Shown in pieces: positions 1-64,000 of a DNA stretch of 64,000 nt. Positions within the stretch are counted from its first letter, which is position 1; each line of letters begins with the position of its first letter. The position numbers and the translations under genes are program-made. The notes under the pieces were generated by a model, which was not told the origin of the DNA, ran no database searches, and saw only the letters and a list, made by a program, of their open reading frames with translations. The stretch comes from Clostridia bacterium. Its GTDB lineage: Bacteria > Bacillota > Clostridia > Oscillospirales > QAMX01. Location: the NCBI GenBank assembly GCA_017532825.1, contig JAFXIT010000024.1, positions 31,846 to 95,845 on the forward strand, given 5' to 3'.

Positions 1-2598
1 ACGGCGGTTAAAGTCGTACTCCGACATACGTCTGCAGAAGTCTGCAAAGCCTCGGAAGTCTCCTCCCCGCTTGCGCTCGGCGACGAGGTCACGTATGAGC
101 CCACCGCCGACGTTCTTTATCGCCGCCATACCGAAGCGGATATTGCTTCCCTCGACGGTAAAGCAGTCCTCGGAATGGTTGACGTCGGGGGGCAGTACCT
201 CGATGCCAAGCTCCTTGCACTCGCCGCTGTAAAGGGCGACCTTACCTGCGTCTCCGAGCACGCTCGAAAGCAGGGCGCCCATATACTCTCTTGGGTAGTT
301 GTGCTTTAAATAGGCGGTCTGATAGGCTACCAAAGCATACACCGCCGCATGGGCCTTGTTAAAGGCGTAGGAGGCAAAGTCGGATATTTCGGAATACAGG
401 GCAAGGGCGGTAGATTCGGGCACGCCGTGCTCGGCACAGCCCGCCACGAAGCCCTCCTTCTCCTTTTCAAGGATGGTCTTGTCCTTTTTTGCAATGCCTC
501 GGCGGACAAGGTCGGCCTTTCCCAGGGAATACCCCGCAAGCTGCTTGAATATCTCCATGACCTGCTCTTGGTATACTATACAGCCGTAGGTGACCTCAAG
601 TATATTTTTAAGCAGGGGATGGCGGTAGGTGATCTTGTCACGGTGGGCGGAGTTATAGAGGTATTTGGGTATGGAATCCATCGGACCCGGGCGGTAGAGG
701 GCTATAAGGGCGGTGATGTCTTCTATCGACCTTGGCTTAAGGCCTACCGCAACGGCGGTCATTCCTCCGCTGTCAAGCTGGAATACGCCAAGAGTCCTGC
801 CCTCGCCCAGCATCTTGTAGGTACCCTCATCGTCATCGGGTATGCTGCTTATATCAAAGTCGGGCTTGGTCTTTCTTATCTGAGCTGCCGCCTCGTCGAT
901 TATGGTAAGGTTTCGAAGACCGAGAATGTCTATCTTGACAAGGCCGAGCTTCTCGACCGTCTTCATCTCAAACTGGGTCACGGTTCCCTCGCCGTCCTTT
1001 GAAACGGCAAGCGGAACGTACTCGTCGACGGGACGGGCGGTTATTATGACACCTGCGGCGTGGGTGGAGACGTTTCGGGGCATACCCTCTATCCCCTGCG
1101 CAACGTCAAGGATGCGTTTTGCATCGGGGTCGGAATCGTAGAGCTCACGCAACGGCTTTACCTGCTCCAAGGATGCGGCGATGGTGACCTTTTCTCCGTC
1201 TGCAAGGGGACGGTTTGGAATGAGCTTTGCGATGGTGTCGCCCGTTGTGACGGGGTAGTTCAGCACCCTCGCCGTATCACGCACGGCGGCACGGGCCGCC
1301 ATGGTGCCGAAGGCGATTATCTGGGTGACACGCTCCGAGCCGTAGCGGCGGACGATGTAGTCTATTATCTCTCCCCTGCGGTTTGGGCAGAAGTCTATAT
1401 CAAAGTCGGGCATCGACACCCTTTCGGGGTTGAGAAAGCGCTCGAAAAAGAGCTGGTACTTTATCGGGCAGAGGTCGGTTATCCCAAGGCAGTAGGCGGC
1501 GATGCTTCCCGCACCCGAGCCTCGTCCCGGGCCGACGGGTATGCCCGTCCGCTTTGCAAAGGAGACGTAGTCCCACACTATCAGATAGTAGTCGGTATAT
1601 CCCATACGGGTAATGACCGAGAGCTCGTATTCAAGTCTTTGGGTATACACCTCTCCCGGGTCCTCACCGTAGCGGCGGCGCATACCCTCGGCGCAGAGGT
1701 GTCTTAAATATTCCTCGGAGTCGGAAAAGCCCTCGGGCAGGTCAAACTTGGGAAGGACGTAGCCCGAAAACTTGAACTCCACGTTGCACATATCGGCGAT
1801 CTTTTGGGTGTTTTCTATCGCCTGCGGCAGAGAGGGGAAGAGTGCGGACATCTCCTCCTCGGATTTTACGTAAAACTCGTTGCTTTCAAAGCGCATACGG
1901 TCGGGGGAGTCGAGGGTCTTGTTGGTCTGTATGCAGAGCAATACGTCCTGTATCTCCGATTGCTCCTTTGTCAGATAGTGTACGTCGTTGGTGGCTACGA
2001 GCTCTATGCCGGTCTCACGGGATATGCGGATAAGGCCTCTGTTGACCTTTTTCTGCTCGGCAAGACCGTGGTCCTGTATCTCAAGGAAGAAATTTCCATC
2101 GCCGTATACCGAATTGAGCTTCTTGGCATATTCAAGCGCACCGTCGTAATCGTCAAGCAAAAGCCTTCTCGGTATGGCTCCCGCAAGGCAGGCAGACAGA
2201 CAGATAAGCCCCTCGGAGTATTTCTCAAGGAGCTCCATGTCCACCCTGGGCTTACCGTAAAAGCCCTCGGTAAAGCCTCGGCTGACCAGCTTTACGAGGT
2301 TATGGTATCCGACGTTGTCCTTGCACAAAAGAATCAGGTGGGAATATCCCGAGTCCAGCTCGTAGGTCTTATCAAACCTCGTGCGTGGGGCGACGTATAC
2401 CTCGCATCCGATTATCGGCTTTATACCTGCGGCGATAGCAGCGTTGTACATCTTCATTACACCGTACATCGCACCGTGGTCGGTGATGGCGACGGCGGTC
2501 TGTCCCAGCTCCTTAAGACGGCTCATAAGCCCGTCTATGCGGCAGGCTCCGTCAAGCAGGCTGTATTCGGTATGCAGATGCAGATGTGCAAAGCTCAT
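1..2598 (-). CDS. dnaE: DNA polymerase III alpha subunit (DnaE type), first 866 codons; gene runs off the window start
   Basis: Minus-strand frame is open from ATG 2598-2596 to position 1 and is absent from the ORF track because no stop lies in the window. Hand translation gives MSFAHLHLHTEYSLLDGA (PHP domain), then PVGPGRGSGAGSIAAY and YAFNKAHAAVYALVAYQTAYLK, typical of polIII alpha. Confidence 0.9.
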   Translation of the reverse strand, partial: MSFAHLHLHTEYSLLDGACRIDGLMSRLKELGQTAVAITDHGAMYGVMKMYNAAIAAGIKPIIGCEVYVAPRTRFDKTYELDSGYSHLILLCKDNVGYHNLVKLVSRGFTEGFYGKPRVDMELLEKYSEGLICLSACLAGAIPRRLLLDDYDGALEYAKKLNSVYGDGNFFLEIQDHGLAEQKKVNRGLIRISRETGIELVATNDVHYLTKEQSEIQDVLLCIQTNKTLDSPDRMRFESNEFYVKSEEEMSALFPSLPQAIENTQKIADMCNVEFKFSGYVLPKFDLPEGFSDSEEYLRHLCAEGMRRRYGEDPGEVYTQRLEYELSVITRMGYTDYYLIVWDYVSFAKRTGIPVGPGRGSGAGSIAAYCLGITDLCPIKYQLFFERFLNPERVSMPDFDIDFCPNRRGEIIDYIVRRYGSERVTQIIAFGTMAARAAVRDTARVLNYPVTTGDTIAKLIPNRPLADGEKVTIAASLEQVKPLRELYDSDPDAKRILDVAQGIEGMPRNVSTHAAGVIITARPVDEYVPLAVSKDGEGTVTQFEMKTVEKLGLVKIDILGLRNLTIIDEAAAQIRKTKPDFDISSIPDDDEGTYKMLGEGRTLGVFQLDSGGMTAVAVGLKPRSIEDITALIALYRPGPMDSIPKYLYNSAHRDKITYRHPLLKNILEVTYGCIVYQEQVMEIFKQLAGYSLGKADLVRRGIAKKDKTILEKEKEGFVAGCAEHGVPESTALALYSEISDFASYAFNKAHAAVYALVAYQTAYLKHNYPREYMGALLSSVLGDAGKVALYSGECKELGIEVLPPDVNHSEDCFTVEGSNIRFGMAAIKNVGGGLIRDLVAERKRGGDFRGFADFCRRMSEYDFNRR

Positions 2599-3506
2599 TT
2601 TCCTTCACCACGCATTTCGCTGTAAAGCTGTTCTATCTTTTTAAGTCTGTGATTAAGTCCCGATTTGGTTATCGGAGGGTCGGCGTTTTGTGCAAGCTCG
2701 GAAAGAGGCGCATCGGGAAAGCGCTCTCTGAGCTCGGCGGCCTCCTTAAGACGGATAGGTAGCTCTTCGTATCTTCCCGCCGCCTTTAGTGCGGCGATCG
2801 CCTCAAGCTGGATATTTCCGTTTTCGACCGAGCGCAGAAGGTTTGCCGTCTCGCAGTTGACCTTGCGGTTTATGGTGTTGCGGACGTCCTTGATGACCTT
2901 GGTCTCCATTATGCTCATGGCCGCCCTCGGCGCACCCATAAGCGTAAGTATCTCTTCTATGGCCTCGCTGCCCTTGAAGTATACCACGTTAGTGTAACGG
3001 CGCTTTGCGGTCTTGGGAGGCATTCCCATATCGCAAAGGAGGGCGTAAAGCTCTCTTGAGAGCACGGCATGTGTGGTGGTAAACTCAAGGGAGTAGTCCC
3101 TTTCGGGGTCGGTAACGTATCCGCCGGTCAGAAATGCACCCCTGAGAAAGGCTGCACGGCAGCAGTCGTCCTCTACAAGGGGGGCGTTGAGGTGGAGAAC
3201 GAGCTGGTCACGGTATTCGTATCCCAGCACCGAAAATATCCTTTCCATATCCCCGGGGTCATCAAGGGAGATGGTATGTCTGCTTCCGGTAACGCTTGCG
3301 CTCCAGCTTGGGGTATAGCCCATTGCCCTTTCGCAAACTATACCGAGGTGCTTTAAAAGGAGAGGATTATGGGTCTGGATGCGCACACTGCTGCGCTCAA
3401 GCGAGGATGCAAACAAAAGTATACCGCAAAGCTCTGCCCTTGCACAGCAGGTCCTTGCCGACGCTGCGCGCGAAAGCTCCTTTTTGATATTTGCCGAAAA
3501 GGACAT
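2595..3506 (-). CDS. whiA: Sporulation/cell-division transcription regulator WhiA
   Basis: 303 aa, MSFSANIKKELSR start. It has the LAGLIDADG-like middle domain (AAFLRGAFLTGGY) and a C-terminal HTH (SELAQNADPPITKSGLNHRLKKI). The TGA stop overlaps the dnaE ATG (ATGA). Confidence 0.9.
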   Translation of the reverse strand: MSFSANIKKELSRAASARTCCARAELCGILLFASSLERSSVRIQTHNPLLLKHLGIVCERAMGYTPSWSASVTGSRHTISLDDPGDMERIFSVLGYEYRDQLVLHLNAPLVEDDCCRAAFLRGAFLTGGYVTDPERDYSLEFTTTHAVLSRELYALLCDMGMPPKTAKRRYTNVVYFKGSEAIEEILTLMGAPRAAMSIMETKVIKDVRNTINRKVNCETANLLRSVENGNIQLEAIAALKAAGRYEELPIRLKEAAELRERFPDAPLSELAQNADPPITKSGLNHRLKKIEQLYSEMRGEGK

Positions 3507-3522
3507 CCCCGACCCTCACCTT

Positions 3523-4347
3523 CTACATAAATTTTATCTCTGTTTCGAGGCTTACGCCAAATTGCGAAAGCACACGCTCCTGTATCAGCTCAATGAGCCT
3601 TTTCACGTCATCTGCGGTAGCGCCGCCGATGTTTACTATAAACCCCGCATGCTTATTCGACACCTGCGCTCCGCCGACCGAGGCACCCTTAAGGCCGCAG
3701 TCTTCTATGAGTCGGCCCGCATAATACCCCTCGGGGCGCTTGAAAACACTCCCCGCACTGGGCAGCTCAAGGGGCTGGGAGGCACGTCTCTTGGCGGCAA
3801 GCTCGGCCATTCTTTCCCGTATCCTCTCGGGGTCGCCCCTTGAAAGCTTCATCACCGCCGAAAGTGCCGTTCCGCCCTCGGAATAGAGACTGTGACGGTA
3901 GCCAAAGCAGTGGTCGGTGACCTCGGAGGGGCCGTTTTTATCCAACCGCACCGACGATACCACCGTTTGCGACAGTTCCCCGCCGTAGGCACCTGCGTTC
4001 ATACACAGCCCTCCGCCGAGGCTTCCGGGGATACCTGCAGCAAACTCAAGACCCGTAAGCCCCTCCTTTGCCGCAGCGGTGGCGACACGGGCAAGGCTTG
4101 CGCCGCATTGGGCACGTATATACTCGCCCTCGACCTCTATTGAGCTTAAAAGAGAGGTCTTTACCACCCTGCCTGCATACCCTTCATCGGGTGCAAGCAG
4201 GTTGCTTCCCGAGCCGAGTATAAAGCAGTCACCCTCGCATACGAGAGCCGCAAGCTCTTGTGCCGTCTCGGGGAAATACATGGTGCAGGGTCCGCCTATT
4301 TTGAAGGTAGTATGCTTCGAAAGAAGCTCGTTTTCAACTATCCTCAT
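3523..4347 (-). CDS. murB: UDP-N-acetylenolpyruvoylglucosamine reductase
   Basis: 274 aa with HTTFKIGGP, GSGSNLL, GIPGSLGGGLCMNAGAYG and PSAGSVFKRP motifs. Confidence 0.92.
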   Translation of the reverse strand: MRIVENELLSKHTTFKIGGPCTMYFPETAQELAALVCEGDCFILGSGSNLLAPDEGYAGRVVKTSLLSSIEVEGEYIRAQCGASLARVATAAAKEGLTGLEFAAGIPGSLGGGLCMNAGAYGGELSQTVVSSVRLDKNGPSEVTDHCFGYRHSLYSEGGTALSAVMKLSRGDPERIRERMAELAAKRRASQPLELPSAGSVFKRPEGYYAGRLIEDCGLKGASVGGAQVSNKHAGFIVNIGGATADDVKRLIELIQERVLSQFGVSLETEIKFM

Positions 4348-4359
4348 GGAGTGTCGGTC

Positions 4360-6803
4360 TCACCTCGTCCCGCTCGCCGTGTGTACGTGGCAGCCTCCCT
4401 CGATGGAGGCACCCTCGGCGGACACGGCGGGATAATACATTGAAAGGATATAATCTGAAAGCCTGCCCGGCAGGTGTACGGTATATTTTTCGTCGCTTAC
4501 CGCAACCGAGGGCACAAAGAAGTATCTGTAAAGGTCAAGACGCACCGCAGGCTCGACCGTCGATGCGGGACAGTAGCTGCCGGCAAGTCTGCCCGACTCG
4601 GTACAGATGCTGACGGCGGTATGGAGCTTACAGGCAGAGGTCGGCACGTCGCCTGCGAAGAATTTACCGTAGGCGACCCTGCTTCCCCGCTCGTCGGAAC
4701 GGCAAAGGGAGGTCGGAAGTGCGCCCGAGTCAAGACAGTAGGCGGCGGTGACCAATCCCGCAGGCTCGGCAAAGTCTGCCGAGGGAAGCCCCTGATGAAG
4801 TATATTCATCACCTTGCTCCATATCTCCACCGAGGGGTTGGTCGAAAGGGCGGACATCTCCCTGTCGTTATCAAAGCCGAACCATACGCCGCCGACGTAG
4901 TAGGGGGTAAAGCCTATAAACCAACGGTCAAAGTCGTTGGAGGTGGTACCCGTCTTGCCTGCGGTGGCAATATTGGGTATCTGTGCGGCGGTGGCAGTGC
5001 CGCCCGTGACCGTTTCACGGAGCATGCTCCGCATATAATAGGCCGTTTCGGTGGATATGGCGAGGTGGTAGTTTCCTTCCTTCGAAAGGATGACCTTTCC
5101 GTTGCTGTCAAGCACCCTCGTGTAGGCCGTCGGCTCGACGTATACCCCGTCGTTTATAAAGGGGACGTAGGCCGCCGTCATCTCAAGGAGGCTGACACCC
5201 TGACTAAGTCCGCCAAGGGCAAGCTGGGAGTAGCCCAGATCGGTATAGGTCTGGTTGTTTACCGTCAGATTTCGGTTGAGGGACAGACCGAAGTTCTCGG
5301 TTGCAAAATCAAACGAGGTCTCAAGCGAGAGCATATCAAGCGCTCTCACCGCAATGGTATTGAGCGAATAGGCGACTGCCTTGCTGACGGTGGTCAGCCC
5401 TCGGTAGATGCGGTTGCTGTTTACCGGCCAGACGTTGGCGTTGATACCCGTTATCGCCGCCGAGTCGGGCTCGATAAGGGCGCCGTAGTCGGTTATGAGC
5501 TTGGTCGGGCTGTCGTCAAGGACGGTATAGGGGGTCATCAGACCGTACTCGATGGCAGGAGCAAAGACACTGACGGGCTTTATAACCGAGCCCGGCTGCT
5601 GCTTTGAAAGGGCGCGGTTGAGCACCAGCTCACCGTATTTTTCACCGATACCGCCCACAAGTCCGAGCAGTCTTCCGTCGGGCGACATTATGACCATCGC
5701 CGATTCGGGCTGGGTAGTACCCTTCATAGTCGGGAAGTTGTTTCGGTCGGTATACACCTTCTCGATGGCAGCCTGTACCTCGGGATCGATGGTCGCCTCG
5801 ATGGTAAGTCCTCCGGAGTAGAGCATCTGGTAGGCAAGGGTGCCGGAGTAGCCGTACTGCTCCATAAGATCGTTAGTGACCTGGCTTATCAGATAGTCCA
5901 CGAAGTAGGAATTTGTGTCGGCGGTGACGCTTTCCTCCTCACGGTCGGTATTGAACACCAGCGGCTCAAGCACCGCAGAGGTATACTCCTCCCTGCTTAT
6001 CTTACCCTGCCGATACATCTGAAGCAGTATCAGCTCCTGGCGGTCCTTGTTGTTTTCACGGTTCTGGAAGGGGTCGTAATAGGTCGGGCTGTTTGTAATG
6101 CCCGCAAGGCAGGCGCACTCTGCAAGGGTCAGCTCGCTTACCTCCTTGCCGAAATATACGTCGGCCGCCGAGCGGACCCCGTAGCAGCCCTGGCTGAGAT
6201 TGATGGTATTGAGATACATCTCGATTATCTGCTCCTTGGAGAGCTTCTTTTCGAGGTTTACCGCTCTGAGTATCTCAAGCACCTTTCGCTGGACGGTGAC
6301 GTCGTCATCGCCCGTCAGATTTTTTACAAGCTGTTGGGTTATGGTCGAGCCGCCGAAGTTTCCCGAAAAGGGCATTATAAGGTTGACGGCGGCACCGAGG
6401 GTCCTCTTCCAGTCGACACCCTTGTGGCTTTCAAAGCGCTCATCCTCAATGGCGATGATGGCGTCGATCATATACCTCGGTATCTCCTCGTAGTTGACCC
6501 ACACACGGTTCTCACTGCCGTGAAGGGCGGTAAGCTCTACCCCTCACCGTTGTCGGTAAGATAGGTCACCGTAGAGGTATAGTTCATATTTATCGTGCCT
6601 ATATCTATGTCGGCAAGGGGGGCAAGCTCGCTTCTGACGTAGAGACCGAACGCGCCGAAGCAGATTATCCCCGTAAAGAGTATGACAAGAAGGATCGCCG
6701 CTATGACCGTAAGAATGATCTTCAGGACGTTGACCACCGTTGTCATAATTTCCGATCTTGACTTTTTGGCATTTACCTCAGACATATCATTTCTCCGATA
6801 CAA
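4360..6803 (-). pseudogene. Class A penicillin-binding protein (GT51 transglycosylase + transpeptidase) with the frame broken once near codon 82-88
   Basis: The 88-aa ORF (6537-6803) carries the TM anchor. The 714-aa ORF (4360-6504) carries EDERFESHKGVD, GGSTITQQL, RKVLE and a transpeptidase (SVIKP). The frames join by a -1 shift at GAG GGG TAG (C4 run at 6541-6544 on the plus strand). The likely true start is ATG 6785. Confidence 0.8.
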
Positions 6804-7104
6804 GCTTCATAAGCAGCTCTCTGCTGTCACTCTGGACGGTATTCTCGGCAACCTTGTTGCGTGTGGTGTATCCGCAGCTGCGGCAGCGGTGGATTATCAT
6901 CCAGCCCTTGGCACCGTTGTAGTCGGCACCGACGGGCTCCATTATCCCTCCGCAGTCGGATGCACGGTCGCCCGGCATCACGTCGACGTGCTTTGAGCAA
7001 AGACAGTAGGGGCAGTGGTTTCGATAGCTTCCGTTTGTGACCGGCTCGACCCGTCTGCCGCAGTTTTCACATATAAATCCGGTATTTTCGCTTTTGCGGC
7101 TCAT
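6787..7104 (-). CDS. RNHCP domain protein (Cys-rich zinc-ribbon-like)
   Basis: 105 aa with a literal SYRNHCPYCLCSKH motif plus flanking CxxC pairs. Confidence 0.75.
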   Translation of the reverse strand: MSRKSENTGFICENCGRRVEPVTNGSYRNHCPYCLCSKHVDVMPGDRASDCGGIMEPVGADYNGAKGWMIIHRCRSCGYTTRNKVAENTVQSDSRELLMKLVSEK

Positions 7105-7781
7105 CTGTATATCCTCTCACCGAATATTGCCCTTCCTATCCTCACCACCGTCGAGCCGTAGGCTATGGCCGTCTCGAAATCGTTGCTCATGCCGATGGAA
7201 AGGGTATCAAAGCCGTCGGGGCTGTTGCTTTTTATCCTTGAAAACAGGTCTGCGGCGAGCTCGAAATGTCTTTCGGGCGGTTCGAGGGCAGGCGGTATTG
7301 CGGTAAGTCCCCGAAGGCGCAGGCCCTCGGTCCTGCAGGCAAGGTCACAAAAGGCCTCGACACGGTCGGGAGCTACGCCCGACTTTGCCGCCTCGGAGGC
7401 AATATTGACGCCAACGAGAACGTCCTGCCGCACGCCCCGCTCAAGGGCAAGCCTTGAAAGGGTCTTCAGCAGATGCTCGGAATCGACCGAGTGGATAAGG
7501 TCCACCCTTCCGACAAGGAGCTTTGCCTTGTTTGTCTGGAGCGCCCCGATAAAGTGCAGCGGCAGACCCTCGTACGCACCCAAGGGGTACTTTCGGTCAA
7601 GCTCGTCGGCACGGTTCTCCCCCAAAGCGTCCACGCCCGCCGACACGGCAGTGCGTATCTCCTCGGCAGAGCGGGTCTTGGTGGCCGCAAGAAGGGTTAT
7701 TTCATCGGCATCACGGCCGACCGACCGACAGGCCGTTCCGATGCGACGGCGTATATCTTCGACTGCAGCCGTTATGTCCAT
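7101..7781 (-). CDS. yggS: YggS-family pyridoxal-phosphate homeostasis protein
   Basis: LLAATKTRS, HFIGALQTNK and SIGMSNDFETAI motifs. Start placed at MDITAAVEDIRRR (ATG 7781) rather than the ORF-track start 7904. Its stop overlaps the RNHCP ATG (ATGA). Confidence 0.85.
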   Translation of the reverse strand: MDITAAVEDIRRRIGTACRSVGRDADEITLLAATKTRSAEEIRTAVSAGVDALGENRADELDRKYPLGAYEGLPLHFIGALQTNKAKLLVGRVDLIHSVDSEHLLKTLSRLALERGVRQDVLVGVNIASEAAKSGVAPDRVEAFCDLACRTEGLRLRGLTAIPPALEPPERHFELAADLFSRIKSNSPDGFDTLSIGMSNDFETAIAYGSTVVRIGRAIFGERIYR

Positions 7782-7908
7782 TCGGGGCAAACCTCCGTTA
7801 AGTATATATTCTGTTTTATTATACCTCTTTTTCCTATAAAATACAATAGTAAAAGAGATAATAAAAAGAGGTGCCGCAAAAGGACACCTCTTTGGTATTG
7901 GCACTATT

Positions 7909-8460
7909 TTATTTCATACCCTCGAGAGGTCTGGCATACTTGCCCATCTCGTTCATCAGCTCGACAGCCTCTTCACGGGTCTGTGCGGGGTAGACGACCG
8001 CTACGCCGTTGGCGACCGACCAGGCCTGGTTTTCGTGGATACAGAGAACGAAGGCGGTCAGGTCCTCGTTAAAATAAAGGGTACCCAGAAGCTTGGTCTC
8101 GTTGCGGTAGATATCGGCTGCGCCGTACTTGCCGTTGTTGAACACGACTTCGCTGCGGTCGACCTTCTGTCCGTTCATACCTGTCTCAATGGGGTTATCT
8201 CCGCCGAGGTAGATGGAGTAGTCGCCTATGACGATCTTGCCCTCAAACTTATCGCTGTCCATAAGTTTGCGGGTATACACGCCGGAGATCTCAATGGGGG
8301 TCTCGACGGCATAGTTAACGTCGCCGCCCTTTATCTCCAGAGCGTTGCCCTTGAGCTCAAGATTAATATCTTCGCTTCCGATCTTCAGCAGCACAACGGC
8401 CACAACTATCGCTACGGCTGCGAGGATCAAGCCGATCAAAGCAATCTTTTTCTTTGCCAT
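7909..8460 (-). CDS. Hypothetical membrane-anchored protein
   Basis: 183 aa with an N-terminal MAKKKIALIGLILAAVAIVVAVVLL anchor. No recognisable family. Confidence 0.55.
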   Translation of the reverse strand: MAKKKIALIGLILAAVAIVVAVVLLKIGSEDINLELKGNALEIKGGDVNYAVETPIEISGVYTRKLMDSDKFEGKIVIGDYSIYLGGDNPIETGMNGQKVDRSEVVFNNGKYGAADIYRNETKLLGTLYFNEDLTAFVLCIHENQAWSVANGVAVVYPAQTREEAVELMNEMGKYARPLEGMK

Positions 8461-8672
8461 AATGAATCAAATCCGCCTTTCCCTATCGGTTATAAGTCGT
8501 TATTTATAATTATAACTTCCGTACCAATGATTGTCAAGCACTTTTCAAACAAACACTCAAGCAAAAATTTTTTGTCGTCAAAGGTAAAAAAGAAAAAATT
8601 TTTCCAAAAAGGCTTTATCTTTTTTCAGTTTTGTGGTAAGATATAGGAAACTGTTTTAGGAGGCACTCTTTT

Positions 8673-9254
8673 ATGACTCAGACTCAACAGATACTTATAA
8701 CAATAAATAGTTTCCTGGAGCCCTTGGCGATCATTGCTTTTGCCATCTCCTTCCAGTTTAGCAACCGTAAGCTTATTAAGCTCTTCCTCTGTTTGGGATT
8801 TTTCTTCGTAGGCGGATCTACCCTCTGTCAGACCTTATACTCCGTCTCCGCTTACAGGCTCTACCTCTCCCCCGTCGTCTTCTCCTTTATCACCGTTATC
8901 ATGTATTCTCTGAGCTATACCAAGCTCTTTAACACCAGCGAGGACTTCAAGCTTTGGCCTCTTATCTATGCTCTGGTAGGTATCGTTCCCTTTGCTGTGC
9001 TGTCCATCGCCATCCCCAAGCAGGATCCCTACTCCGTACTGCTGCTGGTTGCCGCAACCGTATCGACCTTCTTTGCATTCGATATGAAGTCCGACCGCTA
9101 TATGCGTAACATGCACATTGCTACCTGTCTGTTCTCGGTATTCTTCTACTACACCAACTCCAACATGCAGCTCACCTACGCCTTCATAGCAATGCTGATA
9201 TCTCTCGTCGTCGGCAAGATCCGTTTTGAGAGAGGCGAAGCCAAGAACCGCTGA
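8673..9254 (+). CDS. Polytopic membrane protein, divergent YgjV-like
   Basis: 193 aa and highly hydrophobic. The AFAISFQFSNRK block resembles the downstream paralogue. The region is visibly more AT-rich than its neighbours. TGATG junction with the next gene. Confidence 0.5.
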   Translation: MTQTQQILITINSFLEPLAIIAFAISFQFSNRKLIKLFLCLGFFFVGGSTLCQTLYSVSAYRLYLSPVVFSFITVIMYSLSYTKLFNTSEDFKLWPLIYALVGIVPFAVLSIAIPKQDPYSVLLLVAATVSTFFAFDMKSDRYMRNMHIATCLFSVFFYYTNSNMQLTYAFIAMLISLVVGKIRFERGEAKNR

Positions 9255-9760
9255 TGGAGACCTTTGCCCAGATCCTTGGGTTTATCGGTCTTGCCCTTGC
9301 CATCGTCTCCTTTCAAAGCAACCGCCGCCGTAACATCCTGCTTTTTCAGCTTCTTGCAGGGACGGTCTTCACCCTTCACTTCCTGCTTATCGGTGCCTAC
9401 ACCGGCTCTCTGCTCAACGTCATCGGCGTTGCTCGCTCGGCGGTGTTTTCCTTCAAGGGAAAGAAGTGGGCCGACAGCAGGGTATGGATCGGAGTATTCT
9501 GCGCCGCCATGGCCGTTATAGGTATATTTACCTGGGACGGGCCCGCAAGCCTCCTTCCGACGGTGGCAATGATGCTGACCACGGTGGCCTTCTTCCTTTC
9601 AAACCCTACCTACATAAGGCGACTCAACCTCCCCTCCTCTCCGATGTGGATGGTCTACAACCTTATAAATCGGTCCTACGGAGGAATACTTACCGAGTGC
9701 TTCGTTATGACCTCGCTCTTGATTGCAATGTTCCGCTTCGACCGAAAAAAGAAAGTATGA
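9254..9760 (+). CDS. YgjV-family inner membrane protein
   Basis: 168 aa. FIGLALAIVSFQSNRRRNILLFQLLAGTVFTLHFLLIGAYTG is a pattern typical of YgjV (PF10688-like). Confidence 0.65.
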   Translation: METFAQILGFIGLALAIVSFQSNRRRNILLFQLLAGTVFTLHFLLIGAYTGSLLNVIGVARSAVFSFKGKKWADSRVWIGVFCAAMAVIGIFTWDGPASLLPTVAMMLTTVAFFLSNPTYIRRLNLPSSPMWMVYNLINRSYGGILTECFVMTSLLIAMFRFDRKKKV

Positions 9761-9761
9761 T

Positions 9762-9800
9762 AAAAGCTCCGCCTGCCTCACGGCAAGCGGAGCTTTTTTA
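9762..9800. terminator. Bidirectional hairpin terminator (ygjV paralogue / crp)
   Basis: AAAAGCTCCGC...GCGGAGCTTTT, with an A-run and a T-run on either side. Confidence 0.75.
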
Positions 9801-10457
9801 TAACAGCCTGAAGTGTTTTCTGTTGCTTTCAAGCACGCCCTCATCCCTGAGCTTGCCTATCTCGGCGGACAGACCGCTTCGGTCCACCTCCAGAAAATCG
9901 GCAAGCTCCTGCCTGTCAAAGGGTATCTCGAAGCTGTCGCTTCCGGCAAGCTTCGCCTGTCCCATCAGATAGGTCATCAGCTTTTCCCTGGTGGTACGCT
10001 TGGAGGTTATCTCTATGCGCTCGTGAAAGGCGACGGTCTTTCTTGCAAGGTCCTTCATCAGATTGAATATCATCCGACAGTGAAAGTCGCAGGCGTTTGA
10101 GCAGGTGTGAAGGATATGCGAGCAGTCGATAAGCATTACCTCGCTTGGCTCGTTTGCGATGATGCTTATAGGAAGAGAGCTCATCTCGGCGCAGGCAAAG
10201 TCCTCTCCGAACATCTCAGAGGGGCCTGCGTTTGCTATAATACTTCTGTTTCCGTAAAAATCGTTGCGGACGGTCTGCACCGAGCCGCTCAGGACGATGC
10301 CTACGTATTTTGCCGGTGAGCCCTCGGCAAAAACGGTATATTTCTTGTCAAAGTGCTCCACCCTTGCCCTCAGACATCCTAACATCGCCGTGACGTCATC
10401 CCCGTTTACGCCCTCAAACAGCGGACAGCGGCAGAGAATTTCGGAATATTTTTTCAC
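9798..10457 (-). CDS. Crp/Fnr-family transcription regulator
   Basis: cNMP-binding-like N-terminal domain and C-terminal HTH (RQELADFLEVDRSGLSAEIGKLRDEG). Start moved to GTG 10457, which is preceded by AAGGAG. The ORF-track start 10499 would overlap the operator-like palindrome. Confidence 0.8.
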   Translation of the reverse strand: MKKYSEILCRCPLFEGVNGDDVTAMLGCLRARVEHFDKKYTVFAEGSPAKYVGIVLSGSVQTVRNDFYGNRSIIANAGPSEMFGEDFACAEMSSLPISIIANEPSEVMLIDCSHILHTCSNACDFHCRMIFNLMKDLARKTVAFHERIEITSKRTTREKLMTYLMGQAKLAGSDSFEIPFDRQELADFLEVDRSGLSAEIGKLRDEGVLESNRKHFRLL

Positions 10458-10470
10458 GTTTTCTCCTTCT

Positions 10471-10484
10471 GTTGAATTTTCAAC
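10471..10484. promoter_or_regulatory. Inverted repeat GTTGA-N4-TCAAC in the crp/ldhA divergent region (candidate Crp/Fnr-family operator)
   Basis: GTTGAATTTTCAAC overlaps the -35 position of a TATACT -10 (10502-10507) for ldhA. It lies just upstream of the crp RBS on the other strand. Confidence 0.45.
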
Positions 10485-10540
10485 ATACTTTACGGACAAA
10501 TTATACTATCATAGAGCTACAAAGTCAAGGAGGACCAAGG

Positions 10541-11572
10541 ATGAAAATAGCGTTTTTTGATACAAAGCCCTACGACGTACCCGCATTCGAGAGGTATGCA
10601 AAGGAGTACGGCGTTACCTTTAAATATTTCGAGACCAAGCTCAACGCCGACACGGCGGAGCTTGCAAAGGGAGCCGACGGTGTCTGTGCATTCGTAAACG
10701 ACACGGTAGACGCCGCCGTCATAGACCGTCTGGAGCAGATGGGAGTAAAGCTTTTGGCACTGCGGTGTGCCGGATTTAACAACGTAGATATGAAGCACGC
10801 CTTCGGCAGGATACACGTCCTGCGGGTGCCTGCATACTCCCCCTACGCAGTTGCCGAGCACGCAATGGCGCTTTTGCTGACTTCTATCCGACGGATACAC
10901 AAGGCATATATCCGCACAAAGGATTTCAACTTCAGTCTTTCGGGGCTTACCGGCTTCGATCTTCACGGCAAGACCGTCGGCGTCATCGGCACCGGTCGTA
11001 TAGGCCGTGTATTCATCGACATCTGCAGGGGCTTTGGCATGAGGGTGCTGGCATACGATAAGTTCCCCTCAAGGGAGCTTGAGAGCGACCTTCTGAGATA
11101 CGTCAGTCTTGAAGAGCTTTTTGCTCAAAGCGACATAATCTCCCTTCACTGCCCTCTGACAGACGACACCCGTCACATCATTGACGGCAGGGCGTTGAGC
11201 AGCTGCAAAAAGGGCGTGGTCATAATCAACACCTCCCGAGGCGCTTTGGTCGATGCCGAGGCGCTGCTTGCGGGGATAAAATCCCGCCAGGTCGGGGCGG
11301 CCTGCCTGGACGTTTACGAGGAGGAGGCCGACCTGTTTTTCGAGGACAACTCGGGACACATCATGGAGGACGACACGCTGGCACGTCTGATCTCGATGCC
11401 AAACGTCATCGTGACGTCACATCAGGCATTCCTGACCGAGGAGGCGCTTGCAAACATCGCCGAAACGACGGTAAAAAATATCTCCGACTTTTTAAACAAC
11501 GGTCAATGCCCCAACGAGCTTTGCTACCGCTGCGGAAACACAGAGGACTGCAAGGTCGGAAAATGCTTTTAA
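10541..11572 (+). CDS. ldhA: D-lactate dehydrogenase / D-isomer 2-hydroxyacid dehydrogenase with a Cys-rich C-terminal tail
   Basis: MKIAFFDTKPYD start after AAGGAGGA. It has GVIGTGRIGRV (NAD site) and a TSHQAFLT catalytic His. It ends ...GQCPNELCYRCGNTEDCKVGKCF. Confidence 0.85.
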   Translation: MKIAFFDTKPYDVPAFERYAKEYGVTFKYFETKLNADTAELAKGADGVCAFVNDTVDAAVIDRLEQMGVKLLALRCAGFNNVDMKHAFGRIHVLRVPAYSPYAVAEHAMALLLTSIRRIHKAYIRTKDFNFSLSGLTGFDLHGKTVGVIGTGRIGRVFIDICRGFGMRVLAYDKFPSRELESDLLRYVSLEELFAQSDIISLHCPLTDDTRHIIDGRALSSCKKGVVIINTSRGALVDAEALLAGIKSRQVGAACLDVYEEEADLFFEDNSGHIMEDDTLARLISMPNVIVTSHQAFLTEEALANIAETTVKNISDFLNNGQCPNELCYRCGNTEDCKVGKCF

Positions 11573-11587
11573 CGGGAGGATATTGCA

Positions 11588-12286
11588 ATGAAGAGACGAA
11601 TAATTCGTATCGACGGGGAAAGGTGCAACGGCTGCGGAGCCTGCGCAAGGGCCTGCCACGAGGGTGCCATCGAGATGATAAAGGGCAAGGCGGTGCTTAC
11701 ACGGGAGGACTATTGCGACGGTCTGGGTGACTGTCTGCCCGCCTGCCCCACGAATGCCATATCCTTTGAGGAGCGTGAGGCTCCCGCCTACGACGAGGAG
11801 GCGGTCAGCCGTGCAAAGCAGCAAAGGCAGGAGGCAAAGCTTCCCTGCGGCTGTCCCGGCACAAGCTCCCGCACCATAAAGCGGGATGCTTCGGTCCGGG
11901 CAGCAAGGCAGTCCTCCTCTCCGAGCAGACTTTCGCAATGGCCCGTACAGATAAAGCTGGTGCCGGTCAACGCACCCTATTTTGAGGATGCCGAGCTACT
12001 CATAGCCGCCGACTGCACGGCGTTTGCCTGCGGAGGCTTCCACAACGAGCTTATGCGGGGAAGGATAACCCTTATCGGCTGTCCCAAGCTTGACGAGGGC
12101 GACTACTCGGTAAAGCTTACGGCGATACTCAGATCAAATCCCATAAGGAGCATTACCGTGGCAGGTATGGAGGTACCCTGCTGCGGAGGTCTGGAAAACG
12201 CCGTAAAGCGTGCCCTCCGGGCAAGCGGAAAGAGTATCCCTCTTCAGGTCTTCACGGTGACGACCGACGGAAGAATTCTCAACTGA
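11588..12286 (+). CDS. 4Fe-4S dicluster ferredoxin-domain protein with a Cys-containing C-terminal domain
   Basis: CNGCGACARAC and CDGLGDCLPACP cluster motifs. C-terminal ADCTAFACGG, GCPKLD and MEVPCCGG. It starts 15 nt after ldhA with a GGGAGGA RBS. Confidence 0.75.
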   Translation: MKRRIIRIDGERCNGCGACARACHEGAIEMIKGKAVLTREDYCDGLGDCLPACPTNAISFEEREAPAYDEEAVSRAKQQRQEAKLPCGCPGTSSRTIKRDASVRAARQSSSPSRLSQWPVQIKLVPVNAPYFEDAELLIAADCTAFACGGFHNELMRGRITLIGCPKLDEGDYSVKLTAILRSNPIRSITVAGMEVPCCGGLENAVKRALRASGKSIPLQVFTVTTDGRILN

Positions 12287-12300
12287 CCCTACATAAACGC

Positions 12301-12329
12301 TTGATTCCCACGGCAAAAAGCTATATAAT
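12301..12329 (+). promoter_or_regulatory. Promoter of the flavodiiron gene
   Basis: TTGATT, 17-nt spacer, TATAAT, 20 nt upstream of the ATG. Confidence 0.7.
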
Positions 12330-12349
12330 ATTGCACGAGGTGGAAAATT

Positions 12350-14140
12350 ATGTTTATTACGAACGATATCAAATACATCGGTGTCAACGATCGCAAGGTA
12401 GACCTGTTTGAGGGGCAGTACCCCGTACCGAACGGTATCTCATACAACTCCTACGCCATTATCGACGAGAAGATCGCCATAATGGACACCGTCGACGCCG
12501 CCTTTACCCATGAGTGGCTTGACAATATCCAAAACACCCTTGGCGAGCGCAAGCCCGATTATCTCATCATCCAGCACATGGAGCCCGACCACTCGGCAAA
12601 TATCGCAAACTTCGTAAAGGTATATCCCGACGCTGTCATCGTCGCCTCGGCAAAGGCCTTCGTGATGATGCAGAACTTCTTCGGTACCGATTTTTCCGAC
12701 CGCCGTATCGAGGTCGGCGAGGGCAGCACCCTTTCACTGGGACGCCACACCCTCACCTTCGTGACCGCACCGATGGTACACTGGCCCGAGGTCATCGTGA
12801 CCTACGATTCCTGTGACAAGGTCCTCTTCTCGGCAGACGGCTTTGGAAAGTTCGGCACTCCCGACACCGACGAGCCCTGGGCAGACGAGGCCCGCCGTTA
12901 CTTTATCGGCATCGTCGGCAAGTACGGCAACCAGGTGCAGGCCCTCCTCAAAAAGGCTGCAGGGCTTGACATCGCTACCATCTGCCCCCTTCACGGCCCC
13001 GTGCTCAAGGAAAATTTAGGATACTATATCGGACTTTACAACACCTGGTCAAGCTACCAGCCCGAGGAAGAGGGCATCGTGATAGCCTACACCTCGGTCT
13101 ACGGCAACACCAAAAAGGCCGTCCTGCAGCTTGCCGATATGCTTAACGGCAAGGGCTGTCCCACCGTCAAGGTCTACGACCTTGCACGCTGCGACATGGC
13201 CCAGGCCGTCAGCGACGCATTCCGTTACAGCAAGCTGGTGCTTGCCACTACCACCTACAACGCCGAGATCTTCCCCTTTATGCGTGAATTTATCAACCAC
13301 CTCACCGAGCGCAACTTCTCCAACCGCACCGTCGCCCTCATCGAAAACGGAAGCTGGGCGCCCATGGCGGCAAAGGTCATGCGGGAAATGCTCGAAAAGT
13401 GCAAAAACCTCACCTACGCCGACACCTCGGTACGCATCCTCTCGGCTCTCAACGAGGAAAGCTCGTCCGCACTGGTCTCCCTTTCCGACGAGCTCTGCAA
13501 GGAATATCTTGCAAGGCAGGATTCGACGGCCAACAAAAACGACCTTTCGGCCCTTTTCAACATCGGCTACGGTCTCTACGTCGTGACCTCCAACGACGGC
13601 AAAAAGGACAACGGCCTTATCGTAAATACCGTCACCCAGGTCACAAATACCCCCAACCGCATCGCCGTCACCATCAACAAGGAAAACTATTCCCACCACG
13701 TCATCCGCCAGAGCGGTGTGATGAACATCAACTGTCTGACCGTCGACGCTCCCTTCAAGGTCTTTGAGGCCTTCGGATTTGTCAGCGGCAGAAACGTCGA
13801 CAAGTTCGCCTCCTGCGAGCCGCTGCGCTCGGATAACGGCCTTGTCTTCCTGCCGAGGTATATAAACTCCTTTATGTCACTCAAGGTCGAGCAGTATATC
13901 GACCTCGACACCCACGGTATGTTTATATGCTCGGTCACCGAGGCACGTGTCATTTCCGACCGTGAGACCATGACCTATACCTACTACCAAAACAACGTCA
14001 AGCCCAAGCCCGTCACCGAGGGCAAGAAGGGTTACGTCTGCAAGGTGTGCGGCTACATCTACGAGGGTGAGGAGCTTCCCGAGGGCTTTATCTGCCCCCT
14101 GTGCAAGCACGGCGCTGCCGATTTTGAGGAAATAAAATAA
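12350..14140 (+). CDS. Multidomain flavodiiron protein: diiron MBL-like + flavodoxin-like core, flavin-reductase-like domain, C-terminal rubredoxin
   Basis: 596 aa. It has HMEPDHS (diiron), a flavodoxin-like block (VIAYTSVYGNTKK), a Flavin_Reduct-like block (LYVVTSNDGKKDNGLIVNTV) and rubredoxin CKVCGY...CPLCKH. Confidence 0.85.
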   Translation: MFITNDIKYIGVNDRKVDLFEGQYPVPNGISYNSYAIIDEKIAIMDTVDAAFTHEWLDNIQNTLGERKPDYLIIQHMEPDHSANIANFVKVYPDAVIVASAKAFVMMQNFFGTDFSDRRIEVGEGSTLSLGRHTLTFVTAPMVHWPEVIVTYDSCDKVLFSADGFGKFGTPDTDEPWADEARRYFIGIVGKYGNQVQALLKKAAGLDIATICPLHGPVLKENLGYYIGLYNTWSSYQPEEEGIVIAYTSVYGNTKKAVLQLADMLNGKGCPTVKVYDLARCDMAQAVSDAFRYSKLVLATTTYNAEIFPFMREFINHLTERNFSNRTVALIENGSWAPMAAKVMREMLEKCKNLTYADTSVRILSALNEESSSALVSLSDELCKEYLARQDSTANKNDLSALFNIGYGLYVVTSNDGKKDNGLIVNTVTQVTNTPNRIAVTINKENYSHHVIRQSGVMNINCLTVDAPFKVFEAFGFVSGRNVDKFASCEPLRSDNGLVFLPRYINSFMSLKVEQYIDLDTHGMFICSVTEARVISDRETMTYTYYQNNVKPKPVTEGKKGYVCKVCGYIYEGEELPEGFICPLCKHGAADFEEIK

Positions 14141-14148
14141 CTCCCTTC

Positions 14149-14185
14149 AAAGGTCCTGCGGAGAGCCCTCCGCAGGGCCTTTTTG
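14149..14185 (+). terminator. Terminator after the flavodiiron gene
   Basis: AAAGGTCCTGCGGAG-AGCC-CTCCGCAGGGCCTTTTT. Confidence 0.8.
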
Positions 14186-14191
14186 TCTGCC

Positions 14192-14220
14192 TTGACGGGT
14201 AGGCTCGGCTGTGGTAAAAT
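14192..14220 (+). promoter_or_regulatory. Promoter of the CTG-ORF/nuclease operon
   Basis: TTGACG, 17-nt spacer, TAAAAT preceded by TGG (extended -10). Confidence 0.7.
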
Positions 14221-14253
14221 TATCCCAAAGAAAGAACGAGAGGGTGAGTTTGT

Positions 14254-14661
14254 CTGAAGATAATAATTTGTCTTGACTCCCGTGGCGGGATTAGCTTCAA
14301 CGGCCGCCGTCTCAGCCGTGACCGCAGGGTCACCGAGGATATCGCCGTTACCACCGGCAGCCGTCTCCGCATATCTCCCTACTCCCTGCCCCTGTTTCCC
14401 GAGGACGTCTTTGAGCTGACGGTCGGCGAGGACTACCTTGACGGTGCAGACGACGGCGAATACTGTTTTGTCGAGCGTGAGACCTTCTCCCGCCTTCTTC
14501 AAAGCATTGAGGAGATAGTCATCTACTGTTGGAACCGTGACTATCCAAGCGACGTGGCTATGGACTTTTTGCCATGTGAGTGCGGCTTTCGTTTAAGCGA
14601 GACCGCCGAGTTTAAGGGCTCGTCCCACGACCGCATAACCAAGGAGGTATTCATCAGATGA
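14254..14661 (+). CDS. Small cytoplasmic protein, tentatively DHFR-like fold; apparent CTG start (not in ORF track)
   Basis: The frame is open from 14248, after an in-frame TGA at 14245-14247, to TGA 14659-14661. No ATG/GTG/TTG lies near the 5' end. GAGAGGGTGAG sits 6-16 nt upstream of CTG 14254, and a consensus promoter lies at 14192-14220. Translation: LKIIICLDSRGGISFNGRRLSRDR...IVIYCWNRDYPSD...FKGSSHDRITKEVFIR. Its stop overlaps the nuclease ATG (ATGA). Confidence 0.6.
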   Translation: MKIIICLDSRGGISFNGRRLSRDRRVTEDIAVTTGSRLRISPYSLPLFPEDVFELTVGEDYLDGADDGEYCFVERETFSRLLQSIEEIVIYCWNRDYPSDVAMDFLPCECGFRLSETAEFKGSSHDRITKEVFIR

Positions 14662-15596
14662 GTGCAAGGAAAAGAAGATCCTCAAGCAAGGGCTTTTTGG
14701 CCGTAATAGCCATTGCGGCGGTATTGCTCGTTGCATCGTTATTCCTGCCCGAGGGTCCGCTTTCGGGACCGCTCGGCTTTGGCGGCAGTTCAGATAACAC
14801 CCAACCCGTTGTCGGGCTTGACGAGATACCTCCCTATTCGGGAAGTCCCTACGTTGCCATCAACGGCAACACACCCGACTTTTCCGAGGCCGACCTCGTC
14901 AGCAGCTCCTATGAGAGCTACGCAGAGCTTGACAGTCTTGGACGGTGCGGGGTCTGTATAGCAAGCATCGGGCGTGACATCATGCCCACCGAGGACAGAG
15001 GCGAGATAGGCTCGGTCAAGCCTACGGGCTGGCACACAGTCAAGTACGACGTCGTCGACGGCAAATATCTCTACAACCGCTGTCACCTCATCGGCTTCCA
15101 GCTCACCGGCGAAAATGCCAACGAGGAAAACCTTATCACCGGCACGAGGTACTTAAACGTCCAGGGAATGCTCCCCTTTGAAAACATGGTGGCCGACTAC
15201 GTCAAAGAGACGGGCAACCACGTGCTCTACCGTGTGACGCCGATATTCGTCGGAAAGGAGCTTGTCGCAAGAGGTGTGCAGATGGAGGCCTACTCGGTCG
15301 AGGACGACGGGGACGGAATCTGCTTTAACGTCTACTGCTACAACGTCCAGCCGGGCGTCGATATCGACTACGCCACGGGCGAGAGCGAGCTTGCAAAGGG
15401 CGGCGTGCAGACCTCGGCAACGACCGACGGCGGAGAGATACTCTCCTACGTTTTAAACACCAACACAAAGAAGTTCCACAAGCCCGAATGCTCCTCCGTC
15501 ACCGATATGAATCCCGCAAACAGGGAGGATTACTCCGGCACAAGACAGTGGCTAATCGACAACGGCTACGTCGCCTGCGGCAGTTGCCGCCCGTAA
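14658..15596 (+). CDS. Membrane-anchored DNA/RNA non-specific endonuclease (EndA / DNA-entry nuclease family) with a C-terminal Ada-like Cys4 metal-binding motif
   Basis: N-terminal anchor FLAVIAIAAVLLVASLF. Nuclease core KPTGWHTVKY...YLYNRCHLIGFQLTGENANEENLITGTRYLNVQGMLPFEN...VLYRVTPIF. C-terminus KFHKPECSSV...GYVACGSCRP. Confidence 0.85.
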   Translation: MSARKRRSSSKGFLAVIAIAAVLLVASLFLPEGPLSGPLGFGGSSDNTQPVVGLDEIPPYSGSPYVAINGNTPDFSEADLVSSSYESYAELDSLGRCGVCIASIGRDIMPTEDRGEIGSVKPTGWHTVKYDVVDGKYLYNRCHLIGFQLTGENANEENLITGTRYLNVQGMLPFENMVADYVKETGNHVLYRVTPIFVGKELVARGVQMEAYSVEDDGDGICFNVYCYNVQPGVDIDYATGESELAKGGVQTSATTDGGEILSYVLNTNTKKFHKPECSSVTDMNPANREDYSGTRQWLIDNGYVACGSCRP

Positions 15597-15670
15597 AAGG
15601 GGAACCGATAACAAACAATATGGCTTGACTGCGTAAAACGTACAGTGAGGAAAGGACGGTCGAATAGTCT

Positions 15671-16456
15671 ATGAAACTCGTACGAATCCTATTGGTACTC
15701 TGCCTCTTGTTTACTATGGCATCCTGCTCGTCAAAGCCGAACTGCGGTCCGCTCGACGAGACCGACGACCTCCCGACGTTTTATTACGGCTTTGACGACC
15801 CCGTCCCCGACCTGCCCGACCTCAACTACCCTCCGGAACCGCCCGATACGGCCGATGAGGCTGAGATTGCAGAATATGAACTTGCAAGGGGAGAAATATA
15901 CTACGATCCGTCTTTTCCACGCCCCGGTCAATTCGTAGCCGGATGGAAATTTGAAAGCGGCAGAAGGATCGCAATATACTACATTGTACGGGCGACCATC
16001 AACGTATACTATGAAATATGCATTGACGACGGAGAGGGTTGGTACCTCGAAAACTCCGGGATATGCAACAAGAAGCACGGCAAAAGGCTTTTTACCTACA
16101 ATCAAGACGGCCTTCCGACTCAATGGGGAACGACCCCCGAGACCGCAAAGATGCTCTTTGTCGGGGAAAGCATAGGTGTTATTGTTTCACTGCGGCACGA
16201 TTTTCCCAACCTTGAAAACGCCGCAAGCTATACCCTTGACGGCGGCGTGACATGGCAAAGTGTCATCACAAAAGAAAATACGCGCCTTTTCTTACCCAAG
16301 GGCATAAATCTGTACTATGATGAGCTCCTCGGATTTGAGGCAGCACCCGAGGGGGAGAACATCCGTCTTACCTTCCGGTCGGTCATGGACGGCACAGAAT
16401 ACCAATACTCGGCGTTGCTTACCAAAGACGGGCTGAAGGCCGACACCTCAAAGTAA
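15671..16456 (+). CDS. Hypothetical lipoprotein
   Basis: Signal peptide with lipobox LFTMASC. No recognisable family. Confidence 0.6.
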   Translation: MKLVRILLVLCLLFTMASCSSKPNCGPLDETDDLPTFYYGFDDPVPDLPDLNYPPEPPDTADEAEIAEYELARGEIYYDPSFPRPGQFVAGWKFESGRRIAIYYIVRATINVYYEICIDDGEGWYLENSGICNKKHGKRLFTYNQDGLPTQWGTTPETAKMLFVGESIGVIVSLRHDFPNLENAASYTLDGGVTWQSVITKENTRLFLPKGINLYYDELLGFEAAPEGENIRLTFRSVMDGTEYQYSALLTKDGLKADTSK

Positions 16457-16466
16457 ATATCGGTAA

Positions 16467-16499
16467 AGAGGTCACGGATATTCCGTGGCCTCTTTTTTT
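16467..16499 (+). terminator. Terminator after the lipoprotein gene
   Basis: AGAGGTCACGG-ATATT-CCGTGGCCTCT followed by TTTTTT. Confidence 0.8.
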
Positions 16500-16530
16500 A
16501 CACCCATTTTGTCCTTTCGGAATAATATGG

Positions 16531-16555
16531 TGTATGCAGGATATTTCTGCATACA
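16531..16555. promoter_or_regulatory. 9-bp inverted repeat upstream of dpaA
   Basis: TGTATGCAG, then GATATTT, then CTGCATACA. It lies between the upstream terminator and the dpaA start. Confidence 0.35.
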
Positions 16556-16584
16556 TCCCGACAAAAGGATATCGGTATCAAGAT

Positions 16585-17451
16585 ATGAACTTTTCGATCA
16601 TAGGCGGAGACGCAAGGCAGCTCTACCTTGCCTCCTTGCTTTCAAACAAAGGACATCGGGTAAGGCTTTGGGGCTTTGAAGGCTGTGAGGGGCCGCTTCC
16701 CTGCCCGAGATTTCCGCTAAAGGACGCACTTGCGGATGCGGATGCGGTAATTCTGCCCTACCCCGCCCTCACGGCGTCGGGTCAGATAAACGCCCCCCTT
16801 GCCCGCAGCGGCATCACCCCTGCGGCAATACTTGCAGACCTGCCCCGAGGTGCGGCGGTCTTCGGAGGAAGGCTTCCCGAGCGTTTTATCTCCGACTGCG
16901 CCGCACGCGGCTGTGAATGCTCGGACTATTCCCTGCGTGAGGAGCTGACGGTGGCAAACGCCGTCCCGAGTGCCGAGGGCGCGGTGCAGATAGCACTCTC
17001 CGAGCTTCCCTGCACCCTTAACTCCTGCAGATCGCTGGTCATAGGCTACGGAAGGATAGGAAAGCTGCTTTCGGAGCTTCTGTCCGGCTTTGGCGGCGGA
17101 GTGACGGTGGCGGCGAGAAAGCCCTCCGACCTCGCCCTTGCCCGTGCAAGGGGCTTTGAGACGGTCTGCTCCGAGCCGCTTGAAGGACTCAAGGGCTTTC
17201 GGGTGATATTCAACACCGTCCCCTACCCCTTGATCGACCGTCGGCTTATAGACGGCTGTGACGGAGGAACGGTGATAATAGACCTTGCCTCCGACCCCGG
17301 AGGGATCGTACCCGATGCGGCCGTAGGGAGCGGAGTAAGGGTCATACGGGCCCTCGGACTTCCCGGACGGTTCTCCCCCCAGACAGCCGCAGGAATAATA
17401 CTTGAAACGGTAGAAAATATGCTCAGGGAAAGGTCGGTGAACATACAGTGA
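16585..17451 (+). CDS. dpaA: Dipicolinate synthase subunit A
   Basis: MNFSIIGGDARQLYLASLL matches the SpoVFA N-terminus, with a second Rossmann block VIGYGRIGK. The start is ambiguous: the ORF track gives 16534, and the RBS for 16585 is weak. Confidence 0.8.
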   Translation: MNFSIIGGDARQLYLASLLSNKGHRVRLWGFEGCEGPLPCPRFPLKDALADADAVILPYPALTASGQINAPLARSGITPAAILADLPRGAAVFGGRLPERFISDCAARGCECSDYSLREELTVANAVPSAEGAVQIALSELPCTLNSCRSLVIGYGRIGKLLSELLSGFGGGVTVAARKPSDLALARARGFETVCSEPLEGLKGFRVIFNTVPYPLIDRRLIDGCDGGTVIIDLASDPGGIVPDAAVGSGVRVIRALGLPGRFSPQTAAGIILETVENMLRERSVNIQ

Positions 17452-18017
17452 GCATTCGTCTCGGATTTGCCATGTGCGGATCCTTTTGCACCTTCAAGCA
17501 GGTCATACCCCAGATGTACCGCCTTGCGGAGGAGGGATATGAGATATTCCCCATAATGAGCTTCAACGCACACTCCACCGATACACGCTTCGGAAGCTCT
17601 GCTTCCTTCGTCTCGGAGATAGAGGGGCTTACGGGAAAGAAGATCATATCCTCCATCGCCTCGGCCGAGCCCATCGGTCCAAAAAAGCTTTTAGACATAC
17701 TCCTTGTCGCCCCTGCAACGGGCAACACCATCGCAAAGATAGCCGCAGGCATATCGGACACACCCGTCACCCTTGCGGTAAAATCCCATCTTCGCAACTC
17801 CCGCCCCGTAGTTATCGCCGTTTCCACCAACGATGCCCTCTCGGGGAATGCCGCAAACATCGGAAGTCTTCTCTCAAGGAAGGGCTTTTACTTCGTTCCC
17901 TTCTCCCAGGACGATCCGCAGGGCAAGCCCTGCTCGGCGGTTGCCGACTTTACACTCATACCCGACACCGTCCGTTATGCCTTGGAGGCTCGTCAGCTCC
18001 AGCCGCTGTTAAGATAG
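17448..18017 (+). CDS. dpaB: Dipicolinate synthase subunit B (flavoprotein)
   Basis: GFAMCGSFCTF, VAPATGNTIAKIAAGISDTPV. GTG start overlaps the dpaA stop (GTGA). Confidence 0.88.
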   Translation: MSIRLGFAMCGSFCTFKQVIPQMYRLAEEGYEIFPIMSFNAHSTDTRFGSSASFVSEIEGLTGKKIISSIASAEPIGPKKLLDILLVAPATGNTIAKIAAGISDTPVTLAVKSHLRNSRPVVIAVSTNDALSGNAANIGSLLSRKGFYFVPFSQDDPQGKPCSAVADFTLIPDTVRYALEARQLQPLLR

Positions 18018-18019
18018 CA

Positions 18020-18050
18020 AAAGCTCCGTCCCACAGGACGGAGCTTTGTT
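18020..18050. terminator. Bidirectional terminator (dpaB / AOS)
   Basis: AAAGCTCCGTCC-CACA-GGACGGAGCTTT. Confidence 0.8.
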
Positions 18051-19226
18051 TTAGTTTTCTTTGTATACTTTGATTATGATATCTGCCGCACGGTCGATCT
18101 GTTCGAGAGTGTGGGTGGCGGTATAGCTTGTTCTGAGCAGACACTCGCCCGGGTTGACGGCGGGCGGCAGAACGGGGTTGACGTATACCCCCTCGGCAAG
18201 AAGCTTTGCGGTGATGGTAAGCGTCCTTACCATATCGTAGGTCATAATGGGTACGATGGCGGTACTGCTTTTTCCGTAGGGTATACCGGCCTGCCCGAGG
18301 CGGTATCTCATGCGCTCGGCCACCTTAAGGAGATTTTCTCTCCTTTCGGGCTCGGCGCGGATTATCCGCAGCGCGGCAAGCGCCGAGGCGGCGTTTGCGG
18401 GAGGAATGCTTGCGCTGAAGATAAAGGGGCGGGACTTGTGGCGGACGTAGTTTATTATCCTTTCGTTTGCCGCAATACATCCTCCGAGGGAGGCAAGCGA
18501 CTTTGAGAAGGTGGTCATTATCACGTCGACCTCGTCCTCAAGACCGTAATAGCTCGCCGTACCGCTTCCATCCTTGCCTATCATGCCCACGCCGTGGGCG
18601 TCGTCTACCATAACGCCCGCGCCGTACTTTTTGGCAAGACGGCATATTTCGGGAAGGTTTGCGATGTCTCCGCCCATGGAAAACACGCCGTCGGTAACGA
18701 TAAGCTTGCCCGACTCCTCAGGAACGTAGGAAAGGGCGCGTTCAAGGTCCTCCATATCGCTGTGGTTGTATTTAAGAGTACGCTTTGCATAGCTCAAACG
18801 GCAACCATCAACAATGGAGGCATGGTTTTCACGGTCTGATATTATGTAGTCATGCATTCCTGCCAGACAGGAAATAACGCCAAGGTTGCTTTGAAAGCCG
18901 GTAGACCATGTCACCGCACCGTCTTTTTTAAAAAAGTCGGCAAGCTCGTTTTCAAGGGCAACGTGGAGGTCAAGTGTACCGTTTAAAAAACGAGATCCGG
19001 AACAGCCGGTACCGTATTTCTCAAGCGCCTCCTTTGCTGCGGCGATGGTACGAGGATCAGATGTTAGTCCCATGTAGTTGTTCGAACCGATCATAATCGT
19101 ACTTCGTCCGTCAATGACGACTTCGGTATCCTGACCGCTCTCAAGTGCATGGAAATAGGGATATATCCCCATCTCTTTTACTTTTTGGGGTTCATTAAAC
19201 TCATTGCACTTATCAAAAATCGACAT
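18051..19226 (-). CDS. PLP-dependent alpha-oxoamine synthase, serine-palmitoyltransferase-like
   Basis: Start at ATG 19226 (MSIFDKCNEF) after AAAGGAGAGG. It has GSNNYMGLT, GTGCSGSRFLNGTLDLHVALENELADFF, DGVFSMGGD, DDAHGVG and TFSKSLASLGG (PLP Lys). Confidence 0.8.
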   Translation of the reverse strand: MSIFDKCNEFNEPQKVKEMGIYPYFHALESGQDTEVVIDGRSTIMIGSNNYMGLTSDPRTIAAAKEALEKYGTGCSGSRFLNGTLDLHVALENELADFFKKDGAVTWSTGFQSNLGVISCLAGMHDYIISDRENHASIVDGCRLSYAKRTLKYNHSDMEDLERALSYVPEESGKLIVTDGVFSMGGDIANLPEICRLAKKYGAGVMVDDAHGVGMIGKDGSGTASYYGLEDEVDVIMTTFSKSLASLGGCIAANERIINYVRHKSRPFIFSASIPPANAASALAALRIIRAEPERRENLLKVAERMRYRLGQAGIPYGKSSTAIVPIMTYDMVRTLTITAKLLAEGVYVNPVLPPAVNPGECLLRTSYTATHTLEQIDRAADIIIKVYKEN

Positions 19227-19263
19227 TTTCCCTCTCCTTTTTGCTATGTTTTTATCTTTCTGA

Positions 19264-19306
19264 AAATTATTATACCACAATAGTTTTCTTTGTGGTATAA
19301 TAATTT
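19264..19306. promoter_or_regulatory. Perfect 17-bp inverted repeat carrying two divergent extended -10 boxes, between the AOS and SDR genes
   Basis: AAATTATTATACCACAA (19264-19280), 9-nt spacer, TTGTGGTATAATAATTT (19290-19306). Each arm reads TGGTATAAT toward its own gene. Confidence 0.7.
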
Positions 19307-19333
19307 TAGAAAAAATTGTTGGGAGGTGTGACT

Positions 19334-20143
19334 GTGGAACAAAAGAAGGTATGTCTGGTAACCGGTGGTTCTTCGGGCATTGGGCTTGAAACGATGAAGG
19401 CGCTGAAGGCCTCAGGGTTTTGTGTATACGGCACATCAAGACGTATACCACCTGGCGAGGTCGTTCAACTGAACGGATTTGACTGCCTTTATCTTGACCT
19501 TGCCGATGCCGACTCTGCTAAATCGGCAATTGATACCGTCGTACAAAGAGATGGCAGAATTGACCTGCTGGTGAACAACGCCGGCTTCGGAGTTTCCGGT
19601 GCAGCGGAGGACATGCCGTTCGAAGATGCCATTTCGCAGATGGACGCCAACTTTTTCGGTGCTCTGCGAGTAATGCGAGCAGCCCTGCCGTATATGCGTG
19701 AGCAAGGTGGTGGACGTATAATTAACATTGGCTCACTTGCAGCAGAGTTTGCCGTCCCCTTTCAAAGCATCTATTCTGCGTCAAAGGCCGCACTGCGGTC
19801 GCTCACAAGCGCCATGAGAGCTGAATGTGCTCCCTTTGGAATAGAGCTCTCCGTGGTAGAGCCCGGCGATACCAAGACCGGCTTTACCGATTCAAGAAAA
19901 AAGCCTGACGTTTCCTACAGTCCCTACGCCAAGGGCTTTGAAAAGGGCATTTCAAAGATGGAGCGTGACGAACGCAACGGCGCACCGCCCAAAAGAGTTG
20001 CAGACGCAGTAGTCTGTATTGCTCTCTGTCGCAAGATGCCACCAATACGAACCGTTGGCTTAAAAAACAAGCTGCTTTGCTTTGCAAGGCGGTTGTTACC
20101 GACATCACTTGCCGACAGGATAGTACGGCAGATGTATTCGTAA
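19334..20143 (+). CDS. Classical short-chain dehydrogenase/reductase
   Basis: TGGSSGIG, NNAG and YSASK motifs. GTG 19334 lies 7 nt after GGAGG; the ORF-track TTG 19316 is possible. Confidence 0.8.
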   Translation: MEQKKVCLVTGGSSGIGLETMKALKASGFCVYGTSRRIPPGEVVQLNGFDCLYLDLADADSAKSAIDTVVQRDGRIDLLVNNAGFGVSGAAEDMPFEDAISQMDANFFGALRVMRAALPYMREQGGGRIINIGSLAAEFAVPFQSIYSASKAALRSLTSAMRAECAPFGIELSVVEPGDTKTGFTDSRKKPDVSYSPYAKGFEKGISKMERDERNGAPPKRVADAVVCIALCRKMPPIRTVGLKNKLLCFARRLLPTSLADRIVRQMYS

Positions 20144-20165
20144 TTATTTAGGAGGAGATACAAAT

Positions 20166-21557
20166 ATGAACAACAAAGCCGAGAGCTACGTTAACGATCC
20201 ACGCATACGCCAAGCAGCGGTGGACGGACTTATAAAGCTTATATCCTACCCGAGCGTCTCATCCTCTCCCGAGGGAAAGTATCCCTTCGGAAGACCGGTA
20301 GGCGAGCTGCTTGACCACGTCCTCTCCGAGGCCGAGAAAAAGGGCTTCGAGGCGGAAAACCACGATTACTACTGCGGAAGCCTGCTTCTCAAGGGAAAGG
20401 GCGATAAGGAGATAGGCATACTTTCCCACCTTGACGTCGTTCCTGCGGGAAACGGCTGGAGCTTTGAGCCCTTCAAGGGAATATTTGACGGCAACGTCAT
20501 AATCGGCAGAGGCGCCTGCGACAACAAGGATGCGGCGGTTGCGGCTATGCTTGCGATGAACTTTTTCAAGGAAAACAACATCGAGCTTCCCTTTACCGTA
20601 CGTCTGATACTCGGCTGCTCCGAGGAGACCGGCATGGGCGACCTTCCCCACTTCCTTGAAAGCCGCCCCGCTCCCGATTTTACCTTCACCCCAGACAGCA
20701 CCTACCCCGTCTGCGTAGGCGAAAAGGGCATTGCGGCCCTCGAGTTTACCATAGGAAAGACCGACGGCGGTCTTATCTCCGTCAACGGCGGTACCGTCAG
20801 CAACGCAGTTGCCGACCTTGCCGAGGCTGTCATAGCAAAGACCGACCTTCCCGAGCTTCCCGAGGGCATCGAGGCCGTTACCGAGGGTGACACCCTCCGC
20901 ATCGTCGCCCACGGCACCTCGGCCCACGCCTCCCGTCCCGAGGGCTCGGTAAACGCCATAACCAAGCTTGCCGCCTTTATCGTTGAAAACGGACTTATCG
21001 ACAAGGCTTCCTCCTCCTTTAAGGCTTTGGAGGCTCTGCTTGAGCTTTTCAAGGACAACTACGGAAGCGGTCTGGGCATTGCCGCAGACAGCGAGGTATT
21101 CGGCAGGCTGACCTGCGTGGGCGGTGTTATCCGCACCGAGGAGGACGGCAGTATCGTCCAAAACTGCAACATCCGTTACCCCGCCGAAATGAAATTCCCT
21201 GCCATACTTGACGCCATAAACGACAGTCTCCGTCCCTACGGCTCGGAGGCGATGGTCATCGAGCAGTCGGAGGGCTACTACTCCTCCCCCGACAAGCCCC
21301 AGGTCAGGGCTCTGACCGACGCCTGCTCGGCGGTGCTCGACATCGACACAACCCCCTACGTCATGGGCGGCGGCACCTATTCAAGGCACTTCCCCAACGC
21401 CGTTACCTTCGGCATGGGCATACCCGGCCAGCCCGACTACTTCGGTCCGGGCAAGGGCACTCCCCATCAAAGAGACGAATACACACCTCTTGATAGCCTT
21501 ATGAAGTCGGTCAAAATATTTATTCTCGCACTTGACAACCTTGCAAAGCTCTACTAA
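20166..21557 (+). CDS. pepV: M20-family dipeptidase (PepV/Sapep-like)
   Basis: 463 aa with HLDVVPAG, RGACDNKD, GCSEETG and EKG motifs. Confidence 0.85.
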   Translation: MNNKAESYVNDPRIRQAAVDGLIKLISYPSVSSSPEGKYPFGRPVGELLDHVLSEAEKKGFEAENHDYYCGSLLLKGKGDKEIGILSHLDVVPAGNGWSFEPFKGIFDGNVIIGRGACDNKDAAVAAMLAMNFFKENNIELPFTVRLILGCSEETGMGDLPHFLESRPAPDFTFTPDSTYPVCVGEKGIAALEFTIGKTDGGLISVNGGTVSNAVADLAEAVIAKTDLPELPEGIEAVTEGDTLRIVAHGTSAHASRPEGSVNAITKLAAFIVENGLIDKASSSFKALEALLELFKDNYGSGLGIAADSEVFGRLTCVGGVIRTEEDGSIVQNCNIRYPAEMKFPAILDAINDSLRPYGSEAMVIEQSEGYYSSPDKPQVRALTDACSAVLDIDTTPYVMGGGTYSRHFPNAVTFGMGIPGQPDYFGPGKGTPHQRDEYTPLDSLMKSVKIFILALDNLAKLY

Positions 21558-21572
21558 GGGGAGGATTTAGGG

Positions 21573-22547
21573 ATGGAAAGAACGCCTATCAGCATCATAA
21601 TCGACGACCCCGCTCCGCTTATACACGTCTACCGTGAGCATGCAGGCGGAAACAAGTGCAACGCTCTGGGTGAGCCGCTTAAGGACCGTGTCCCGACGGA
21701 TTTTTTGGAGGAGTTTTGCGACACCGTCGAGCACTTCGGTATCTGCGGCAAGTTTACCATCGTACCCATGCCCGGATGTCTGGGAGACATCGTAAACGGC
21801 ATTGAGGGCTGTGATCAGACCGAGGTCGAGCGTTGGCTGAGGATCGCAAACGACCGCCTTTCGCCATACTTTGACTTCTGCCCCGAAATGCTGACCCATC
21901 ACTATGCGGTCGACCTTGAAAACGGCGGATTTTTGGAGGAAAACGAGGAGCTCTGGTCAAGGCACCAGACCCGTGCCACCCTTACCCCCTACATCACCCG
22001 TGCCCTTGAGCTGCTCAAGGCCGCAGGCATCCGTCCCACCGGTGTCTCCTCGCCCTGGGGCTTTGGCGCAAGGGTCGAGAAGGACTACTCCGCCGCCATC
22101 GCCGATGCCTTCAAGGCGGTATTTGACCTTGACAAGAGCTGGTATTTCTGCCGATTCAAAACGGGCGTGCCAAACACCCGTCCTACGGTCTCCCACAGAG
22201 AAAACGGACTGCAGACGGTCGCAATAGCCTGCACCTGCAACGACGTGTTCTGGCAGAGCATAGACTCCGAGCGCACCGACCCCGACTATCTAAACGCCAT
22301 CGCCGATCAGCTCATATCGGCCGACGGTCTTCGGGGACAGATAATCGACTGTCTTGAAAACGGCTCCTACCCGGTGATACTGACCCACTGGCAGTCGATG
22401 TTCTCAAACGGCCGCCGCACGGGGCTTGCAGCCCTCAGAGAGGTCGGCAGACGTGTCGACACCCTGCTTGGTGACAGGGTCCGCTGGACGAAGTTTTCCT
22501 CCCTTATGGATATGGCAATAGCCGAAGATAACTACCATCCCCTCTGA
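21573..22547 (+). CDS. Uncharacterised cytoplasmic protein, possibly a deacetylase/glycoside-hydrolase-like barrel
   Basis: 324 aa. ISIIIDDPAP near the N-terminus and SSPWGFG. It starts 15 nt after pepV with a GGGGAGG RBS. Family not recognised. Confidence 0.5.
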   Translation: MERTPISIIIDDPAPLIHVYREHAGGNKCNALGEPLKDRVPTDFLEEFCDTVEHFGICGKFTIVPMPGCLGDIVNGIEGCDQTEVERWLRIANDRLSPYFDFCPEMLTHHYAVDLENGGFLEENEELWSRHQTRATLTPYITRALELLKAAGIRPTGVSSPWGFGARVEKDYSAAIADAFKAVFDLDKSWYFCRFKTGVPNTRPTVSHRENGLQTVAIACTCNDVFWQSIDSERTDPDYLNAIADQLISADGLRGQIIDCLENGSYPVILTHWQSMFSNGRRTGLAALREVGRRVDTLLGDRVRWTKFSSLMDMAIAEDNYHPL

Positions 22548-22552
22548 TGCAT

Positions 22553-22592
22553 AAAAAATACCGCTTTACCGAGAGTAAAGCGGTATTTTAAT
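22553..22592. terminator. Bidirectional terminator (hypothetical 324-aa gene / fmdB-typA)
   Basis: AATACCGCTTTAC-CGAGA-GTAAAGCGGTATT, flanked by an A-run and a T-run. Confidence 0.8.
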
Positions 22593-22593
22593 T

Positions 22594-22824
22594 TTACTTT
22601 TTGTTATGGCAACAGCCGCCGCAGGCCGAAGCGTGGGGGCATCCGCCCTCTCCGCATCCTGCAGAGCCGCCCTTGACCGATACCGAGAAGCCTTGAAATA
22701 CACGGTCAAGCTCGTTTGCGCCGCAGCCGGGGCAGGACACGCTTTTGCTGTCCTTCTCGGCGATGGAGCAGTTTACCTCGAAGACCTCACCGCAGGAGTT
22801 GCACTTAAAGGTGTAAAAGGGCAT
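22594..22824 (-). CDS. FmdB-family zinc-ribbon protein with a Gly/Cys-rich tail
   Basis: MPFYTFKCNSCGEVFEV...CPGCG is the CxxC_CxxC_SSSS pattern. It starts 9 nt after typA. Confidence 0.8.
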   Translation of the reverse strand: MPFYTFKCNSCGEVFEVNCSIAEKDSKSVSCPGCGANELDRVFQGFSVSVKGGSAGCGEGGCPHASACGGCCHNKK

Positions 22825-22833
22825 ATGCTCTCC

Positions 22834-24681
<1,848 letters not shown>

Positions 24682-24750
24682 TCCTTACCGAATCTAACCT
24701 TTTTTACGGTGTTGGTGCCACTTTGCGCCTTTTACACCGTACATCAAAAT

Positions 24751-24779
24751 ATTATAGCATATTTTGCAGACTATTACAA
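24751..24779 (-). promoter_or_regulatory. Promoter of typA
   Basis: Minus strand: TTGTAA, 17-nt spacer, TATAAT preceded by TGC. Confidence 0.65.
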
Positions 24780-24822
24780 TAGCGGATAAAAGCAAAAAAA
24801 ATAAAAAATTTTAAAAAGATGC

Positions 24823-24851
24823 TTGACAGAACAAAATAAATCTGTTACAAT
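24823..24851 (+). promoter_or_regulatory. SigA-type promoter of the tRNA-Asp/tRNA-Thr unit
   Basis: TTGACA (24823-24828), 17-nt spacer, TACAAT (24846-24851). An A/T-rich UP-like tract lies upstream, and tRNA-Asp starts 19 nt downstream. Confidence 0.8.
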
Positions 24852-24869
24852 ATGAAAGCTGTCGACGAT

Positions 24870-24947
24870 GGCCCGGTAGTTCAGTTGGTTTAGAACGCTA
24901 GCCTGTCACGCTAGAGGTCGAGGGTTCGAGCCCCTTCCGGGTCGCCA
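24870..24947 (+). tRNA. tRNA-Asp (anticodon GTC), CCA encoded
   Basis: Hand-folded cloverleaf. Acceptor GGCCCGG/CCGGGTC, D stem GTTC/GAAC, anticodon stem CTAGC/GCTAG with loop CTGTCAC, T arm GAGGG-TTCGAGC-CCCTT. Confidence 0.93.
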
Positions 24948-24949
24948 GT

Positions 24950-25025
<76 letters not shown>

Positions 25026-25061
25026 AAAAAAAACTCTTGTTCGAAAGAACAAGAGTTTTTT
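25026..25061. terminator. Terminator after tRNA-Thr, bidirectional in form
   Basis: AAACTCTTGTTC-GAAA-GAACAAGAGTTT with 6 T downstream and 9 A upstream. Confidence 0.85.
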
Positions 25062-25235
25062 AGTTATATTCGCCTACGGCGAGTTATATTGCTTCGCAGT
25101 GATATTTAGGCTACGCCTAAGTGATATTGCCCGTTGGGCAGTTAAGAGGCGAATATAATATAACTTTTGCGACAGCAAAAATATCACTATGCCGCAAGGC
25201 ATAATATCACTCTGTGCGTAGCACAGAATATCACT
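25062..25235. repeat. Array of seven AGTKATATT 9-mers in two convergent blocks, each followed by a distinct short hairpin
   Basis: Plus-strand copies start at 25062, 25082, 25098 and 25120. Reverse-complement copies (AATATCACT) start at 25180, 25203 and 25227. Interleaved hairpins are CGCC-TAC-GGCG, TTAGGC-TAC-GCCTAA, GCCC-GTT-GGGC, TTTTGC-GACA-GCAAAA, ATGCC-GCAA-GGCAT and CTGTGC-GTA-GCACAG. Confidence 0.85.
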
Positions 25236-25241
25236 AGAACC

Positions 25242-25270
25242 TTGTCGCTTCACCGCTTTTATGCTATAAT
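25242..25270 (+). promoter_or_regulatory. Promoter of the PHP gene
   Basis: TTGTCG, 17-nt spacer, TATAAT preceded by TGC. Confidence 0.6.
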
Positions 25271-25290
25271 ACACCCAAGGCGGTGATATT

Positions 25291-26085
25291 ATGAAAATGA
25301 CGGTAGACAACGATCTGCACATCCACTCCACCCTTTCCTCCTGCTCGGGCGATCCCGAACAGACCCCCGAAAGGATACTTCGCTACGCCGAGGAAAACAG
25401 CATAAGGACGGTATGCATTACCGACCATTTCTGGGACGAGGCGGTCGAGGGTGCGTCGGGCTGGTACAAGCCCCAGAACTTTCCCCACATCTCCCACTCA
25501 AAGCCCCTTCCCAAGGCAGAGGGCATACGTTTTCTTTTCGGCTGTGAGACCGAGCTTGATAAATTTCTGACCCTTGGGCTCTCTCCCGAGAAGTACGGCG
25601 AATTTGACTTCATCGTCATACCGACGACCCACTTCCACATGAGGGGCTTTACCCTTTCCGACGGGGAATCGGCAGACACCTCCGCCAGGGCTCGTGCTTG
25701 GTTTAAGCGGCTCAACGCCCTGCTTGATATGGACCTTCCCTTTCACAAGATCGGTCTTGCCCACCTCACCTGTCAGCTGATAGCCCCGACCCACGAGGAA
25801 TATCTTGAGGTATTAAACAAGCTTCCAAAGGAGGAGCTTAGGGCTGTATTTACCAAGGCCGCAGGGCTTGGGGTCGGCATTGAGCTCAACCGTTCCGATT
25901 TCAGCTTTGCCGAGGGCGATGCCGAGGCAGTCACGAGGATATACAAGGTCGCAAGGGACTGCGGATGCAAATTCTATTTCGGAAGCGATGCACACCATCC
26001 CGCAGGACTCGACGGCGCTCCCGCCGTCTTTGAGAGGGCGGTCGAGCTGCTTGGGCTTACCGAGGACAATAAATTCCTGATATAA
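25291..26085 (+). CDS. PHP-family (polymerase/histidinol-phosphatase-like) metal-dependent phosphoesterase
   Basis: DLHIHSTLSSCSGD, ITDHFW, GCETE and GSDAHHP motifs. Confidence 0.75.
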   Translation: MKMTVDNDLHIHSTLSSCSGDPEQTPERILRYAEENSIRTVCITDHFWDEAVEGASGWYKPQNFPHISHSKPLPKAEGIRFLFGCETELDKFLTLGLSPEKYGEFDFIVIPTTHFHMRGFTLSDGESADTSARARAWFKRLNALLDMDLPFHKIGLAHLTCQLIAPTHEEYLEVLNKLPKEELRAVFTKAAGLGVGIELNRSDFSFAEGDAEAVTRIYKVARDCGCKFYFGSDAHHPAGLDGAPAVFERAVELLGLTEDNKFLI

Positions 26086-26090
26086 ATGAA

Positions 26091-26120
26091 AAAAGCAGGT
26101 CTTGCGACCTGCTTTTTGTT
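26091..26120. terminator. Bidirectional terminator (PHP / GNAT)
   Basis: AAAAGCAGGTC-TTGC-GACCTGCTTTT. Confidence 0.8.
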
Positions 26121-26128
26121 TTAGCTTA

Positions 26129-27265
26129 TTATACAGCTTCGGTGTTGAACCAGGTAAGGGGCAGAGGGAGAAGGGATTTTGCAAACACCCGTTTTTCGGC
26201 CGGGAGAGCGTATGTAAACTCCTCGAGCGTATAGCCGAAGAAGAGCCGCACGGCCTGAAGCGAGGTGACCTCAATGTCTGCCTTGGCCGTCGTCTCGGTA
26301 ACGCCGCCCTTTTCGATCTTGTAACGTCCCTCTCCCTTGATATCTACGACCAGCTCACCCTCGGGAACGGCGGCGTAGCTGTCCTTAAAGCGAACGAAGG
26401 CGTCAAGGACCTCCTTCCAGCGCATTACCAGCCAGAAGCCGTTATCACAGAGACTGTAATTACCGCCGTTGTCGCAAAACTCCCTCAGAGACGGAAGTTT
26501 CCACTCACCCAGGGAGCAGCTGGCGCTGCCGTTTTTGAGGGCGGCGGCAGACATAACGTCGGCAAAGTATTTATCGTCGGTCAGACAGAGTTCACGGAAT
26601 CTTCCGCCGGCAAGAGCGGCAAAGCCGATATACTCGCCGTCCTTGGAGACGGAGAAGGCGCGTGAAGATGCGTTTATCATACGCAGATAGAAATCCGCTT
26701 CATCGTAGAGGTAGTGTACCGCCTGCTTTTCATAAAGCTCCATCGACCTTTTCATCGTCTGGGCATCGTTCATATCAAACTCGGTAAAGCGGATGCTGTC
26801 GGCATTGAAGTCGGGACGGAAGCGGCGGACGTTGTTGGCGTTGATCTGGGCGTTGAGCTGACTGCCGGTCACCTCGTATCCGAAGTGGTTATATCTCTTG
26901 CGGTCGCCGCCGAGATTGGAAAGATGTACGCCCTTTTCGCGCATCTCCTCTATGGCCTTACCCAGTACCTTCTGCATAAAGCCTCTGCCCCGCTCGCGCG
27001 GATGGGTAGCTACGCTGCCGATGCCGGTAACGTCAAGGCTCTCTCCGCCGACCGAAACGGTACGGGGATAGGTAAGCACCGAGCACTTTATAACTCCGTC
27101 CTCCCAGAGATTGAGGAGATTGTTCATGCTTTCATCGGTGGTACGGTAGAGGTTGGGATACATTTCGGGGAAGTGGTGGGGTACACTGTTCTTGCTAAAT
27201 ACGAAGTCGATAAAGTCGATTATCTGCCAGTATTCGCTTAAGTTTCCTCTTCTGATCTCGGTCAT
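26129..27265 (-). CDS. Eis-like GNAT acetyltransferase with a C-terminal SCP2-like domain
   Basis: 378 aa. IGSVATHPRERGRGFMQKVL is the acetyl-CoA motif, and length and architecture are typical of Eis-family proteins. Confidence 0.7.
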   Translation of the reverse strand: MTEIRRGNLSEYWQIIDFIDFVFSKNSVPHHFPEMYPNLYRTTDESMNNLLNLWEDGVIKCSVLTYPRTVSVGGESLDVTGIGSVATHPRERGRGFMQKVLGKAIEEMREKGVHLSNLGGDRKRYNHFGYEVTGSQLNAQINANNVRRFRPDFNADSIRFTEFDMNDAQTMKRSMELYEKQAVHYLYDEADFYLRMINASSRAFSVSKDGEYIGFAALAGGRFRELCLTDDKYFADVMSAAALKNGSASCSLGEWKLPSLREFCDNGGNYSLCDNGFWLVMRWKEVLDAFVRFKDSYAAVPEGELVVDIKGEGRYKIEKGGVTETTAKADIEVTSLQAVRLFFGYTLEEFTYALPAEKRVFAKSLLPLPLTWFNTEAV

Positions 27266-28194
27266 AACATATATCTCCTTTTCTTTTCGGCCGATACCTC
27301 AAAGCTTCTGCCCTTGAGGTAGTCAAGCGGTCCGTTTGTTTCCATGGGTAAAAACTCCAGCCGGTAGGAGCAAAGGCGCATACCGCCCCTGTCCGCCCTG
27401 CCGTACTTGCCGTCACCTACGATGGGGTAGCCGGCGTGTGCGAGGCTTGCACGTATCTGATGGGTCCGTCCGGTTATAAGACGGCACTCAAGCAGGCTTC
27501 TTCCGTTTTTTGTTTCCAGTCTGCGGTAGTCGGTAACGGCGGTAAGGCCGCCGGGTACGGGTCGTTCAAACACCTCGACGGTGTTCGTTTTTTCGTTCTT
27601 ACGAAGGTAGTAGCTAAGCCTTCCGCTTTTGGGAGGGGTACCCTCGACGGTGCAGAGATAGTACTTGGTTATCTCACGCTCGGCTATCAGCCTGTCAAGC
27701 TCACGCAATGCAACGGCCGTCTTTGCAGCAATGACGATGCCCTCGGTGTTTCGGTCGATACGGTTGCAGAGTGCGGGCGCAAAGGTGTTCTCCCTTTGGG
27801 GATCGTACTGTCCCTTTTGGATAAGATAGCTCTGTATACGGGCTATCAGCGTATCGGGGCTTCCGCTTTGGTCGGCGTGTACCACCATTCCCGCAGGCTT
27901 ATCCACAAGCAGCAGATTTTCGTCCTCGTAGACTATCTCCCCCGGATCGGGAGGTACAACAAGTGCCGCCTTTTGCTCGGAGGGCGGGTCGAGAAGCTCA
28001 TCGGGGGCGTACACCCTTACCGTTGCGCCAAGCTCGGTACGCTCGGAGGGCTTTGGGTGCTTACCGGCAAGCCTGACCTTTTCGGTGCGTATCAGCTTTG
28101 CTATCATCGATGGCGGAAGATGGGGATAGAGCTTGCCAAGAAAGCGGTCTATCCGCTGACCTGCGTCGTTTGGTCCGACGGTGTACTCACGCAT
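27262..28194 (-). CDS. RluA-family 23S rRNA pseudouridine synthase with an N-terminal S4 domain
   Basis: RIDRFL (S4), LLLVDKPAGMVVH, NRIDRNTEGIV and GRTHQIRASL. Start placed at MREYTVG (28194). Its stop overlaps the GNAT ATG (ATGA). Confidence 0.85.
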   Translation of the reverse strand: MREYTVGPNDAGQRIDRFLGKLYPHLPPSMIAKLIRTEKVRLAGKHPKPSERTELGATVRVYAPDELLDPPSEQKAALVVPPDPGEIVYEDENLLLVDKPAGMVVHADQSGSPDTLIARIQSYLIQKGQYDPQRENTFAPALCNRIDRNTEGIVIAAKTAVALRELDRLIAEREITKYYLCTVEGTPPKSGRLSYYLRKNEKTNTVEVFERPVPGGLTAVTDYRRLETKNGRSLLECRLITGRTHQIRASLAHAGYPIVGDGKYGRADRGGMRLCSYRLEFLPMETNGPLDYLKGRSFEVSAEKKRRYML

Positions 28195-28266
28195 TAAGGC
28201 CTTCCCTCCCCTCAAGTAATAATAATATCATAAATCGGACAAATTTACAATAGTTTTTAAAAGCTC

Positions 28267-28295
28267 TTGAAAATGAACATTTGTTTTGGTATAAT
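28267..28295 (+). promoter_or_regulatory. uvrB promoter with an embedded LexA/SOS-box-like element
   Basis: TTGAAA, 17-nt spacer, TATAAT preceded by TGG. The spacer contains TGAACATTTGTTTT (28274-28287). Its left half, GAACAT, matches the Firmicute SOS box CGAACnnnnGTTCG; the right half is degenerate. Confidence 0.6.
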
Positions 28296-28319
28296 GATTT
28301 AGTTGAGGTGGTGAGGAAT

Positions 28320-30272
28320 ATGCCCAAATTTGAACTGGTTTCCGACTTTAAGCCCTCCGGCGATCAGCCGCAGGCCATAGAGGCGCTCTGCCGGGGTGCA
28401 GAGCTTGGTCTGAGGGAGCAGACCCTGCTGGGAGTTACGGGCTCGGGCAAGACCTACACCATGGCAAAGGTCATCGAGCGTCTGCAAAAGCCGACCCTCG
28501 TCTTTGCCCACAACAAGACCCTTGCCGCCCAGCTCTGCGCCGAATTTCGGGAGTTCTTCCCAAACAACGCCGTTGAGTATTTCATATCCTACTTCGACTA
28601 CTATCAGCCCGAGGCCTACCTGCCCTCGACCGACACGTATATAGAAAAGGACTCCTCCCGAAACGACGAGATAGACCGTCTGCGCCACAGCGCCACCTTT
28701 TCCCTGCTTGAACGCAGAGACGTTATAATCGTGGCCTCGGTCTCCTGCATATACAGCCTCGGCGACCCCGAGGAGTACGGCAGAGAGGTCATCTCCCTCC
28801 GACCCGGCGTCGAATACGGGCTTGACAGACTGCTTCACGACCTTGTGGGCATACACTTTACCCGCAACGACCTCTCCCCCGTCCGCTCTACCTTCAGGGT
28901 GCGGGGCGACACGGTCGAGATAATCCCCGCCTGGAGCGACAACACCGCCATCCGTGTTGAATTTTTCGGCGACGAGATAGAGCGCATCTCCGAGGTAAAC
29001 AGCGTAACCGGTCAGCGGCTCAAGGAGCTTCGCCATGCGGCGATATACCCTGCCACCCACCATGCCGCCTCCGACGAGATGCGAAAGCGTGCCTTAGCCG
29101 AGATAGAGTGCGAGATGTGGGAGCGTGTGCGCCAGTTTGAGGCCGAGGGCAAGCTCGTCGAGGCACAGAGGCTGCGCCAGCGCACCCTCAACGACATTGA
29201 GATGCTCTCGGAGATAGGCATCTGCAGCGGTGTTGAGAACTATTCCCGTATACTTTCGGGCAGAGCTCCGGGCAGTGCGCCCTTTACCCTGCTTGACTAC
29301 TTCCCCAAGGATTTCCTGATGTTTATCGACGAGTCCCACGTTTCGGTTCCCCAGATACGGGGAATGTACGCAGGCGACCGCAGTCGCAAGGAGACCCTCG
29401 TCGAATACGGCTTCCGTCTTCCGAGCGCACTTGACAACCGACCGCTGAACTTTGCCGAATTCGAGGCGCATCAGAATCAGATAATATACGTATCGGCGAC
29501 CCCGGGCGAGTACGAAAAGAGCCGTTCGGGACAGACCGTCGAGCAGGTCATCAGACCCACGGGTCTTGTAGACCCCGAGGTATTCGTACGGCCTGCCGAG
29601 GGTCAGATAGACGACCTCGTAGGGGAGATAAACCTCCGTGTGGCAAGAAACGAAAGGGTGCTTGTGACCACCCTTACAAAGAAGATGGCCGAGGACCTTA
29701 CCGACTATCTAAACACCGTCGGCATAAAGGTAAAATATATGCACTTCGGGGTGGATACCCTTGAGCGCATTGAGCTTCTGCGTGATCTGCGAATGGGCAA
29801 ATTCGACGTGTTGGTCGGCATAAACCTTCTTCGTGAGGGGCTTGACCTTCCGGAGGTCTCCCTCGTAGCCATACTCGATGCCGACAAGGAGGGCTTTCTG
29901 CGCTCGACTACCTCACTTATCCAGACCATCGGACGTGCGGCAAGAAACGAAAAGGGCACCGTCATCATGTACGCCGACAGCGTTACACCCTCCATGCAGG
30001 CGGCCATCGACGAGACCTCCCGCCGCCGTGAGATACAGATGCGCTTTAACCGTGAGCACGGCATAACCCCCCGCACCGTCAAAAAGGATATCCGCGACCT
30101 CATCGAGGTATCCTCCGAGGTACGGGATGACCGCCGTCCCCTTTCAAATACCGAAAAGCAGCAGGAGATCGCCCGTCTTACCAAGGATATGCAGGCGGCG
30201 GCAAAGGCGTTGGAATTCGAATACGCCGCACTTCTGCGTGACAGGATAACCGAACTAAAAGGAAACAGCTGA
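28320..30272 (+). CDS. uvrB: Excinuclease ABC subunit B
   Basis: [20 protein letters not shown] start after GAGGTGGTGAGG, then GVTGSGKT. The C-terminal UVR motif is present. Confidence 0.95.
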
Positions 30273-30274
30273 AG

Positions 30275-33100
30275 ATGAACGAATTTATCCGCCTCAGAGG
30301 GGCAAGAGAACACAACCTCAAAAACGTAGACGTGGACATACCCCGTGACAAGCTGGTGGTCATAACCGGTCTCTCGGGCTCGGGAAAATCCTCCCTTGCC
30401 TTTGACACCATCTACGCCGAGGGACAGCGCAGATACGTCGAGTCGCTGTCCTCCTACGCACGTCAGTTCTTAGGACAGATGGACAAGCCCGACCTTGACT
30501 CGGTCGACGGGCTTTCCCCCGCCATATCCATCGACCAGAAGACGACCTCCAAAAACCCCCGCTCGACCGTCGGCACCGTCACCGAGATATACGACTACCT
30601 CCGTCTGCTCTATGCCCGTATAGGACTCCCCCACTGCCCCGAGTGCGGCAAGCCCATAACCCAACAGACCGTCGACCAGATAGTCGACTCGGTAATGGAG
30701 CTCCCCGAGGGAAGCCGTATACAGGTCTTTTCCCCGATAGTCAGAGGTCGCAAGGGCGAATACCTCAAGATATTTGCCGACGCACGCAAGTCGGGCTACG
30801 TCAGAGTACGTGTCGACGGGATAATGTACGACCTTTCGGAGGAGATAAAGCCCGATAAGAACAAAAAGCACGACATCGACATCGTCGTTGACCGCCTCAT
30901 AGTCAAGCCCGAGGTACGCCGCAGGCTTACCGACTCTATCGAGACCGCCTCCGCCCTTGCGGGAGGACTTGTATCGGTAGGTGTAGTCGACGGCGAGGAG
31001 ACCATATATTCCCAAAACTACGCCTGCGAGGACTGCGGCATATCCATCGAAGAGCTGACCCCCCGTATGTTCTCCTTTAACAATCCCTACGGTGCCTGCC
31101 CCGAATGTACGGGACTGGGCGTAAAGCTCCGCATCGACCCCGACCTGGTCATACCCGACCGTGAGCTGTCCATTGCCGAGGGTGCCATCGACGTTTACGG
31201 CTGGAAATACAACGATAAAAACATCTTTACCAAGATGTACTTTGACGCCATCGCCGAAAGCGAGGGCATCTCCCTTGATACCCCCGTAAAGGACCTCGAT
31301 CCAAGTGTGTTAAGCATTTTCCTTTACGGCACTAACGGCCGCAAGCTTTCCATGAAACGTCCGTCCGAGCACGGCGGAGGACTGTGGAGCGCACCCTTCG
31401 AGGGGGTAATACCCTCCGTTGAGCGGCGGCACAAGGAGAGTGCAAGCGAGGAATCAAGGGAGTACTATGAAAGCCTCATGAGCGCCATCCCCTGCCCCGT
31501 CTGCCAGGGCAAAAGGCTTAAAAAGGAGGCCCTTGCGGTCACCGTCGGCGGCATATCCATCTCCGAGCTTACCGAAATGTCGGTAAACGCCGCCCTTTCG
31601 TTTATACACTCGCTGAGGCTTACCGAAAGCGAAAAGGTCATCGCCCAACAGATAGTCAAGGAGATAGATTCCCGACTCAACTTTCTAAAGAGCGTGGGGC
31701 TTGAATACCTCACCCTCGCACGTGCCTCCGCCACCCTTTCGGGGGGCGAGAGCCAGCGTATACGCCTTGCCACCCAGATAGGCTCCTCCCTTATGGGGGT
31801 GCTTTACATCCTCGACGAGCCGAGCATCGGTCTGCACCAGCGTGACAACAGCCGACTGCTTGACACCCTGCGCCACCTCCGTGACCTCGGAAACTCGGTG
31901 CTTGTTGTAGAGCACGACGAGGAGACCATGCGTGCCGCCGACCACATCATTGACGTCGGTCCGGGTGCGGGTGTCAAGGGCGGTGAGATAGTCTGCTCGG
32001 GCAGTCTTTCGGACGTTATATCCTGCGAAAGGTCGGTCACGGGACAGTATCTCCGTGGGGAAAAGCGCATACCCGTTCCCTCCGTACGCCGAAAGGGCAA
32101 CGGAAAGACCCTCCGCATAGTCGGCGCAGCGGAAAACAACCTCAAAAATATCGACGTAGATATACCCCTTGGCTGTCTTGTCTGTGTGACGGGTGTATCG
32201 GGCTCCGGAAAGTCCTCCCTTGTAAACGAGATACTCTCAAAGAGGCTGACCCACGAGCTCAACCACGCCCGTACAAGGTCGGGCAGGCACACCGCCATTG
32301 AGGGTATTGAGCATCTTGACAAGGTCATAAACATCGACCAGGCGCCCATCGGCCGTACCCCCCGCTCAAATCCCGCCACCTATACCGGGCTTTTTAACGA
32401 CATCCGTGACCTTTTTGCATCGACCCAGGACGCACGCACACGAGGCTACGGCCCGGGAAGGTTCTCCTTCAACGTCAGAGGCGGAAGGTGCGAGGCCTGC
32501 AGCGGCGACGGACTTGTAAAGATAGAAATGCACTTTCTGCCCGACGTCTACGTCCCCTGCGAGGTCTGCAAGGGGCGCAGGTACAACCGAGAGACCCTTG
32601 AGGTCAGGTACAAGGGCAAGAATATCCACGAGGTGCTGGAGATGACCGTCGACGAGGCACTCGACTTCTTCGCACCCATTCCAAAGATCGCCCGTCGGCT
32701 TGAGACACTTTCCCGTGTCGGCCTTGGCTACGTCAAGCTCGGGCAGCCCGCTACCACCCTTTCGGGCGGCGAGGCACAGCGGGTCAAGCTTGCCACCGAG
32801 CTTTCCAAGCGGTCCACAGGACGCACCCTTTACATCCTCGACGAGCCGACCACAGGTCTCCACGTTGCCGACGTCCATCTCCTGACCGACGTGCTTTCGG
32901 CACTTGTCGAGGGCGGAAACACCGTAGTCGTCATCGAGCACAACCTCGACGTTATCAAGGTCGCCGACAGGGTCATCGACCTCGGTCCCGAGGGCGGCGA
33001 CATGGGCGGCGAGATAGTCTGCACCGGCACCCCCGAGGAGGTCGCCCTCTGCGAGCGCTCCTATACCGGTCTCTACCTCAAAGAGATACTTGGGAGGTAG
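30275..33100 (+). CDS. uvrA: Excinuclease ABC subunit A
   Basis: 941 aa. It has two [10 protein letters not shown] / [10 protein letters not shown] Walker A sites, LSGGE signatures and zinc-finger Cys pairs. Confidence 0.95.
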
Positions 33101-33106
33101 GACGGC

Positions 33107-33973
33107 ATGACGAAAAAACAGCTCGGTGCGGCAGGACTTTTGCTCATCGCCACCCTTATATGGGGCGCATCCTTTATTCTGATGAAGGACGCCCTTGACG
33201 CCCTTCCGACCTTTTGGCTTCTTGCAATACGCTTTTGCTCGGCATCTGTCCTGCTTGGGCTGATATTTTTCAAGCGGCTCCGCACCCTCCGTCCCTCCGA
33301 CTTCGGGGCAGGTGCGGTCATAGGCGGGTTTATCTTCCTTGCATACGTCTTCCAGACCTTCGGACTTGCCCACACTACCCCCGGCAAAAACGCATTTCTG
33401 ACGGCGGTCTACTGCGTTATGATCCCCTTTATATGGTGGATAATGACCAAAAAGCGGCCTTCGGTAATGACCTTTGCCGCCGCAGGGATATGTATGGCAG
33501 GTATAGGCCTTATCTCCCTTGACTCGGGCTTCAGTCTTGGGCTGGGCGACGGGCTTACGATGGTCGGCGGCACCTTTTTTGCCTTCCACATCGTCGCCGT
33601 GACCAAGCTTTCACGTGACCGTGACGTGCTTGCGCTGACGGTGCTGCAGTTCTTTTTTGCGGGGATATACTCCCTTGCAGGGGCACTGATATTTGAAAAG
33701 CCGCCCACGGAATTCAGCCTTGGCGTAGTTCTCAACCTCGGCTATCTCTGCGTTTTTGCAACGGCAGTGGCGCTGTTGTTCCAGAACATAGGTCAGAAAT
33801 ATCTGCCGCCAACCCTTTCTTCCATACTTATCAGCCTCGAATCGGTGTTTGGTGCCGTATTTTCCTTCATATTCGGCTACGAGGCCCCTGACCTTCGGAC
33901 GGTTATCGGCTTTGTGCTGATATTTGCCGCAGTTGCGCTGGCACAGATAGGCTCTTCGGAAAAAAGCGAATAG
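33107..33973 (+). CDS. EamA/DMT-superfamily transporter
   Basis: 288 aa with about 10 hydrophobic segments and a duplicated EamA-like pattern. Confidence 0.75.
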   Translation: MTKKQLGAAGLLLIATLIWGASFILMKDALDALPTFWLLAIRFCSASVLLGLIFFKRLRTLRPSDFGAGAVIGGFIFLAYVFQTFGLAHTTPGKNAFLTAVYCVMIPFIWWIMTKKRPSVMTFAAAGICMAGIGLISLDSGFSLGLGDGLTMVGGTFFAFHIVAVTKLSRDRDVLALTVLQFFFAGIYSLAGALIFEKPPTEFSLGVVLNLGYLCVFATAVALLFQNIGQKYLPPTLSSILISLESVFGAVFSFIFGYEAPDLRTVIGFVLIFAAVALAQIGSSEKSE

Positions 33974-33976
33974 ATC

Positions 33977-34007
33977 ACGCGGAGAAGAAAAATTTTTCTT
34001 CTCCGCG
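33977..34007 (+). terminator. Hairpin after the EamA gene
   Basis: CGCGGAGAAGAAAAA / TTTTTCTTCTCCGCG near-perfect palindrome. There is no separate T-run. Confidence 0.55.
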
Positions 34008-34057
34008 TTGCAATATCTCCACCTCAGGGTATTTATAGGCGAAAGGAGGTCATGCTG

Positions 34058-34546
34058 ATGCAAACGTTCTGCGCAGACGAAAGCATAGACGAGATCATAT
34101 CACGCTACAAATCCACCGTATACGGTATCGCACTTGCCCGAAGCATCGACCCGGTCGACGCCGACGACATCTTCCAGGAGGTATTCATTGCCTACTTTAA
34201 AAGGAACCGCCGCTTTTCAAGCGAGGAGCACCGAAAGGCCTGGATAATCCGCACGACGGTCAATCTCTGTCTCAAGGCCCACCGAGCCCGACGTGAGATC
34301 CCATCCGAAAGTCTTCCCCAGAGGGCCTTCACCTTTGCCCTTCCCGAGGAAAACGAGCTCTGGTCAGCCCTCCACGAGATACCCTTTAAATACCGTATCG
34401 TACTGACGCTTTACTATTTCGACGGGCTTGGCTGTGAGGAAATAGCCCACGCCCTCCGCATCACCCCCGGCGGGGTGCGTATGCGGCTGACAAGAGCCCG
34501 TGAGCTTATGCGTGAAAAACTGAAAGGAGATATGTTTGATGAATAA
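34058..34546 (+). CDS. ECF-type RNA polymerase sigma factor
   Basis: Region 2 (DADDIFQEVFIAYF...WIIRTTVNLC) and region 4 (YYFDGLGCEEIAHALRITPGGVRMRLTRAR). ATG 34058 is 8 nt from GGAGG; ATG 34052 is too close. Confidence 0.85.
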   Translation: MQTFCADESIDEIISRYKSTVYGIALARSIDPVDADDIFQEVFIAYFKRNRRFSSEEHRKAWIIRTTVNLCLKAHRARREIPSESLPQRAFTFALPEENELWSALHEIPFKYRIVLTLYYFDGLGCEEIAHALRITPGGVRMRLTRARELMREKLKGDMFDE

Positions 34547-35513
34547 AATATTTTCCGATATGAGAGCCCAGACTACCCCCTCCGATGCCACCGTTGCCGA
34601 GCTTAAGGAAAGGCTGGTGCAAAAGAAGCGCCCCGCCTTCCGCCTGAAGCATCTCGTTGCGGGAGCCTGCAGTATTGCCGTTGTCTGTCTGTGTGTGCTT
34701 GCCATACCCGGCCTTGAGCTCGGTCAGTCCCGTCCCATCGAGCCGGGCACTACCAATAGCGAGCTTGCCTACCTCAAGAAGTGGGAGGAACGTACTCTCT
34801 TCGAAAAGTACACCACCCTCGAGCATCTTGGCAAGGAATACATCATCGGCGGCGAGTGCGAGCTTGCTTTAGGTGAGCTTATCTCCGATGGCGATATGGT
34901 CGGCTACGACTACTACTCCGACCGGCGACACACCCTCCCTGCCGAGATCTACTCAATCGTCGGTGTCGACCCCGCTGCGGCGGTCGCCGCAATACCCGAG
35001 GGTGAGGAGGTTGCCCTACTCTATGCGACCCACGACTACTCCCCCAGGACCCTCGGCGAGCTTATCGACGGGCTTGACCTCAAAAACAACCTCCGCTTCG
35101 GCAAGGTATACCGCAGCTATTTTGAGGACGGGAAGTATATCTCCGAGGTATACACCCTTGAGCTCGACGAAGCGGTATGGACCATGCTTCTTGCCGACCG
35201 AGAGCTTGTAAACGAGGGCAGCGACCACTACGGACTTACCCTTATGGGCATCTCGATAGACGTTGCCTCGACGGGGCAAAAAAATATATCCCTCGGCATA
35301 AACAGCGAGGGATATATCCAGACCAATATTCTCGGACAGGCCAAGAGCTACAACGTAGGCCTTGAGGCAGTCAACGACTTTTACGTCTACGTCATACAAA
35401 ACGGAAGCGTTGAGCGCACCGTCCACGACACTACCGTTCCCGATGCGCCCGTTGTAACGGGAGGCGAGGAGCTCGTAATCGGAACTACCAGCGGGGGCTA
35501 CAGCGGCAACTGA
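34536..35513 (+). CDS. Putative anti-sigma factor (single-pass membrane protein)
   Basis: It overlaps the sigma gene end. A short cytoplasmic N-terminus is followed by the TM segment LVAGACSIAVVCLCVLAIPGL and a large extracytoplasmic domain of unknown family. Confidence 0.6.
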   Translation: MMNKIFSDMRAQTTPSDATVAELKERLVQKKRPAFRLKHLVAGACSIAVVCLCVLAIPGLELGQSRPIEPGTTNSELAYLKKWEERTLFEKYTTLEHLGKEYIIGGECELALGELISDGDMVGYDYYSDRRHTLPAEIYSIVGVDPAAAVAAIPEGEEVALLYATHDYSPRTLGELIDGLDLKNNLRFGKVYRSYFEDGKYISEVYTLELDEAVWTMLLADRELVNEGSDHYGLTLMGISIDVASTGQKNISLGINSEGYIQTNILGQAKSYNVGLEAVNDFYVYVIQNGSVERTVHDTTVPDAPVVTGGEELVIGTTSGGYSGN

Positions 35514-35980
35514 GTGCACAGCTCTCGGAATTCCGCTCCGACAAGCCCTGCAAGGTCGCTTGGGGAGAGCAGTATCTGCACCCCCCTTGCCCCTGCACTG
35601 ACCGCAATGAGCTTCTGTGAGAGCGCAGAGGAGTCTATAAAGGTCGGAAATTTCTTCTTCATACCGATAGGCGAGCATCCTCCGCGGATGTAGCCCGTCG
35701 TCGGCAAAAGCTCGCGCAGCTGCAGCATCTCGACACTCTTCGAGCCTGCGGCCTGCGCGGCTTTTTTCAGGTCGAGCCCACGGTCGACCGGTATGCAAAA
35801 AACAAGTATCCGCTTTTTGGGGTCCTTTGCAACGAGGGTCTTGAACACCTGCGAGTATTCAAGCCCCAAAGCGTCGGCGGCGTGGCGGCCGTCGAGGTCG
35901 TTTTCGTCAAAGGCGTATTCCTCGGCGGTAAAATCTATCTTCGCCTGCTCGAGCAGGCGCATGGCGTTGGTCTTTGTCAT
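35498..35980 (-). CDS. ybaK: Cys-tRNA(Pro)/Cys-tRNA(Cys) deacylase YbaK
   Basis: MTKTNAMRLLEQAKI, FKTLV, GYIRGGCSPIGMKK. Confidence 0.85.
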   Translation of the reverse strand: MTKTNAMRLLEQAKIDFTAEEYAFDENDLDGRHAADALGLEYSQVFKTLVAKDPKKRILVFCIPVDRGLDLKKAAQAAGSKSVEMLQLRELLPTTGYIRGGCSPIGMKKKFPTFIDSSALSQKLIAVSAGARGVQILLSPSDLAGLVGAEFRELCTQLPL

Positions 35981-36027
35981 AATCTCACCCGATAATATTT
36001 TAAACCCTTTTGCGGTCGGTTGTCAAG

Positions 36028-36056
36028 TTGACAAAAACATTTATACATTGTATAAT
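36028..36056 (+). promoter_or_regulatory. Consensus SigA promoter of the hemolysin III gene
   Basis: TTGACA, 17-nt spacer, TATAAT. Confidence 0.8.
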
Positions 36057-36078
36057 AGTTGCCGAAAGGACTGATCCT

Positions 36079-36744
36079 ATGAGCAGATATCTCGACCGCC
36101 CCCTTCCCAACTACACCCGAGGAGAAGAAATATTCAATATGGTATCCCATATCGTAGGCGGAGGAATGGGTGTAGTGGTGCTTGCGGCCTGCGTTATACG
36201 CGCCGCCGTCCACGGAAACGTTATGGGCATCGTCACATCGGCGATATACGGTGTGTCAATGATATTGCTTTACACTATGTCAAGCATCTATCACGGACTC
36301 AAACCGGGCATTGCAAAGAAGGTCCTGCGGGTGCTTGACCACTGTACGATATATTTTCTCATTGCAGGGACCTATACTCCCATCGCCCTTTGCGGACTTA
36401 CCCGTGTCAGCCCTGCGATCGGCTGGGTGATATTTGGAATCGAATGGGGCTTTACCGCCCTTGCGGTCACCCTCACGGCAGTCGACCTCAACAAATACCG
36501 CATCTTTTCCATGGCCGCCTACATTGTCATGGGCTGGTGCATCATCGTCTTTTACCCGACGGCGCTCAAGGCCTTGGGCGAGCTTGGATTTATGCTGATA
36601 TTTATCGGCGGAGTGCTCTACACCATCGGCTCGGTGCTTTACGGGCTTGGAAGCAAGAAGCGGTATATCCACAGCGTTTTTCACCTGTTCGTGCTGTTAG
36701 GCAGCCTGACCCAGGCTCTCGGAATTTTTCTTTCGGTCATCTGA
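36079..36744 (+). CDS. Hemolysin III / PAQR-family membrane protein
   Basis: EEIFNMVSHIVGG, SSIYHG, DHCTIYFLIAGTYTP and HSVFHLFVLLGS motifs. Start at MSRYLDRP (36079). Confidence 0.85.
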   Translation: MSRYLDRPLPNYTRGEEIFNMVSHIVGGGMGVVVLAACVIRAAVHGNVMGIVTSAIYGVSMILLYTMSSIYHGLKPGIAKKVLRVLDHCTIYFLIAGTYTPIALCGLTRVSPAIGWVIFGIEWGFTALAVTLTAVDLNKYRIFSMAAYIVMGWCIIVFYPTALKALGELGFMLIFIGGVLYTIGSVLYGLGSKKRYIHSVFHLFVLLGSLTQALGIFLSVI

Positions 36745-36753
36745 TAACGGTAC

Positions 36754-36782
36754 TTTTCAAACGGGGAAATATATGGTATAAT
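36754..36782 (+). promoter_or_regulatory. Promoter of the HPr-like gene
   Basis: TTTTCA, 17-nt spacer, TATAAT preceded by TGG. Confidence 0.6.
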
Positions 36783-36821
36783 ATCTACACAGACGTCCCA
36801 TAAACTGAAAGGAGAATAAAT

Positions 36822-37046
36822 ATGCGCGTCAAACTCAACCTCATAACTCTGACCGATGTCAAGGAATTCGTTGACATCATGTCCAAACGCAAATCCAAAG
36901 CCGTCCTTGTCGACAAGGATCATGATTTCGTCGTAAACGCCAAATCCATGCTCGGCGCCATGTACTCCATCGAGTGGGACGAGATCTGGCTTGAGACCGA
37001 AGACGACTGCTGCTACAACGACATCAGAAAGTTCATGGCAGAATAA
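36822..37046 (+). CDS. Small HPr-like domain protein lacking the His15 region (tentative)
   Basis: 74 aa. VNAKSMLGAMYSIEWDEIWLETEDD resembles the HPr VNLKSIMGVMSLG...I segment. It has its own extended -10 promoter and terminator. Confidence 0.5.
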   Translation: MRVKLNLITLTDVKEFVDIMSKRKSKAVLVDKDHDFVVNAKSMLGAMYSIEWDEIWLETEDDCCYNDIRKFMAE

Positions 37047-37053
37047 GAGGTAC

Positions 37054-37090
37054 AAAAAAGAGAGGTAAGCTTCCTTACCTCTCTTTTTTA
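37054..37090. terminator. Bidirectional terminator (HPr-like / SLH)
   Basis: AAAAAAGAGAGGTAAG-CTTC-CTTACCTCTCTTTTTT. Confidence 0.85.
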
Positions 37091-37095
37091 TTTTG

Positions 37096-39030
37096 TCAGT
37101 ATACAAGGCATCCTACGGGGATGAAGTATATCTTCCCGCCCAGAACGAAGTAGGCGTTTTTCCAGTTTGTATTTCCGTCGGATGCAAGACGTGTCTTCAG
37201 CGGAGAGAGCATCACCACGTCCTCATAGGGACAGTCGTCTCTGTCGGTATCGATTATCCGTTCTCCCGAATATGCCGGACCCTTAAGGGATATCAGCTGT
37301 ACCCTGTAGTCATACCCCTCAATGCCGACGTATTGGGAAACGTATCCGTAGTCGGCCATCGTTTCATGACCCGCAAGCTCAAGCACCATGCGCTTATAGG
37401 TAAACACGTTGGGATTATAGGTGGGCGTACCGTAGTTTATCGCCTTTATAAAGCCGCCCTTTGAGCCGACCGCATCGGAGGTATCGTTAATCTCTATGTC
37501 CGACACCCTTACAAGTCTGTCGCCGACGTAGCCGATGTAGTCGGCGTGCGTTCCGTTGCTGTCTTTTCTGACGGTCGGCCCTTCGACGAGCCACACCACC
37601 GCCGACTCACCCTTATCAAGCTCAAGCTCGGGCGTAAGGTCTGTGACCTCCTGACCTGCGCCGACCGCAAAGCCCTCGTACATTTCCACGTAGCTTCTGA
37701 CCTTAAGGATCCTGTCTGCAAGGCCGTCGGAATCGGTGTCGACGGCTTCACCGTCAAGCTGGTCAAGGGTCGGAAGGGCGACCAGGGCATCCTCAAGTGC
37801 CTGCCTGCCCTCAAAGCGTATTATCGGGATATCAAGCCCTTCGGTGGAGAAGCCCTCGTCGGTATACATTCTCTCTGCAGCACCGACCGTCCTCGTCTCG
37901 CCCGTCAGAGCATCCACCGTAACGGCAGTGACCCTGCCGTCCTCGGCGGTACGGAAAAGCGTCTGAGCTCGGTTGCAAAGTATCACGCCGTCCTTATATG
38001 TAAGGGTCATGACGTCGTAGGGGTTGTTATCAAGGGTCAGCATATGCTCAAAGTCAACCACGTGCGAGGGCTCGGCACCGCCGTTGTCATAGACGTATAC
38101 CGTACCCTTGAGTACCGAGGTTATCTCCGAGAGCTTTAGGGTCTTTACGCTCCAGCCCTCGGTTATGACCGACGGGGGAACGATGTAGACCTTTCCGTTT
38201 TCGCCCTCGGCCTCTACCCAGCTGACCTCCTTGCGAAGAAGTGAGTAGCCCGGAGCAAGCTCGCCGAAATCGTAGCTTCTTCCGCTGACACCGACGTAGC
38301 CTCCCCTGCCGTCGGCAGAGATCAAGACGTCGGTCTTTACGACCTCCTCAATACTTCTTATGCCGAAAAGCACGTCTATAAGCATCCTGCCTGCAGGGTC
38401 GGTGGAATGCACCGATGCAAGGGCGTTTCCTATCATGACGGCAACGTTTTCTCTTGTGACGCCCGCTCCGTAGCCCTCGTCAGATACCCCGTTCAAAAGA
38501 CCGAGGATGTCCGAAAGGAGGGTGACGTTGCTTGCCCAGTAACACACACCCGCACTGCAGCCTGCGTGAAAGTCGGTCTCGGTATAACCAAGCAGCCTTA
38601 ACAGTACCGTAGCGCACTCGACTGCGCCTATCTCACTCTTGGGTCTCAGAGAACCGTCGGAGCTGCCTACGAAATACCCCTTTTCAAGGCAGTAGCCTGC
38701 ATAGGGATAGGCCCAGGAGGCTATTTTATCGGCATCGGGAACATTGGGGGCGTGCTCCTCCATAACAGCCGACCAGTAGCCCTGCTCAGCCTCGGTCATC
38801 CTGCCGCCGACGCTCGTCAGCGAGTAGACCACACGGAACATCTCCTCACGGGTGATGTTTGCATTCGGACGGAAGTTTACCCCGTCTCCACGCATAATGT
38901 CAAGGTCATACATAAGCTCGACTGCCTCTGCGGCAGAGGGAGATATTTTGTCTTTATCGGAATACGCCCCTGCGGCTGACACCGAGAGGATGATGCAAAG
39001 CGCTGCTGCGAGCGCCACGAACCGTTTCAT
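37096..39030 (-). CDS. Secreted SLH-domain cell-wall-associated protein
   Basis: Signal peptide MKRFVALAAALCIILSVSAAGA. There are two to three SLH-like repeats (e.g. FRPNANITREEMFRVVYSL; LRPKSEIGAVECATVLLRLLG). The large C-terminal region is of unknown family. Confidence 0.75.
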   Translation of the reverse strand: MKRFVALAAALCIILSVSAAGAYSDKDKISPSAAEAVELMYDLDIMRGDGVNFRPNANITREEMFRVVYSLTSVGGRMTEAEQGYWSAVMEEHAPNVPDADKIASWAYPYAGYCLEKGYFVGSSDGSLRPKSEIGAVECATVLLRLLGYTETDFHAGCSAGVCYWASNVTLLSDILGLLNGVSDEGYGAGVTRENVAVMIGNALASVHSTDPAGRMLIDVLFGIRSIEEVVKTDVLISADGRGGYVGVSGRSYDFGELAPGYSLLRKEVSWVEAEGENGKVYIVPPSVITEGWSVKTLKLSEITSVLKGTVYVYDNGGAEPSHVVDFEHMLTLDNNPYDVMTLTYKDGVILCNRAQTLFRTAEDGRVTAVTVDALTGETRTVGAAERMYTDEGFSTEGLDIPIIRFEGRQALEDALVALPTLDQLDGEAVDTDSDGLADRILKVRSYVEMYEGFAVGAGQEVTDLTPELELDKGESAVVWLVEGPTVRKDSNGTHADYIGYVGDRLVRVSDIEINDTSDAVGSKGGFIKAINYGTPTYNPNVFTYKRMVLELAGHETMADYGYVSQYVGIEGYDYRVQLISLKGPAYSGERIIDTDRDDCPYEDVVMLSPLKTRLASDGNTNWKNAYFVLGGKIYFIPVGCLVY

Positions 39031-39094
39031 TTAATACTGCTCCGCTCTTTAATATCGCACCGACAAACGGAGTATCCGTCGGCGGTACGTCTAT

Positions 39095-39123
39095 ATTATA
39101 TCTCCCGAAGGGGCGGTGTTCAA
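39095..39123 (-). promoter_or_regulatory. Promoter of the SLH protein gene
   Basis: Minus strand: TTGAAC (39123-39118), 17-nt spacer, TATAAT (39100-39095). Confidence 0.65.
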
Positions 39124-39215
39124 CACTCTTGCCGCAGATGTAACAAAACTGTAACACCCTTCGGGTCCGTTTTCGTATCAAAGGACGTATTTTTTCATTT
39201 TAGGCGGTTTTTCTC

Positions 39216-39243
39216 TTTACAAAACGGCAAAATGTGGTATAAT
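39216..39243 (+). promoter_or_regulatory. Promoter of the NifU-like/GGGtGRT operon
   Basis: TTTACA, 16-nt spacer, TATAAT preceded by TGG. Confidence 0.7.
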
Positions 39244-39280
39244 ATGCTGTAGGCTATTTTAGTGTCAAAGGAGCTTATTG

Positions 39281-39973
39281 ATGAATTACTCACATGAAGT
39301 CGAAAACATGTGCGTCGTCGCCAAGGGCTGCGACCACGGTCCCGCTCCCATTCCCGAAGAGGGCAAATGGGTACAATCCAAGCAGATCAGCGATATCTCC
39401 GGCCTGTCCCACGGTATCGGCTGGTGCGCTCCCCAGCAGGGCGCCTGCAAGCTCACCCTTAACGTCAAGAACGGTATAATCGAGGAAGCTCTGGTTGAAA
39501 CACTGGGCTGCTCGGGTATGACCCACTCTGCCGCTATGGCCGCTGAGATCCTCCAGGGCAAGACCCTTCTCGAGGCTCTCAACACCGACCTCGTCTGCGA
39601 CGCTATCAACGTTGCTATGCGCGAGATCTTCAAGCAGCTGGCCTACGGCCGCACCCAGACCGCATTCTCCGAAGGCGGACTGCCTGTCGGCGCCTCCCTG
39701 GAAGACCTCGGTAAGGGCCTTCGTTCCCAGGTCGGTACTATGTTCGGCACCAAGCTCAAGGGTGTACGTTACCTTGAGATGTCCGAGGGCTACGTCCTCG
39801 AGATCGCCCTTGACAAGAACAAGGAAGTCATCGGCTACAAGTTCGTCCACATCGGCAAGATGATGGAAGCCATCCGCAACGGCGTTGACCCCAAGGTCGC
39901 CTACGAGAAGAACATCGGAACCTACGGCCGCTTTGCCGACGCAGATTCCTATATCGATCCCAGAAAGGCTTAA
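39281..39973 (+). CDS. NifU/IscU-like scaffold-domain protein of the type found next to GGGtGRT genes
   Basis: Start at ATG 39281, 7 nt after AAGGAG. Cys residues lie in AKGCDHG, GWCAPQQGAC and ETLGCSGMTHSAAMAAEIL (IscU-like). Confidence 0.65.
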   Translation: MNYSHEVENMCVVAKGCDHGPAPIPEEGKWVQSKQISDISGLSHGIGWCAPQQGACKLTLNVKNGIIEEALVETLGCSGMTHSAAMAAEILQGKTLLEALNTDLVCDAINVAMREIFKQLAYGRTQTAFSEGGLPVGASLEDLGKGLRSQVGTMFGTKLKGVRYLEMSEGYVLEIALDKNKEVIGYKFVHIGKMMEAIRNGVDPKVAYEKNIGTYGRFADADSYIDPRKA

Positions 39974-39986
39974 GGAGGGTTTTAAA

Positions 39987-40985
39987 ATGCTGTTTGAGAA
40001 CTATAAAAGAAGAATCGAAAAGATTCAGAAGACCCTCGACGAATACGGCATCGCCAAGATCGAAGACGCCCGTGACATCTGCCTGGAAAAGGGCATCGAC
40101 GTCGAAAATATAGTTAAGGGCATCCAGCCCATCGCATTTGACAACGCCGTTTGGGCCTACACCCTCGGCTGCGCCGTCGCCATCAAGAAGGGCGTTAAGA
40201 CCGCCGCTGAGGCCGCCGAGGCCATCGGTATCGGCCTGCAGGCCTTCTGCGTCCCCGGCTCCGTCGCCGAGACCCGTGCCGTCGGCCTTGGTCACGGCAA
40301 CCTCGCCGCCATGCTGCTTCGTGAAGAGACCGAGTGCTTCTGCTTCCTCGCAGGCCACGAGTCCTTTGCAGCCGCCGAAGGCGCCATCGGCATCGCCCGT
40401 ACCGCCAACAAGGTCCGCACCAAGCCCCTGCGCGTTATCCTCAACGGTCTGGGCAAGGATGCTGCCTATATCATCTCCAGAATCAACGGCTTTACCTACG
40501 TAGAGACCGAGTATGACTTCGCCACCGATACCGTTTCGATAAAGCGCAAGGTCAAGTTCTCCGAGGGTGAGCGTTCCGCCATCAACTGCTACGGTGCCAA
40601 CGACGTCCTCGAGGGCGTCTCCATCATGCGTCTTGAATCGGTCGACGTTTCCATCACCGGTAACTCCACCAACCCCACCCGCTTCCAGCACCTCGTCGCA
40701 GGTACCTACAAGAAGTGGGCCAACGAGAACGGCAGAAAGTACTTCTCCGTCGCCTCCGGCGGCGGCACCGGCCGTACTCTCCATCCCGACAACATGGCCG
40801 CAGGCCCCGCTTCCTACGGTCTGACCGACTCCATGGGCAGAATGCACGGTGACGCCCAGTTCGCCGGTTCTTCCTCCGTCCCCGCTCACGTCGAGATGAT
40901 GGGTCTCATCGGCGCCGGCAACAACCCGATGGTCGGTATGACCGTCGCCTGCGCTGTTGCTGTCAACCAGGCTCTCTGCAAGTAA
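39987..40985 (+). CDS. GGGtGRT-family protein (function unknown)
   Basis: 332 aa from ATG 39987 after AAGGAGGG. It has the literal family signature SGGGTGRTLHPDNMAAGPASYG. Confidence 0.85.
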   Translation: MLFENYKRRIEKIQKTLDEYGIAKIEDARDICLEKGIDVENIVKGIQPIAFDNAVWAYTLGCAVAIKKGVKTAAEAAEAIGIGLQAFCVPGSVAETRAVGLGHGNLAAMLLREETECFCFLAGHESFAAAEGAIGIARTANKVRTKPLRVILNGLGKDAAYIISRINGFTYVETEYDFATDTVSIKRKVKFSEGERSAINCYGANDVLEGVSIMRLESVDVSITGNSTNPTRFQHLVAGTYKKWANENGRKYFSVASGGGTGRTLHPDNMAAGPASYGLTDSMGRMHGDAQFAGSSSVPAHVEMMGLIGAGNNPMVGMTVACAVAVNQALCK

Positions 40986-41020
40986 TTATCGGTCTTAATT
41001 CAAAGATCAAATAACAAAAA

Positions 41021-41062
41021 GGACACATCATTTGTTTTCAAGTGATGTGTCCATTTCTTTTG
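41021..41062 (+). terminator. Terminator after the GGGtGRT gene
   Basis: GGACACATCA, 12-nt loop, TGATGTGTCC, then ATTTCTTTTGT. Confidence 0.7.
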
Positions 41063-41160
41063 TGCCGCACAGCCGATTTTGCATCGCATATTGTCTTTCT
41101 TCCCTGCGCTATGCTATAATAAAGGCAGGTTTGAAAATCCCTCTTTACGGAGGCAAGATC

Positions 41161-42807
41161 ATGAAAAACAAATTCTGTTTCTTTCATCCCTATCACCCTA
41201 CGACCTGGCAGGCAATGATCGATTGCGGTCTGATCAAGGACGGGGACGGGGTCAAGTTCAGTCAAAGTCTTCTCATTAATGAAAAATACAAGTTCAATAC
41301 CCTTGCCGCAAAGGGCACAGAGCTTTATAACTACCTAAACGACACCGGAGCTCCCTTCTACATCGACCGTTTGCAGGGCGGCTGCTATATTGAGGAATAT
41401 CCTTACGATATGGCACTGATAGAGGAATACCGCTCGATGCTCGGCGAGCGTTTTATGGGTTGGCAGATGCACGAGTGGCTCTCTAATTACCGCTCGGACC
41501 TTTATAAAACCGAAGCCCTGTCGGACACGGAGCACAAGGACCCCGAGGCTGTCAAGCGCCACATCTTCAAGAAATTCCCCTACCCCTGCCTCTTCCTTGA
41601 GTCCATGTCAGCCCAAGAGATGGCAGAATTTGGAAAGCCCAACGGCGTTGATGAATTCAAGCAGAATATGTACAGTATCTACAAAAAGAGATTGCGTACA
41701 CACGGTGAGCTTATCCCCTGCGACAGCGCCTTTCTGGCCTACGAATTTGAGTTCAAAAACGGCGCACATACCGTTATGCCCGAGGTCGGTGCACAGAGTG
41801 CCGATGCACGTATGCAGGTCTGCTATGCACGTGGCGAGGCAAAGGGATACGGCCGTGATTTCGGCGTCTATTACGAGCCGTGGGGAGGCTCTCCCTTCTC
41901 GGCCTGCTGCTATCACCGTGACGGCAAAAACGAATGGGGCATCGGTGAAAGCAAGGACTTTCCGTTCGAAACCAAGGGTGTAAACGGCGGAAGCTCCCGC
42001 TCGCTGCAATGGCGCATATTCCTCTACGGTTATCTCAACAATGCCTCGATGATGGCCGAGGAATGGGGTCTTTGCAACACCTTCGAGGATTGGGATACCT
42101 TTAAGCTGTCCGATTACGGGCGTGTCAAGCTCGATTTTTTGAACTTTACCCGCAAATACACCGACGTGGGCGAAAAGCTTGCCCCCGCGGCCGTAGTGTT
42201 GCCAAAAGAGCTTGACGTACTGGAGAATATTCGTGATACAAGGCGCCATTGCGGTTACGAGCTGTCAAGTGAAGTTCAAGGCATCAAGCTTGAGCATATA
42301 AAAAACAGCGTCAGACGTGTCTTTTCCGATCACACCGAGTTTATGGGCACGGAGTGTCAAACGCTTATTAACAGCAATATGCCCGACGCCGTGGATATGC
42401 TCAACGCAGGTGCTGAAAAGGCCGCCGCCATTGATTCCTATGAATATCTCGTCGATCTCACAGGAGACAGCAATTTTTCCCTCGTCCATCCCAATTGCGT
42501 AAAAATCGACGAGCTTGAGCAGCTCCTTCGAGATACCCTGCCCTGCACCGTAGAAGGGCTTCACTGGTTTGTAAACAGACGCATAGGCGGCGGATACTAC
42601 CTTACCGTTTTCAACAACATCGGTATCGAGCGTACCGTAGAGAATGGTGAGATAAGGCTTCCCCAAGCCGCAAGGACGGCAAAGGCCGTTTTCAAAAACG
42701 GTGCCGTCCCCAAGCTTTTGGAAGGTGACGGAAGTCTTACTCCCTGCGGAAACGGCTACGCTCTTACCCTTCCGGCGGGAGGATATGCATTCATTTATTT
42801 TGCATAA
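41161..42807 (+). CDS. Uncharacterised cytoplasmic protein (548 aa), possibly a carbohydrate-active enzyme by context
   Basis: Start at MKNKFCFFHPYHP after GGAGG. No signal peptide and no family recognised. It lies upstream of the alpha-galactosidase remnant and the GH38 pair. Confidence 0.55.
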   Translation: MKNKFCFFHPYHPTTWQAMIDCGLIKDGDGVKFSQSLLINEKYKFNTLAAKGTELYNYLNDTGAPFYIDRLQGGCYIEEYPYDMALIEEYRSMLGERFMGWQMHEWLSNYRSDLYKTEALSDTEHKDPEAVKRHIFKKFPYPCLFLESMSAQEMAEFGKPNGVDEFKQNMYSIYKKRLRTHGELIPCDSAFLAYEFEFKNGAHTVMPEVGAQSADARMQVCYARGEAKGYGRDFGVYYEPWGGSPFSACCYHRDGKNEWGIGESKDFPFETKGVNGGSSRSLQWRIFLYGYLNNASMMAEEWGLCNTFEDWDTFKLSDYGRVKLDFLNFTRKYTDVGEKLAPAAVVLPKELDVLENIRDTRRHCGYELSSEVQGIKLEHIKNSVRRVFSDHTEFMGTECQTLINSNMPDAVDMLNAGAEKAAAIDSYEYLVDLTGDSNFSLVHPNCVKIDELEQLLRDTLPCTVEGLHWFVNRRIGGGYYLTVFNNIGIERTVENGEIRLPQAARTAKAVFKNGAVPKLLEGDGSLTPCGNGYALTLPAGGYAFIYFA

Positions 42808-42880
42808 GCGTCGGTATGACCGTTTGTATTTACAGTCATCCGTATATTGCTATCATAAAACCCAAGGTGGGCCTTTGAAT

Positions 42881-43486
42881 ATGGAAAATTCTTTTTGCGA
42901 AGTCGGCACACCCATCGTTCTGGAGGGTGAGCATTGGACCGTCACTGCCATCAAGCTTAATGCCCTGACCGACGAGATCGATACGCTCGTCAATAAAAAC
43001 ACCTACCATCTGTTTAAGGGAAGAGTAGCCCAAAAGGTTTCGTGAAATATATTCTTCCTTGAAGGTATCCTCGATGGCAATGCATACGTGATCCTGACTG
43101 ATTGTCCCGATTTTGAGACCGCCATTCTGGATATCAGCAATTACAACGTGACCGTAAGCTGCGGCACGAATCCATATACCGTTGCCAAATGCAGGGCAGG
43201 AGAATGCGAGAGGGTCTGCCGTGAGATCTATCGCAAAAGGATGCACAAAAACGAGCCTGTAACCATGTCAAACACATGGGGAGACCGCAACGGCTTTAAG
43301 CGTGTCTGCGAGGAGTTTGTTTTAAGGGAAATAGACAAGGCCTGCAGCTTGGGCATTGACATCGTGCAGATAGATGACGGTTGGCAGTTTGGAAGCACTG
43401 CCGTATGCTCAACGTCGGCGGTCAGAACGTCAGTATGTATATCCCCGACTGGGGCGGTTGATGCTCCGCAGCAGTTTTTTCCGTAA
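42881..43486 (+). pseudogene. Alpha-galactosidase-like (clan GH-D) gene remnant with an in-frame TGA and a 3' truncation
   Basis: ORFs 42881-43045 and 43088-43486 are in the same frame, separated by TGA 43043-43045. SNTWGDRNGF...LGIDIVQIDDGWQ is the catalytic-barrel start. Similarity stops right after DDGWQ and the frame ends 30 codons later at a terminator. Confidence 0.65.
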
Positions 43487-43504
43487 AAGTTTTCGGCCAA
43501 GCAT

Positions 43505-43536
43505 AAAAAAACGGGCTCTTTCGAGCCCGTTTTTGT
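43505..43536. terminator. Bidirectional terminator (alpha-gal remnant / hypothetical)
   Basis: AAAAAAACGGGCTC-TTTC-GAGCCCGTTTTT. Confidence 0.85.
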
Positions 43537-44067
43537 TTAGCGTATGTATCTGAGTGTTTCCAGTACGTCGGAGACGTTATCCTCATTGATGGCATCGCTA
43601 TCGGTCAGGACGCTTATGACGTCCAGTGCGAAGGTGTCCTTCACATTCGTCTGCGCTTCGATCGCTTTGGTATAAAAATCGATCAGCCTGCGGTTAGTCT
43701 CCTCACGGCATTTGACCATCTGCGCAAGTGCGTTTGCCTTGCCTTGAGCACCGATGTCGCCGGGTCCGTTTACGGTTATGGCGTTGATGCTTTCGACCGC
43801 CTTAAGAATGTACTCGCTGTCCTTGCGGATGGCTTCAAGCTGCTCCAGGCAGTACTGTACGCTTATCTGCGAAGCAGGTATTTCAGGTATTCCCATTTTT
43901 GTTTCCTCCAAATCGTTTTTCGGAGGGCACGCAAGGCATATGGTATGCTCGTCTATGAAGCGTGCCCTGCCGTTTTTAACAAGACCCCTTGCCCGTTTGG
44001 GGTAGGTAGCTTCATATTCGTTTCCGTTTTCATCTACAACAACTACGTTTTTTTCGATGGGTGTCAT
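43537..44067 (-). CDS. Hypothetical protein
   Basis: 176 aa. N-terminal YPKRARGLVKNGRARFIDEHTICL, with a helical C-terminal half. It has its own strong promoter (44132-44160) and an AAGGGGG RBS. Confidence 0.55.
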   Translation of the reverse strand: MTPIEKNVVVVDENGNEYEATYPKRARGLVKNGRARFIDEHTICLACPPKNDLEETKMGIPEIPASQISVQYCLEQLEAIRKDSEYILKAVESINAITVNGPGDIGAQGKANALAQMVKCREETNRRLIDFYTKAIEAQTNVKDTFALDVISVLTDSDAINEDNVSDVLETLRYIR

Positions 44068-44131
44068 CCCCCTTGATGCAGATAACGTAAGTCCGTTTTT
44101 TGTTATGGGTGCCGTCCCCTCTTACCCCTTT

Positions 44132-44160
44132 AGTTTACCACATCCCCCAAGGATTGTCAA
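44132..44160 (-). promoter_or_regulatory. Promoter of the hypothetical gene 43537-44067
   Basis: Minus strand: TTGACA, 17-nt spacer, TAAACT preceded by TGG. Confidence 0.65.
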
Positions 44161-44182
44161 CACGGCTCCTCCCTCCGTTAAT

Positions 44183-44217
44183 AAAAAAGCCGTTCCGAGG
44201 CTCGGAACGGCTTTTTA
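44183..44217 (-). terminator. Terminator after the GH38 pair
   Basis: AAAAAAGCCGTTCCGAG-G-CTCGGAACGGCTTTTT. Confidence 0.8.
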
Positions 44218-47200
44218 TTACTTTGCGGGGGTGATACGCAGGGTGACGATGTCGAAGGGACGGAGGGTCAGCTCCACGCTGCGCTTTTCGGGTGCGAGGG
44301 TCTGATAGACCTCGTCCTCCATAAGCGAGACGACCTCGACCGCTTCTACGTCAAAGCCGAAGCGCACGGTAGTGTCGGTACGGGAATTGGTCTGCTCGTT
44401 GAGGCGGACTATGACATGTCCGTCGTCCTCGGCACGCTTTACCGCACCGATGGCAACGTTTGAGCTGTCGCAGGAGACAAAGGAATACTCGCTTGGCAGT
44501 ACTCCGTCGGGATTTGCACCGACGACCACAGCCTCAAGCGGACAGTTAAGTCCGTAGGCCTGCCTTGTTACGCCGCCCTCGGCGTAGTTGCCGACGTGGG
44601 GCATAATGGAATAGGTAAACCTGTGTGCGCCCTTGTCGGCCATGGGGTCGGGAGCGGTCGGACAGCGAAGCAGGGAGATAGACAGGTCTCCGCCCAGGCA
44701 GGCATATCCGTACTTGCAGTCGTTGAGGACCGCCAGACCGTAGCCGGAGTCGGAAATGTCGGCAAACTTGTGGCCGCAGACCTCAAACTTGGAAAACTCC
44801 CAGGAGGTATTGCGGTTGTTTTCACGCTCAAGGGTACCAAACTGTGTGTCGTAGGTGGCGTGATTGGTCTGCACGGTGGTGGGGAAATGGGCCCTAAGGA
44901 GGGTATGCTCATCCTGCCAATCGGCCTCGGTGACGATGTCTATACGGGAAATATCACGGTAGAAGAACATATCAAACCGCATGCTCGATGCACAGTAGCG
45001 TCTCTCGGTACGGAAGCGGGCGAATACCGGTCCGTTTTCGACGAGCTCGCAGGAAAGCGTTTCGGGAATATAACCCTGCTCGGTGTAATAGGGGGCTACC
45101 TCCCAGGCATCGTGATCGTAGGGACGGTCGACGTAAGCAACGACGTGATTGAGGGTCTTTCCCTTTTCACACAGCTCGATGCCGACCGACTTTTCAACAA
45201 GCGAAGACAGCTCGCCGTTTTCGTCGAGCACGAAGCGGTAGAAGGGGCTCTCGTAGACTCCGTTTTCGAGCTTGAGTGTGGGCTCTGCATCAATATTTTT
45301 GTCCGAAAGCTCAAAGCTCCTCCAGCCCTTTGAGGGAACACCCTTTGCAGCGAACCAGGTCTTGCCCTGAGAGGTCTGTGAAGGAATATCCTTTACACAG
45401 ATAGAACCCTCTACCGAGACGATATCGTCCCTTCCGTCAACACCCGTATCGTTGAACACGACCACTGAATCGGAATCTCTCTTTGCGGCGGCGACCAGCT
45501 CTCCGAGCTTGCCGTCTGCGACGGCGTTACCGTCAGAGAGTATTTCGGCGTATTCACGGTCGGAATCCTCATAGACCTGGTGGATGGACGAGCCGGGGAG
45601 TATATCGTGGAACTGGTTGGTAAGGATCCTCTTCCAGTTTTTATCGAAGAGGGCCTTGGGATAGTCGCCCGAAAGCAGGAGGCTATCCATTACCGACAGG
45701 AGCTCCGCCTTTTCGTAGAGGAACTCCGATTTGCGGTTGTTGCGCTTATTCTTTGCCTGGCTTGTGAGCGTACCGCGGTGGAATTCGAGGTAGAGCTCGC
45801 CTACCCATCTGGGAAGGAAGGGGTTATTTTCGAGCTCCTTGCTCCACTTTTTAAAGTAGTTACCTGCCGCCTCGAAGCGGACCTTAGGCACACCGGGTAT
45901 ACCCTTTGCCATACGCTTGCCGTTTTCAAGCATCTGTCGGTCGGTACCGCCGCCGCCGTCGCCCCAGCCTACGCTGCAGAGGACCTCGTTGCAGATGTCC
46001 TTATGGGTAAATCTTTCCCACGAGCCCATTATCTGGTTGGGATTGAGGTTACCGTTGTAGGTGGTAAAGCTGTTGCCGCTTCGGGCATTGAGATAGTCTC
46101 CGCAGGTGATAAAGTGCGAGAACACCTCGCTGCCGTCAAGACCCTCCCACATAAAGGTATCCATAGGCATCTTATCGTGGTTGTTCCAGGATATCTTGGT
46201 GGTCATAAAGTAGTCCATACCGGACTTTTTGAGTATCTGGGGCAGTGCCGAGCTGTATCCGAAGACGTCGGGAAGCCAGAGTATCCTGCAGTCTACGCCA
46301 AACTCCTCCTTGAAAAAGCGTTTGCCGTAGAGGAACTGTCTTACAAAGCCCTCGCCCGAGGTGAGGTTACAGTCGGCTTCGACCCACATTCCGCCCTCGA
46401 CCTCCCAGCGGCCGTCCTTTACGGCCTGCTTGAGACGCTCGTAGAGCTCGGGATGGTCCTGCTTTATCCACTCGTAGATGCAGGCCTGGGAGGACATAAA
46501 CTTAAAGTCGGGGTATTCCTCCATAAATTTGAGCATATTGGCAAAGGTACGTGCCGTCTTTTCACGGGTCTGCTTCATTCTCCAAAGCCAAGCCACGTCA
46601 AGATGGGTATGTCCTATGCACTGGGCAAGCACCTGCGGCTCCTTGTCGCAAAGCTTTTGGTAAAACTCCCTTTGCATATACTCCTTGGCCTGCTTTACGC
46701 TTTCGTAGAACTCCTTGGAGCCCGAAGCACGCAGGTCGATCATATTTACGGTGCGGTCAACGATGTACTCTATCTCGTTTTTGGGACCGAATCCGTCGTC
46801 GAGGTACTCCCAAACGTCGATGGGAACCTTTACGTCGTAGTAAAATTCCTCGATCTCGGGGTCGTAGGAGGCGATGTAGGAGGAGAACATCAGTCTCTTC
46901 TCCGCCGCCTCACAGTAGCCCTTGAGTGCGATATAGTACTTTTTGCCCGCCTCGGCCGAGGGGGTCAGCAGAAATTCGGTGTGGTTTCTGTCCAGCGCCG
47001 AAACAAGACTGCCGTCGATAAAGACCGTAAAGTTGGGGTTAGTATCGTCCCAACCTGCGTAAGGGGCTGTGCGGGCATAGAAGCGCACGGGCTGTCCCGC
47101 CATTCTTTGGGGTATCTCCACCTCGCGCACAAGCCAGAAGTAGTTGGCATATCCGCCGTAGGTGTCGGCACCCTCGGGAAGCAGCTCCCAAGAGCTCAGA

Positions 47201-47358
47201 TCGTAGCCGGGTATCTCGGGACCTCTGAAGTCGCCCTCGGCAAACTTCCAGCCGGGAAGCCCTGCGGAGGCGGTAGTACAGCGGCCGTAGACCTCGTTCA
47301 TTATCCGCATTGCACGCTGAACACGGAAATATTTATCGTGAATATTGGTGTTTACCAT
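44218..47358 (-). CDS. GH38 alpha-mannosidase (cytoplasmic)
   Basis: 1046 aa with HTHLDVAWLW, WLPDVFGYS and EFHRGT motifs. Confidence 0.88.
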   Translation of the reverse strand: MVNTNIHDKYFRVQRAMRIMNEVYGRCTTASAGLPGWKFAEGDFRGPEIPGYDLSSWELLPEGADTYGGYANYFWLVREVEIPQRMAGQPVRFYARTAPYAGWDDTNPNFTVFIDGSLVSALDRNHTEFLLTPSAEAGKKYYIALKGYCEAAEKRLMFSSYIASYDPEIEEFYYDVKVPIDVWEYLDDGFGPKNEIEYIVDRTVNMIDLRASGSKEFYESVKQAKEYMQREFYQKLCDKEPQVLAQCIGHTHLDVAWLWRMKQTREKTARTFANMLKFMEEYPDFKFMSSQACIYEWIKQDHPELYERLKQAVKDGRWEVEGGMWVEADCNLTSGEGFVRQFLYGKRFFKEEFGVDCRILWLPDVFGYSSALPQILKKSGMDYFMTTKISWNNHDKMPMDTFMWEGLDGSEVFSHFITCGDYLNARSGNSFTTYNGNLNPNQIMGSWERFTHKDICNEVLCSVGWGDGGGGTDRQMLENGKRMAKGIPGVPKVRFEAAGNYFKKWSKELENNPFLPRWVGELYLEFHRGTLTSQAKNKRNNRKSEFLYEKAELLSVMDSLLLSGDYPKALFDKNWKRILTNQFHDILPGSSIHQVYEDSDREYAEILSDGNAVADGKLGELVAAAKRDSDSVVVFNDTGVDGRDDIVSVEGSICVKDIPSQTSQGKTWFAAKGVPSKGWRSFELSDKNIDAEPTLKLENGVYESPFYRFVLDENGELSSLVEKSVGIELCEKGKTLNHVVAYVDRPYDHDAWEVAPYYTEQGYIPETLSCELVENGPVFARFRTERRYCASSMRFDMFFYRDISRIDIVTEADWQDEHTLLRAHFPTTVQTNHATYDTQFGTLERENNRNTSWEFSKFEVCGHKFADISDSGYGLAVLNDCKYGYACLGGDLSISLLRCPTAPDPMADKGAHRFTYSIMPHVGNYAEGGVTRQAYGLNCPLEAVVVGANPDGVLPSEYSFVSCDSSNVAIGAVKRAEDDGHVIVRLNEQTNSRTDTTVRFGFDVEAVEVVSLMEDEVYQTLAPEKRSVELTLRPFDIVTLRITPAK

Positions 47359-50300
47359 GCTTTTCTTACCCCCTTAAGTCTGAGAGTGACTATCTCGAAG
47401 GCGCCAAGCTCTACCTTTATTCTGCCGTTTGCCTCTGCGGTGAGCTTTTCGGTCGGGTTTTCGAGCAGGTCACAGCGCTCGGCGGTGTCAAACTCCATAC
47501 CAAACTCAAGCTCGGCGGTGGCACGGTGGCCGTAGGGCTCGTAGATGCGGACGATGACGTCCTCGGAATCCTCGGCACGCTTGACCGTGTCTATCACGCA
47601 TCCGCCCAAAACATCCTTTACAAACGAGAAGCTTGCAGGCAGGCTGCCGCCGTCGTTTTCCTTGACGACCGCCTCAAGCGGGAGGTTGAGGGAAAGGGCC
47701 TCCTTTGGTACGTCGCTGCGGGCAAAGCTGCCTGCATGGGGATAGAAGGAGTAGGTAAACCAATGCTCCTCACGGTCGGCGTTATAGTTGGGGCCTGCCG
47801 CACACTTGATAAGTGAGAGACCCAGGTTGCCGCCTCTGACGGAGTAGCCGTACTTGCAGTCGTTGAGGATGGCGACACCCGAGCTGCCCTCCGAAAGGTC
47901 GGCAAACTTGTGGCCGCAGACCTCGAACTTTGCAAAGTCCCACTGGGTATTTTCGTGGGTGGGACGCTCGATGGCACCGAACTGTATCTCAAAGGTGGCC
48001 TTGTTGGCGTGGATATTGGTCTCAAAGTGAGCCTTCAGGAGGATGTGGGTCTCCTTCCAGTCGGTGTAGGTGACGAAATCTATCCTCGGGGTGTGGGCGT
48101 AGAAGACGATGTCCTGGGTGAGCTCCGAGCGCATAAAGCGTCTTACCTGCCTTACTACTGCACGGTAGGGGGTATTTTCAACGAGCTCGGAGGAGACAAG
48201 GTCGGTAACATCCCAGAACTTTTCACGGTAGAATGCATCAATATCCCATGCGTCGGAGGAAAGGGGCTTATCCTCGTAGGCACGCAGAAGGTTCGCCCTT
48301 CCGCCCTCCTTGAGGAGGGGACGGCGGAGGGTCTTATCGTATATGCTGTTTATAAATCCGTCGGCATCGAAGCTGACCTTGATAAGCGGGGTCTCAAGCA
48401 GGCTTCCGTCAAACTCGGCTACCCTGCCCTCGGCCCTCTCGGGCTTGACAAGGGCATAGCCCTTGGGGGGTACGATGACGGTAAACTCGTCATCCCCTAC
48501 CCTTACCGGCTCGGTACGCTCAAAGCCCGAGGGGTTAAAGACGATAATATCGCCCTTTCTTCCCTGTATACCCTCAACTATCGCCTTTTTGGCGTCTGCT
48601 TCAAGCTCTTCGACCTTTGTAAAGGCCTCGGCGTAGTACTCGTCGGCATCGTCGTATACCTCCTTAAGGGAGGAGCCGGGGAGGATGTCGTGGAACTGGT
48701 TTGTAAGTATCCTCTCCCAGACGTAGTCAAGCCCTTCCTTATCGTAGGGTGCACCGAGGGCGAGGTGTGCGTTCAGGGCAAGAAGCTCGGTCTTGGCAAG
48801 AAGGAACTCCGCCTTGCGGTTCTTGCGCTTGATCCTTGCCATGGAGGTAAGCGTTCCGCGGTGCTTTTCGTAGTATATCTCGTTTGCCCAGGTGGCAAGG
48901 AAGCGGTTGCCCTCAAGCTCACGCTCCCAACGCTCAAAGGTGTCTCCGACGTGTCCCCAGACAGCCTTGGGTGCATCGGGCAGACCCTTTTGCATGCGCT
49001 TCTGGTTCTGGAGCATGTAATCGGCGCTTCCGCCGCCGCCGTCGCCCCAGCCCATAGGCGCAAAGATGTCACGGGTGAGGTCCTTGTCGTGGTAGTGCTT
49101 CCAGCCGCCTGCAATGAAGGAGGGGGTAAGGGCGGTGTTGTAGGAGGTCTCGGGGTTACCTGCGGTGACACGCTCCCAGTAGAAGCTGGTTATAAGGTGG
49201 GAAAGGACCTCACTGCCGTCGATGCCCTTCCACATAAAGGTATCGTGGGGCATGGTGTTATACTCGTTGGAGCTGACCTTGGCGGTGGTAAAGTACTTTA
49301 TTCCGCATCCGCGCAGTATCTGCGGAAGGGCTGCGGAGTAACCGAATACGTCGGGCAGCCAAAGCAGCTTGCAGTCGACACCGAACTCTTCCTTGAAAAA
49401 TTTAGTGCCGTAGAGGAACTGACGTACAAGGCTCTCTCCCGAGGGCAGGTTACAGTCGGCCTCGACGAACATTCCGCCGTCTACCTCCCAACGTCCCGAG
49501 GCAACGGCCTTCTTTATGCGCTCGTAAAGCTCGGGCATATCCTCCTTGACCATCTTATAAAGAAGGGCCTGGGAGGAGAAGAAGGTGTAATCGGGGTTGG
49601 TATCAAGGTAGTTCAGCGCATTTACGAAGGTACGTATCGCCTTTTCTCTGGTCTGGTGTATACGCCACATCCAGGCGATGTCTATGTGTGCATGTCCTAT
49701 GCACTCCACCCTTGCGTCAAGGGCACGCTTGGGCCATACGTCGTTGTAAAAGCCTGCAAGATACTCCCTTGCGGCCTTGACCGAACGGTGATACTCCTCC
49801 GAGTGGGGACGGCGAAGATCGAGCATGGAGCAGGCCTCGCTTATGGGATTGATAAGCTCGGCACGGACACCGCTCTGCTGATCGTGCATCTGCGCCTCCT
49901 CAAGAGGAACGTTGATGTCGTAGAATAGCTCCTCGGTCTCTGCATCAAAGGTGCGAAGCACCGGACCGAAGGTGTCGAGCGAACCGTGTTCTGTCCAGTA
50001 TTTGAGCTCGATATGGTATCTCTGCCCTGCCTTGGCAGAGTCGGCAAGCTTTATGCTGCGGTGAAAACGGTCGTAATGTCCGACAAAATCACCGTCGACC
50101 CAGATAAGAAATCCCGGGTTGCCAAGATGCCAACGGGTGTGGACGTCGTCACTGCCGTCACGGCGGTTGCAGACGTTTAAAAGGACACATTGGCCGTCAA
50201 AATCGTCGGGGATGACGACGTCGAAGCGAAATCTTCCGTAGGTATCGCTTCCGCCGAAGCGCTCGTAATCTCCGAAGGGCTTAAACTCGGCATCCTTGGG

Positions 50301-50456
50301 ATCGGCAATATCGCCCAAAGCATGCTCGATGCCTGTGATGGGGACTGTCTTTGGATAGCGAAGACCTGAAAGCAGACCGACGTAGTGCCTTACACGGTTC
50401 TCACGAAACCAAAGGTCCTTATAGTGCATATCGTCAAGACGTTTTAAGGTATGCAT
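47352..50456 (-). CDS. GH38 alpha-mannosidase paralogue (cytoplasmic)
   Basis: 1034 aa with HAHIDIAWMW, WLPDVFGYS and EKHRGT. It is collinear with the downstream paralogue over its full length and overlaps it by 7 nt. Confidence 0.88.
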   Translation of the reverse strand: MHTLKRLDDMHYKDLWFRENRVRHYVGLLSGLRYPKTVPITGIEHALGDIADPKDAEFKPFGDYERFGGSDTYGRFRFDVVIPDDFDGQCVLLNVCNRRDGSDDVHTRWHLGNPGFLIWVDGDFVGHYDRFHRSIKLADSAKAGQRYHIELKYWTEHGSLDTFGPVLRTFDAETEELFYDINVPLEEAQMHDQQSGVRAELINPISEACSMLDLRRPHSEEYHRSVKAAREYLAGFYNDVWPKRALDARVECIGHAHIDIAWMWRIHQTREKAIRTFVNALNYLDTNPDYTFFSSQALLYKMVKEDMPELYERIKKAVASGRWEVDGGMFVEADCNLPSGESLVRQFLYGTKFFKEEFGVDCKLLWLPDVFGYSAALPQILRGCGIKYFTTAKVSSNEYNTMPHDTFMWKGIDGSEVLSHLITSFYWERVTAGNPETSYNTALTPSFIAGGWKHYHDKDLTRDIFAPMGWGDGGGGSADYMLQNQKRMQKGLPDAPKAVWGHVGDTFERWERELEGNRFLATWANEIYYEKHRGTLTSMARIKRKNRKAEFLLAKTELLALNAHLALGAPYDKEGLDYVWERILTNQFHDILPGSSLKEVYDDADEYYAEAFTKVEELEADAKKAIVEGIQGRKGDIIVFNPSGFERTEPVRVGDDEFTVIVPPKGYALVKPERAEGRVAEFDGSLLETPLIKVSFDADGFINSIYDKTLRRPLLKEGGRANLLRAYEDKPLSSDAWDIDAFYREKFWDVTDLVSSELVENTPYRAVVRQVRRFMRSELTQDIVFYAHTPRIDFVTYTDWKETHILLKAHFETNIHANKATFEIQFGAIERPTHENTQWDFAKFEVCGHKFADLSEGSSGVAILNDCKYGYSVRGGNLGLSLIKCAAGPNYNADREEHWFTYSFYPHAGSFARSDVPKEALSLNLPLEAVVKENDGGSLPASFSFVKDVLGGCVIDTVKRAEDSEDVIVRIYEPYGHRATAELEFGMEFDTAERCDLLENPTEKLTAEANGRIKVELGAFEIVTLRLKGVRKAW

Positions 50457-50485
50457 TCCGGACTCTCCTTTGCCGTTTTAGGCTG

Positions 50486-50959
50486 TTATTTCTCGATGGT
50501 GATGCTCTTGATGACCTGGGGCTTGAGGGGCTTGTCACGCATATCGGTGTCGACCTCGGCGATGGCGTCAACTACCTCAATACCCGAGGTAACGTGGCCG
50601 AAGGCGGCGTACTGACCGTCGAGGAATTCGCCGTCAGCGTGCATTATAAAGAACTGGGAGGATGCGGAGTTGGGGTTCTGGGCGCGTGCCATGCTGATGA
50701 CACCTCTCTTGTGGGAGATGGGGTTGGCAACGCCGTTGGCGGCAAATTCGCCCTTTATCTTCTCATCGCTTCCGCCCATACCGTTTCCGAGGGGATCTCC
50801 GCCCTGGATCATAAAGCCTGCGATGACACGGTGGAAGGTAAGGCCGTTATAAAAGCCCTCTCCTACCAGTTTTTCAAAGTTTGCAACGGTTATGGGAGCA
50901 GCCTCCGGAGAAAGCTCGAGGGTGATGACCCCGCCGTTTTCCATTTCGATCTTTACCAT
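50486..50959 (-). CDS. ppiB: Cyclophilin-type peptidyl-prolyl cis-trans isomerase
   Basis: FHRVIAGFMIQGGDP, SMARAQNPNSASSQFFI. Confidence 0.9.
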   Translation of the reverse strand: MVKIEMENGGVITLELSPEAAPITVANFEKLVGEGFYNGLTFHRVIAGFMIQGGDPLGNGMGGSDEKIKGEFAANGVANPISHKRGVISMARAQNPNSASSQFFIMHADGEFLDGQYAAFGHVTSGIEVVDAIAEVDTDMRDKPLKPQVIKSITIEK

Positions 50960-51014
50960 TTTAAATCACCTTGCTCATTTTTTACCATTCCCGAAAGGGA
51001 TGTAATTTTTGTCT

Positions 51015-51043
51015 ATTATACCATAAACGCAGGGGCTTGTCAG
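51015..51043 (-). promoter_or_regulatory. Promoter of ppiB (and probably the two GH38 genes)
   Basis: Minus strand: CTGACA, 17-nt spacer, TATAAT preceded by TGG. No terminator lies in the 29-nt ppiB-GH38 gap. Confidence 0.65.
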
Positions 51044-51065
51044 TATTAAAATAAATTTTTTGAGT

Positions 51066-51099
51066 ATAAAAAAAGCGTCCCGAAAATTCGGGACGCTTT
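51066..51099 (-). terminator. Terminator after msmK
   Basis: Minus strand: AAAGCGTCCCGAA-TT-TTCGGGACGCTTTTTTT. Confidence 0.8.
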
Positions 51100-51110
51100 G
51101 AAGTAAAAGC

Positions 51111-52229
51111 TTACTGCTGGCCGGCGATGACCTGCTCGGTATCCTTGTCGAAGTGGTGGATACGGCTGGTATCGAAGGCGATCTTGACCTTTTCGCCGAC
51201 GGAGGCGACGGTTCTGGGCGATACGCTGGCAGTGAAGTTGACCTCACCGGTCTTGAGGTAGAGGTAGGTAACGGAGCCGAGAAGCTCAACGACCTCGACG
51301 TCAAAGTTGACGACGGCTTCGGGGTTGGCTTCGATGAAGGAGGGCTCGTTGTTCATACACTCGGGACGGATGCCGACGAGGATCTCCTTGTTGGCGTAGG
51401 CAAGAACCTCGGGGTTGCGGCCCTTTTCTTCGGGCAGCAGGATCTTGGAATCCTCAAACTTGAGGTAGGTCGAGCCGTTCTCGTCAAGGACGGTGGCTTC
51501 GAATATGTTCATCTGAGGCGAACCGATGAAGGTTGCGACAAAGAGGTTGCAGGGGTTATCGTAGAGGGTCTGGGGGCTGGCGACCTGCTGAATGAAGCCG
51601 TCCTTCATAACGACGATACGGGTACCCATGGTCATAGCCTCGACCTGGTCGTGGGTAACGTAGATGAAGGTGGTCTGCAGTCTCTGGTGGAGGAGGGTCA
51701 GCTCGGTACGCATCTGTGCACGAAGCTTAGCGTCGAGGTTGGACAGAGGCTCGTCGAGAAGGAAGACCTTCGGGTTACGGACGATAGCACGGCCCAGAGC
51801 GACACGCTGTCTCTGACCGCCGGAGAGAGCCTTGGGCTTTCTGTCGAGCAGGTGGGATATATCGAGGATCTTAGCGGCTTCTTCGACGCGGCGCTTGATC
51901 TCCTCCTTGGGAGTCTTGCGGAGCTTAAGGCCGAAGGCCATGTTGTCGAAAACGGACATATGGGGATACAGAGCGTAGTTCTGGAAAACCATTGCTATGT
52001 CTCTGTCCTTGGGGGGGATATCGTTGACGAGCTTATCGCCGATGAGCAGTTCGCCCTCGGTGATCTCTTCAAGACCGGCGATCATACGGAGAGTGGTGGA
52101 CTTACCGCAGCCGGAAGGACCGACGAGAATGATGAATTCCTTATCCTTGATGTTGAGGTTGAAGTCGGAAACGGCTACGACTCCACCGGGGTACTTCTTG
52201 TATATACCCTGCAGCTTTACATTTGCCAT
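51111..52229 (-). CDS. msmK: Sugar ABC importer ATPase (MsmK/MalK/UgpC type), orphan
   Basis: GPSGCGKST, LSGGQRQRVALGRA, LLDEPLSNLD and the C-terminal MalK-like regulatory domain. Start at MANVKLQ (ATG 52229), 8 nt after GGAGG. No permease or binding-protein genes are adjacent. Confidence 0.88.
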   Translation of the reverse strand: MANVKLQGIYKKYPGGVVAVSDFNLNIKDKEFIILVGPSGCGKSTTLRMIAGLEEITEGELLIGDKLVNDIPPKDRDIAMVFQNYALYPHMSVFDNMAFGLKLRKTPKEEIKRRVEEAAKILDISHLLDRKPKALSGGQRQRVALGRAIVRNPKVFLLDEPLSNLDAKLRAQMRTELTLLHQRLQTTFIYVTHDQVEAMTMGTRIVVMKDGFIQQVASPQTLYDNPCNLFVATFIGSPQMNIFEATVLDENGSTYLKFEDSKILLPEEKGRNPEVLAYANKEILVGIRPECMNNEPSFIEANPEAVVNFDVEVVELLGSVTYLYLKTGEVNFTASVSPRTVASVGEKVKIAFDTSRIHHFDKDTEQVIAGQQ

Positions 52230-52397
52230 GTATTTAGCCTCCAATAATCAAATCGCTATATTAAGCTTATATACTATACCACAAAAACTCAACCCCGTAT
52301 AGTGGCTTTTTAACCAAAAACACGGGGTTGAATTTGTACAAATCGCCCTAATTGTTAAAATTGTTCGAACGATTTAATCTACTGTTAACTTTTAATG

Positions 52398-54167
52398 CTA
52401 CCTGCTCACGCCGGAACGGGGAGGTGCTGCCTCGGTCTTGACAAGCTCAAGGAACTGTTCAAGGGTATGTGCACCGAGGTCCTGTCCGCCGCGGGTCCTG
52501 ACCGAGAGGGTGCCCTCGGCGATCTCCTTGTCGCCGATCATGAGCATATAGGGAAGCTTCTGCATCTGGGCCTCACGGATCTTATAGCCTATCTTCTCGC
52601 TTCTGGAGTCGACCTCGACCCTCAGTCCTGCGGCTCTGAGCTCGGTGGCGACCTCGTAGGCACGGTCGATGCAGCGGTCGGTGATGGGCAGTATCCTTAC
52701 CTGCTCGGGAGCCATCCACATGGGAAGTGCTCCTGCGTACTTCTCTATCAGCAGGGCGAGGGTACGCTCGTAGCAGCCAAGGGAGGTGCGGTGGAGGATA
52801 TAGGGGGACTTCTTGGTGCCGTCCCTGTCGGTATACTCCATGCCGAACTTCGGGGCGAGCATCTGGTCGATCTGGATGGTGACGAGGGTGTCCTCCTTGC
52901 CGAAGACGTTCTTCATCTGGATGTCGAGCTTAGGACCGTAGAATGCGGCCTCGCCGACGCCGACGGAGTAGTTTATTCCCAGACCGTCGAGGATCTTTTC
53001 CATCATGCCCTCGGCCTCGGCCCACTGCTCCTCGGTACCGATATACTTTTCACGGTTTTCGGGATCCCACTTGGAGAAGCGGAAGGTGATGTCGTTTTCA
53101 AAGCCGACCGACTTCATCATGAACTGTACCAGCTCGACACAGCCCTTGAATTCATCCTCAAGCTGTTCGGGGGTACAGACGATGTGGCCCTCGGATATGG
53201 TAAACTGGCGGACACGGATAAGGCCGTGCATCTCGCCCGATTCCTCGTTTCTGAAAAGGGTCGAGGTCTCGCCAAAGCGCATGGGCAGGTCACGGTAGGA
53301 CCTTGCACGGTTGAGGAAGACCTGATACTGGAAGGGGCAGGTCATGGGACGGAGTGCAAAGCACTCCTTTTCCTCATCGTTGGGGTCGCCCAGGACGAAC
53401 ATACCGTCAAGGTAGTGATCCCAGTGTCCCGAGATGCGGTAGAGATCACGCTTGGCCATAAGGGGAGTCTTGGTAAGCAGGTATCCCCTTCTCTCCTCCT
53501 CGTCCTCGACAAATCTCTGGAGAAGCTGGATGACCCTTGCGCCCTTGGGCAGAAGGATGGGCAGACCCTGACCGATAACGTCGACGGTGGTAAAGTATTC
53601 AAGCTCTCTGCCGAGCTTATTGTGGTCTCTCTTTTTTGCCTCTTCAAGTGCCTCAAGATGTGCGGCGAGCTCATCCTTGGTCTTGAAGGCGGTGGCGTAG
53701 ATGCGCTTGAGCATCTTATTCTTCTCGCTTCCGCGCCAGTATGCGCCGGTCACGCTGAGAAGCTTGTAGGCCTTGACGCTTCCGGTGTAGCGGAGGTGGG
53801 GGCCTGCGCAGAGGTCGGTAAACTCGCCCTGCTGATAGAAGCTGATGACCTCACCCTCGGGAAGGTCGTTGATGAGCTCCTCCTTGTAGGGCTCGCCCAT
53901 CTCCCTGACCAGCGCAAGGGCTTCGTCTCTGGGGAGCTCAAAACGCTTGATGGGCAGGTTTTCCTTGACGATCTTTTTCATCTCGGCTTCGATCTTTTCA
54001 AGATCCTCGGCGGTGAAAGTTCGCTCGGTATCGAAATCATAATAAAACCCGTTGTCGGTCGCAGGGCCTATAGCCAGGCGAACGTCGGGGAAAAGTCTTT
54101 TGACGGCTTGAGCCATAATGTGCGACGCCGTGTGCCGCAGCGTACGCAGCTCATCGTAGTTTTCCAT
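52398..54167 (-). CDS. thrS: Threonine--tRNA ligase, short form lacking the N-terminal TGS domain
   Basis: 589 aa. It begins at the editing-domain block RHTASHIMAQAV...GPATDNGFYYDFD, followed by a class II catalytic core and an anticodon-binding domain. Confidence 0.9.
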   Translation of the reverse strand: MENYDELRTLRHTASHIMAQAVKRLFPDVRLAIGPATDNGFYYDFDTERTFTAEDLEKIEAEMKKIVKENLPIKRFELPRDEALALVREMGEPYKEELINDLPEGEVISFYQQGEFTDLCAGPHLRYTGSVKAYKLLSVTGAYWRGSEKNKMLKRIYATAFKTKDELAAHLEALEEAKKRDHNKLGRELEYFTTVDVIGQGLPILLPKGARVIQLLQRFVEDEEERRGYLLTKTPLMAKRDLYRISGHWDHYLDGMFVLGDPNDEEKECFALRPMTCPFQYQVFLNRARSYRDLPMRFGETSTLFRNEESGEMHGLIRVRQFTISEGHIVCTPEQLEDEFKGCVELVQFMMKSVGFENDITFRFSKWDPENREKYIGTEEQWAEAEGMMEKILDGLGINYSVGVGEAAFYGPKLDIQMKNVFGKEDTLVTIQIDQMLAPKFGMEYTDRDGTKKSPYILHRTSLGCYERTLALLIEKYAGALPMWMAPEQVRILPITDRCIDRAYEVATELRAAGLRVEVDSRSEKIGYKIREAQMQKLPYMLMIGDKEIAEGTLSVRTRGGQDLGAHTLEQFLELVKTEAAPPRSGVSR

Positions 54168-54308
54168 ACTGCAATACCTCTTTATATAGTAATTTCCGAT
54201 AATGCTATAATGGCATTATTTGATTAATTATATATCATTTTGGCCTTTATGTCAAGTATACTGTTCTCCGAAACAGGGCATTATTTACATCAAAGGAGAT
54301 GTTTTGAT

Positions 54309-55604
54309 ATGAAGAAAAATTGGCTTGTGATATATTCGGTGGTAATAACGGCGGCCCTCGTTGCGACGGCCGGCTTTGCCGTCAGCTCCCAAAGCCTTGT
54401 AAGGCAGTATGAGGATGCATACCAGCAGAGCTGCCGCAATACCCTTTTCGAGGTCAGCGAGTGTCTGCGAAGCATTGACAACGACCTCTCAAAGAGTATC
54501 TACGCCCGCTCCAACGGTATGATGCTCACCCTTTCAAACGACATCTGGCGGCAGGCAGAGCTTGCAAAGAGGGCGCTTGCCTCCCTACCGGTCTCCGATC
54601 TGTCGCTTGACAGGACCTCGGGCTTTCTCTCGCAGGTAGGAGCCTACTGCTTCTCACTTTCCAAAAAGGCCGCCGCAGGCGGCGAGCTGTCCGACACCGA
54701 CCGTGCAGGCCTGACCTCGCTCTCGCAGACGGCATCCAAAATGGCCGACGAGCTTTCCGCCCTCTACGATTCGAGCGTTGCCGAGGGCTTCTTCGGCGCA
54801 ACGCCCGACGACCTTGCAGGCTTTTCCTCGGGGCTTTCCGACATTGAATCGGCACTTCCCGAAAGCCCCACACTTATCTACGACGGTCCCTATTCCGACC
54901 ACATAACCAAGCACACCCCCGTATACGTTCAAAAGGGCGAAGCGGTCTCGCAGGAGCGTGCGGGCAGAACTGCGGCAGACTTTTTGGGTGGGCAGGTCGA
55001 GCTTCTTTACAAGACTGAGGACGAAAGCAACGTCCTTTACTGCTTTGGGCAGGGGGACAGCTTCGTGACGGTGACGGGGATCGGCGGGCATATATTGGGC
55101 TTCTACGAGTCTACCGTCCCGGGTGAGGCTGCAATAACCAACGAGGATGCCGCAAAGGCTGCAGAGGATTTTCTGGGTGAGCTTGGATACGATTCCATGG
55201 TGCCCTCCTACTTCTACGATGCGGGCGGCATCTGCTATATAAACTTTGCATACAGTCAGGACGGTGTGATATGCTATCCCGACCTGATTCAGGTCGGTGT
55301 CAGCCTTGACAGCGGACGGGTGACCTATCTCAACGCCGAAGGATATCTAAACAACCATACCGCCCGAGAGCTTTCGGCGACGCTCTCCCTTGAGCAGGCC
55401 TCGGCACTGCTTCCCCTCCCCTCTTTGGAGGAGGGACGGCTGTGCATAGTACCCTCGCAGGGCGAAAACGAGCTTTTATGCTACGAATTTCTCTGCGCCG
55501 ACGAAAACGGACGGCACTACCTTTTCTATATCAACGCAAAAACGGGTGACGACGAGGTCATATTTATCCTCATCGAAGATCAAAACGGTACTCTGACGGT
55601 TTAA
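54309..55604 (+). CDS. ypeB: Germination protein YpeB-like (N-terminal anchor, YpeB domain, PepSY repeats)
   Basis: Start at MKKNWLVIYSVVITAALVA. It has LSNDIWRQAELAKRALASLP...FLSQVGAY and the C-terminal PepSY-like EDAAKAAEDFLGELGY. Confidence 0.75.
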   Translation: MKKNWLVIYSVVITAALVATAGFAVSSQSLVRQYEDAYQQSCRNTLFEVSECLRSIDNDLSKSIYARSNGMMLTLSNDIWRQAELAKRALASLPVSDLSLDRTSGFLSQVGAYCFSLSKKAAAGGELSDTDRAGLTSLSQTASKMADELSALYDSSVAEGFFGATPDDLAGFSSGLSDIESALPESPTLIYDGPYSDHITKHTPVYVQKGEAVSQERAGRTAADFLGGQVELLYKTEDESNVLYCFGQGDSFVTVTGIGGHILGFYESTVPGEAAITNEDAAKAAEDFLGELGYDSMVPSYFYDAGGICYINFAYSQDGVICYPDLIQVGVSLDSGRVTYLNAEGYLNNHTARELSATLSLEQASALLPLPSLEEGRLCIVPSQGENELLCYEFLCADENGRHYLFYINAKTGDDEVIFILIEDQNGTLTV

Positions 55605-55640
55605 AAAAAGCAGTGAGGCCAAGCGGTCTCACTGCTTTTT
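55604..55640. terminator. Bidirectional terminator (ypeB / ABC operon)
   Basis: AAAAAAAGCAGTGAG...CTCACTGCTTTTT. Confidence 0.85.
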
Positions 55641-55642
55641 AT

Positions 55643-57826
55643 TTAGTCTTCTTTCTTGTCCTTGTCTATCTTGCTTGTCTCACGCTGGGCCATAACGAGG
55701 TTGTAGTAGACACCCTCCTTGGCCATCAGCTCGTCGTGGCTTCCCATTTCGGCTACCTTACCGTCCTTTATACAAAGGAGCTTGGTAGAGTGGCGAAGGG
55801 TGGAAAGACGGTGGGCAATGGCGAAGGTCGTTCTGCCCTTGACAAGACGCTCCAGAGCCTCCTGGATGAGGTGCTCGGTCTCGGTGTCGAGAGCGGAGGT
55901 CGCCTCGTCGAGGATGAGGATGGCGGGGTTGCGGAGTATTGCTCTTGCTATTGCAACACGCTGGCGTTCACCGCCCGAGAGGGTATATCCGCTGTCGCCG
56001 AGCTTGGTGTTGTAGCCGTCGGGCATCTTGATGATGAACTCGTGTGCGTTTGCAACACGTGTAGCGGCAAAGACCTCCTCGGGAGAGGCACCGGGCTTGG
56101 CGTAGGCGATGTTATCGTAGATCGTTCCCGCAAAGAGGAAGGTCTCCTGGAAAACGACGCCTATGTTCTCACGCAGGGTGTGCTGGGATATGTCGCGTAT
56201 GTCGACACCGTCTATCAGCAGACGGCCGCCGGTAACGTCGTAGTAGCGCATGATGAGGTTTATAAGGGTCGATTTACCGACGCCCGAGGGGCCGACGACA
56301 CCTATCATCTCACCCGGCTTGATGTCAAAGGTAACACCCTTGATGACCGGCTCGTAGGAGTTATATCCGAAGTAGACGTCTTCAAACTGAATATGTCCCT
56401 TGATCTCCATAGCTTCGGCTTCTTCGGAGGCGTACTCCTCTTCCTCGTCAAGTATCTCAAAGAGCTTTGCCGAGGAGGTAAAGAAGGCGGTGAGCGACTT
56501 GGGGAAGATGGTCAGGAAGCTAAGCGGTCCGTAGATGTTTCCGAGGTAGGCGCTGAACTGGAAGAGTTCACCGATGGACATATTTCCGCCGATGATCTCT
56601 CTACCTCCGAAGTAGAGCACCAGCATTTCGCCAAGACCCATGATAAAGCTGAGCAGAGGACCGAGCGTACCCCAGAGCTTTTCGTTCTTTTCGGTGACTT
56701 CCGAAAGCTTACGGGAGACCTTTCTGTACTTTTCTACCTCACGTTCCTCGCTACCGAAGCTCTTTACTACACGGATACCGCGGACTATATCGTAAAGAAT
56801 GGAGGTGGAGCGGCTGGACCAACGCCATACCCTGGCGTTGCTGAGGTTGACCGTACGGCGGTACATGATTATCGAAAGCACCATAAAGGGTACCGGCGAG
56901 AGTGCAAGCAGGGTAAGACGCCAGTTGGTAAATACCATTATGAACAGAACCGCCACTATCGTGACCGAGTAGAGAAGCAGGGTCTGTACCGTACCGGTGA
57001 CAAAGCTCTGAACCACCGCCGTATCGGATGTGATACGGTACATCAGGTCACCGGGGGTGCGCTTATTGAGGGAGCTTTCGCTAAGCCTCTGGACCTTTGC
57101 GTAGGTCATCGTACGCAGGTCGTTTGACATCTTGTTACCAACGCGTATCGAGATACGGCTGGACCAGATGGAGATAAGTATGTTTCCAAACTGGCAGACG
57201 TGTATGGCAATGACTATCAGTATGGCCATGAGTATGGATGCTCCCGGCACCAGATAATCGTCGATCCACACACGGTTGATCATGGGGGATATAAGACCTA
57301 CTATCGACGAAAGCAGCAGCAGCGACATAGCCGCCAATACGGGCTTTACGTAGGGCTTAAGAAGGGAGAACACCTTTTTGAACACCGAGGAGTTCTTGGC
57401 GCAGAAGGGGCAGATGCGGGTGCCTGCAATGAGGCGCTTGCCGCACTTGAGGCAGATCTTCTCGTCGTTCTCGTCGGGCTCGATCCAGACGTTGTGGTTT
57501 TTGTAGATACCTATGACCCTTTGCAGCTCGGCAAGACGCTCGACGTGTCTGGAGGTAAAACGGGCGATCATAACGCTCGTTCCGTCCGACACGGCAGTCA
57601 TAGAGGCACAGCCTACGGCAAGGTTTATCCTGATGTCCTCCAGAGACTTTGCATCAAGCGACTGCACAAGGCGGTCGTTTTCATAGGTCTCCAATTTGTT
57701 TTCTTTTGTTATGACAACGACGCCCTCTGCGGCTTCGCCGTCAAAACCCATATCTATGGGGACGATATACACCGCATCCGCAAGCTGCTGTTCAAGCGCG
57801 GGCGGCGGCGCAAACCGAAGTCTCAT
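55643..57826 (-). CDS. ABC exporter half-transporter (TMD-NBD) with a ~150-aa N-terminal cytoplasmic domain and zinc ribbon
   Basis: 727 aa. CLKCG...CPFC at residues 125-142, then 6 TM segments, GVVGPSGVGKST, LSGGERQR and ILILDEATSALD. Confidence 0.88.
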   Translation of the reverse strand: MRLRFAPPPALEQQLADAVYIVPIDMGFDGEAAEGVVVITKENKLETYENDRLVQSLDAKSLEDIRINLAVGCASMTAVSDGTSVMIARFTSRHVERLAELQRVIGIYKNHNVWIEPDENDEKICLKCGKRLIAGTRICPFCAKNSSVFKKVFSLLKPYVKPVLAAMSLLLLSSIVGLISPMINRVWIDDYLVPGASILMAILIVIAIHVCQFGNILISIWSSRISIRVGNKMSNDLRTMTYAKVQRLSESSLNKRTPGDLMYRITSDTAVVQSFVTGTVQTLLLYSVTIVAVLFIMVFTNWRLTLLALSPVPFMVLSIIMYRRTVNLSNARVWRWSSRSTSILYDIVRGIRVVKSFGSEEREVEKYRKVSRKLSEVTEKNEKLWGTLGPLLSFIMGLGEMLVLYFGGREIIGGNMSIGELFQFSAYLGNIYGPLSFLTIFPKSLTAFFTSSAKLFEILDEEEEYASEEAEAMEIKGHIQFEDVYFGYNSYEPVIKGVTFDIKPGEMIGVVGPSGVGKSTLINLIMRYYDVTGGRLLIDGVDIRDISQHTLRENIGVVFQETFLFAGTIYDNIAYAKPGASPEEVFAATRVANAHEFIIKMPDGYNTKLGDSGYTLSGGERQRVAIARAILRNPAILILDEATSALDTETEHLIQEALERLVKGRTTFAIAHRLSTLRHSTKLLCIKDGKVAEMGSHDELMAKEGVYYNLVMAQRETSKIDKDKKED

Positions 57827-57843
57827 ACCGTGACCTCCCTTTC

Positions 57844-58374
57844 TTACAGCAGGTAGGGCTCTAATTTCTTAAAGTCTGCGGCGGCCATCTTCGCCACGTC
57901 GTCTATCTGGTAGCGGTTGCCGTCGACGTCTACGATCAGCAGCCTTGCACCGTCGTTTATGCGGCGGAGATTGTGGGTCACGTCTCTGACGGCAAAGGTC
58001 TTGTCGCCCGAGTCGGTCTTGACCTCAAAGTAGAGATAACCCATCTTGTTCTTGACCGAGGGGATGGAGAGTATCTTGGGGCAGAAGTATCTCTTGCTGA
58101 GCTCATTTGCAAGGATCTTTGCCTGCTCCTGGCTGAAGGCGTAGAGGGAGCGGATAAAGAAGATCTCCTTGGAGTCCATATCCTGGACAGATATGTAATC
58201 GTCGGGGAAGGTGTAGGGCATTGCCTTGTGCAGCTTGAGATTTTTGTAGGTCTCTCCCTGATACTCAAGGCAGAGGAAGTTGTCGTTTTCGATGTAGAAG
58301 CGAGCCTCGTTGGGGTCGATATATTTCACGTCGGCGAGTGAATCCAGTCTTACTTTGCTTTCCATAACCGTCAC
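57844..58374 (-). CDS. DUF1854-family protein
   Basis: 176 aa. The pattern ...FLCLEYQGETY...MPYTFPDDYISV...KRYFCPKILSI...YFEVKTDSG...LLIVDVDGNRYQI matches my recollection of DUF1854, which is usually ABC-linked. Confidence 0.7.
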   Translation of the reverse strand: MTVMESKVRLDSLADVKYIDPNEARFYIENDNFLCLEYQGETYKNLKLHKAMPYTFPDDYISVQDMDSKEIFFIRSLYAFSQEQAKILANELSKRYFCPKILSIPSVKNKMGYLYFEVKTDSGDKTFAVRDVTHNLRRINDGARLLIVDVDGNRYQIDDVAKMAAADFKKLEPYLL

Positions 58375-58386
58375 GTTTCCTTTCCG

Positions 58387-60693
58387 TTACTTTATTCCTA
58401 TGAAGCTCAAGGCTTCCATCTGGAGGGAGTAGAGCTTGTAATACGTTCCCTTGAGATCAAGCAGCTCCTGGTGGGTACCGTATTCTATTACCCTGCCCTT
58501 GTCGATGACCGCCAGCTTGTCGGCGTCTCGGAGGGTGGAGAGACGGTGGGCAATGGCGATGGTAGTTCTGCCCTGCTGGAGCTGGGTCAGCGACATCTGA
58601 ATGTTTCTTTCGGTCTCGGTATCCATTGCGGCGGTAGCCTCGTCAAGGATGAGTATGGAGGGGTTTTGGATCATCGTCCTTGCGATGGACACCCTCTGGC
58701 GCTCACCGCCCGAAAGGCCCTGTCCGCCTGCGCCGACCCTCGTCTCGTAGCCGTCGGGCATCTTGATGATGAAGTCGTGGGCGCATGCCGCCTTGGCTGC
58801 GGCGATGACCTCATCTATCGTTGCATCGGGCTTGGCGTAGCGGATATTGTCGGCTATACTGCCTACAAAGAGGTATATGTCCTGGGAAACTATGCCGATA
58901 TTGCGGCGGAGGTCAGCCGTGGCGATCGACTTAAGATCGTGGCCGTCAAGGGTTATCTGACCCTCAACAGGGTCGTAAAGCCTTGCAAGGAGGTTGACAA
59001 AGGTCGACTTGCCCGCTCCCGTCTTACCGACGATACCAAGCATCTGACCCGACTTGACGGTGGCAGACAGGCTTCTGACGATGGGATGTCCCGGTTCGTA
59101 CTCGAACATGACGTCCTTTGCCTCAAAGTCGCCCTTAAGTCTTTCGACGTGTACGGGATCCTCGGGCTCGGGAACGTCGGTCTGGGCGTCCATTATCTCA
59201 AAGACGCGCTGAGCCGAGTCGGTACAGCTGGCCCACCAGTTTGCGATGTTGGAAAAGAAGCTCAGGGGGTTAAAGAGCATTCCCAGGTAGTTGGACATGG
59301 TCAGCAGCAGACCGACCTTGAGCTCACCCTTTATGACCATTACCGTTCCGAAGATGAGCAGTATGCAGGTGGTAAATCTCATGATCATACTGACCATAGG
59401 ATAGGTGGTGGTCTGGGAGACCGAGAGGTTGGTCAGGGAGCTGTTGACGTTATCGGAGTGAGCCGAGAAGCGGTCGTTCTCGGAATCCTCCTGAGTGAAG
59501 GCCTTAATGACCTTCTGTCCGTAGAGAGAGTCCGAAAGCAGGGAGTTCATCCTTGAGGCGTGGACGTAGTAGTGATGGTAGAAGCTGCGGTAGTAGCGGC
59601 CAAGGAACATATAGAGTCCGACGATCACCGGTACCGAGAGAATGACGATAAGGGTGAGCTTGACGCTGATGGTAAACATCATCGTCAGAACGCCGATGAA
59701 TATCGTAACGCTCCAAAGCAGTGAGGGAATACCGCTTATAAAGAAGTTGTAGATGTTGTTGGAGTCGCCGGTGACACGGTACATAAGCGAGCCGGTCTGC
59801 TTACTGGTATAGAAGCCGACCGAAAGGCGCTGCATGGACTCAAAGATGCGCATCTTCATGTCGTTTACGACCTTGGGTACGGTGGCGGCGGTAAAGCGGT
59901 TGCGGATGATTATGAGCAGGTGGTTTAACGCCCTTACGCCAAGAAGCGCCAGCACGACAAGACCGATCTCGTGGAAGAGGTCGATCCCGAAGTACATAGT
60001 GCCGCCTGCGGCCTGCACCGACTCGTCGACCAGTACCTTATCGTATATCAGCGATACCGAGAGGTAGGGGGAGAAGATGTTGACCGCAGAGTCAAGCAGC
60101 AGCATAAACAGTATTATCGCCGCATGGGGGATATACTTTCTGAAAAGCCCGATGATACGGAAGGTCAGAGCAGACCTTGAAAGGCACTTGGGGCATATCT
60201 TGCGGTTGGTGTCGGGATATCTTGTGCCGCACTTGGGGCAGAACAGCTCCGGCTCCTCGGCAATGGGACCATCGTCGTCCTCACCGGTACGGTTTGAGAA
60301 CTGGTTGAGGTTCTTTGCAAATATCTCAAAGGCGTTGCTGCGGCCCACGGAGAATACCGCAAGCTCCTCAAGCCTGCCGTCCTCGGTCTCGGAGACCATA
60401 CGTCCGCTGGAGATCATCTGGTCGATGGTGAGACGGCCGATGTCGCTCAAGGGTCTGACCGAAAAATCGCTGACCTCAAACTCGGCCGCCAGTTTTTTTG
60501 CAGACCTGACCTGGACGACGTGCTCGATGCCCGTCATCTCGTAGAGATTTTCACTGTCGTAGGCGAATATCTTGTCCACGTAGCTTCGGTCGATGGACAT
60601 ATCGCCCTTTACGTAACGGAGAATGCCCTCCGGGTCAATAGCACGTTCGGAAAAACGTGCCGCAATGTGGGCAGGAAGCTTGGTATTGGCCAA
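58387..60693 (-). CDS. ABC exporter half-transporter (TMD-NBD) with a ~175-aa N-terminal cytoplasmic domain and zinc ribbon
   Basis: 768 aa, TTG start after AAAGGAG. CPKCG...CPKC at residues 152-170, then 6 TM segments, GIVGKTGAGKST, LSGGERQR and ILILDEATAAMD. Confidence 0.88.
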   Translation of the reverse strand: MANTKLPAHIAARFSERAIDPEGILRYVKGDMSIDRSYVDKIFAYDSENLYEMTGIEHVVQVRSAKKLAAEFEVSDFSVRPLSDIGRLTIDQMISSGRMVSETEDGRLEELAVFSVGRSNAFEIFAKNLNQFSNRTGEDDDGPIAEEPELFCPKCGTRYPDTNRKICPKCLSRSALTFRIIGLFRKYIPHAAIILFMLLLDSAVNIFSPYLSVSLIYDKVLVDESVQAAGGTMYFGIDLFHEIGLVVLALLGVRALNHLLIIIRNRFTAATVPKVVNDMKMRIFESMQRLSVGFYTSKQTGSLMYRVTGDSNNIYNFFISGIPSLLWSVTIFIGVLTMMFTISVKLTLIVILSVPVIVGLYMFLGRYYRSFYHHYYVHASRMNSLLSDSLYGQKVIKAFTQEDSENDRFSAHSDNVNSSLTNLSVSQTTTYPMVSMIMRFTTCILLIFGTVMVIKGELKVGLLLTMSNYLGMLFNPLSFFSNIANWWASCTDSAQRVFEIMDAQTDVPEPEDPVHVERLKGDFEAKDVMFEYEPGHPIVRSLSATVKSGQMLGIVGKTGAGKSTFVNLLARLYDPVEGQITLDGHDLKSIATADLRRNIGIVSQDIYLFVGSIADNIRYAKPDATIDEVIAAAKAACAHDFIIKMPDGYETRVGAGGQGLSGGERQRVSIARTMIQNPSILILDEATAAMDTETERNIQMSLTQLQQGRTTIAIAHRLSTLRDADKLAVIDKGRVIEYGTHQELLDLKGTYYKLYSLQMEALSFIGIK

Positions 60694-60715
60694 TTCCGAT
60701 CCGCTCCTTTCACAA

Positions 60716-60748
60716 TAAACAAAAATCCGCAGGAAATGTCCTGCGGAT
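60716..60748 (-). terminator. Intrinsic terminator inside the 5' leader of the ABC/DUF1854 operon (attenuator)
   Basis: Minus strand: ATCCGCAGGA-CATT-TCCTGCGGAT (10-bp perfect stem) followed by TTTTTGTTTATT. The AAAGGAG RBS starts 3 nt after that tract. Confidence 0.75.
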
Positions 60749-60912
60749 ATCCCTTTGAACTATGAGCTCACATCGGGAACACACACAGCAGACAATGAAT
60801 ATTTGCCACTGCCTTAAACAGCGGCCTATATGATATTGTGCGAAACTATGAATGTTCCTCCCGCGATCACTCGCTGAATTACACCGATAAAATCTTGTTT
60901 TGGGTTACACAA

Positions 60913-60941
60913 ATTTTAAAGCAATCGAAGGAAAATGTCAA
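60913..60941 (-). promoter_or_regulatory. Promoter of the ABC/DUF1854 operon
   Basis: On the minus strand: TTGACA (60941-60936), 17-nt spacer, TAAAAT (60918-60913). It leaves a leader of about 210 nt. Confidence 0.7.
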
Positions 60942-61003
60942 TAGAAAACTTTACATTAAAAAATTTTTTCTTTAGGCTATTTTGTTAAATTTAACGAAAG
61001 GCT

Positions 61004-62152
61004 CTAAAAGACCCCAAGCAGCTTGGTTATAAGAGGTCTTACCGAGAGCTCGGTGCAGAAGTCCTCTATCTCCTTTTTCAGCTCGGCCGACGTTTTGGGG
61101 CTTACCCCTCCCCTTCGTTTTGCACGTATCATAAGGTTTTTGGGGGAATGCTCGAAGTCGACAAACTCAAGCACCGAGGTCTCGTATCCGACGTATTCAA
61201 GACACCTTGCCCGCACGGCATCGGTCGCAAGGGCGGCAAAGCGCTCCTTTAAGATCCCGTAGCAGCTTATGGGCTTATAGCCCGATGGAGATATCTGTGC
61301 GTTTACCTCGTGCTGACAGCAGGGTGCCGAAAGGATATAATCCGTCCTCCCCTCAACTGCAGCCGCAAGGGCGTAGTCGGTGGCGGTATCACAGGCGTGA
61401 AGGGTTATTATCATATCGGGAGAAAGCTCTCCGATGACGTCCTTGACGTCTCCGCAACGGAAGGAAAGTCCGTCGTAGCCGTATTTTTTTGCAATGGCGT
61501 TGCAGTTTTCGATGACCTGCCGCTTAAGGTCAAGCCCCGTCATGGTCACCTTGGTCTTCTTTATTTCGGTGAAATAATAGTACAAAACGAAGGTCAGATA
61601 GGACTTTCCGCATCCGAAATCGCAGATGTTCCAGCTATCGCGGGGGTCGGCCGAAACCGCATCGTCGACGATCTCCAGAAAGCGGTTTATCTGGCAGTAC
61701 TTATCGTACATCCCCTTGACTATCTCGCCCTCGGGGGTCATTACCCCAAGATCACGCAGTGCGGGTACGGGTACACCCTCGGGAAGCAGGCGGAGCTTTT
61801 CACGGTCGTGGCTCTTTACCTCTCTGGTGTTTTGGACGTTTTTGACGGTGGAGAGTATCTTTCCGCTCTTGGTCCGACGCATAGAGAGGGTGCAGGCAGA
61901 ATTTGCCCCGTCGGCAAAGGTAAACTCGGCAAAAAGCTCCTTTGCACGTGCGGCGGCCAGGTCGGACGAAAGGTTTTCGTGGAACACCTGGGTAGAGGTA
62001 TATTTTTCTATCTGTACGGCCTCGCCGCCCTTAAGCTTTACCGGGCGGAACACCGCACGGGTGTACTCTCCCCTGCCCCCCGAAAGGGTCAGCCTGACAA
62101 GCGGTTGCGAAAAAAGTCGGTCAAAAAAGCTCTCCGAGTCCCTTATATCCAC
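61004..62152 (-). CDS. Class I SAM-dependent methyltransferase
   Basis: 382 aa, GTG start 6 nt after GGAGGG. Motif I is ICDFGCGKSYLT. It lies downstream of prmC. Confidence 0.7.
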   Translation of the reverse strand: MDIRDSESFFDRLFSQPLVRLTLSGGRGEYTRAVFRPVKLKGGEAVQIEKYTSTQVFHENLSSDLAAARAKELFAEFTFADGANSACTLSMRRTKSGKILSTVKNVQNTREVKSHDREKLRLLPEGVPVPALRDLGVMTPEGEIVKGMYDKYCQINRFLEIVDDAVSADPRDSWNICDFGCGKSYLTFVLYYYFTEIKKTKVTMTGLDLKRQVIENCNAIAKKYGYDGLSFRCGDVKDVIGELSPDMIITLHACDTATDYALAAAVEGRTDYILSAPCCQHEVNAQISPSGYKPISCYGILKERFAALATDAVRARCLEYVGYETSVLEFVDFEHSPKNLMIRAKRRGGVSPKTSAELKKEIEDFCTELSVRPLITKLLGVF

Positions 62153-62175
62153 ACCTGTCCCTCCAATATCTTATA

Positions 62176-63030
62176 TCAGCGCCTCGCCCAGACCACCCTC
62201 TCGATACCCGAAAGGTCCTTTCTTACGCCTACGTCGCCATATCCGCAGCCTCTGACTATATCGCAGACCTCACGGCTCTGGTCGTAGCCGACTTCAAAGA
62301 TGAGAAAGCCGCCGCGGCTTATGCATTTCTTGAAATTTTCCGACACCGCACGGTAGAATATCAGTCCGTCGGGTCCGCCGTCAAGGGCGAGCATCGGCTC
62401 ATAGTCCCTGACCGAAGGGTCAAGCCCCTCGATATCCCCCCTGCGGATATAGGGAGGATTGCATATTATCGCCTCAAAGCTGCCGACGTCGGGCTCGTTT
62501 GAGAGCGCATCGACCTTTACTATCCTCGCCTCCACCTCTAATTTTCTTGCATTCTCGGCAGTAAGCGAGAGGGCTTCGTCGGAAATATCGGCAAGGGTAA
62601 GCTCACATTTAAAGCCTGCGTCCCGAAGCTTGAGGGCAAGGCTTATTCCCAGCACCCCGCTCCCGCAGCAAAGATCGAGCAGGCGTATCGTTTTTGAGCG
62701 GTCGGAGATACGCAGGCATTCAACTGCGGTATATATCACCGCAACGCTGTCGTCCCTTGGGATAAGGGCACGGCGGTCGACGGTGAAGGTATAGTCCATA
62801 AAGTCCCACTGTCCAAGTATGTAGGCGATGGGCTCGCCCTGCGACATACGGGCTATGCAGTCCTCAAGCTCCCGGGGGTCTATCTCAAAGGACTCCTTTA
62901 GGGAACTTAGGTATCTTGAGCGCTCCACCCCCGCCGCATGGCAGCACAGCTCCTTTATCTCCAGAGCGGACGTCCCCTCGGGAAGGCGTGAGGCAAGCAG
63001 TGTGCGGAGGCTTTCGAGGGTCGTTACCAT
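62176..63030 (-). CDS. prmC: Release-factor glutamine N5-methyltransferase
   Basis: LDLCCGSGVLG and ICNPPYI (NPPY) motifs. Confidence 0.9.
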   Translation of the reverse strand: MVTTLESLRTLLASRLPEGTSALEIKELCCHAAGVERSRYLSSLKESFEIDPRELEDCIARMSQGEPIAYILGQWDFMDYTFTVDRRALIPRDDSVAVIYTAVECLRISDRSKTIRLLDLCCGSGVLGISLALKLRDAGFKCELTLADISDEALSLTAENARKLEVEARIVKVDALSNEPDVGSFEAIICNPPYIRRGDIEGLDPSVRDYEPMLALDGGPDGLIFYRAVSENFKKCISRGGFLIFEVGYDQSREVCDIVRGCGYGDVGVRKDLSGIERVVWARR

Positions 63031-63968
63031 CTGTCGGCGCCTTTCTCCTCCGGAATGACCCGTTCAAGGGCGTCTATGGCAACTGCTATCATATCGTCGT
63101 CGGGCTCGTTGGTGATGATGCCCTGAAGGGCGATGCCTGGCAGACGGAGAAGCTTGGTAAGGAAGTTGTCGTATCTGCCCACAAGACGGTTAAACTCGTA
63201 GGATATGCCCACAACAAGCGGAAGAAGGGCTATGCGAAGGACCATCCTCAGCCATACGTTTTCGATGCGGATAAAGGAGTAGACAAGCACCGAGATCAGT
63301 ATTACCACGAAAAGGAAGCTCGTTCCGCAACGGGGGTGGCGGCGGGTGTGCCGTCTGACGTTTTCGACCGTCAGCTCCTCCCCTGCCTCGTAGCAATGGA
63401 TGGTCTTATGCTCTGCACCGTGGAAGGCATAGAGCCTCTTCATCTCGCCCATACGTGAGCTCAGCCACAAAAAGATGAGGAATATCGCTATCTTGATCAC
63501 ACCCTCCGACAGTGCCCTCAGGGCAACGTTTGGGAATATCGGGGCGATAAGGTCGGTAATAAGGGAGGGCAGGAGTATAAACAGACCGATGGGCAGGAGT
63601 ATTCCCAGTGCCACGGCAAAGCCCATAAGAAATTTCTGGGCCTTTTCCATGCCGAATTTTTTCTCTATCCAGGCGTCAAACTTGGAGGGCTCTTCCTCCT
63701 CGGCTACCTCGACGTTGTCGGCAGACCATAAAAGCTCCGACATTCCTCCGCCTATCGAGCCGACGAAGGCGGCAACGCCGCGTATTATCGGCCAGCCGAA
63801 AAGGAAGCACTTTTTCTTGGGAGGAATATATTCCTTTTCTCTGCATACGTGGCTACCGTCGCTCTTTAAAAGGACGGTAGCGGTCTTGTCGGGTCCCCGC
63901 ATCATGATCCCCTCGATAAGTGCCTGTCCACCTATCATGGTCTTTATCTTACAGCATTTTTCAGACAT
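63024..63968 (-). CDS. DUF1385-family membrane protein
   Basis: IGGQALIEGIMMRGP and YHGAEHK motifs, in the usual position upstream of prmC. Confidence 0.8.
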   Translation of the reverse strand: MSEKCCKIKTMIGGQALIEGIMMRGPDKTATVLLKSDGSHVCREKEYIPPKKKCFLFGWPIIRGVAAFVGSIGGGMSELLWSADNVEVAEEEEPSKFDAWIEKKFGMEKAQKFLMGFAVALGILLPIGLFILLPSLITDLIAPIFPNVALRALSEGVIKIAIFLIFLWLSSRMGEMKRLYAFHGAEHKTIHCYEAGEELTVENVRRHTRRHPRCGTSFLFVVILISVLVYSFIRIENVWLRMVLRIALLPLVVGISYEFNRLVGRYDNFLTKLLRLPGIALQGIITNEPDDDMIAVAIDALERVIPEEKGADRW

Positions 63969-64000
63969 TTCGTTCCTTCTCTCATTTTTTATACAACGGT

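What the first reader, a model, noticed from the sequence alone, without database searches (positions are those of the whole stretch)
25062..25290. Modular array of seven AGTKATATT 9-mers in two convergent blocks, each followed by a different self-complementary hairpin
**Seen:**
- The array starts immediately after the tRNA-Thr terminator.
- Four plus-strand 9-mers (starts 25062, 25082, 25098, 25120) and three reverse-complement copies (starts 25180, 25203, 25227) are spaced 16-24 nt apart.
- Six of the seven inter-repeat spacers are small GC-rich palindromes. Their sequences differ but pairing is kept, with loops TAC, TAC, GTT, GACA, GCAA and GTA.
- Left and right 9-mers are mutually complementary. 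A transcript or single strand could therefore fold into three stacked 9-bp helices, with a pair of side hairpins at each junction.
- An eighth copy, GGTGATATT (25282-25290), overlaps the RBS/start region of the PHP gene.
- The rightmost array copy lies just upstream of that gene's -35.
- The flanking terminator has a longer U-run for the minus strand (9) than for the tRNA strand (6).

**Established:** the core TATCACT fits the WATCACW heptad bound by the RHH omega/ParB-type repressors of inc18 plasmids. Those heptads are contiguous, however, and no such gene is present here.

**Inference:** this is either an iteron/operator array for an unidentified DNA-binding protein controlling the PHP gene, or a structured minus-strand ncRNA of about 200 nt. 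I know of no described element with this layout.
Basis: partly seen in the sequence, partly recalled or inferred. Interest (0 to 1): 0.6.

Follow-up and report, generated by a model that had tools for sequence, protein, structure and literature searches.

The report
Two-armed Gut-1 repeat element behind tRNA-Thr
The array is a real, complete copy of the orphan "Gut-1" element of gut Clostridia, and related loci link this element for the first time to a small four-helix-bundle protein gene also found inside ribosomal-RNA intervening sequences.

Summary
There are eight exact AGTKATATT 9-mers, four on each strand, at 25062-25235 and nowhere else in 64 kb (0.44 expected by chance). All seven spacers are hairpins.

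It is not undescribed. The left arm matches Rfam Gut-1 (RF01706) at 49.4 bits (cut-off 50); the right arm matches on the opposite strand. Equivalent copies elsewhere score 51-73 bits.

More than 100 two-armed copies were found in Oscillospirales gut and rumen genomes:
- The arrangement is always left block then right block.
- The hairpins covary strongly.
- A covarying long-range helix (P1) joins the first 9-mer to the centre.
- Each copy sits flush behind the terminator hairpin of a co-oriented gene, tRNA or tmRNA.

The proposed stacked 9-bp left:right helices are not supported. The "eighth copy" is the ribosome-binding site of the PHP gene.

New lead: the most frequent neighbour is a PF05635 four-helix-bundle gene ("23S rRNA intervening-sequence protein"). 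Such genes from many bacteria carry inverted arrays of 7-9-nt repeats, and the repeat sequence tracks the protein lineage.

Best reading (identity firm, mechanism inferred): this is an ORF-less copy of that module, with exposed heptads read in trans by the PF05635 protein. It is not an operator specific to PHP.

The parts
24950..25025 (+). tRNA-Thr (GGT), last gene of the tRNA-Asp/tRNA-Thr unit. The element lies directly downstream and is co-oriented with it.
   Evidence: ARAGORN and Rfam tRNA at 70.4 bits. In 19 of 51 related loci the element directly follows a tRNA or tmRNA gene.
25026..25061 (.). P0: terminator hairpin (A9 run, 9-bp stem plus A:T extension, T6 run), flush with the first 9-mer. 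It can terminate in both directions at this locus.
   Evidence: repeat I2. A strong hairpin flush with L1 is present in 38 of 40 related loci, at -11 to -26 kcal/mol.
25062..25139 (+). Left arm, equivalent to the Gut-1 motif. It runs L1 25062-25070, hpA 25071-25081, L2 25082-25090, hpB 25091-25097, L3 25098-25106, hpC 25107-25119, L4 25120-25128, hpD 25129-25139.
   Evidence: Rfam Gut-1 at 49.4 bits (cut-off 50, E 4e-9) over 25061-25132. Exact 9-mers. Hairpin covariation.
25064..25074 (+). 5' strand of long-range helix P1 (TTATATTCGCC). It competes with the local hairpin hpA for the CGCC.
   Evidence: Repeat I3. 98.7% paired across 41 elements, with 19 compensatory cells. Chosen by RNAalifold and by the minimum-free-energy fold.
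25140..25156 (+). Asymmetric centre: a degenerate fifth left repeat (AGTTAAGA) followed by GGCGAATAT.
   Evidence: Conserved as AGTTnnnn-GGCGAATAK in 55 oriented elements.
25148..25158 (+). 3' strand of helix P1 (GGCGAATATAA). It overlaps the first two bases of R1.
   Evidence: G-U pairs on the + strand outnumber A-C pairs 9 to 2.
25157..25235 (+). Right arm, a mirror image of the left arm.
   Evidence: Exact 9-mers. Rfam Gut-1 on the - strand at 30.7 bits (E 2e-4). Hairpin covariation.
25242..25270 (+). Promoter of the PHP gene (TTGTCG-17-TATAAT), 6 nt after R4. It is a neighbour, not part of the element.
   Evidence: The spacing between R4 and the -35 is conserved in orthologous PHP loci.
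25282..25290 (+). GGTGATATT, the Shine-Dalgarno region of the PHP gene. It is not a repeat of the array.
   Evidence: Not conserved as a 9-mer in orthologues; GGTGAT is the common ribosome-binding site in this clade.

Best explanation
**What it is**

The 174-bp array is a complete two-armed copy of the Gut-1 element (Rfam RF01706). It is one of many ORF-less copies of a repeat-array module. In its full form that module carries a PF05635 four-helix-bundle gene, the same gene family found inside ORF-containing intervening sequences of 23S rRNA.

**Shown**
- The element works as a folded single strand: seven covarying hairpins plus the long-range helix P1.
- Its left and right repeats are always reverse complements of each other, even in subfamilies that use a different repeat sequence.
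- It sits flush behind the terminator hairpin of a co-oriented upstream gene, tRNA or tmRNA.
- PF05635 genes are flanked or preceded by such inverted arrays, and the repeat sequence tracks the protein lineage.

**Inferred**
- The hairpins act as zero-length connectors. They present the short linkers (core GTGATAT on the left, ATATCAC on the right) as a string of adjacent single-stranded heptads. This is the equivalent of the contiguous heptamer repeats seen in other lineages.
- Those heptads are the recognition sites of the oligomeric PF05635 protein, supplied in trans from elsewhere in the genome.
- The two inverted arms are the ends of a selfish, IVS-like module that settles behind terminators.
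- The position in front of the PHP promoter reflects that insertion preference, not a dedicated PHP operator.

Whether the active single strand is RNA or DNA is not resolved.
For: **Identity as Gut-1**
- The left arm scores 49.4 bits; equivalent copies score 51-73 bits.
- Seed members of the family have the same layout.

**A family**
At least 92 are hairpin-spaced arrays, almost all from Oscillospirales.
- Only 2 of 120 hits in viral contigs are such arrays.
- 40 of 55 oriented elements are exactly 4+4, always left block then right block.

**Structure**
- 91.6% of cells pair against 65.4% when shuffled (0 of 500 shuffles). 28 of 31 pairs show changes on both sides, and there are 291 compensatory cells.
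- P1 is 98.7% paired with 19 compensatory cells.
- RNAalifold picks P1 and five of the seven local hairpins.

**Recognition of sequence**
- 8 of the 9 positions are near-invariant across 40 elements and 8 copies each.
- Spacer length varies from 7 to 17 nt (41 nt in one copy) yet is always flush with the repeats.

**Mirror rule across subfamilies**
- GUGAAAU pairs with AUUUCAC, ATGAAAT with ATTTCAT, GTGAAGT with ACTTCAC, and others.

**Link to PF05635**
- The gene lies directly downstream of R4 in 9 of the ~115 genome-scan loci screened, plus one more cut by a contig end.
- In the reciprocal test, 30 of 60 PF05635 loci have a 6-mer at least 3 times forward and at least 3 times inverted, against 0 of 1200 shuffles.
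- The arrays flank the ORF in many loci, including 23S rRNA helix-45 intervening sequences.
- The motif tracks the protein cluster.
- Rfam Gut-1 above the cut-off lies 100-250 nt upstream of the gene in 8 of 20 loci, mostly in the order tRNA, Gut-1, gene.
- A close solved homologue, 2RLD, has five chains.
- The Coxiella intervening sequence has tandem heptamers upstream of its S23p ORF, and terminal inverted repeats that RNase III cuts (PMC4990558).

**Turnover at the same site**
- Orthologous PHP loci carry arrays with other heptads (ATGTAAT/ATTACAT, ACGATGT) or no array at all.
Against: - No PF05635 gene lies in this 64-kb window. Its presence elsewhere in this genome was not checked.
- Only about 8% of arrays have the gene next to them.
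- The motif-protein correlation could reflect common descent of a linked module rather than direct recognition.
- No binding has been shown.
- The protein has no known catalytic function that would explain mobility, and no target-site duplication was seen.
- Strand signals conflict:
  - P1 has G-U on + (9 against 2).
  - An invariant U-G would extend left-arm hairpins on +.
  - G..A loops (GNRA or GNA type) lie on the - strand in the left arm and on the + strand in the right arm.
  - Wobble pairs are nearly absent in the hairpins (11 G-U and 18 A-C among 851 pairs).
- The terminator directly upstream argues that little + strand RNA is made here.
Confidence: 0.5

Rival explanations
1. One or both arms are transcribed as a structured non-coding RNA that acts on its own. 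The PF05635 gene is only a frequent neighbour.
For: - Strong covariation and stable folds.
- Rfam classifies Gut-1 as an sRNA.
- In some subfamilies a + strand terminator follows R4.
- One right-arm-only copy lies in a 3' UTR.
- Here the terminator has a 9-U run for a minus-strand RNA.
Against: - No conserved promoter was seen on either strand.
- The left arm starts flush after a terminator, so + strand RNA needs read-through.
- In many loci the left hairpin has no U-run on the - strand.
- Near-absence of G-U pairs is unusual for an RNA.
- It does not explain why left and right repeats stay reverse complements across subfamilies without pair-specific covariation.
- It does not explain the reciprocal PF05635 association.
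Confidence: 0.15
2. It is a purely selfish IVS-like or MITE-like element whose two arms only need to pair with each other. In transcripts the arms form a stem that RNase III cuts, which removes the insertion harmlessly. No specific protein reads the heptads.
For: - ORF-containing intervening sequences of 23S rRNA have the same inverted arrays, and these are cut by RNase III in Coxiella.
- There are multiple copies per genome and near-identical duplicates (L050, L058, L087).
- Assemblies break at the array.
- The site upstream of PHP shows turnover.
Against: - If pairing were all that mattered, the repeat sequence could drift copy by copy. Instead 8 of 9 positions are invariant across species.
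- The K/M position does not covary between arms.
- With hairpin spacers the left:right helices are only 7-9 bp, interrupted by four-way junctions, and lose to the P1 fold by about 18 kcal/mol.
- Half elements exist on their own.
Confidence: 0.15
3. It is a duplex-DNA operator or iteron array. A DNA-binding protein, possibly the PF05635 protein, binds the eight 9-bp sites on double-stranded DNA and controls the adjacent promoter (here PHP).
For: - The same motif in both orientations is what duplex recognition predicts, with no pair-specific covariation.
- R4 lies 5-6 nt from the -35 in all PHP orthologues.
- In 8 loci the -35 starts at the last T of R4, mostly in front of PF05635 genes. That would fit autoregulation.
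Against: - Spacer covariation that preserves hairpins has no role on duplex DNA.
- Spacing of 16-26 bp (more in some copies) destroys helical phasing.
- Helix P1 covaries.
- Many copies have no downstream promoter, or face a convergent gene or a terminator.
- Neighbouring genes are unrelated to each other.
Confidence: 0.1
4. It is a two-way transcription insulator. In each arm every hairpin is followed by a U-containing 9-mer in the inward direction, so the arms form cascades of weak terminators that stop read-through from either side.
For: - It always lies between transcription units, directly after a terminator.
- L1 is more U-rich (AGTTTTATT) where the left hairpin lacks its own T-run.
- hpD is followed by AGTTTT in many copies.
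Against: - The linkers start with AG and carry few U.
- The GUGAAAU subfamily has only two U per linker.
- Stems of 2-6 bp are too short for efficient intrinsic termination.
- It does not explain the invariant sequence or the PF05635 link.
Confidence: 0.05

Closest known systems
Gut-1 RNA motif (Rfam RF01706; Weinberg et al. 2010, Genome Biol 11:R31)
   Same: - Three or four small covarying hairpins separated by a conserved GUGAWAU(U) linker, from human-gut Clostridia.
- The left arm aligns over the whole 77-position model.
- Seed sequences BAAZ01025322 and BAAZ01000095 are the same GUGAUAUU subtype, one of them also behind a tRNA and terminator.
   Different: - The window copy scores 49.4 bits, just under the curated 50.
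- The Rfam model covers only one arm. The mirrored second arm, helix P1, the flush upstream hairpin and the gene context are not part of the published description.
- That description says only that the motif is found in human-gut sequences.
ORF-containing intervening sequences (IVS) of 23S rRNA with the S23p / PF05635 gene (Leptospira, Coxiella)
   Same: - Inverted arrays of tandem 7-nt repeats bound the module.
- The PF05635 gene is the only cargo.
- Insertion is at stable-RNA genes.
- In Coxiella the repeats form the stem that RNase III cuts.
   Different: - Here there is no ORF between or next to the arms.
- The site is behind a tRNA terminator, not inside rRNA helix 45.
- The repeats are separated by hairpins instead of being contiguous, so a long RNase III-type duplex cannot form.
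REP/BIME elements of enterobacteria and their RAYT transposases
   Same: Short, structured, multi-copy extragenic elements at the 3' ends of transcription units, in alternating orientation.
   Different: - In REPs the palindrome itself is the conserved unit. Here the palindromes vary freely and the linkers are conserved.
- No Y1 transposase is associated with the arrays. The one seen near a PHP orthologue is an unrelated IS200-type insertion.
Omega (RHH) repressor operators of inc18 plasmids: contiguous WATCACW heptads in direct or inverted orientation
   Same: - TATCACT fits WATCACW.
- There are several copies in both orientations upstream of a promoter.
- In other PF05635 lineages the repeats are contiguous heptads.
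   Different: - In this element the heptads are not contiguous on duplex DNA.
- The associated protein is a four-helix bundle, not a ribbon-helix-helix protein.
- The motif differs between lineages.
Repeat-RNA/protein pairs such as TRAP with its GAG repeats, or type III toxin-antitoxin (ToxIN) arrays
   Same: The idea of an oligomeric protein reading a string of short repeats on a single strand, with the array placed next to the protein's gene.
   Different: - No homology to either system.
- ToxI repeats are identical 36-nt units processed by an endoribonuclease toxin.
- Here the units are 7-9 nt with variable hairpins, and they occur in two inverted arms.

Membership tests
Gut-1 RNA (RF01706) | Covariance-model score at or above the curated gathering score (50 bits) | tested here: inconclusive
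   The window's left arm scores 49.4 bits (E 4e-9) over the full model; the right arm scores 30.7 bits on the - strand. Equivalent arms in related loci score 51-73 bits.
Gut-1 RNA (RF01706) | Successive small hairpins supported by covariation, separated by a conserved GUGAWAU linker | tested here: met
   91.6% paired, and 28 of 31 pairs show changes on both sides.
Gut-1 RNA (RF01706) | Same sequence subtype and context as seed members | tested here: met
   Seed members BAAZ01025322, BAAZ01000095 and BAAZ01000085 carry AGUUAUAUUCGCC...GUGAUAUU...GGCGAAUAUAAUAUCAC, the same two-armed layout.
Gut-1 RNA (RF01706) | Acts as a transcribed non-coding RNA | not testable with these tools
   No expression data were available. 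Strand indicators conflict.
PF05635 / S23p intervening-sequence-type module | Two inverted arrays of the same short repeat | tested here: met
   Four plus four exact copies. The same rule holds in 30 of 60 PF05635 loci.
PF05635 / S23p intervening-sequence-type module | PF05635 gene between or beside the arrays | tested here: not met
   No homologue in the 64-kb window (tblastn best E 0.56). The gene is present beside 9 of the ~115 screened arrays elsewhere, plus one more cut by a contig end.
PF05635 / S23p intervening-sequence-type module | Located inside 23S rRNA helix 25 or 45 and excised by RNase III | tested here: not met
   It lies behind tRNA-Thr. Cleavage cannot be tested here. The left:right duplex is weak.
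Omega/ParB-type RHH operator (inc18) | At least two contiguous WATCACW heptads on duplex DNA | tested here: not met
   The motif fits, but copies are 16-24 bp apart with hairpin spacers.
Omega/ParB-type RHH operator (inc18) | Cognate RHH repressor gene nearby | not tested
   Only the ten ORFs nearest the array were scanned against Pfam, and none is an RHH protein.
REP/BIME | The conserved unit is the imperfect palindrome itself | tested here: not met
   There are 14-37 different stem sequences per hairpin position among 40 elements, while the linkers are invariant.
CRISPR array | Direct repeats of about 23-50 nt separated by unique, non-palindromic spacers, all in one orientation | tested here: not met
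   The repeats are 9 nt, lie in two orientations, and have palindromic spacers of 7-15 nt.

The most novel reading that the evidence does not exclude
Gut-1 arrays and the tandem heptamers that flank PF05635 ("23S rRNA intervening-sequence protein", Avd-like) genes are one system found across bacteria. An oligomeric, probably pentameric, four-helix-bundle protein reads strings of single-stranded heptads. In Oscillospirales these are displayed between zero-length hairpin connectors. The protein and its arrays together form a selfish module that colonises terminator-proximal sites behind tRNA and tmRNA genes and loops of rRNA helices. ORF-less copies such as this one are kept in step with the protein's specificity in trans.
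Probability: 0.35. Interest if true: 0.75.

Novelty: new member of a known kind. Interest (0 to 1): 0.55.

Why it matters
- Gut-1 has been an orphan Rfam family since 2010, with nothing known beyond "human gut only".
- PF05635 is a large protein family with solved structures but no known function outside diversity-generating retroelements.
- Placing Gut-1 in named gut and rumen Clostridia gives it an organism to work in.
- Showing that it is half of a mirrored element with a covarying closing helix revises its structure.
- Linking it reciprocally to PF05635 genes and to the heptamer repeats of rRNA intervening sequences turns two unexplained objects into one testable protein-nucleic acid pair.
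- For this window alone, the practical message is that the array should be annotated as a Gut-1-type repeat element, not as a PHP operator.

Tried and rejected
1. **Stacked left:right 9-bp helices.** Rejected. There is no pair-specific K/M covariation, the energy is worse, and RNAalifold does not choose them.
2. **Loop-loop kissing between left and right hairpins.** Only one of nine pairings was marginal (hpA-hpG, 10 against 5.2 expected, p = 0.015 uncorrected). Not supported.
3. **Phage or plasmid origin.** Only 2 of 120 viral-contig pattern hits are real arrays.
4. **Integrase attachment site or genomic island at the tRNA.** The neighbours are housekeeping genes (BipA, GNAT, RluD-like, UvrB, UvrA), with no integrase.
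5. **Transposon with target-site duplication.** No duplications were seen at the ends by eye.
6. **-10-like or sigma-trap reading of KATATT.** This fails for the GUGAAAU subfamily.
7. **Anti-Shine-Dalgarno mimicry, and sequestration of the PHP ribosome-binding site by R3** (11-nt match between 25200-25210 and 25283-25293). The match is not conserved in orthologues.
8. **Chi-like, DNA-uptake or DnaA-box motifs.** The 9-mer occurs only in the cluster, and its sequence does not fit.
9. **Conserved flanking gene families.** None was found on the left. On the right only the PF05635 cluster recurs.
10. **Deciding the active strand from G-U against A-C counts.** The result is contradictory.
11. **Literature searches** for the 9-mer and for Gut-1 gave nothing beyond the 2010 paper.
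Full report
**1. What is in the sequence**

The region reads as follows: tRNA-Asp, then tRNA-Thr (24950-25025), then a terminator hairpin with an A9 run before it and a T6 run after it (25026-25061).

After that comes the array, without a gap:
- L1 AGTTATATT, hpA cgcctacggcg
- L2 AGTTATATT, hpB gcttcgc
- L3 AGTGATATT, hpC taggctacgccta
- L4 AGTGATATT, hpD gcccgttgggc
- centre agttaaga-GGCGAATAT
- R1 AATATAACT, hpE tttgcgacagcaaa
- R2 AATATCACT, hpF atgccgcaaggcat
- R3 AATATCACT, hpG ctgtgcgtagcacag
- R4 AATATCACT

An exact search finds eight AGTKATATT copies, four per strand. All lie in 25062-25235 and there are none elsewhere in 64 kb. The chance expectation is 0.44, and 0 of 100 shuffles reached eight.

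Six nucleotides after R4 lies a TTGTCG-17-TATAAT promoter, followed by a PHP-domain gene at 25291-26085. The neighbours are housekeeping genes: BipA, a GNAT, an RluD-like synthase, UvrB and UvrA. There is no integrase or repressor next to the array. Both strands fold much better than shuffles.

**2. It is a known family**

At Rfam's gathering thresholds only the two tRNAs are reported. A permissive search of the region gives two hits:
- Gut-1 (RF01706) at 49.4 bits (cut-off 50, E 4e-9) over 25061-25132 on the + strand.
- A second Gut-1 match at 30.7 bits over 25176-25255 on the - strand.

Gut-1 is an orphan motif from Weinberg et al. 2010. The paper says only that it is found in human-gut sequences. 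Its seed alignment contains members with the same GUGAUAUU linkers, and their unmodelled flanks show the same mirrored second block. One of them also lies behind a tRNA and terminator. Equivalent left arms in other genomes pass the cut-off at 51-59 bits.

**3. A large, conserved family with a fixed architecture**

Almost all are Oscillospirales MAGs (Acutalibacteraceae, Ruminococcus, Oscillospiraceae) from gut and rumen. At least 92 are hairpin-spaced arrays by a strict test, and several of those that failed it are also real. In viral contigs only 2 of 120 hits are such arrays.

The order is always left block then right block. Of 55 oriented elements, 40 are exactly 4+4. Eight of the nine repeat positions are almost invariant.

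The hairpins differ from locus to locus but stay paired on an alignment of 41 elements:
- 91.6% of cells pair, against 65.4% in shuffles (0 of 500) and 32-39% when the partner is slid.
- 28 of 31 pairs have changes on both sides, and there are 291 compensatory cells.

A long-range helix, P1, joins L1 plus CGCC (25064-25074) to GGCGAATATAA (25148-25158). It is 98.7% paired with 19 compensatory cells. For example, TTATATT, TTTTATT and TTCTATT pair with AATATAA, AATAAAA and AATAGAA respectively. P1 competes with hpA, which also covaries. RNAalifold independently chooses P1 plus five of the seven local hairpins.

**4. What is not supported**

The proposed stack of left:right 9-bp helices fails on three counts:
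- The variable K/M position shows no pair-specific covariation. Several elements read TTTT on the left and CCCC on the right.
- The zipper fold scores -45 kcal/mol against -64 for the minimum-free-energy fold with P1.
- Loop-loop kissing between the arms is not supported either.

GGTGATATT at the PHP start is the clade's GGTGAT ribosome-binding site and is not conserved as a 9-mer.

**5. Position**

A strong hairpin lies flush against L1 in 38 of 40 loci. It is the terminator of a co-oriented upstream unit.
- The left neighbour is on the same strand in 34 of 47 cases, and most exceptions have a tRNA in between.
- In 19 of 51 loci the element directly follows a tRNA or tmRNA gene.
- The left genes are unrelated to one another.
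- The right neighbour points either way (30 against 12).
- Thirteen of 55 copies have a strong promoter just after R4, and in eight of them the -35 starts at the last T of R4. Other subfamilies have a terminator there.
- Half elements exist on their own.

**6. Which strand, and RNA or DNA**

The indicators disagree:
- P1 carries G-U on the + strand (9 against 2 A-C).
- An invariant U-G would extend the left-arm hairpins on + and the right-arm hairpins on -.
- Loops with the G..A signature (GAA, GCA, GTA, GCAA, GAAA, GTAA) lie on the + strand in the right arm and on the - strand in the left arm. The two arms are therefore true mirror images.
- Wobble pairs are almost absent in the hairpins: 11 G-U and 18 A-C among 851 pairs. 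That is unusual for an RNA.

I cannot decide between RNA and single-stranded DNA.

Duplex-only recognition is unlikely. Spacer lengths range from 7 to 17 nt (41 nt in one copy), yet every spacer is a hairpin flush with the repeats. The repeats are brought side by side only when the hairpins fold.

**7. The lead that changes the picture**

The only recurrent neighbour is a 117-120-aa protein encoded directly after R4 in 9 loci, plus one more cut by a contig end. It belongs to PF05635, the "23S rRNA intervening-sequence protein" family, at 99 bits. Its closest solved relative is 2RLD, which has five chains.

I then fetched 80 metagenomic loci by protein similarity alone.
- **Closest relatives (74-84% identity):** preceded by GUGAUAUU two-armed arrays.
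- **Relatives at about 50-65% identity:** the same architecture but with other repeats, always with the right repeat the reverse complement of the left. Examples are ATGAAAT/ATTTCAT, ATGATATT/AATATCAT, GTGAAGT/ACTTCAC, TAATGAAGA/TCTTCATTA, GTGAAAT/ATTTCAC and GTGATGT/ACATCAC.
- **Others, mostly at about 46-56% identity:** flanked by contiguous tandem heptamers upstream and their reverse complements downstream of the ORF. This group includes copies inside 23S rRNA helix 45, and others lie behind a tRNA terminator.

Thirty of 60 loci have a 6-mer at least three times forward and at least three times inverted, against 0 of 1200 shuffles. The repeat sequence follows the protein clusters. Rfam Gut-1 above its cut-off (54-73 bits) lies 100-250 nt upstream of the gene in 8 of 20 loci, mostly in the order tRNA, Gut-1, gene.

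The literature records tandem heptamers (GACAGAT) upstream of the S23p ORF of the Coxiella intervening sequence. It also records terminal inverted repeats there that RNase III cuts (PMC4990558). I found no paper that links Gut-1 to this protein family.

**8. Turnover at this very site**

PHP orthologues in other species keep the promoter sequence. Upstream of it they carry arrays with different heptads: ATGTAAT/ATTACAT in L325 and ACGATGT in L328. L327 and L329 have no array. This fits repeated colonisation or replacement at a favoured site better than a dedicated PHP operator.

**9. Conclusion**

*Firm:*
- The feature is real and is a two-armed Gut-1 element, widespread in Oscillospirales.
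- It is structured as a single strand and sits flush behind terminators.

*Well supported:*
- It belongs to the same kind of module as the inverted repeat arrays that accompany PF05635 genes. This copy lacks the gene; none lies in the window.

*Inferred:*
- The exposed heptads are read by the PF05635 protein in trans.
- The arms act as the ends of a selfish, IVS-like element.

*Open:*
- Whether the active form is RNA or DNA.
- How the element moves.
- Whether it affects the PHP promoter.

Noticed in passing
L325 2299-3350 and L326, compared with L328 2290-2560: A 158-aa Y1 (IS200/IS605-type, PF01797) transposase gene with structured flanks is inserted just downstream of the PHP orthologue in two metagenome contigs. 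The related L328 shows the empty site (…cttcattttttatt|cgaaaaatgatat…). It carries no heptad arrays.
   Followed up: partly
L014, L088, L112, L116, L118, L119, L120, about 40-90 nt to the right of R4: A conserved stretch (…TTTGAGATAGG…AAAGTATGTAACCCACTATGACACTTTCA…) follows the element in seven loci from different species. The TGAGACAG part can pair with the 3' half of hpG (GTGAGAC…GTCTCAC). It may be another structured element or an alternative pairing.
   Followed up: no
window 25200-25210 and 25283-25293: There is an 11-nt perfect complementarity between the end of hpF plus R3 (CATAATATCAC) and the PHP ribosome-binding site plus start codon (GTGATATTATG). It is not conserved in orthologues, so it probably follows from the GGTGAT Shine-Dalgarno sequence.
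   Followed up: yes
L001 1-130 (same species, another sample): The same PHP-proximal array is joined to a different left flank: another terminator followed by AGATATATT-cgccttcggcg. Contigs L003 and L004 break about 30 nt upstream of PHP. The array is therefore a repeat that breaks or chimerises assemblies, or the left flank differs between strains.
   Followed up: partly
L118 and L048, hairpin between R2 and R3: The spacer is 41-44 nt and contains a nested hairpin (…gaaatatctcgcc-loop-ggcgaggtattc…). It looks like an insertion within a hairpin, yet the outer stem is kept.
   Followed up: no
L271, L273, L274, L277 (PF05635 loci behind tRNAs): The 3' half of the tRNA terminator plus its T-run (for example cggcgattttt) occurs twice, on either side of the first heptad array. 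This may be a target duplication or an insertion into the terminator.
   Followed up: no
L255 674-855: A 6S RNA gene (61.8 bits) lies between two tRNA genes, directly upstream of a Gut-1 array and a PF05635 gene.
   Followed up: no
L083 (Acinetobacter higginsii): The pattern scan hit 121 times in a 66-bp-period tandem repeat filling 8 kb. This is unrelated to Gut-1 and matches by chance.
   Followed up: no
window 22606-24147 (+): A 513-aa ORF with no Pfam match overlaps the BipA gene (22834-24681, -) on the opposite strand. It is probably a spurious shadow ORF.
   Followed up: no
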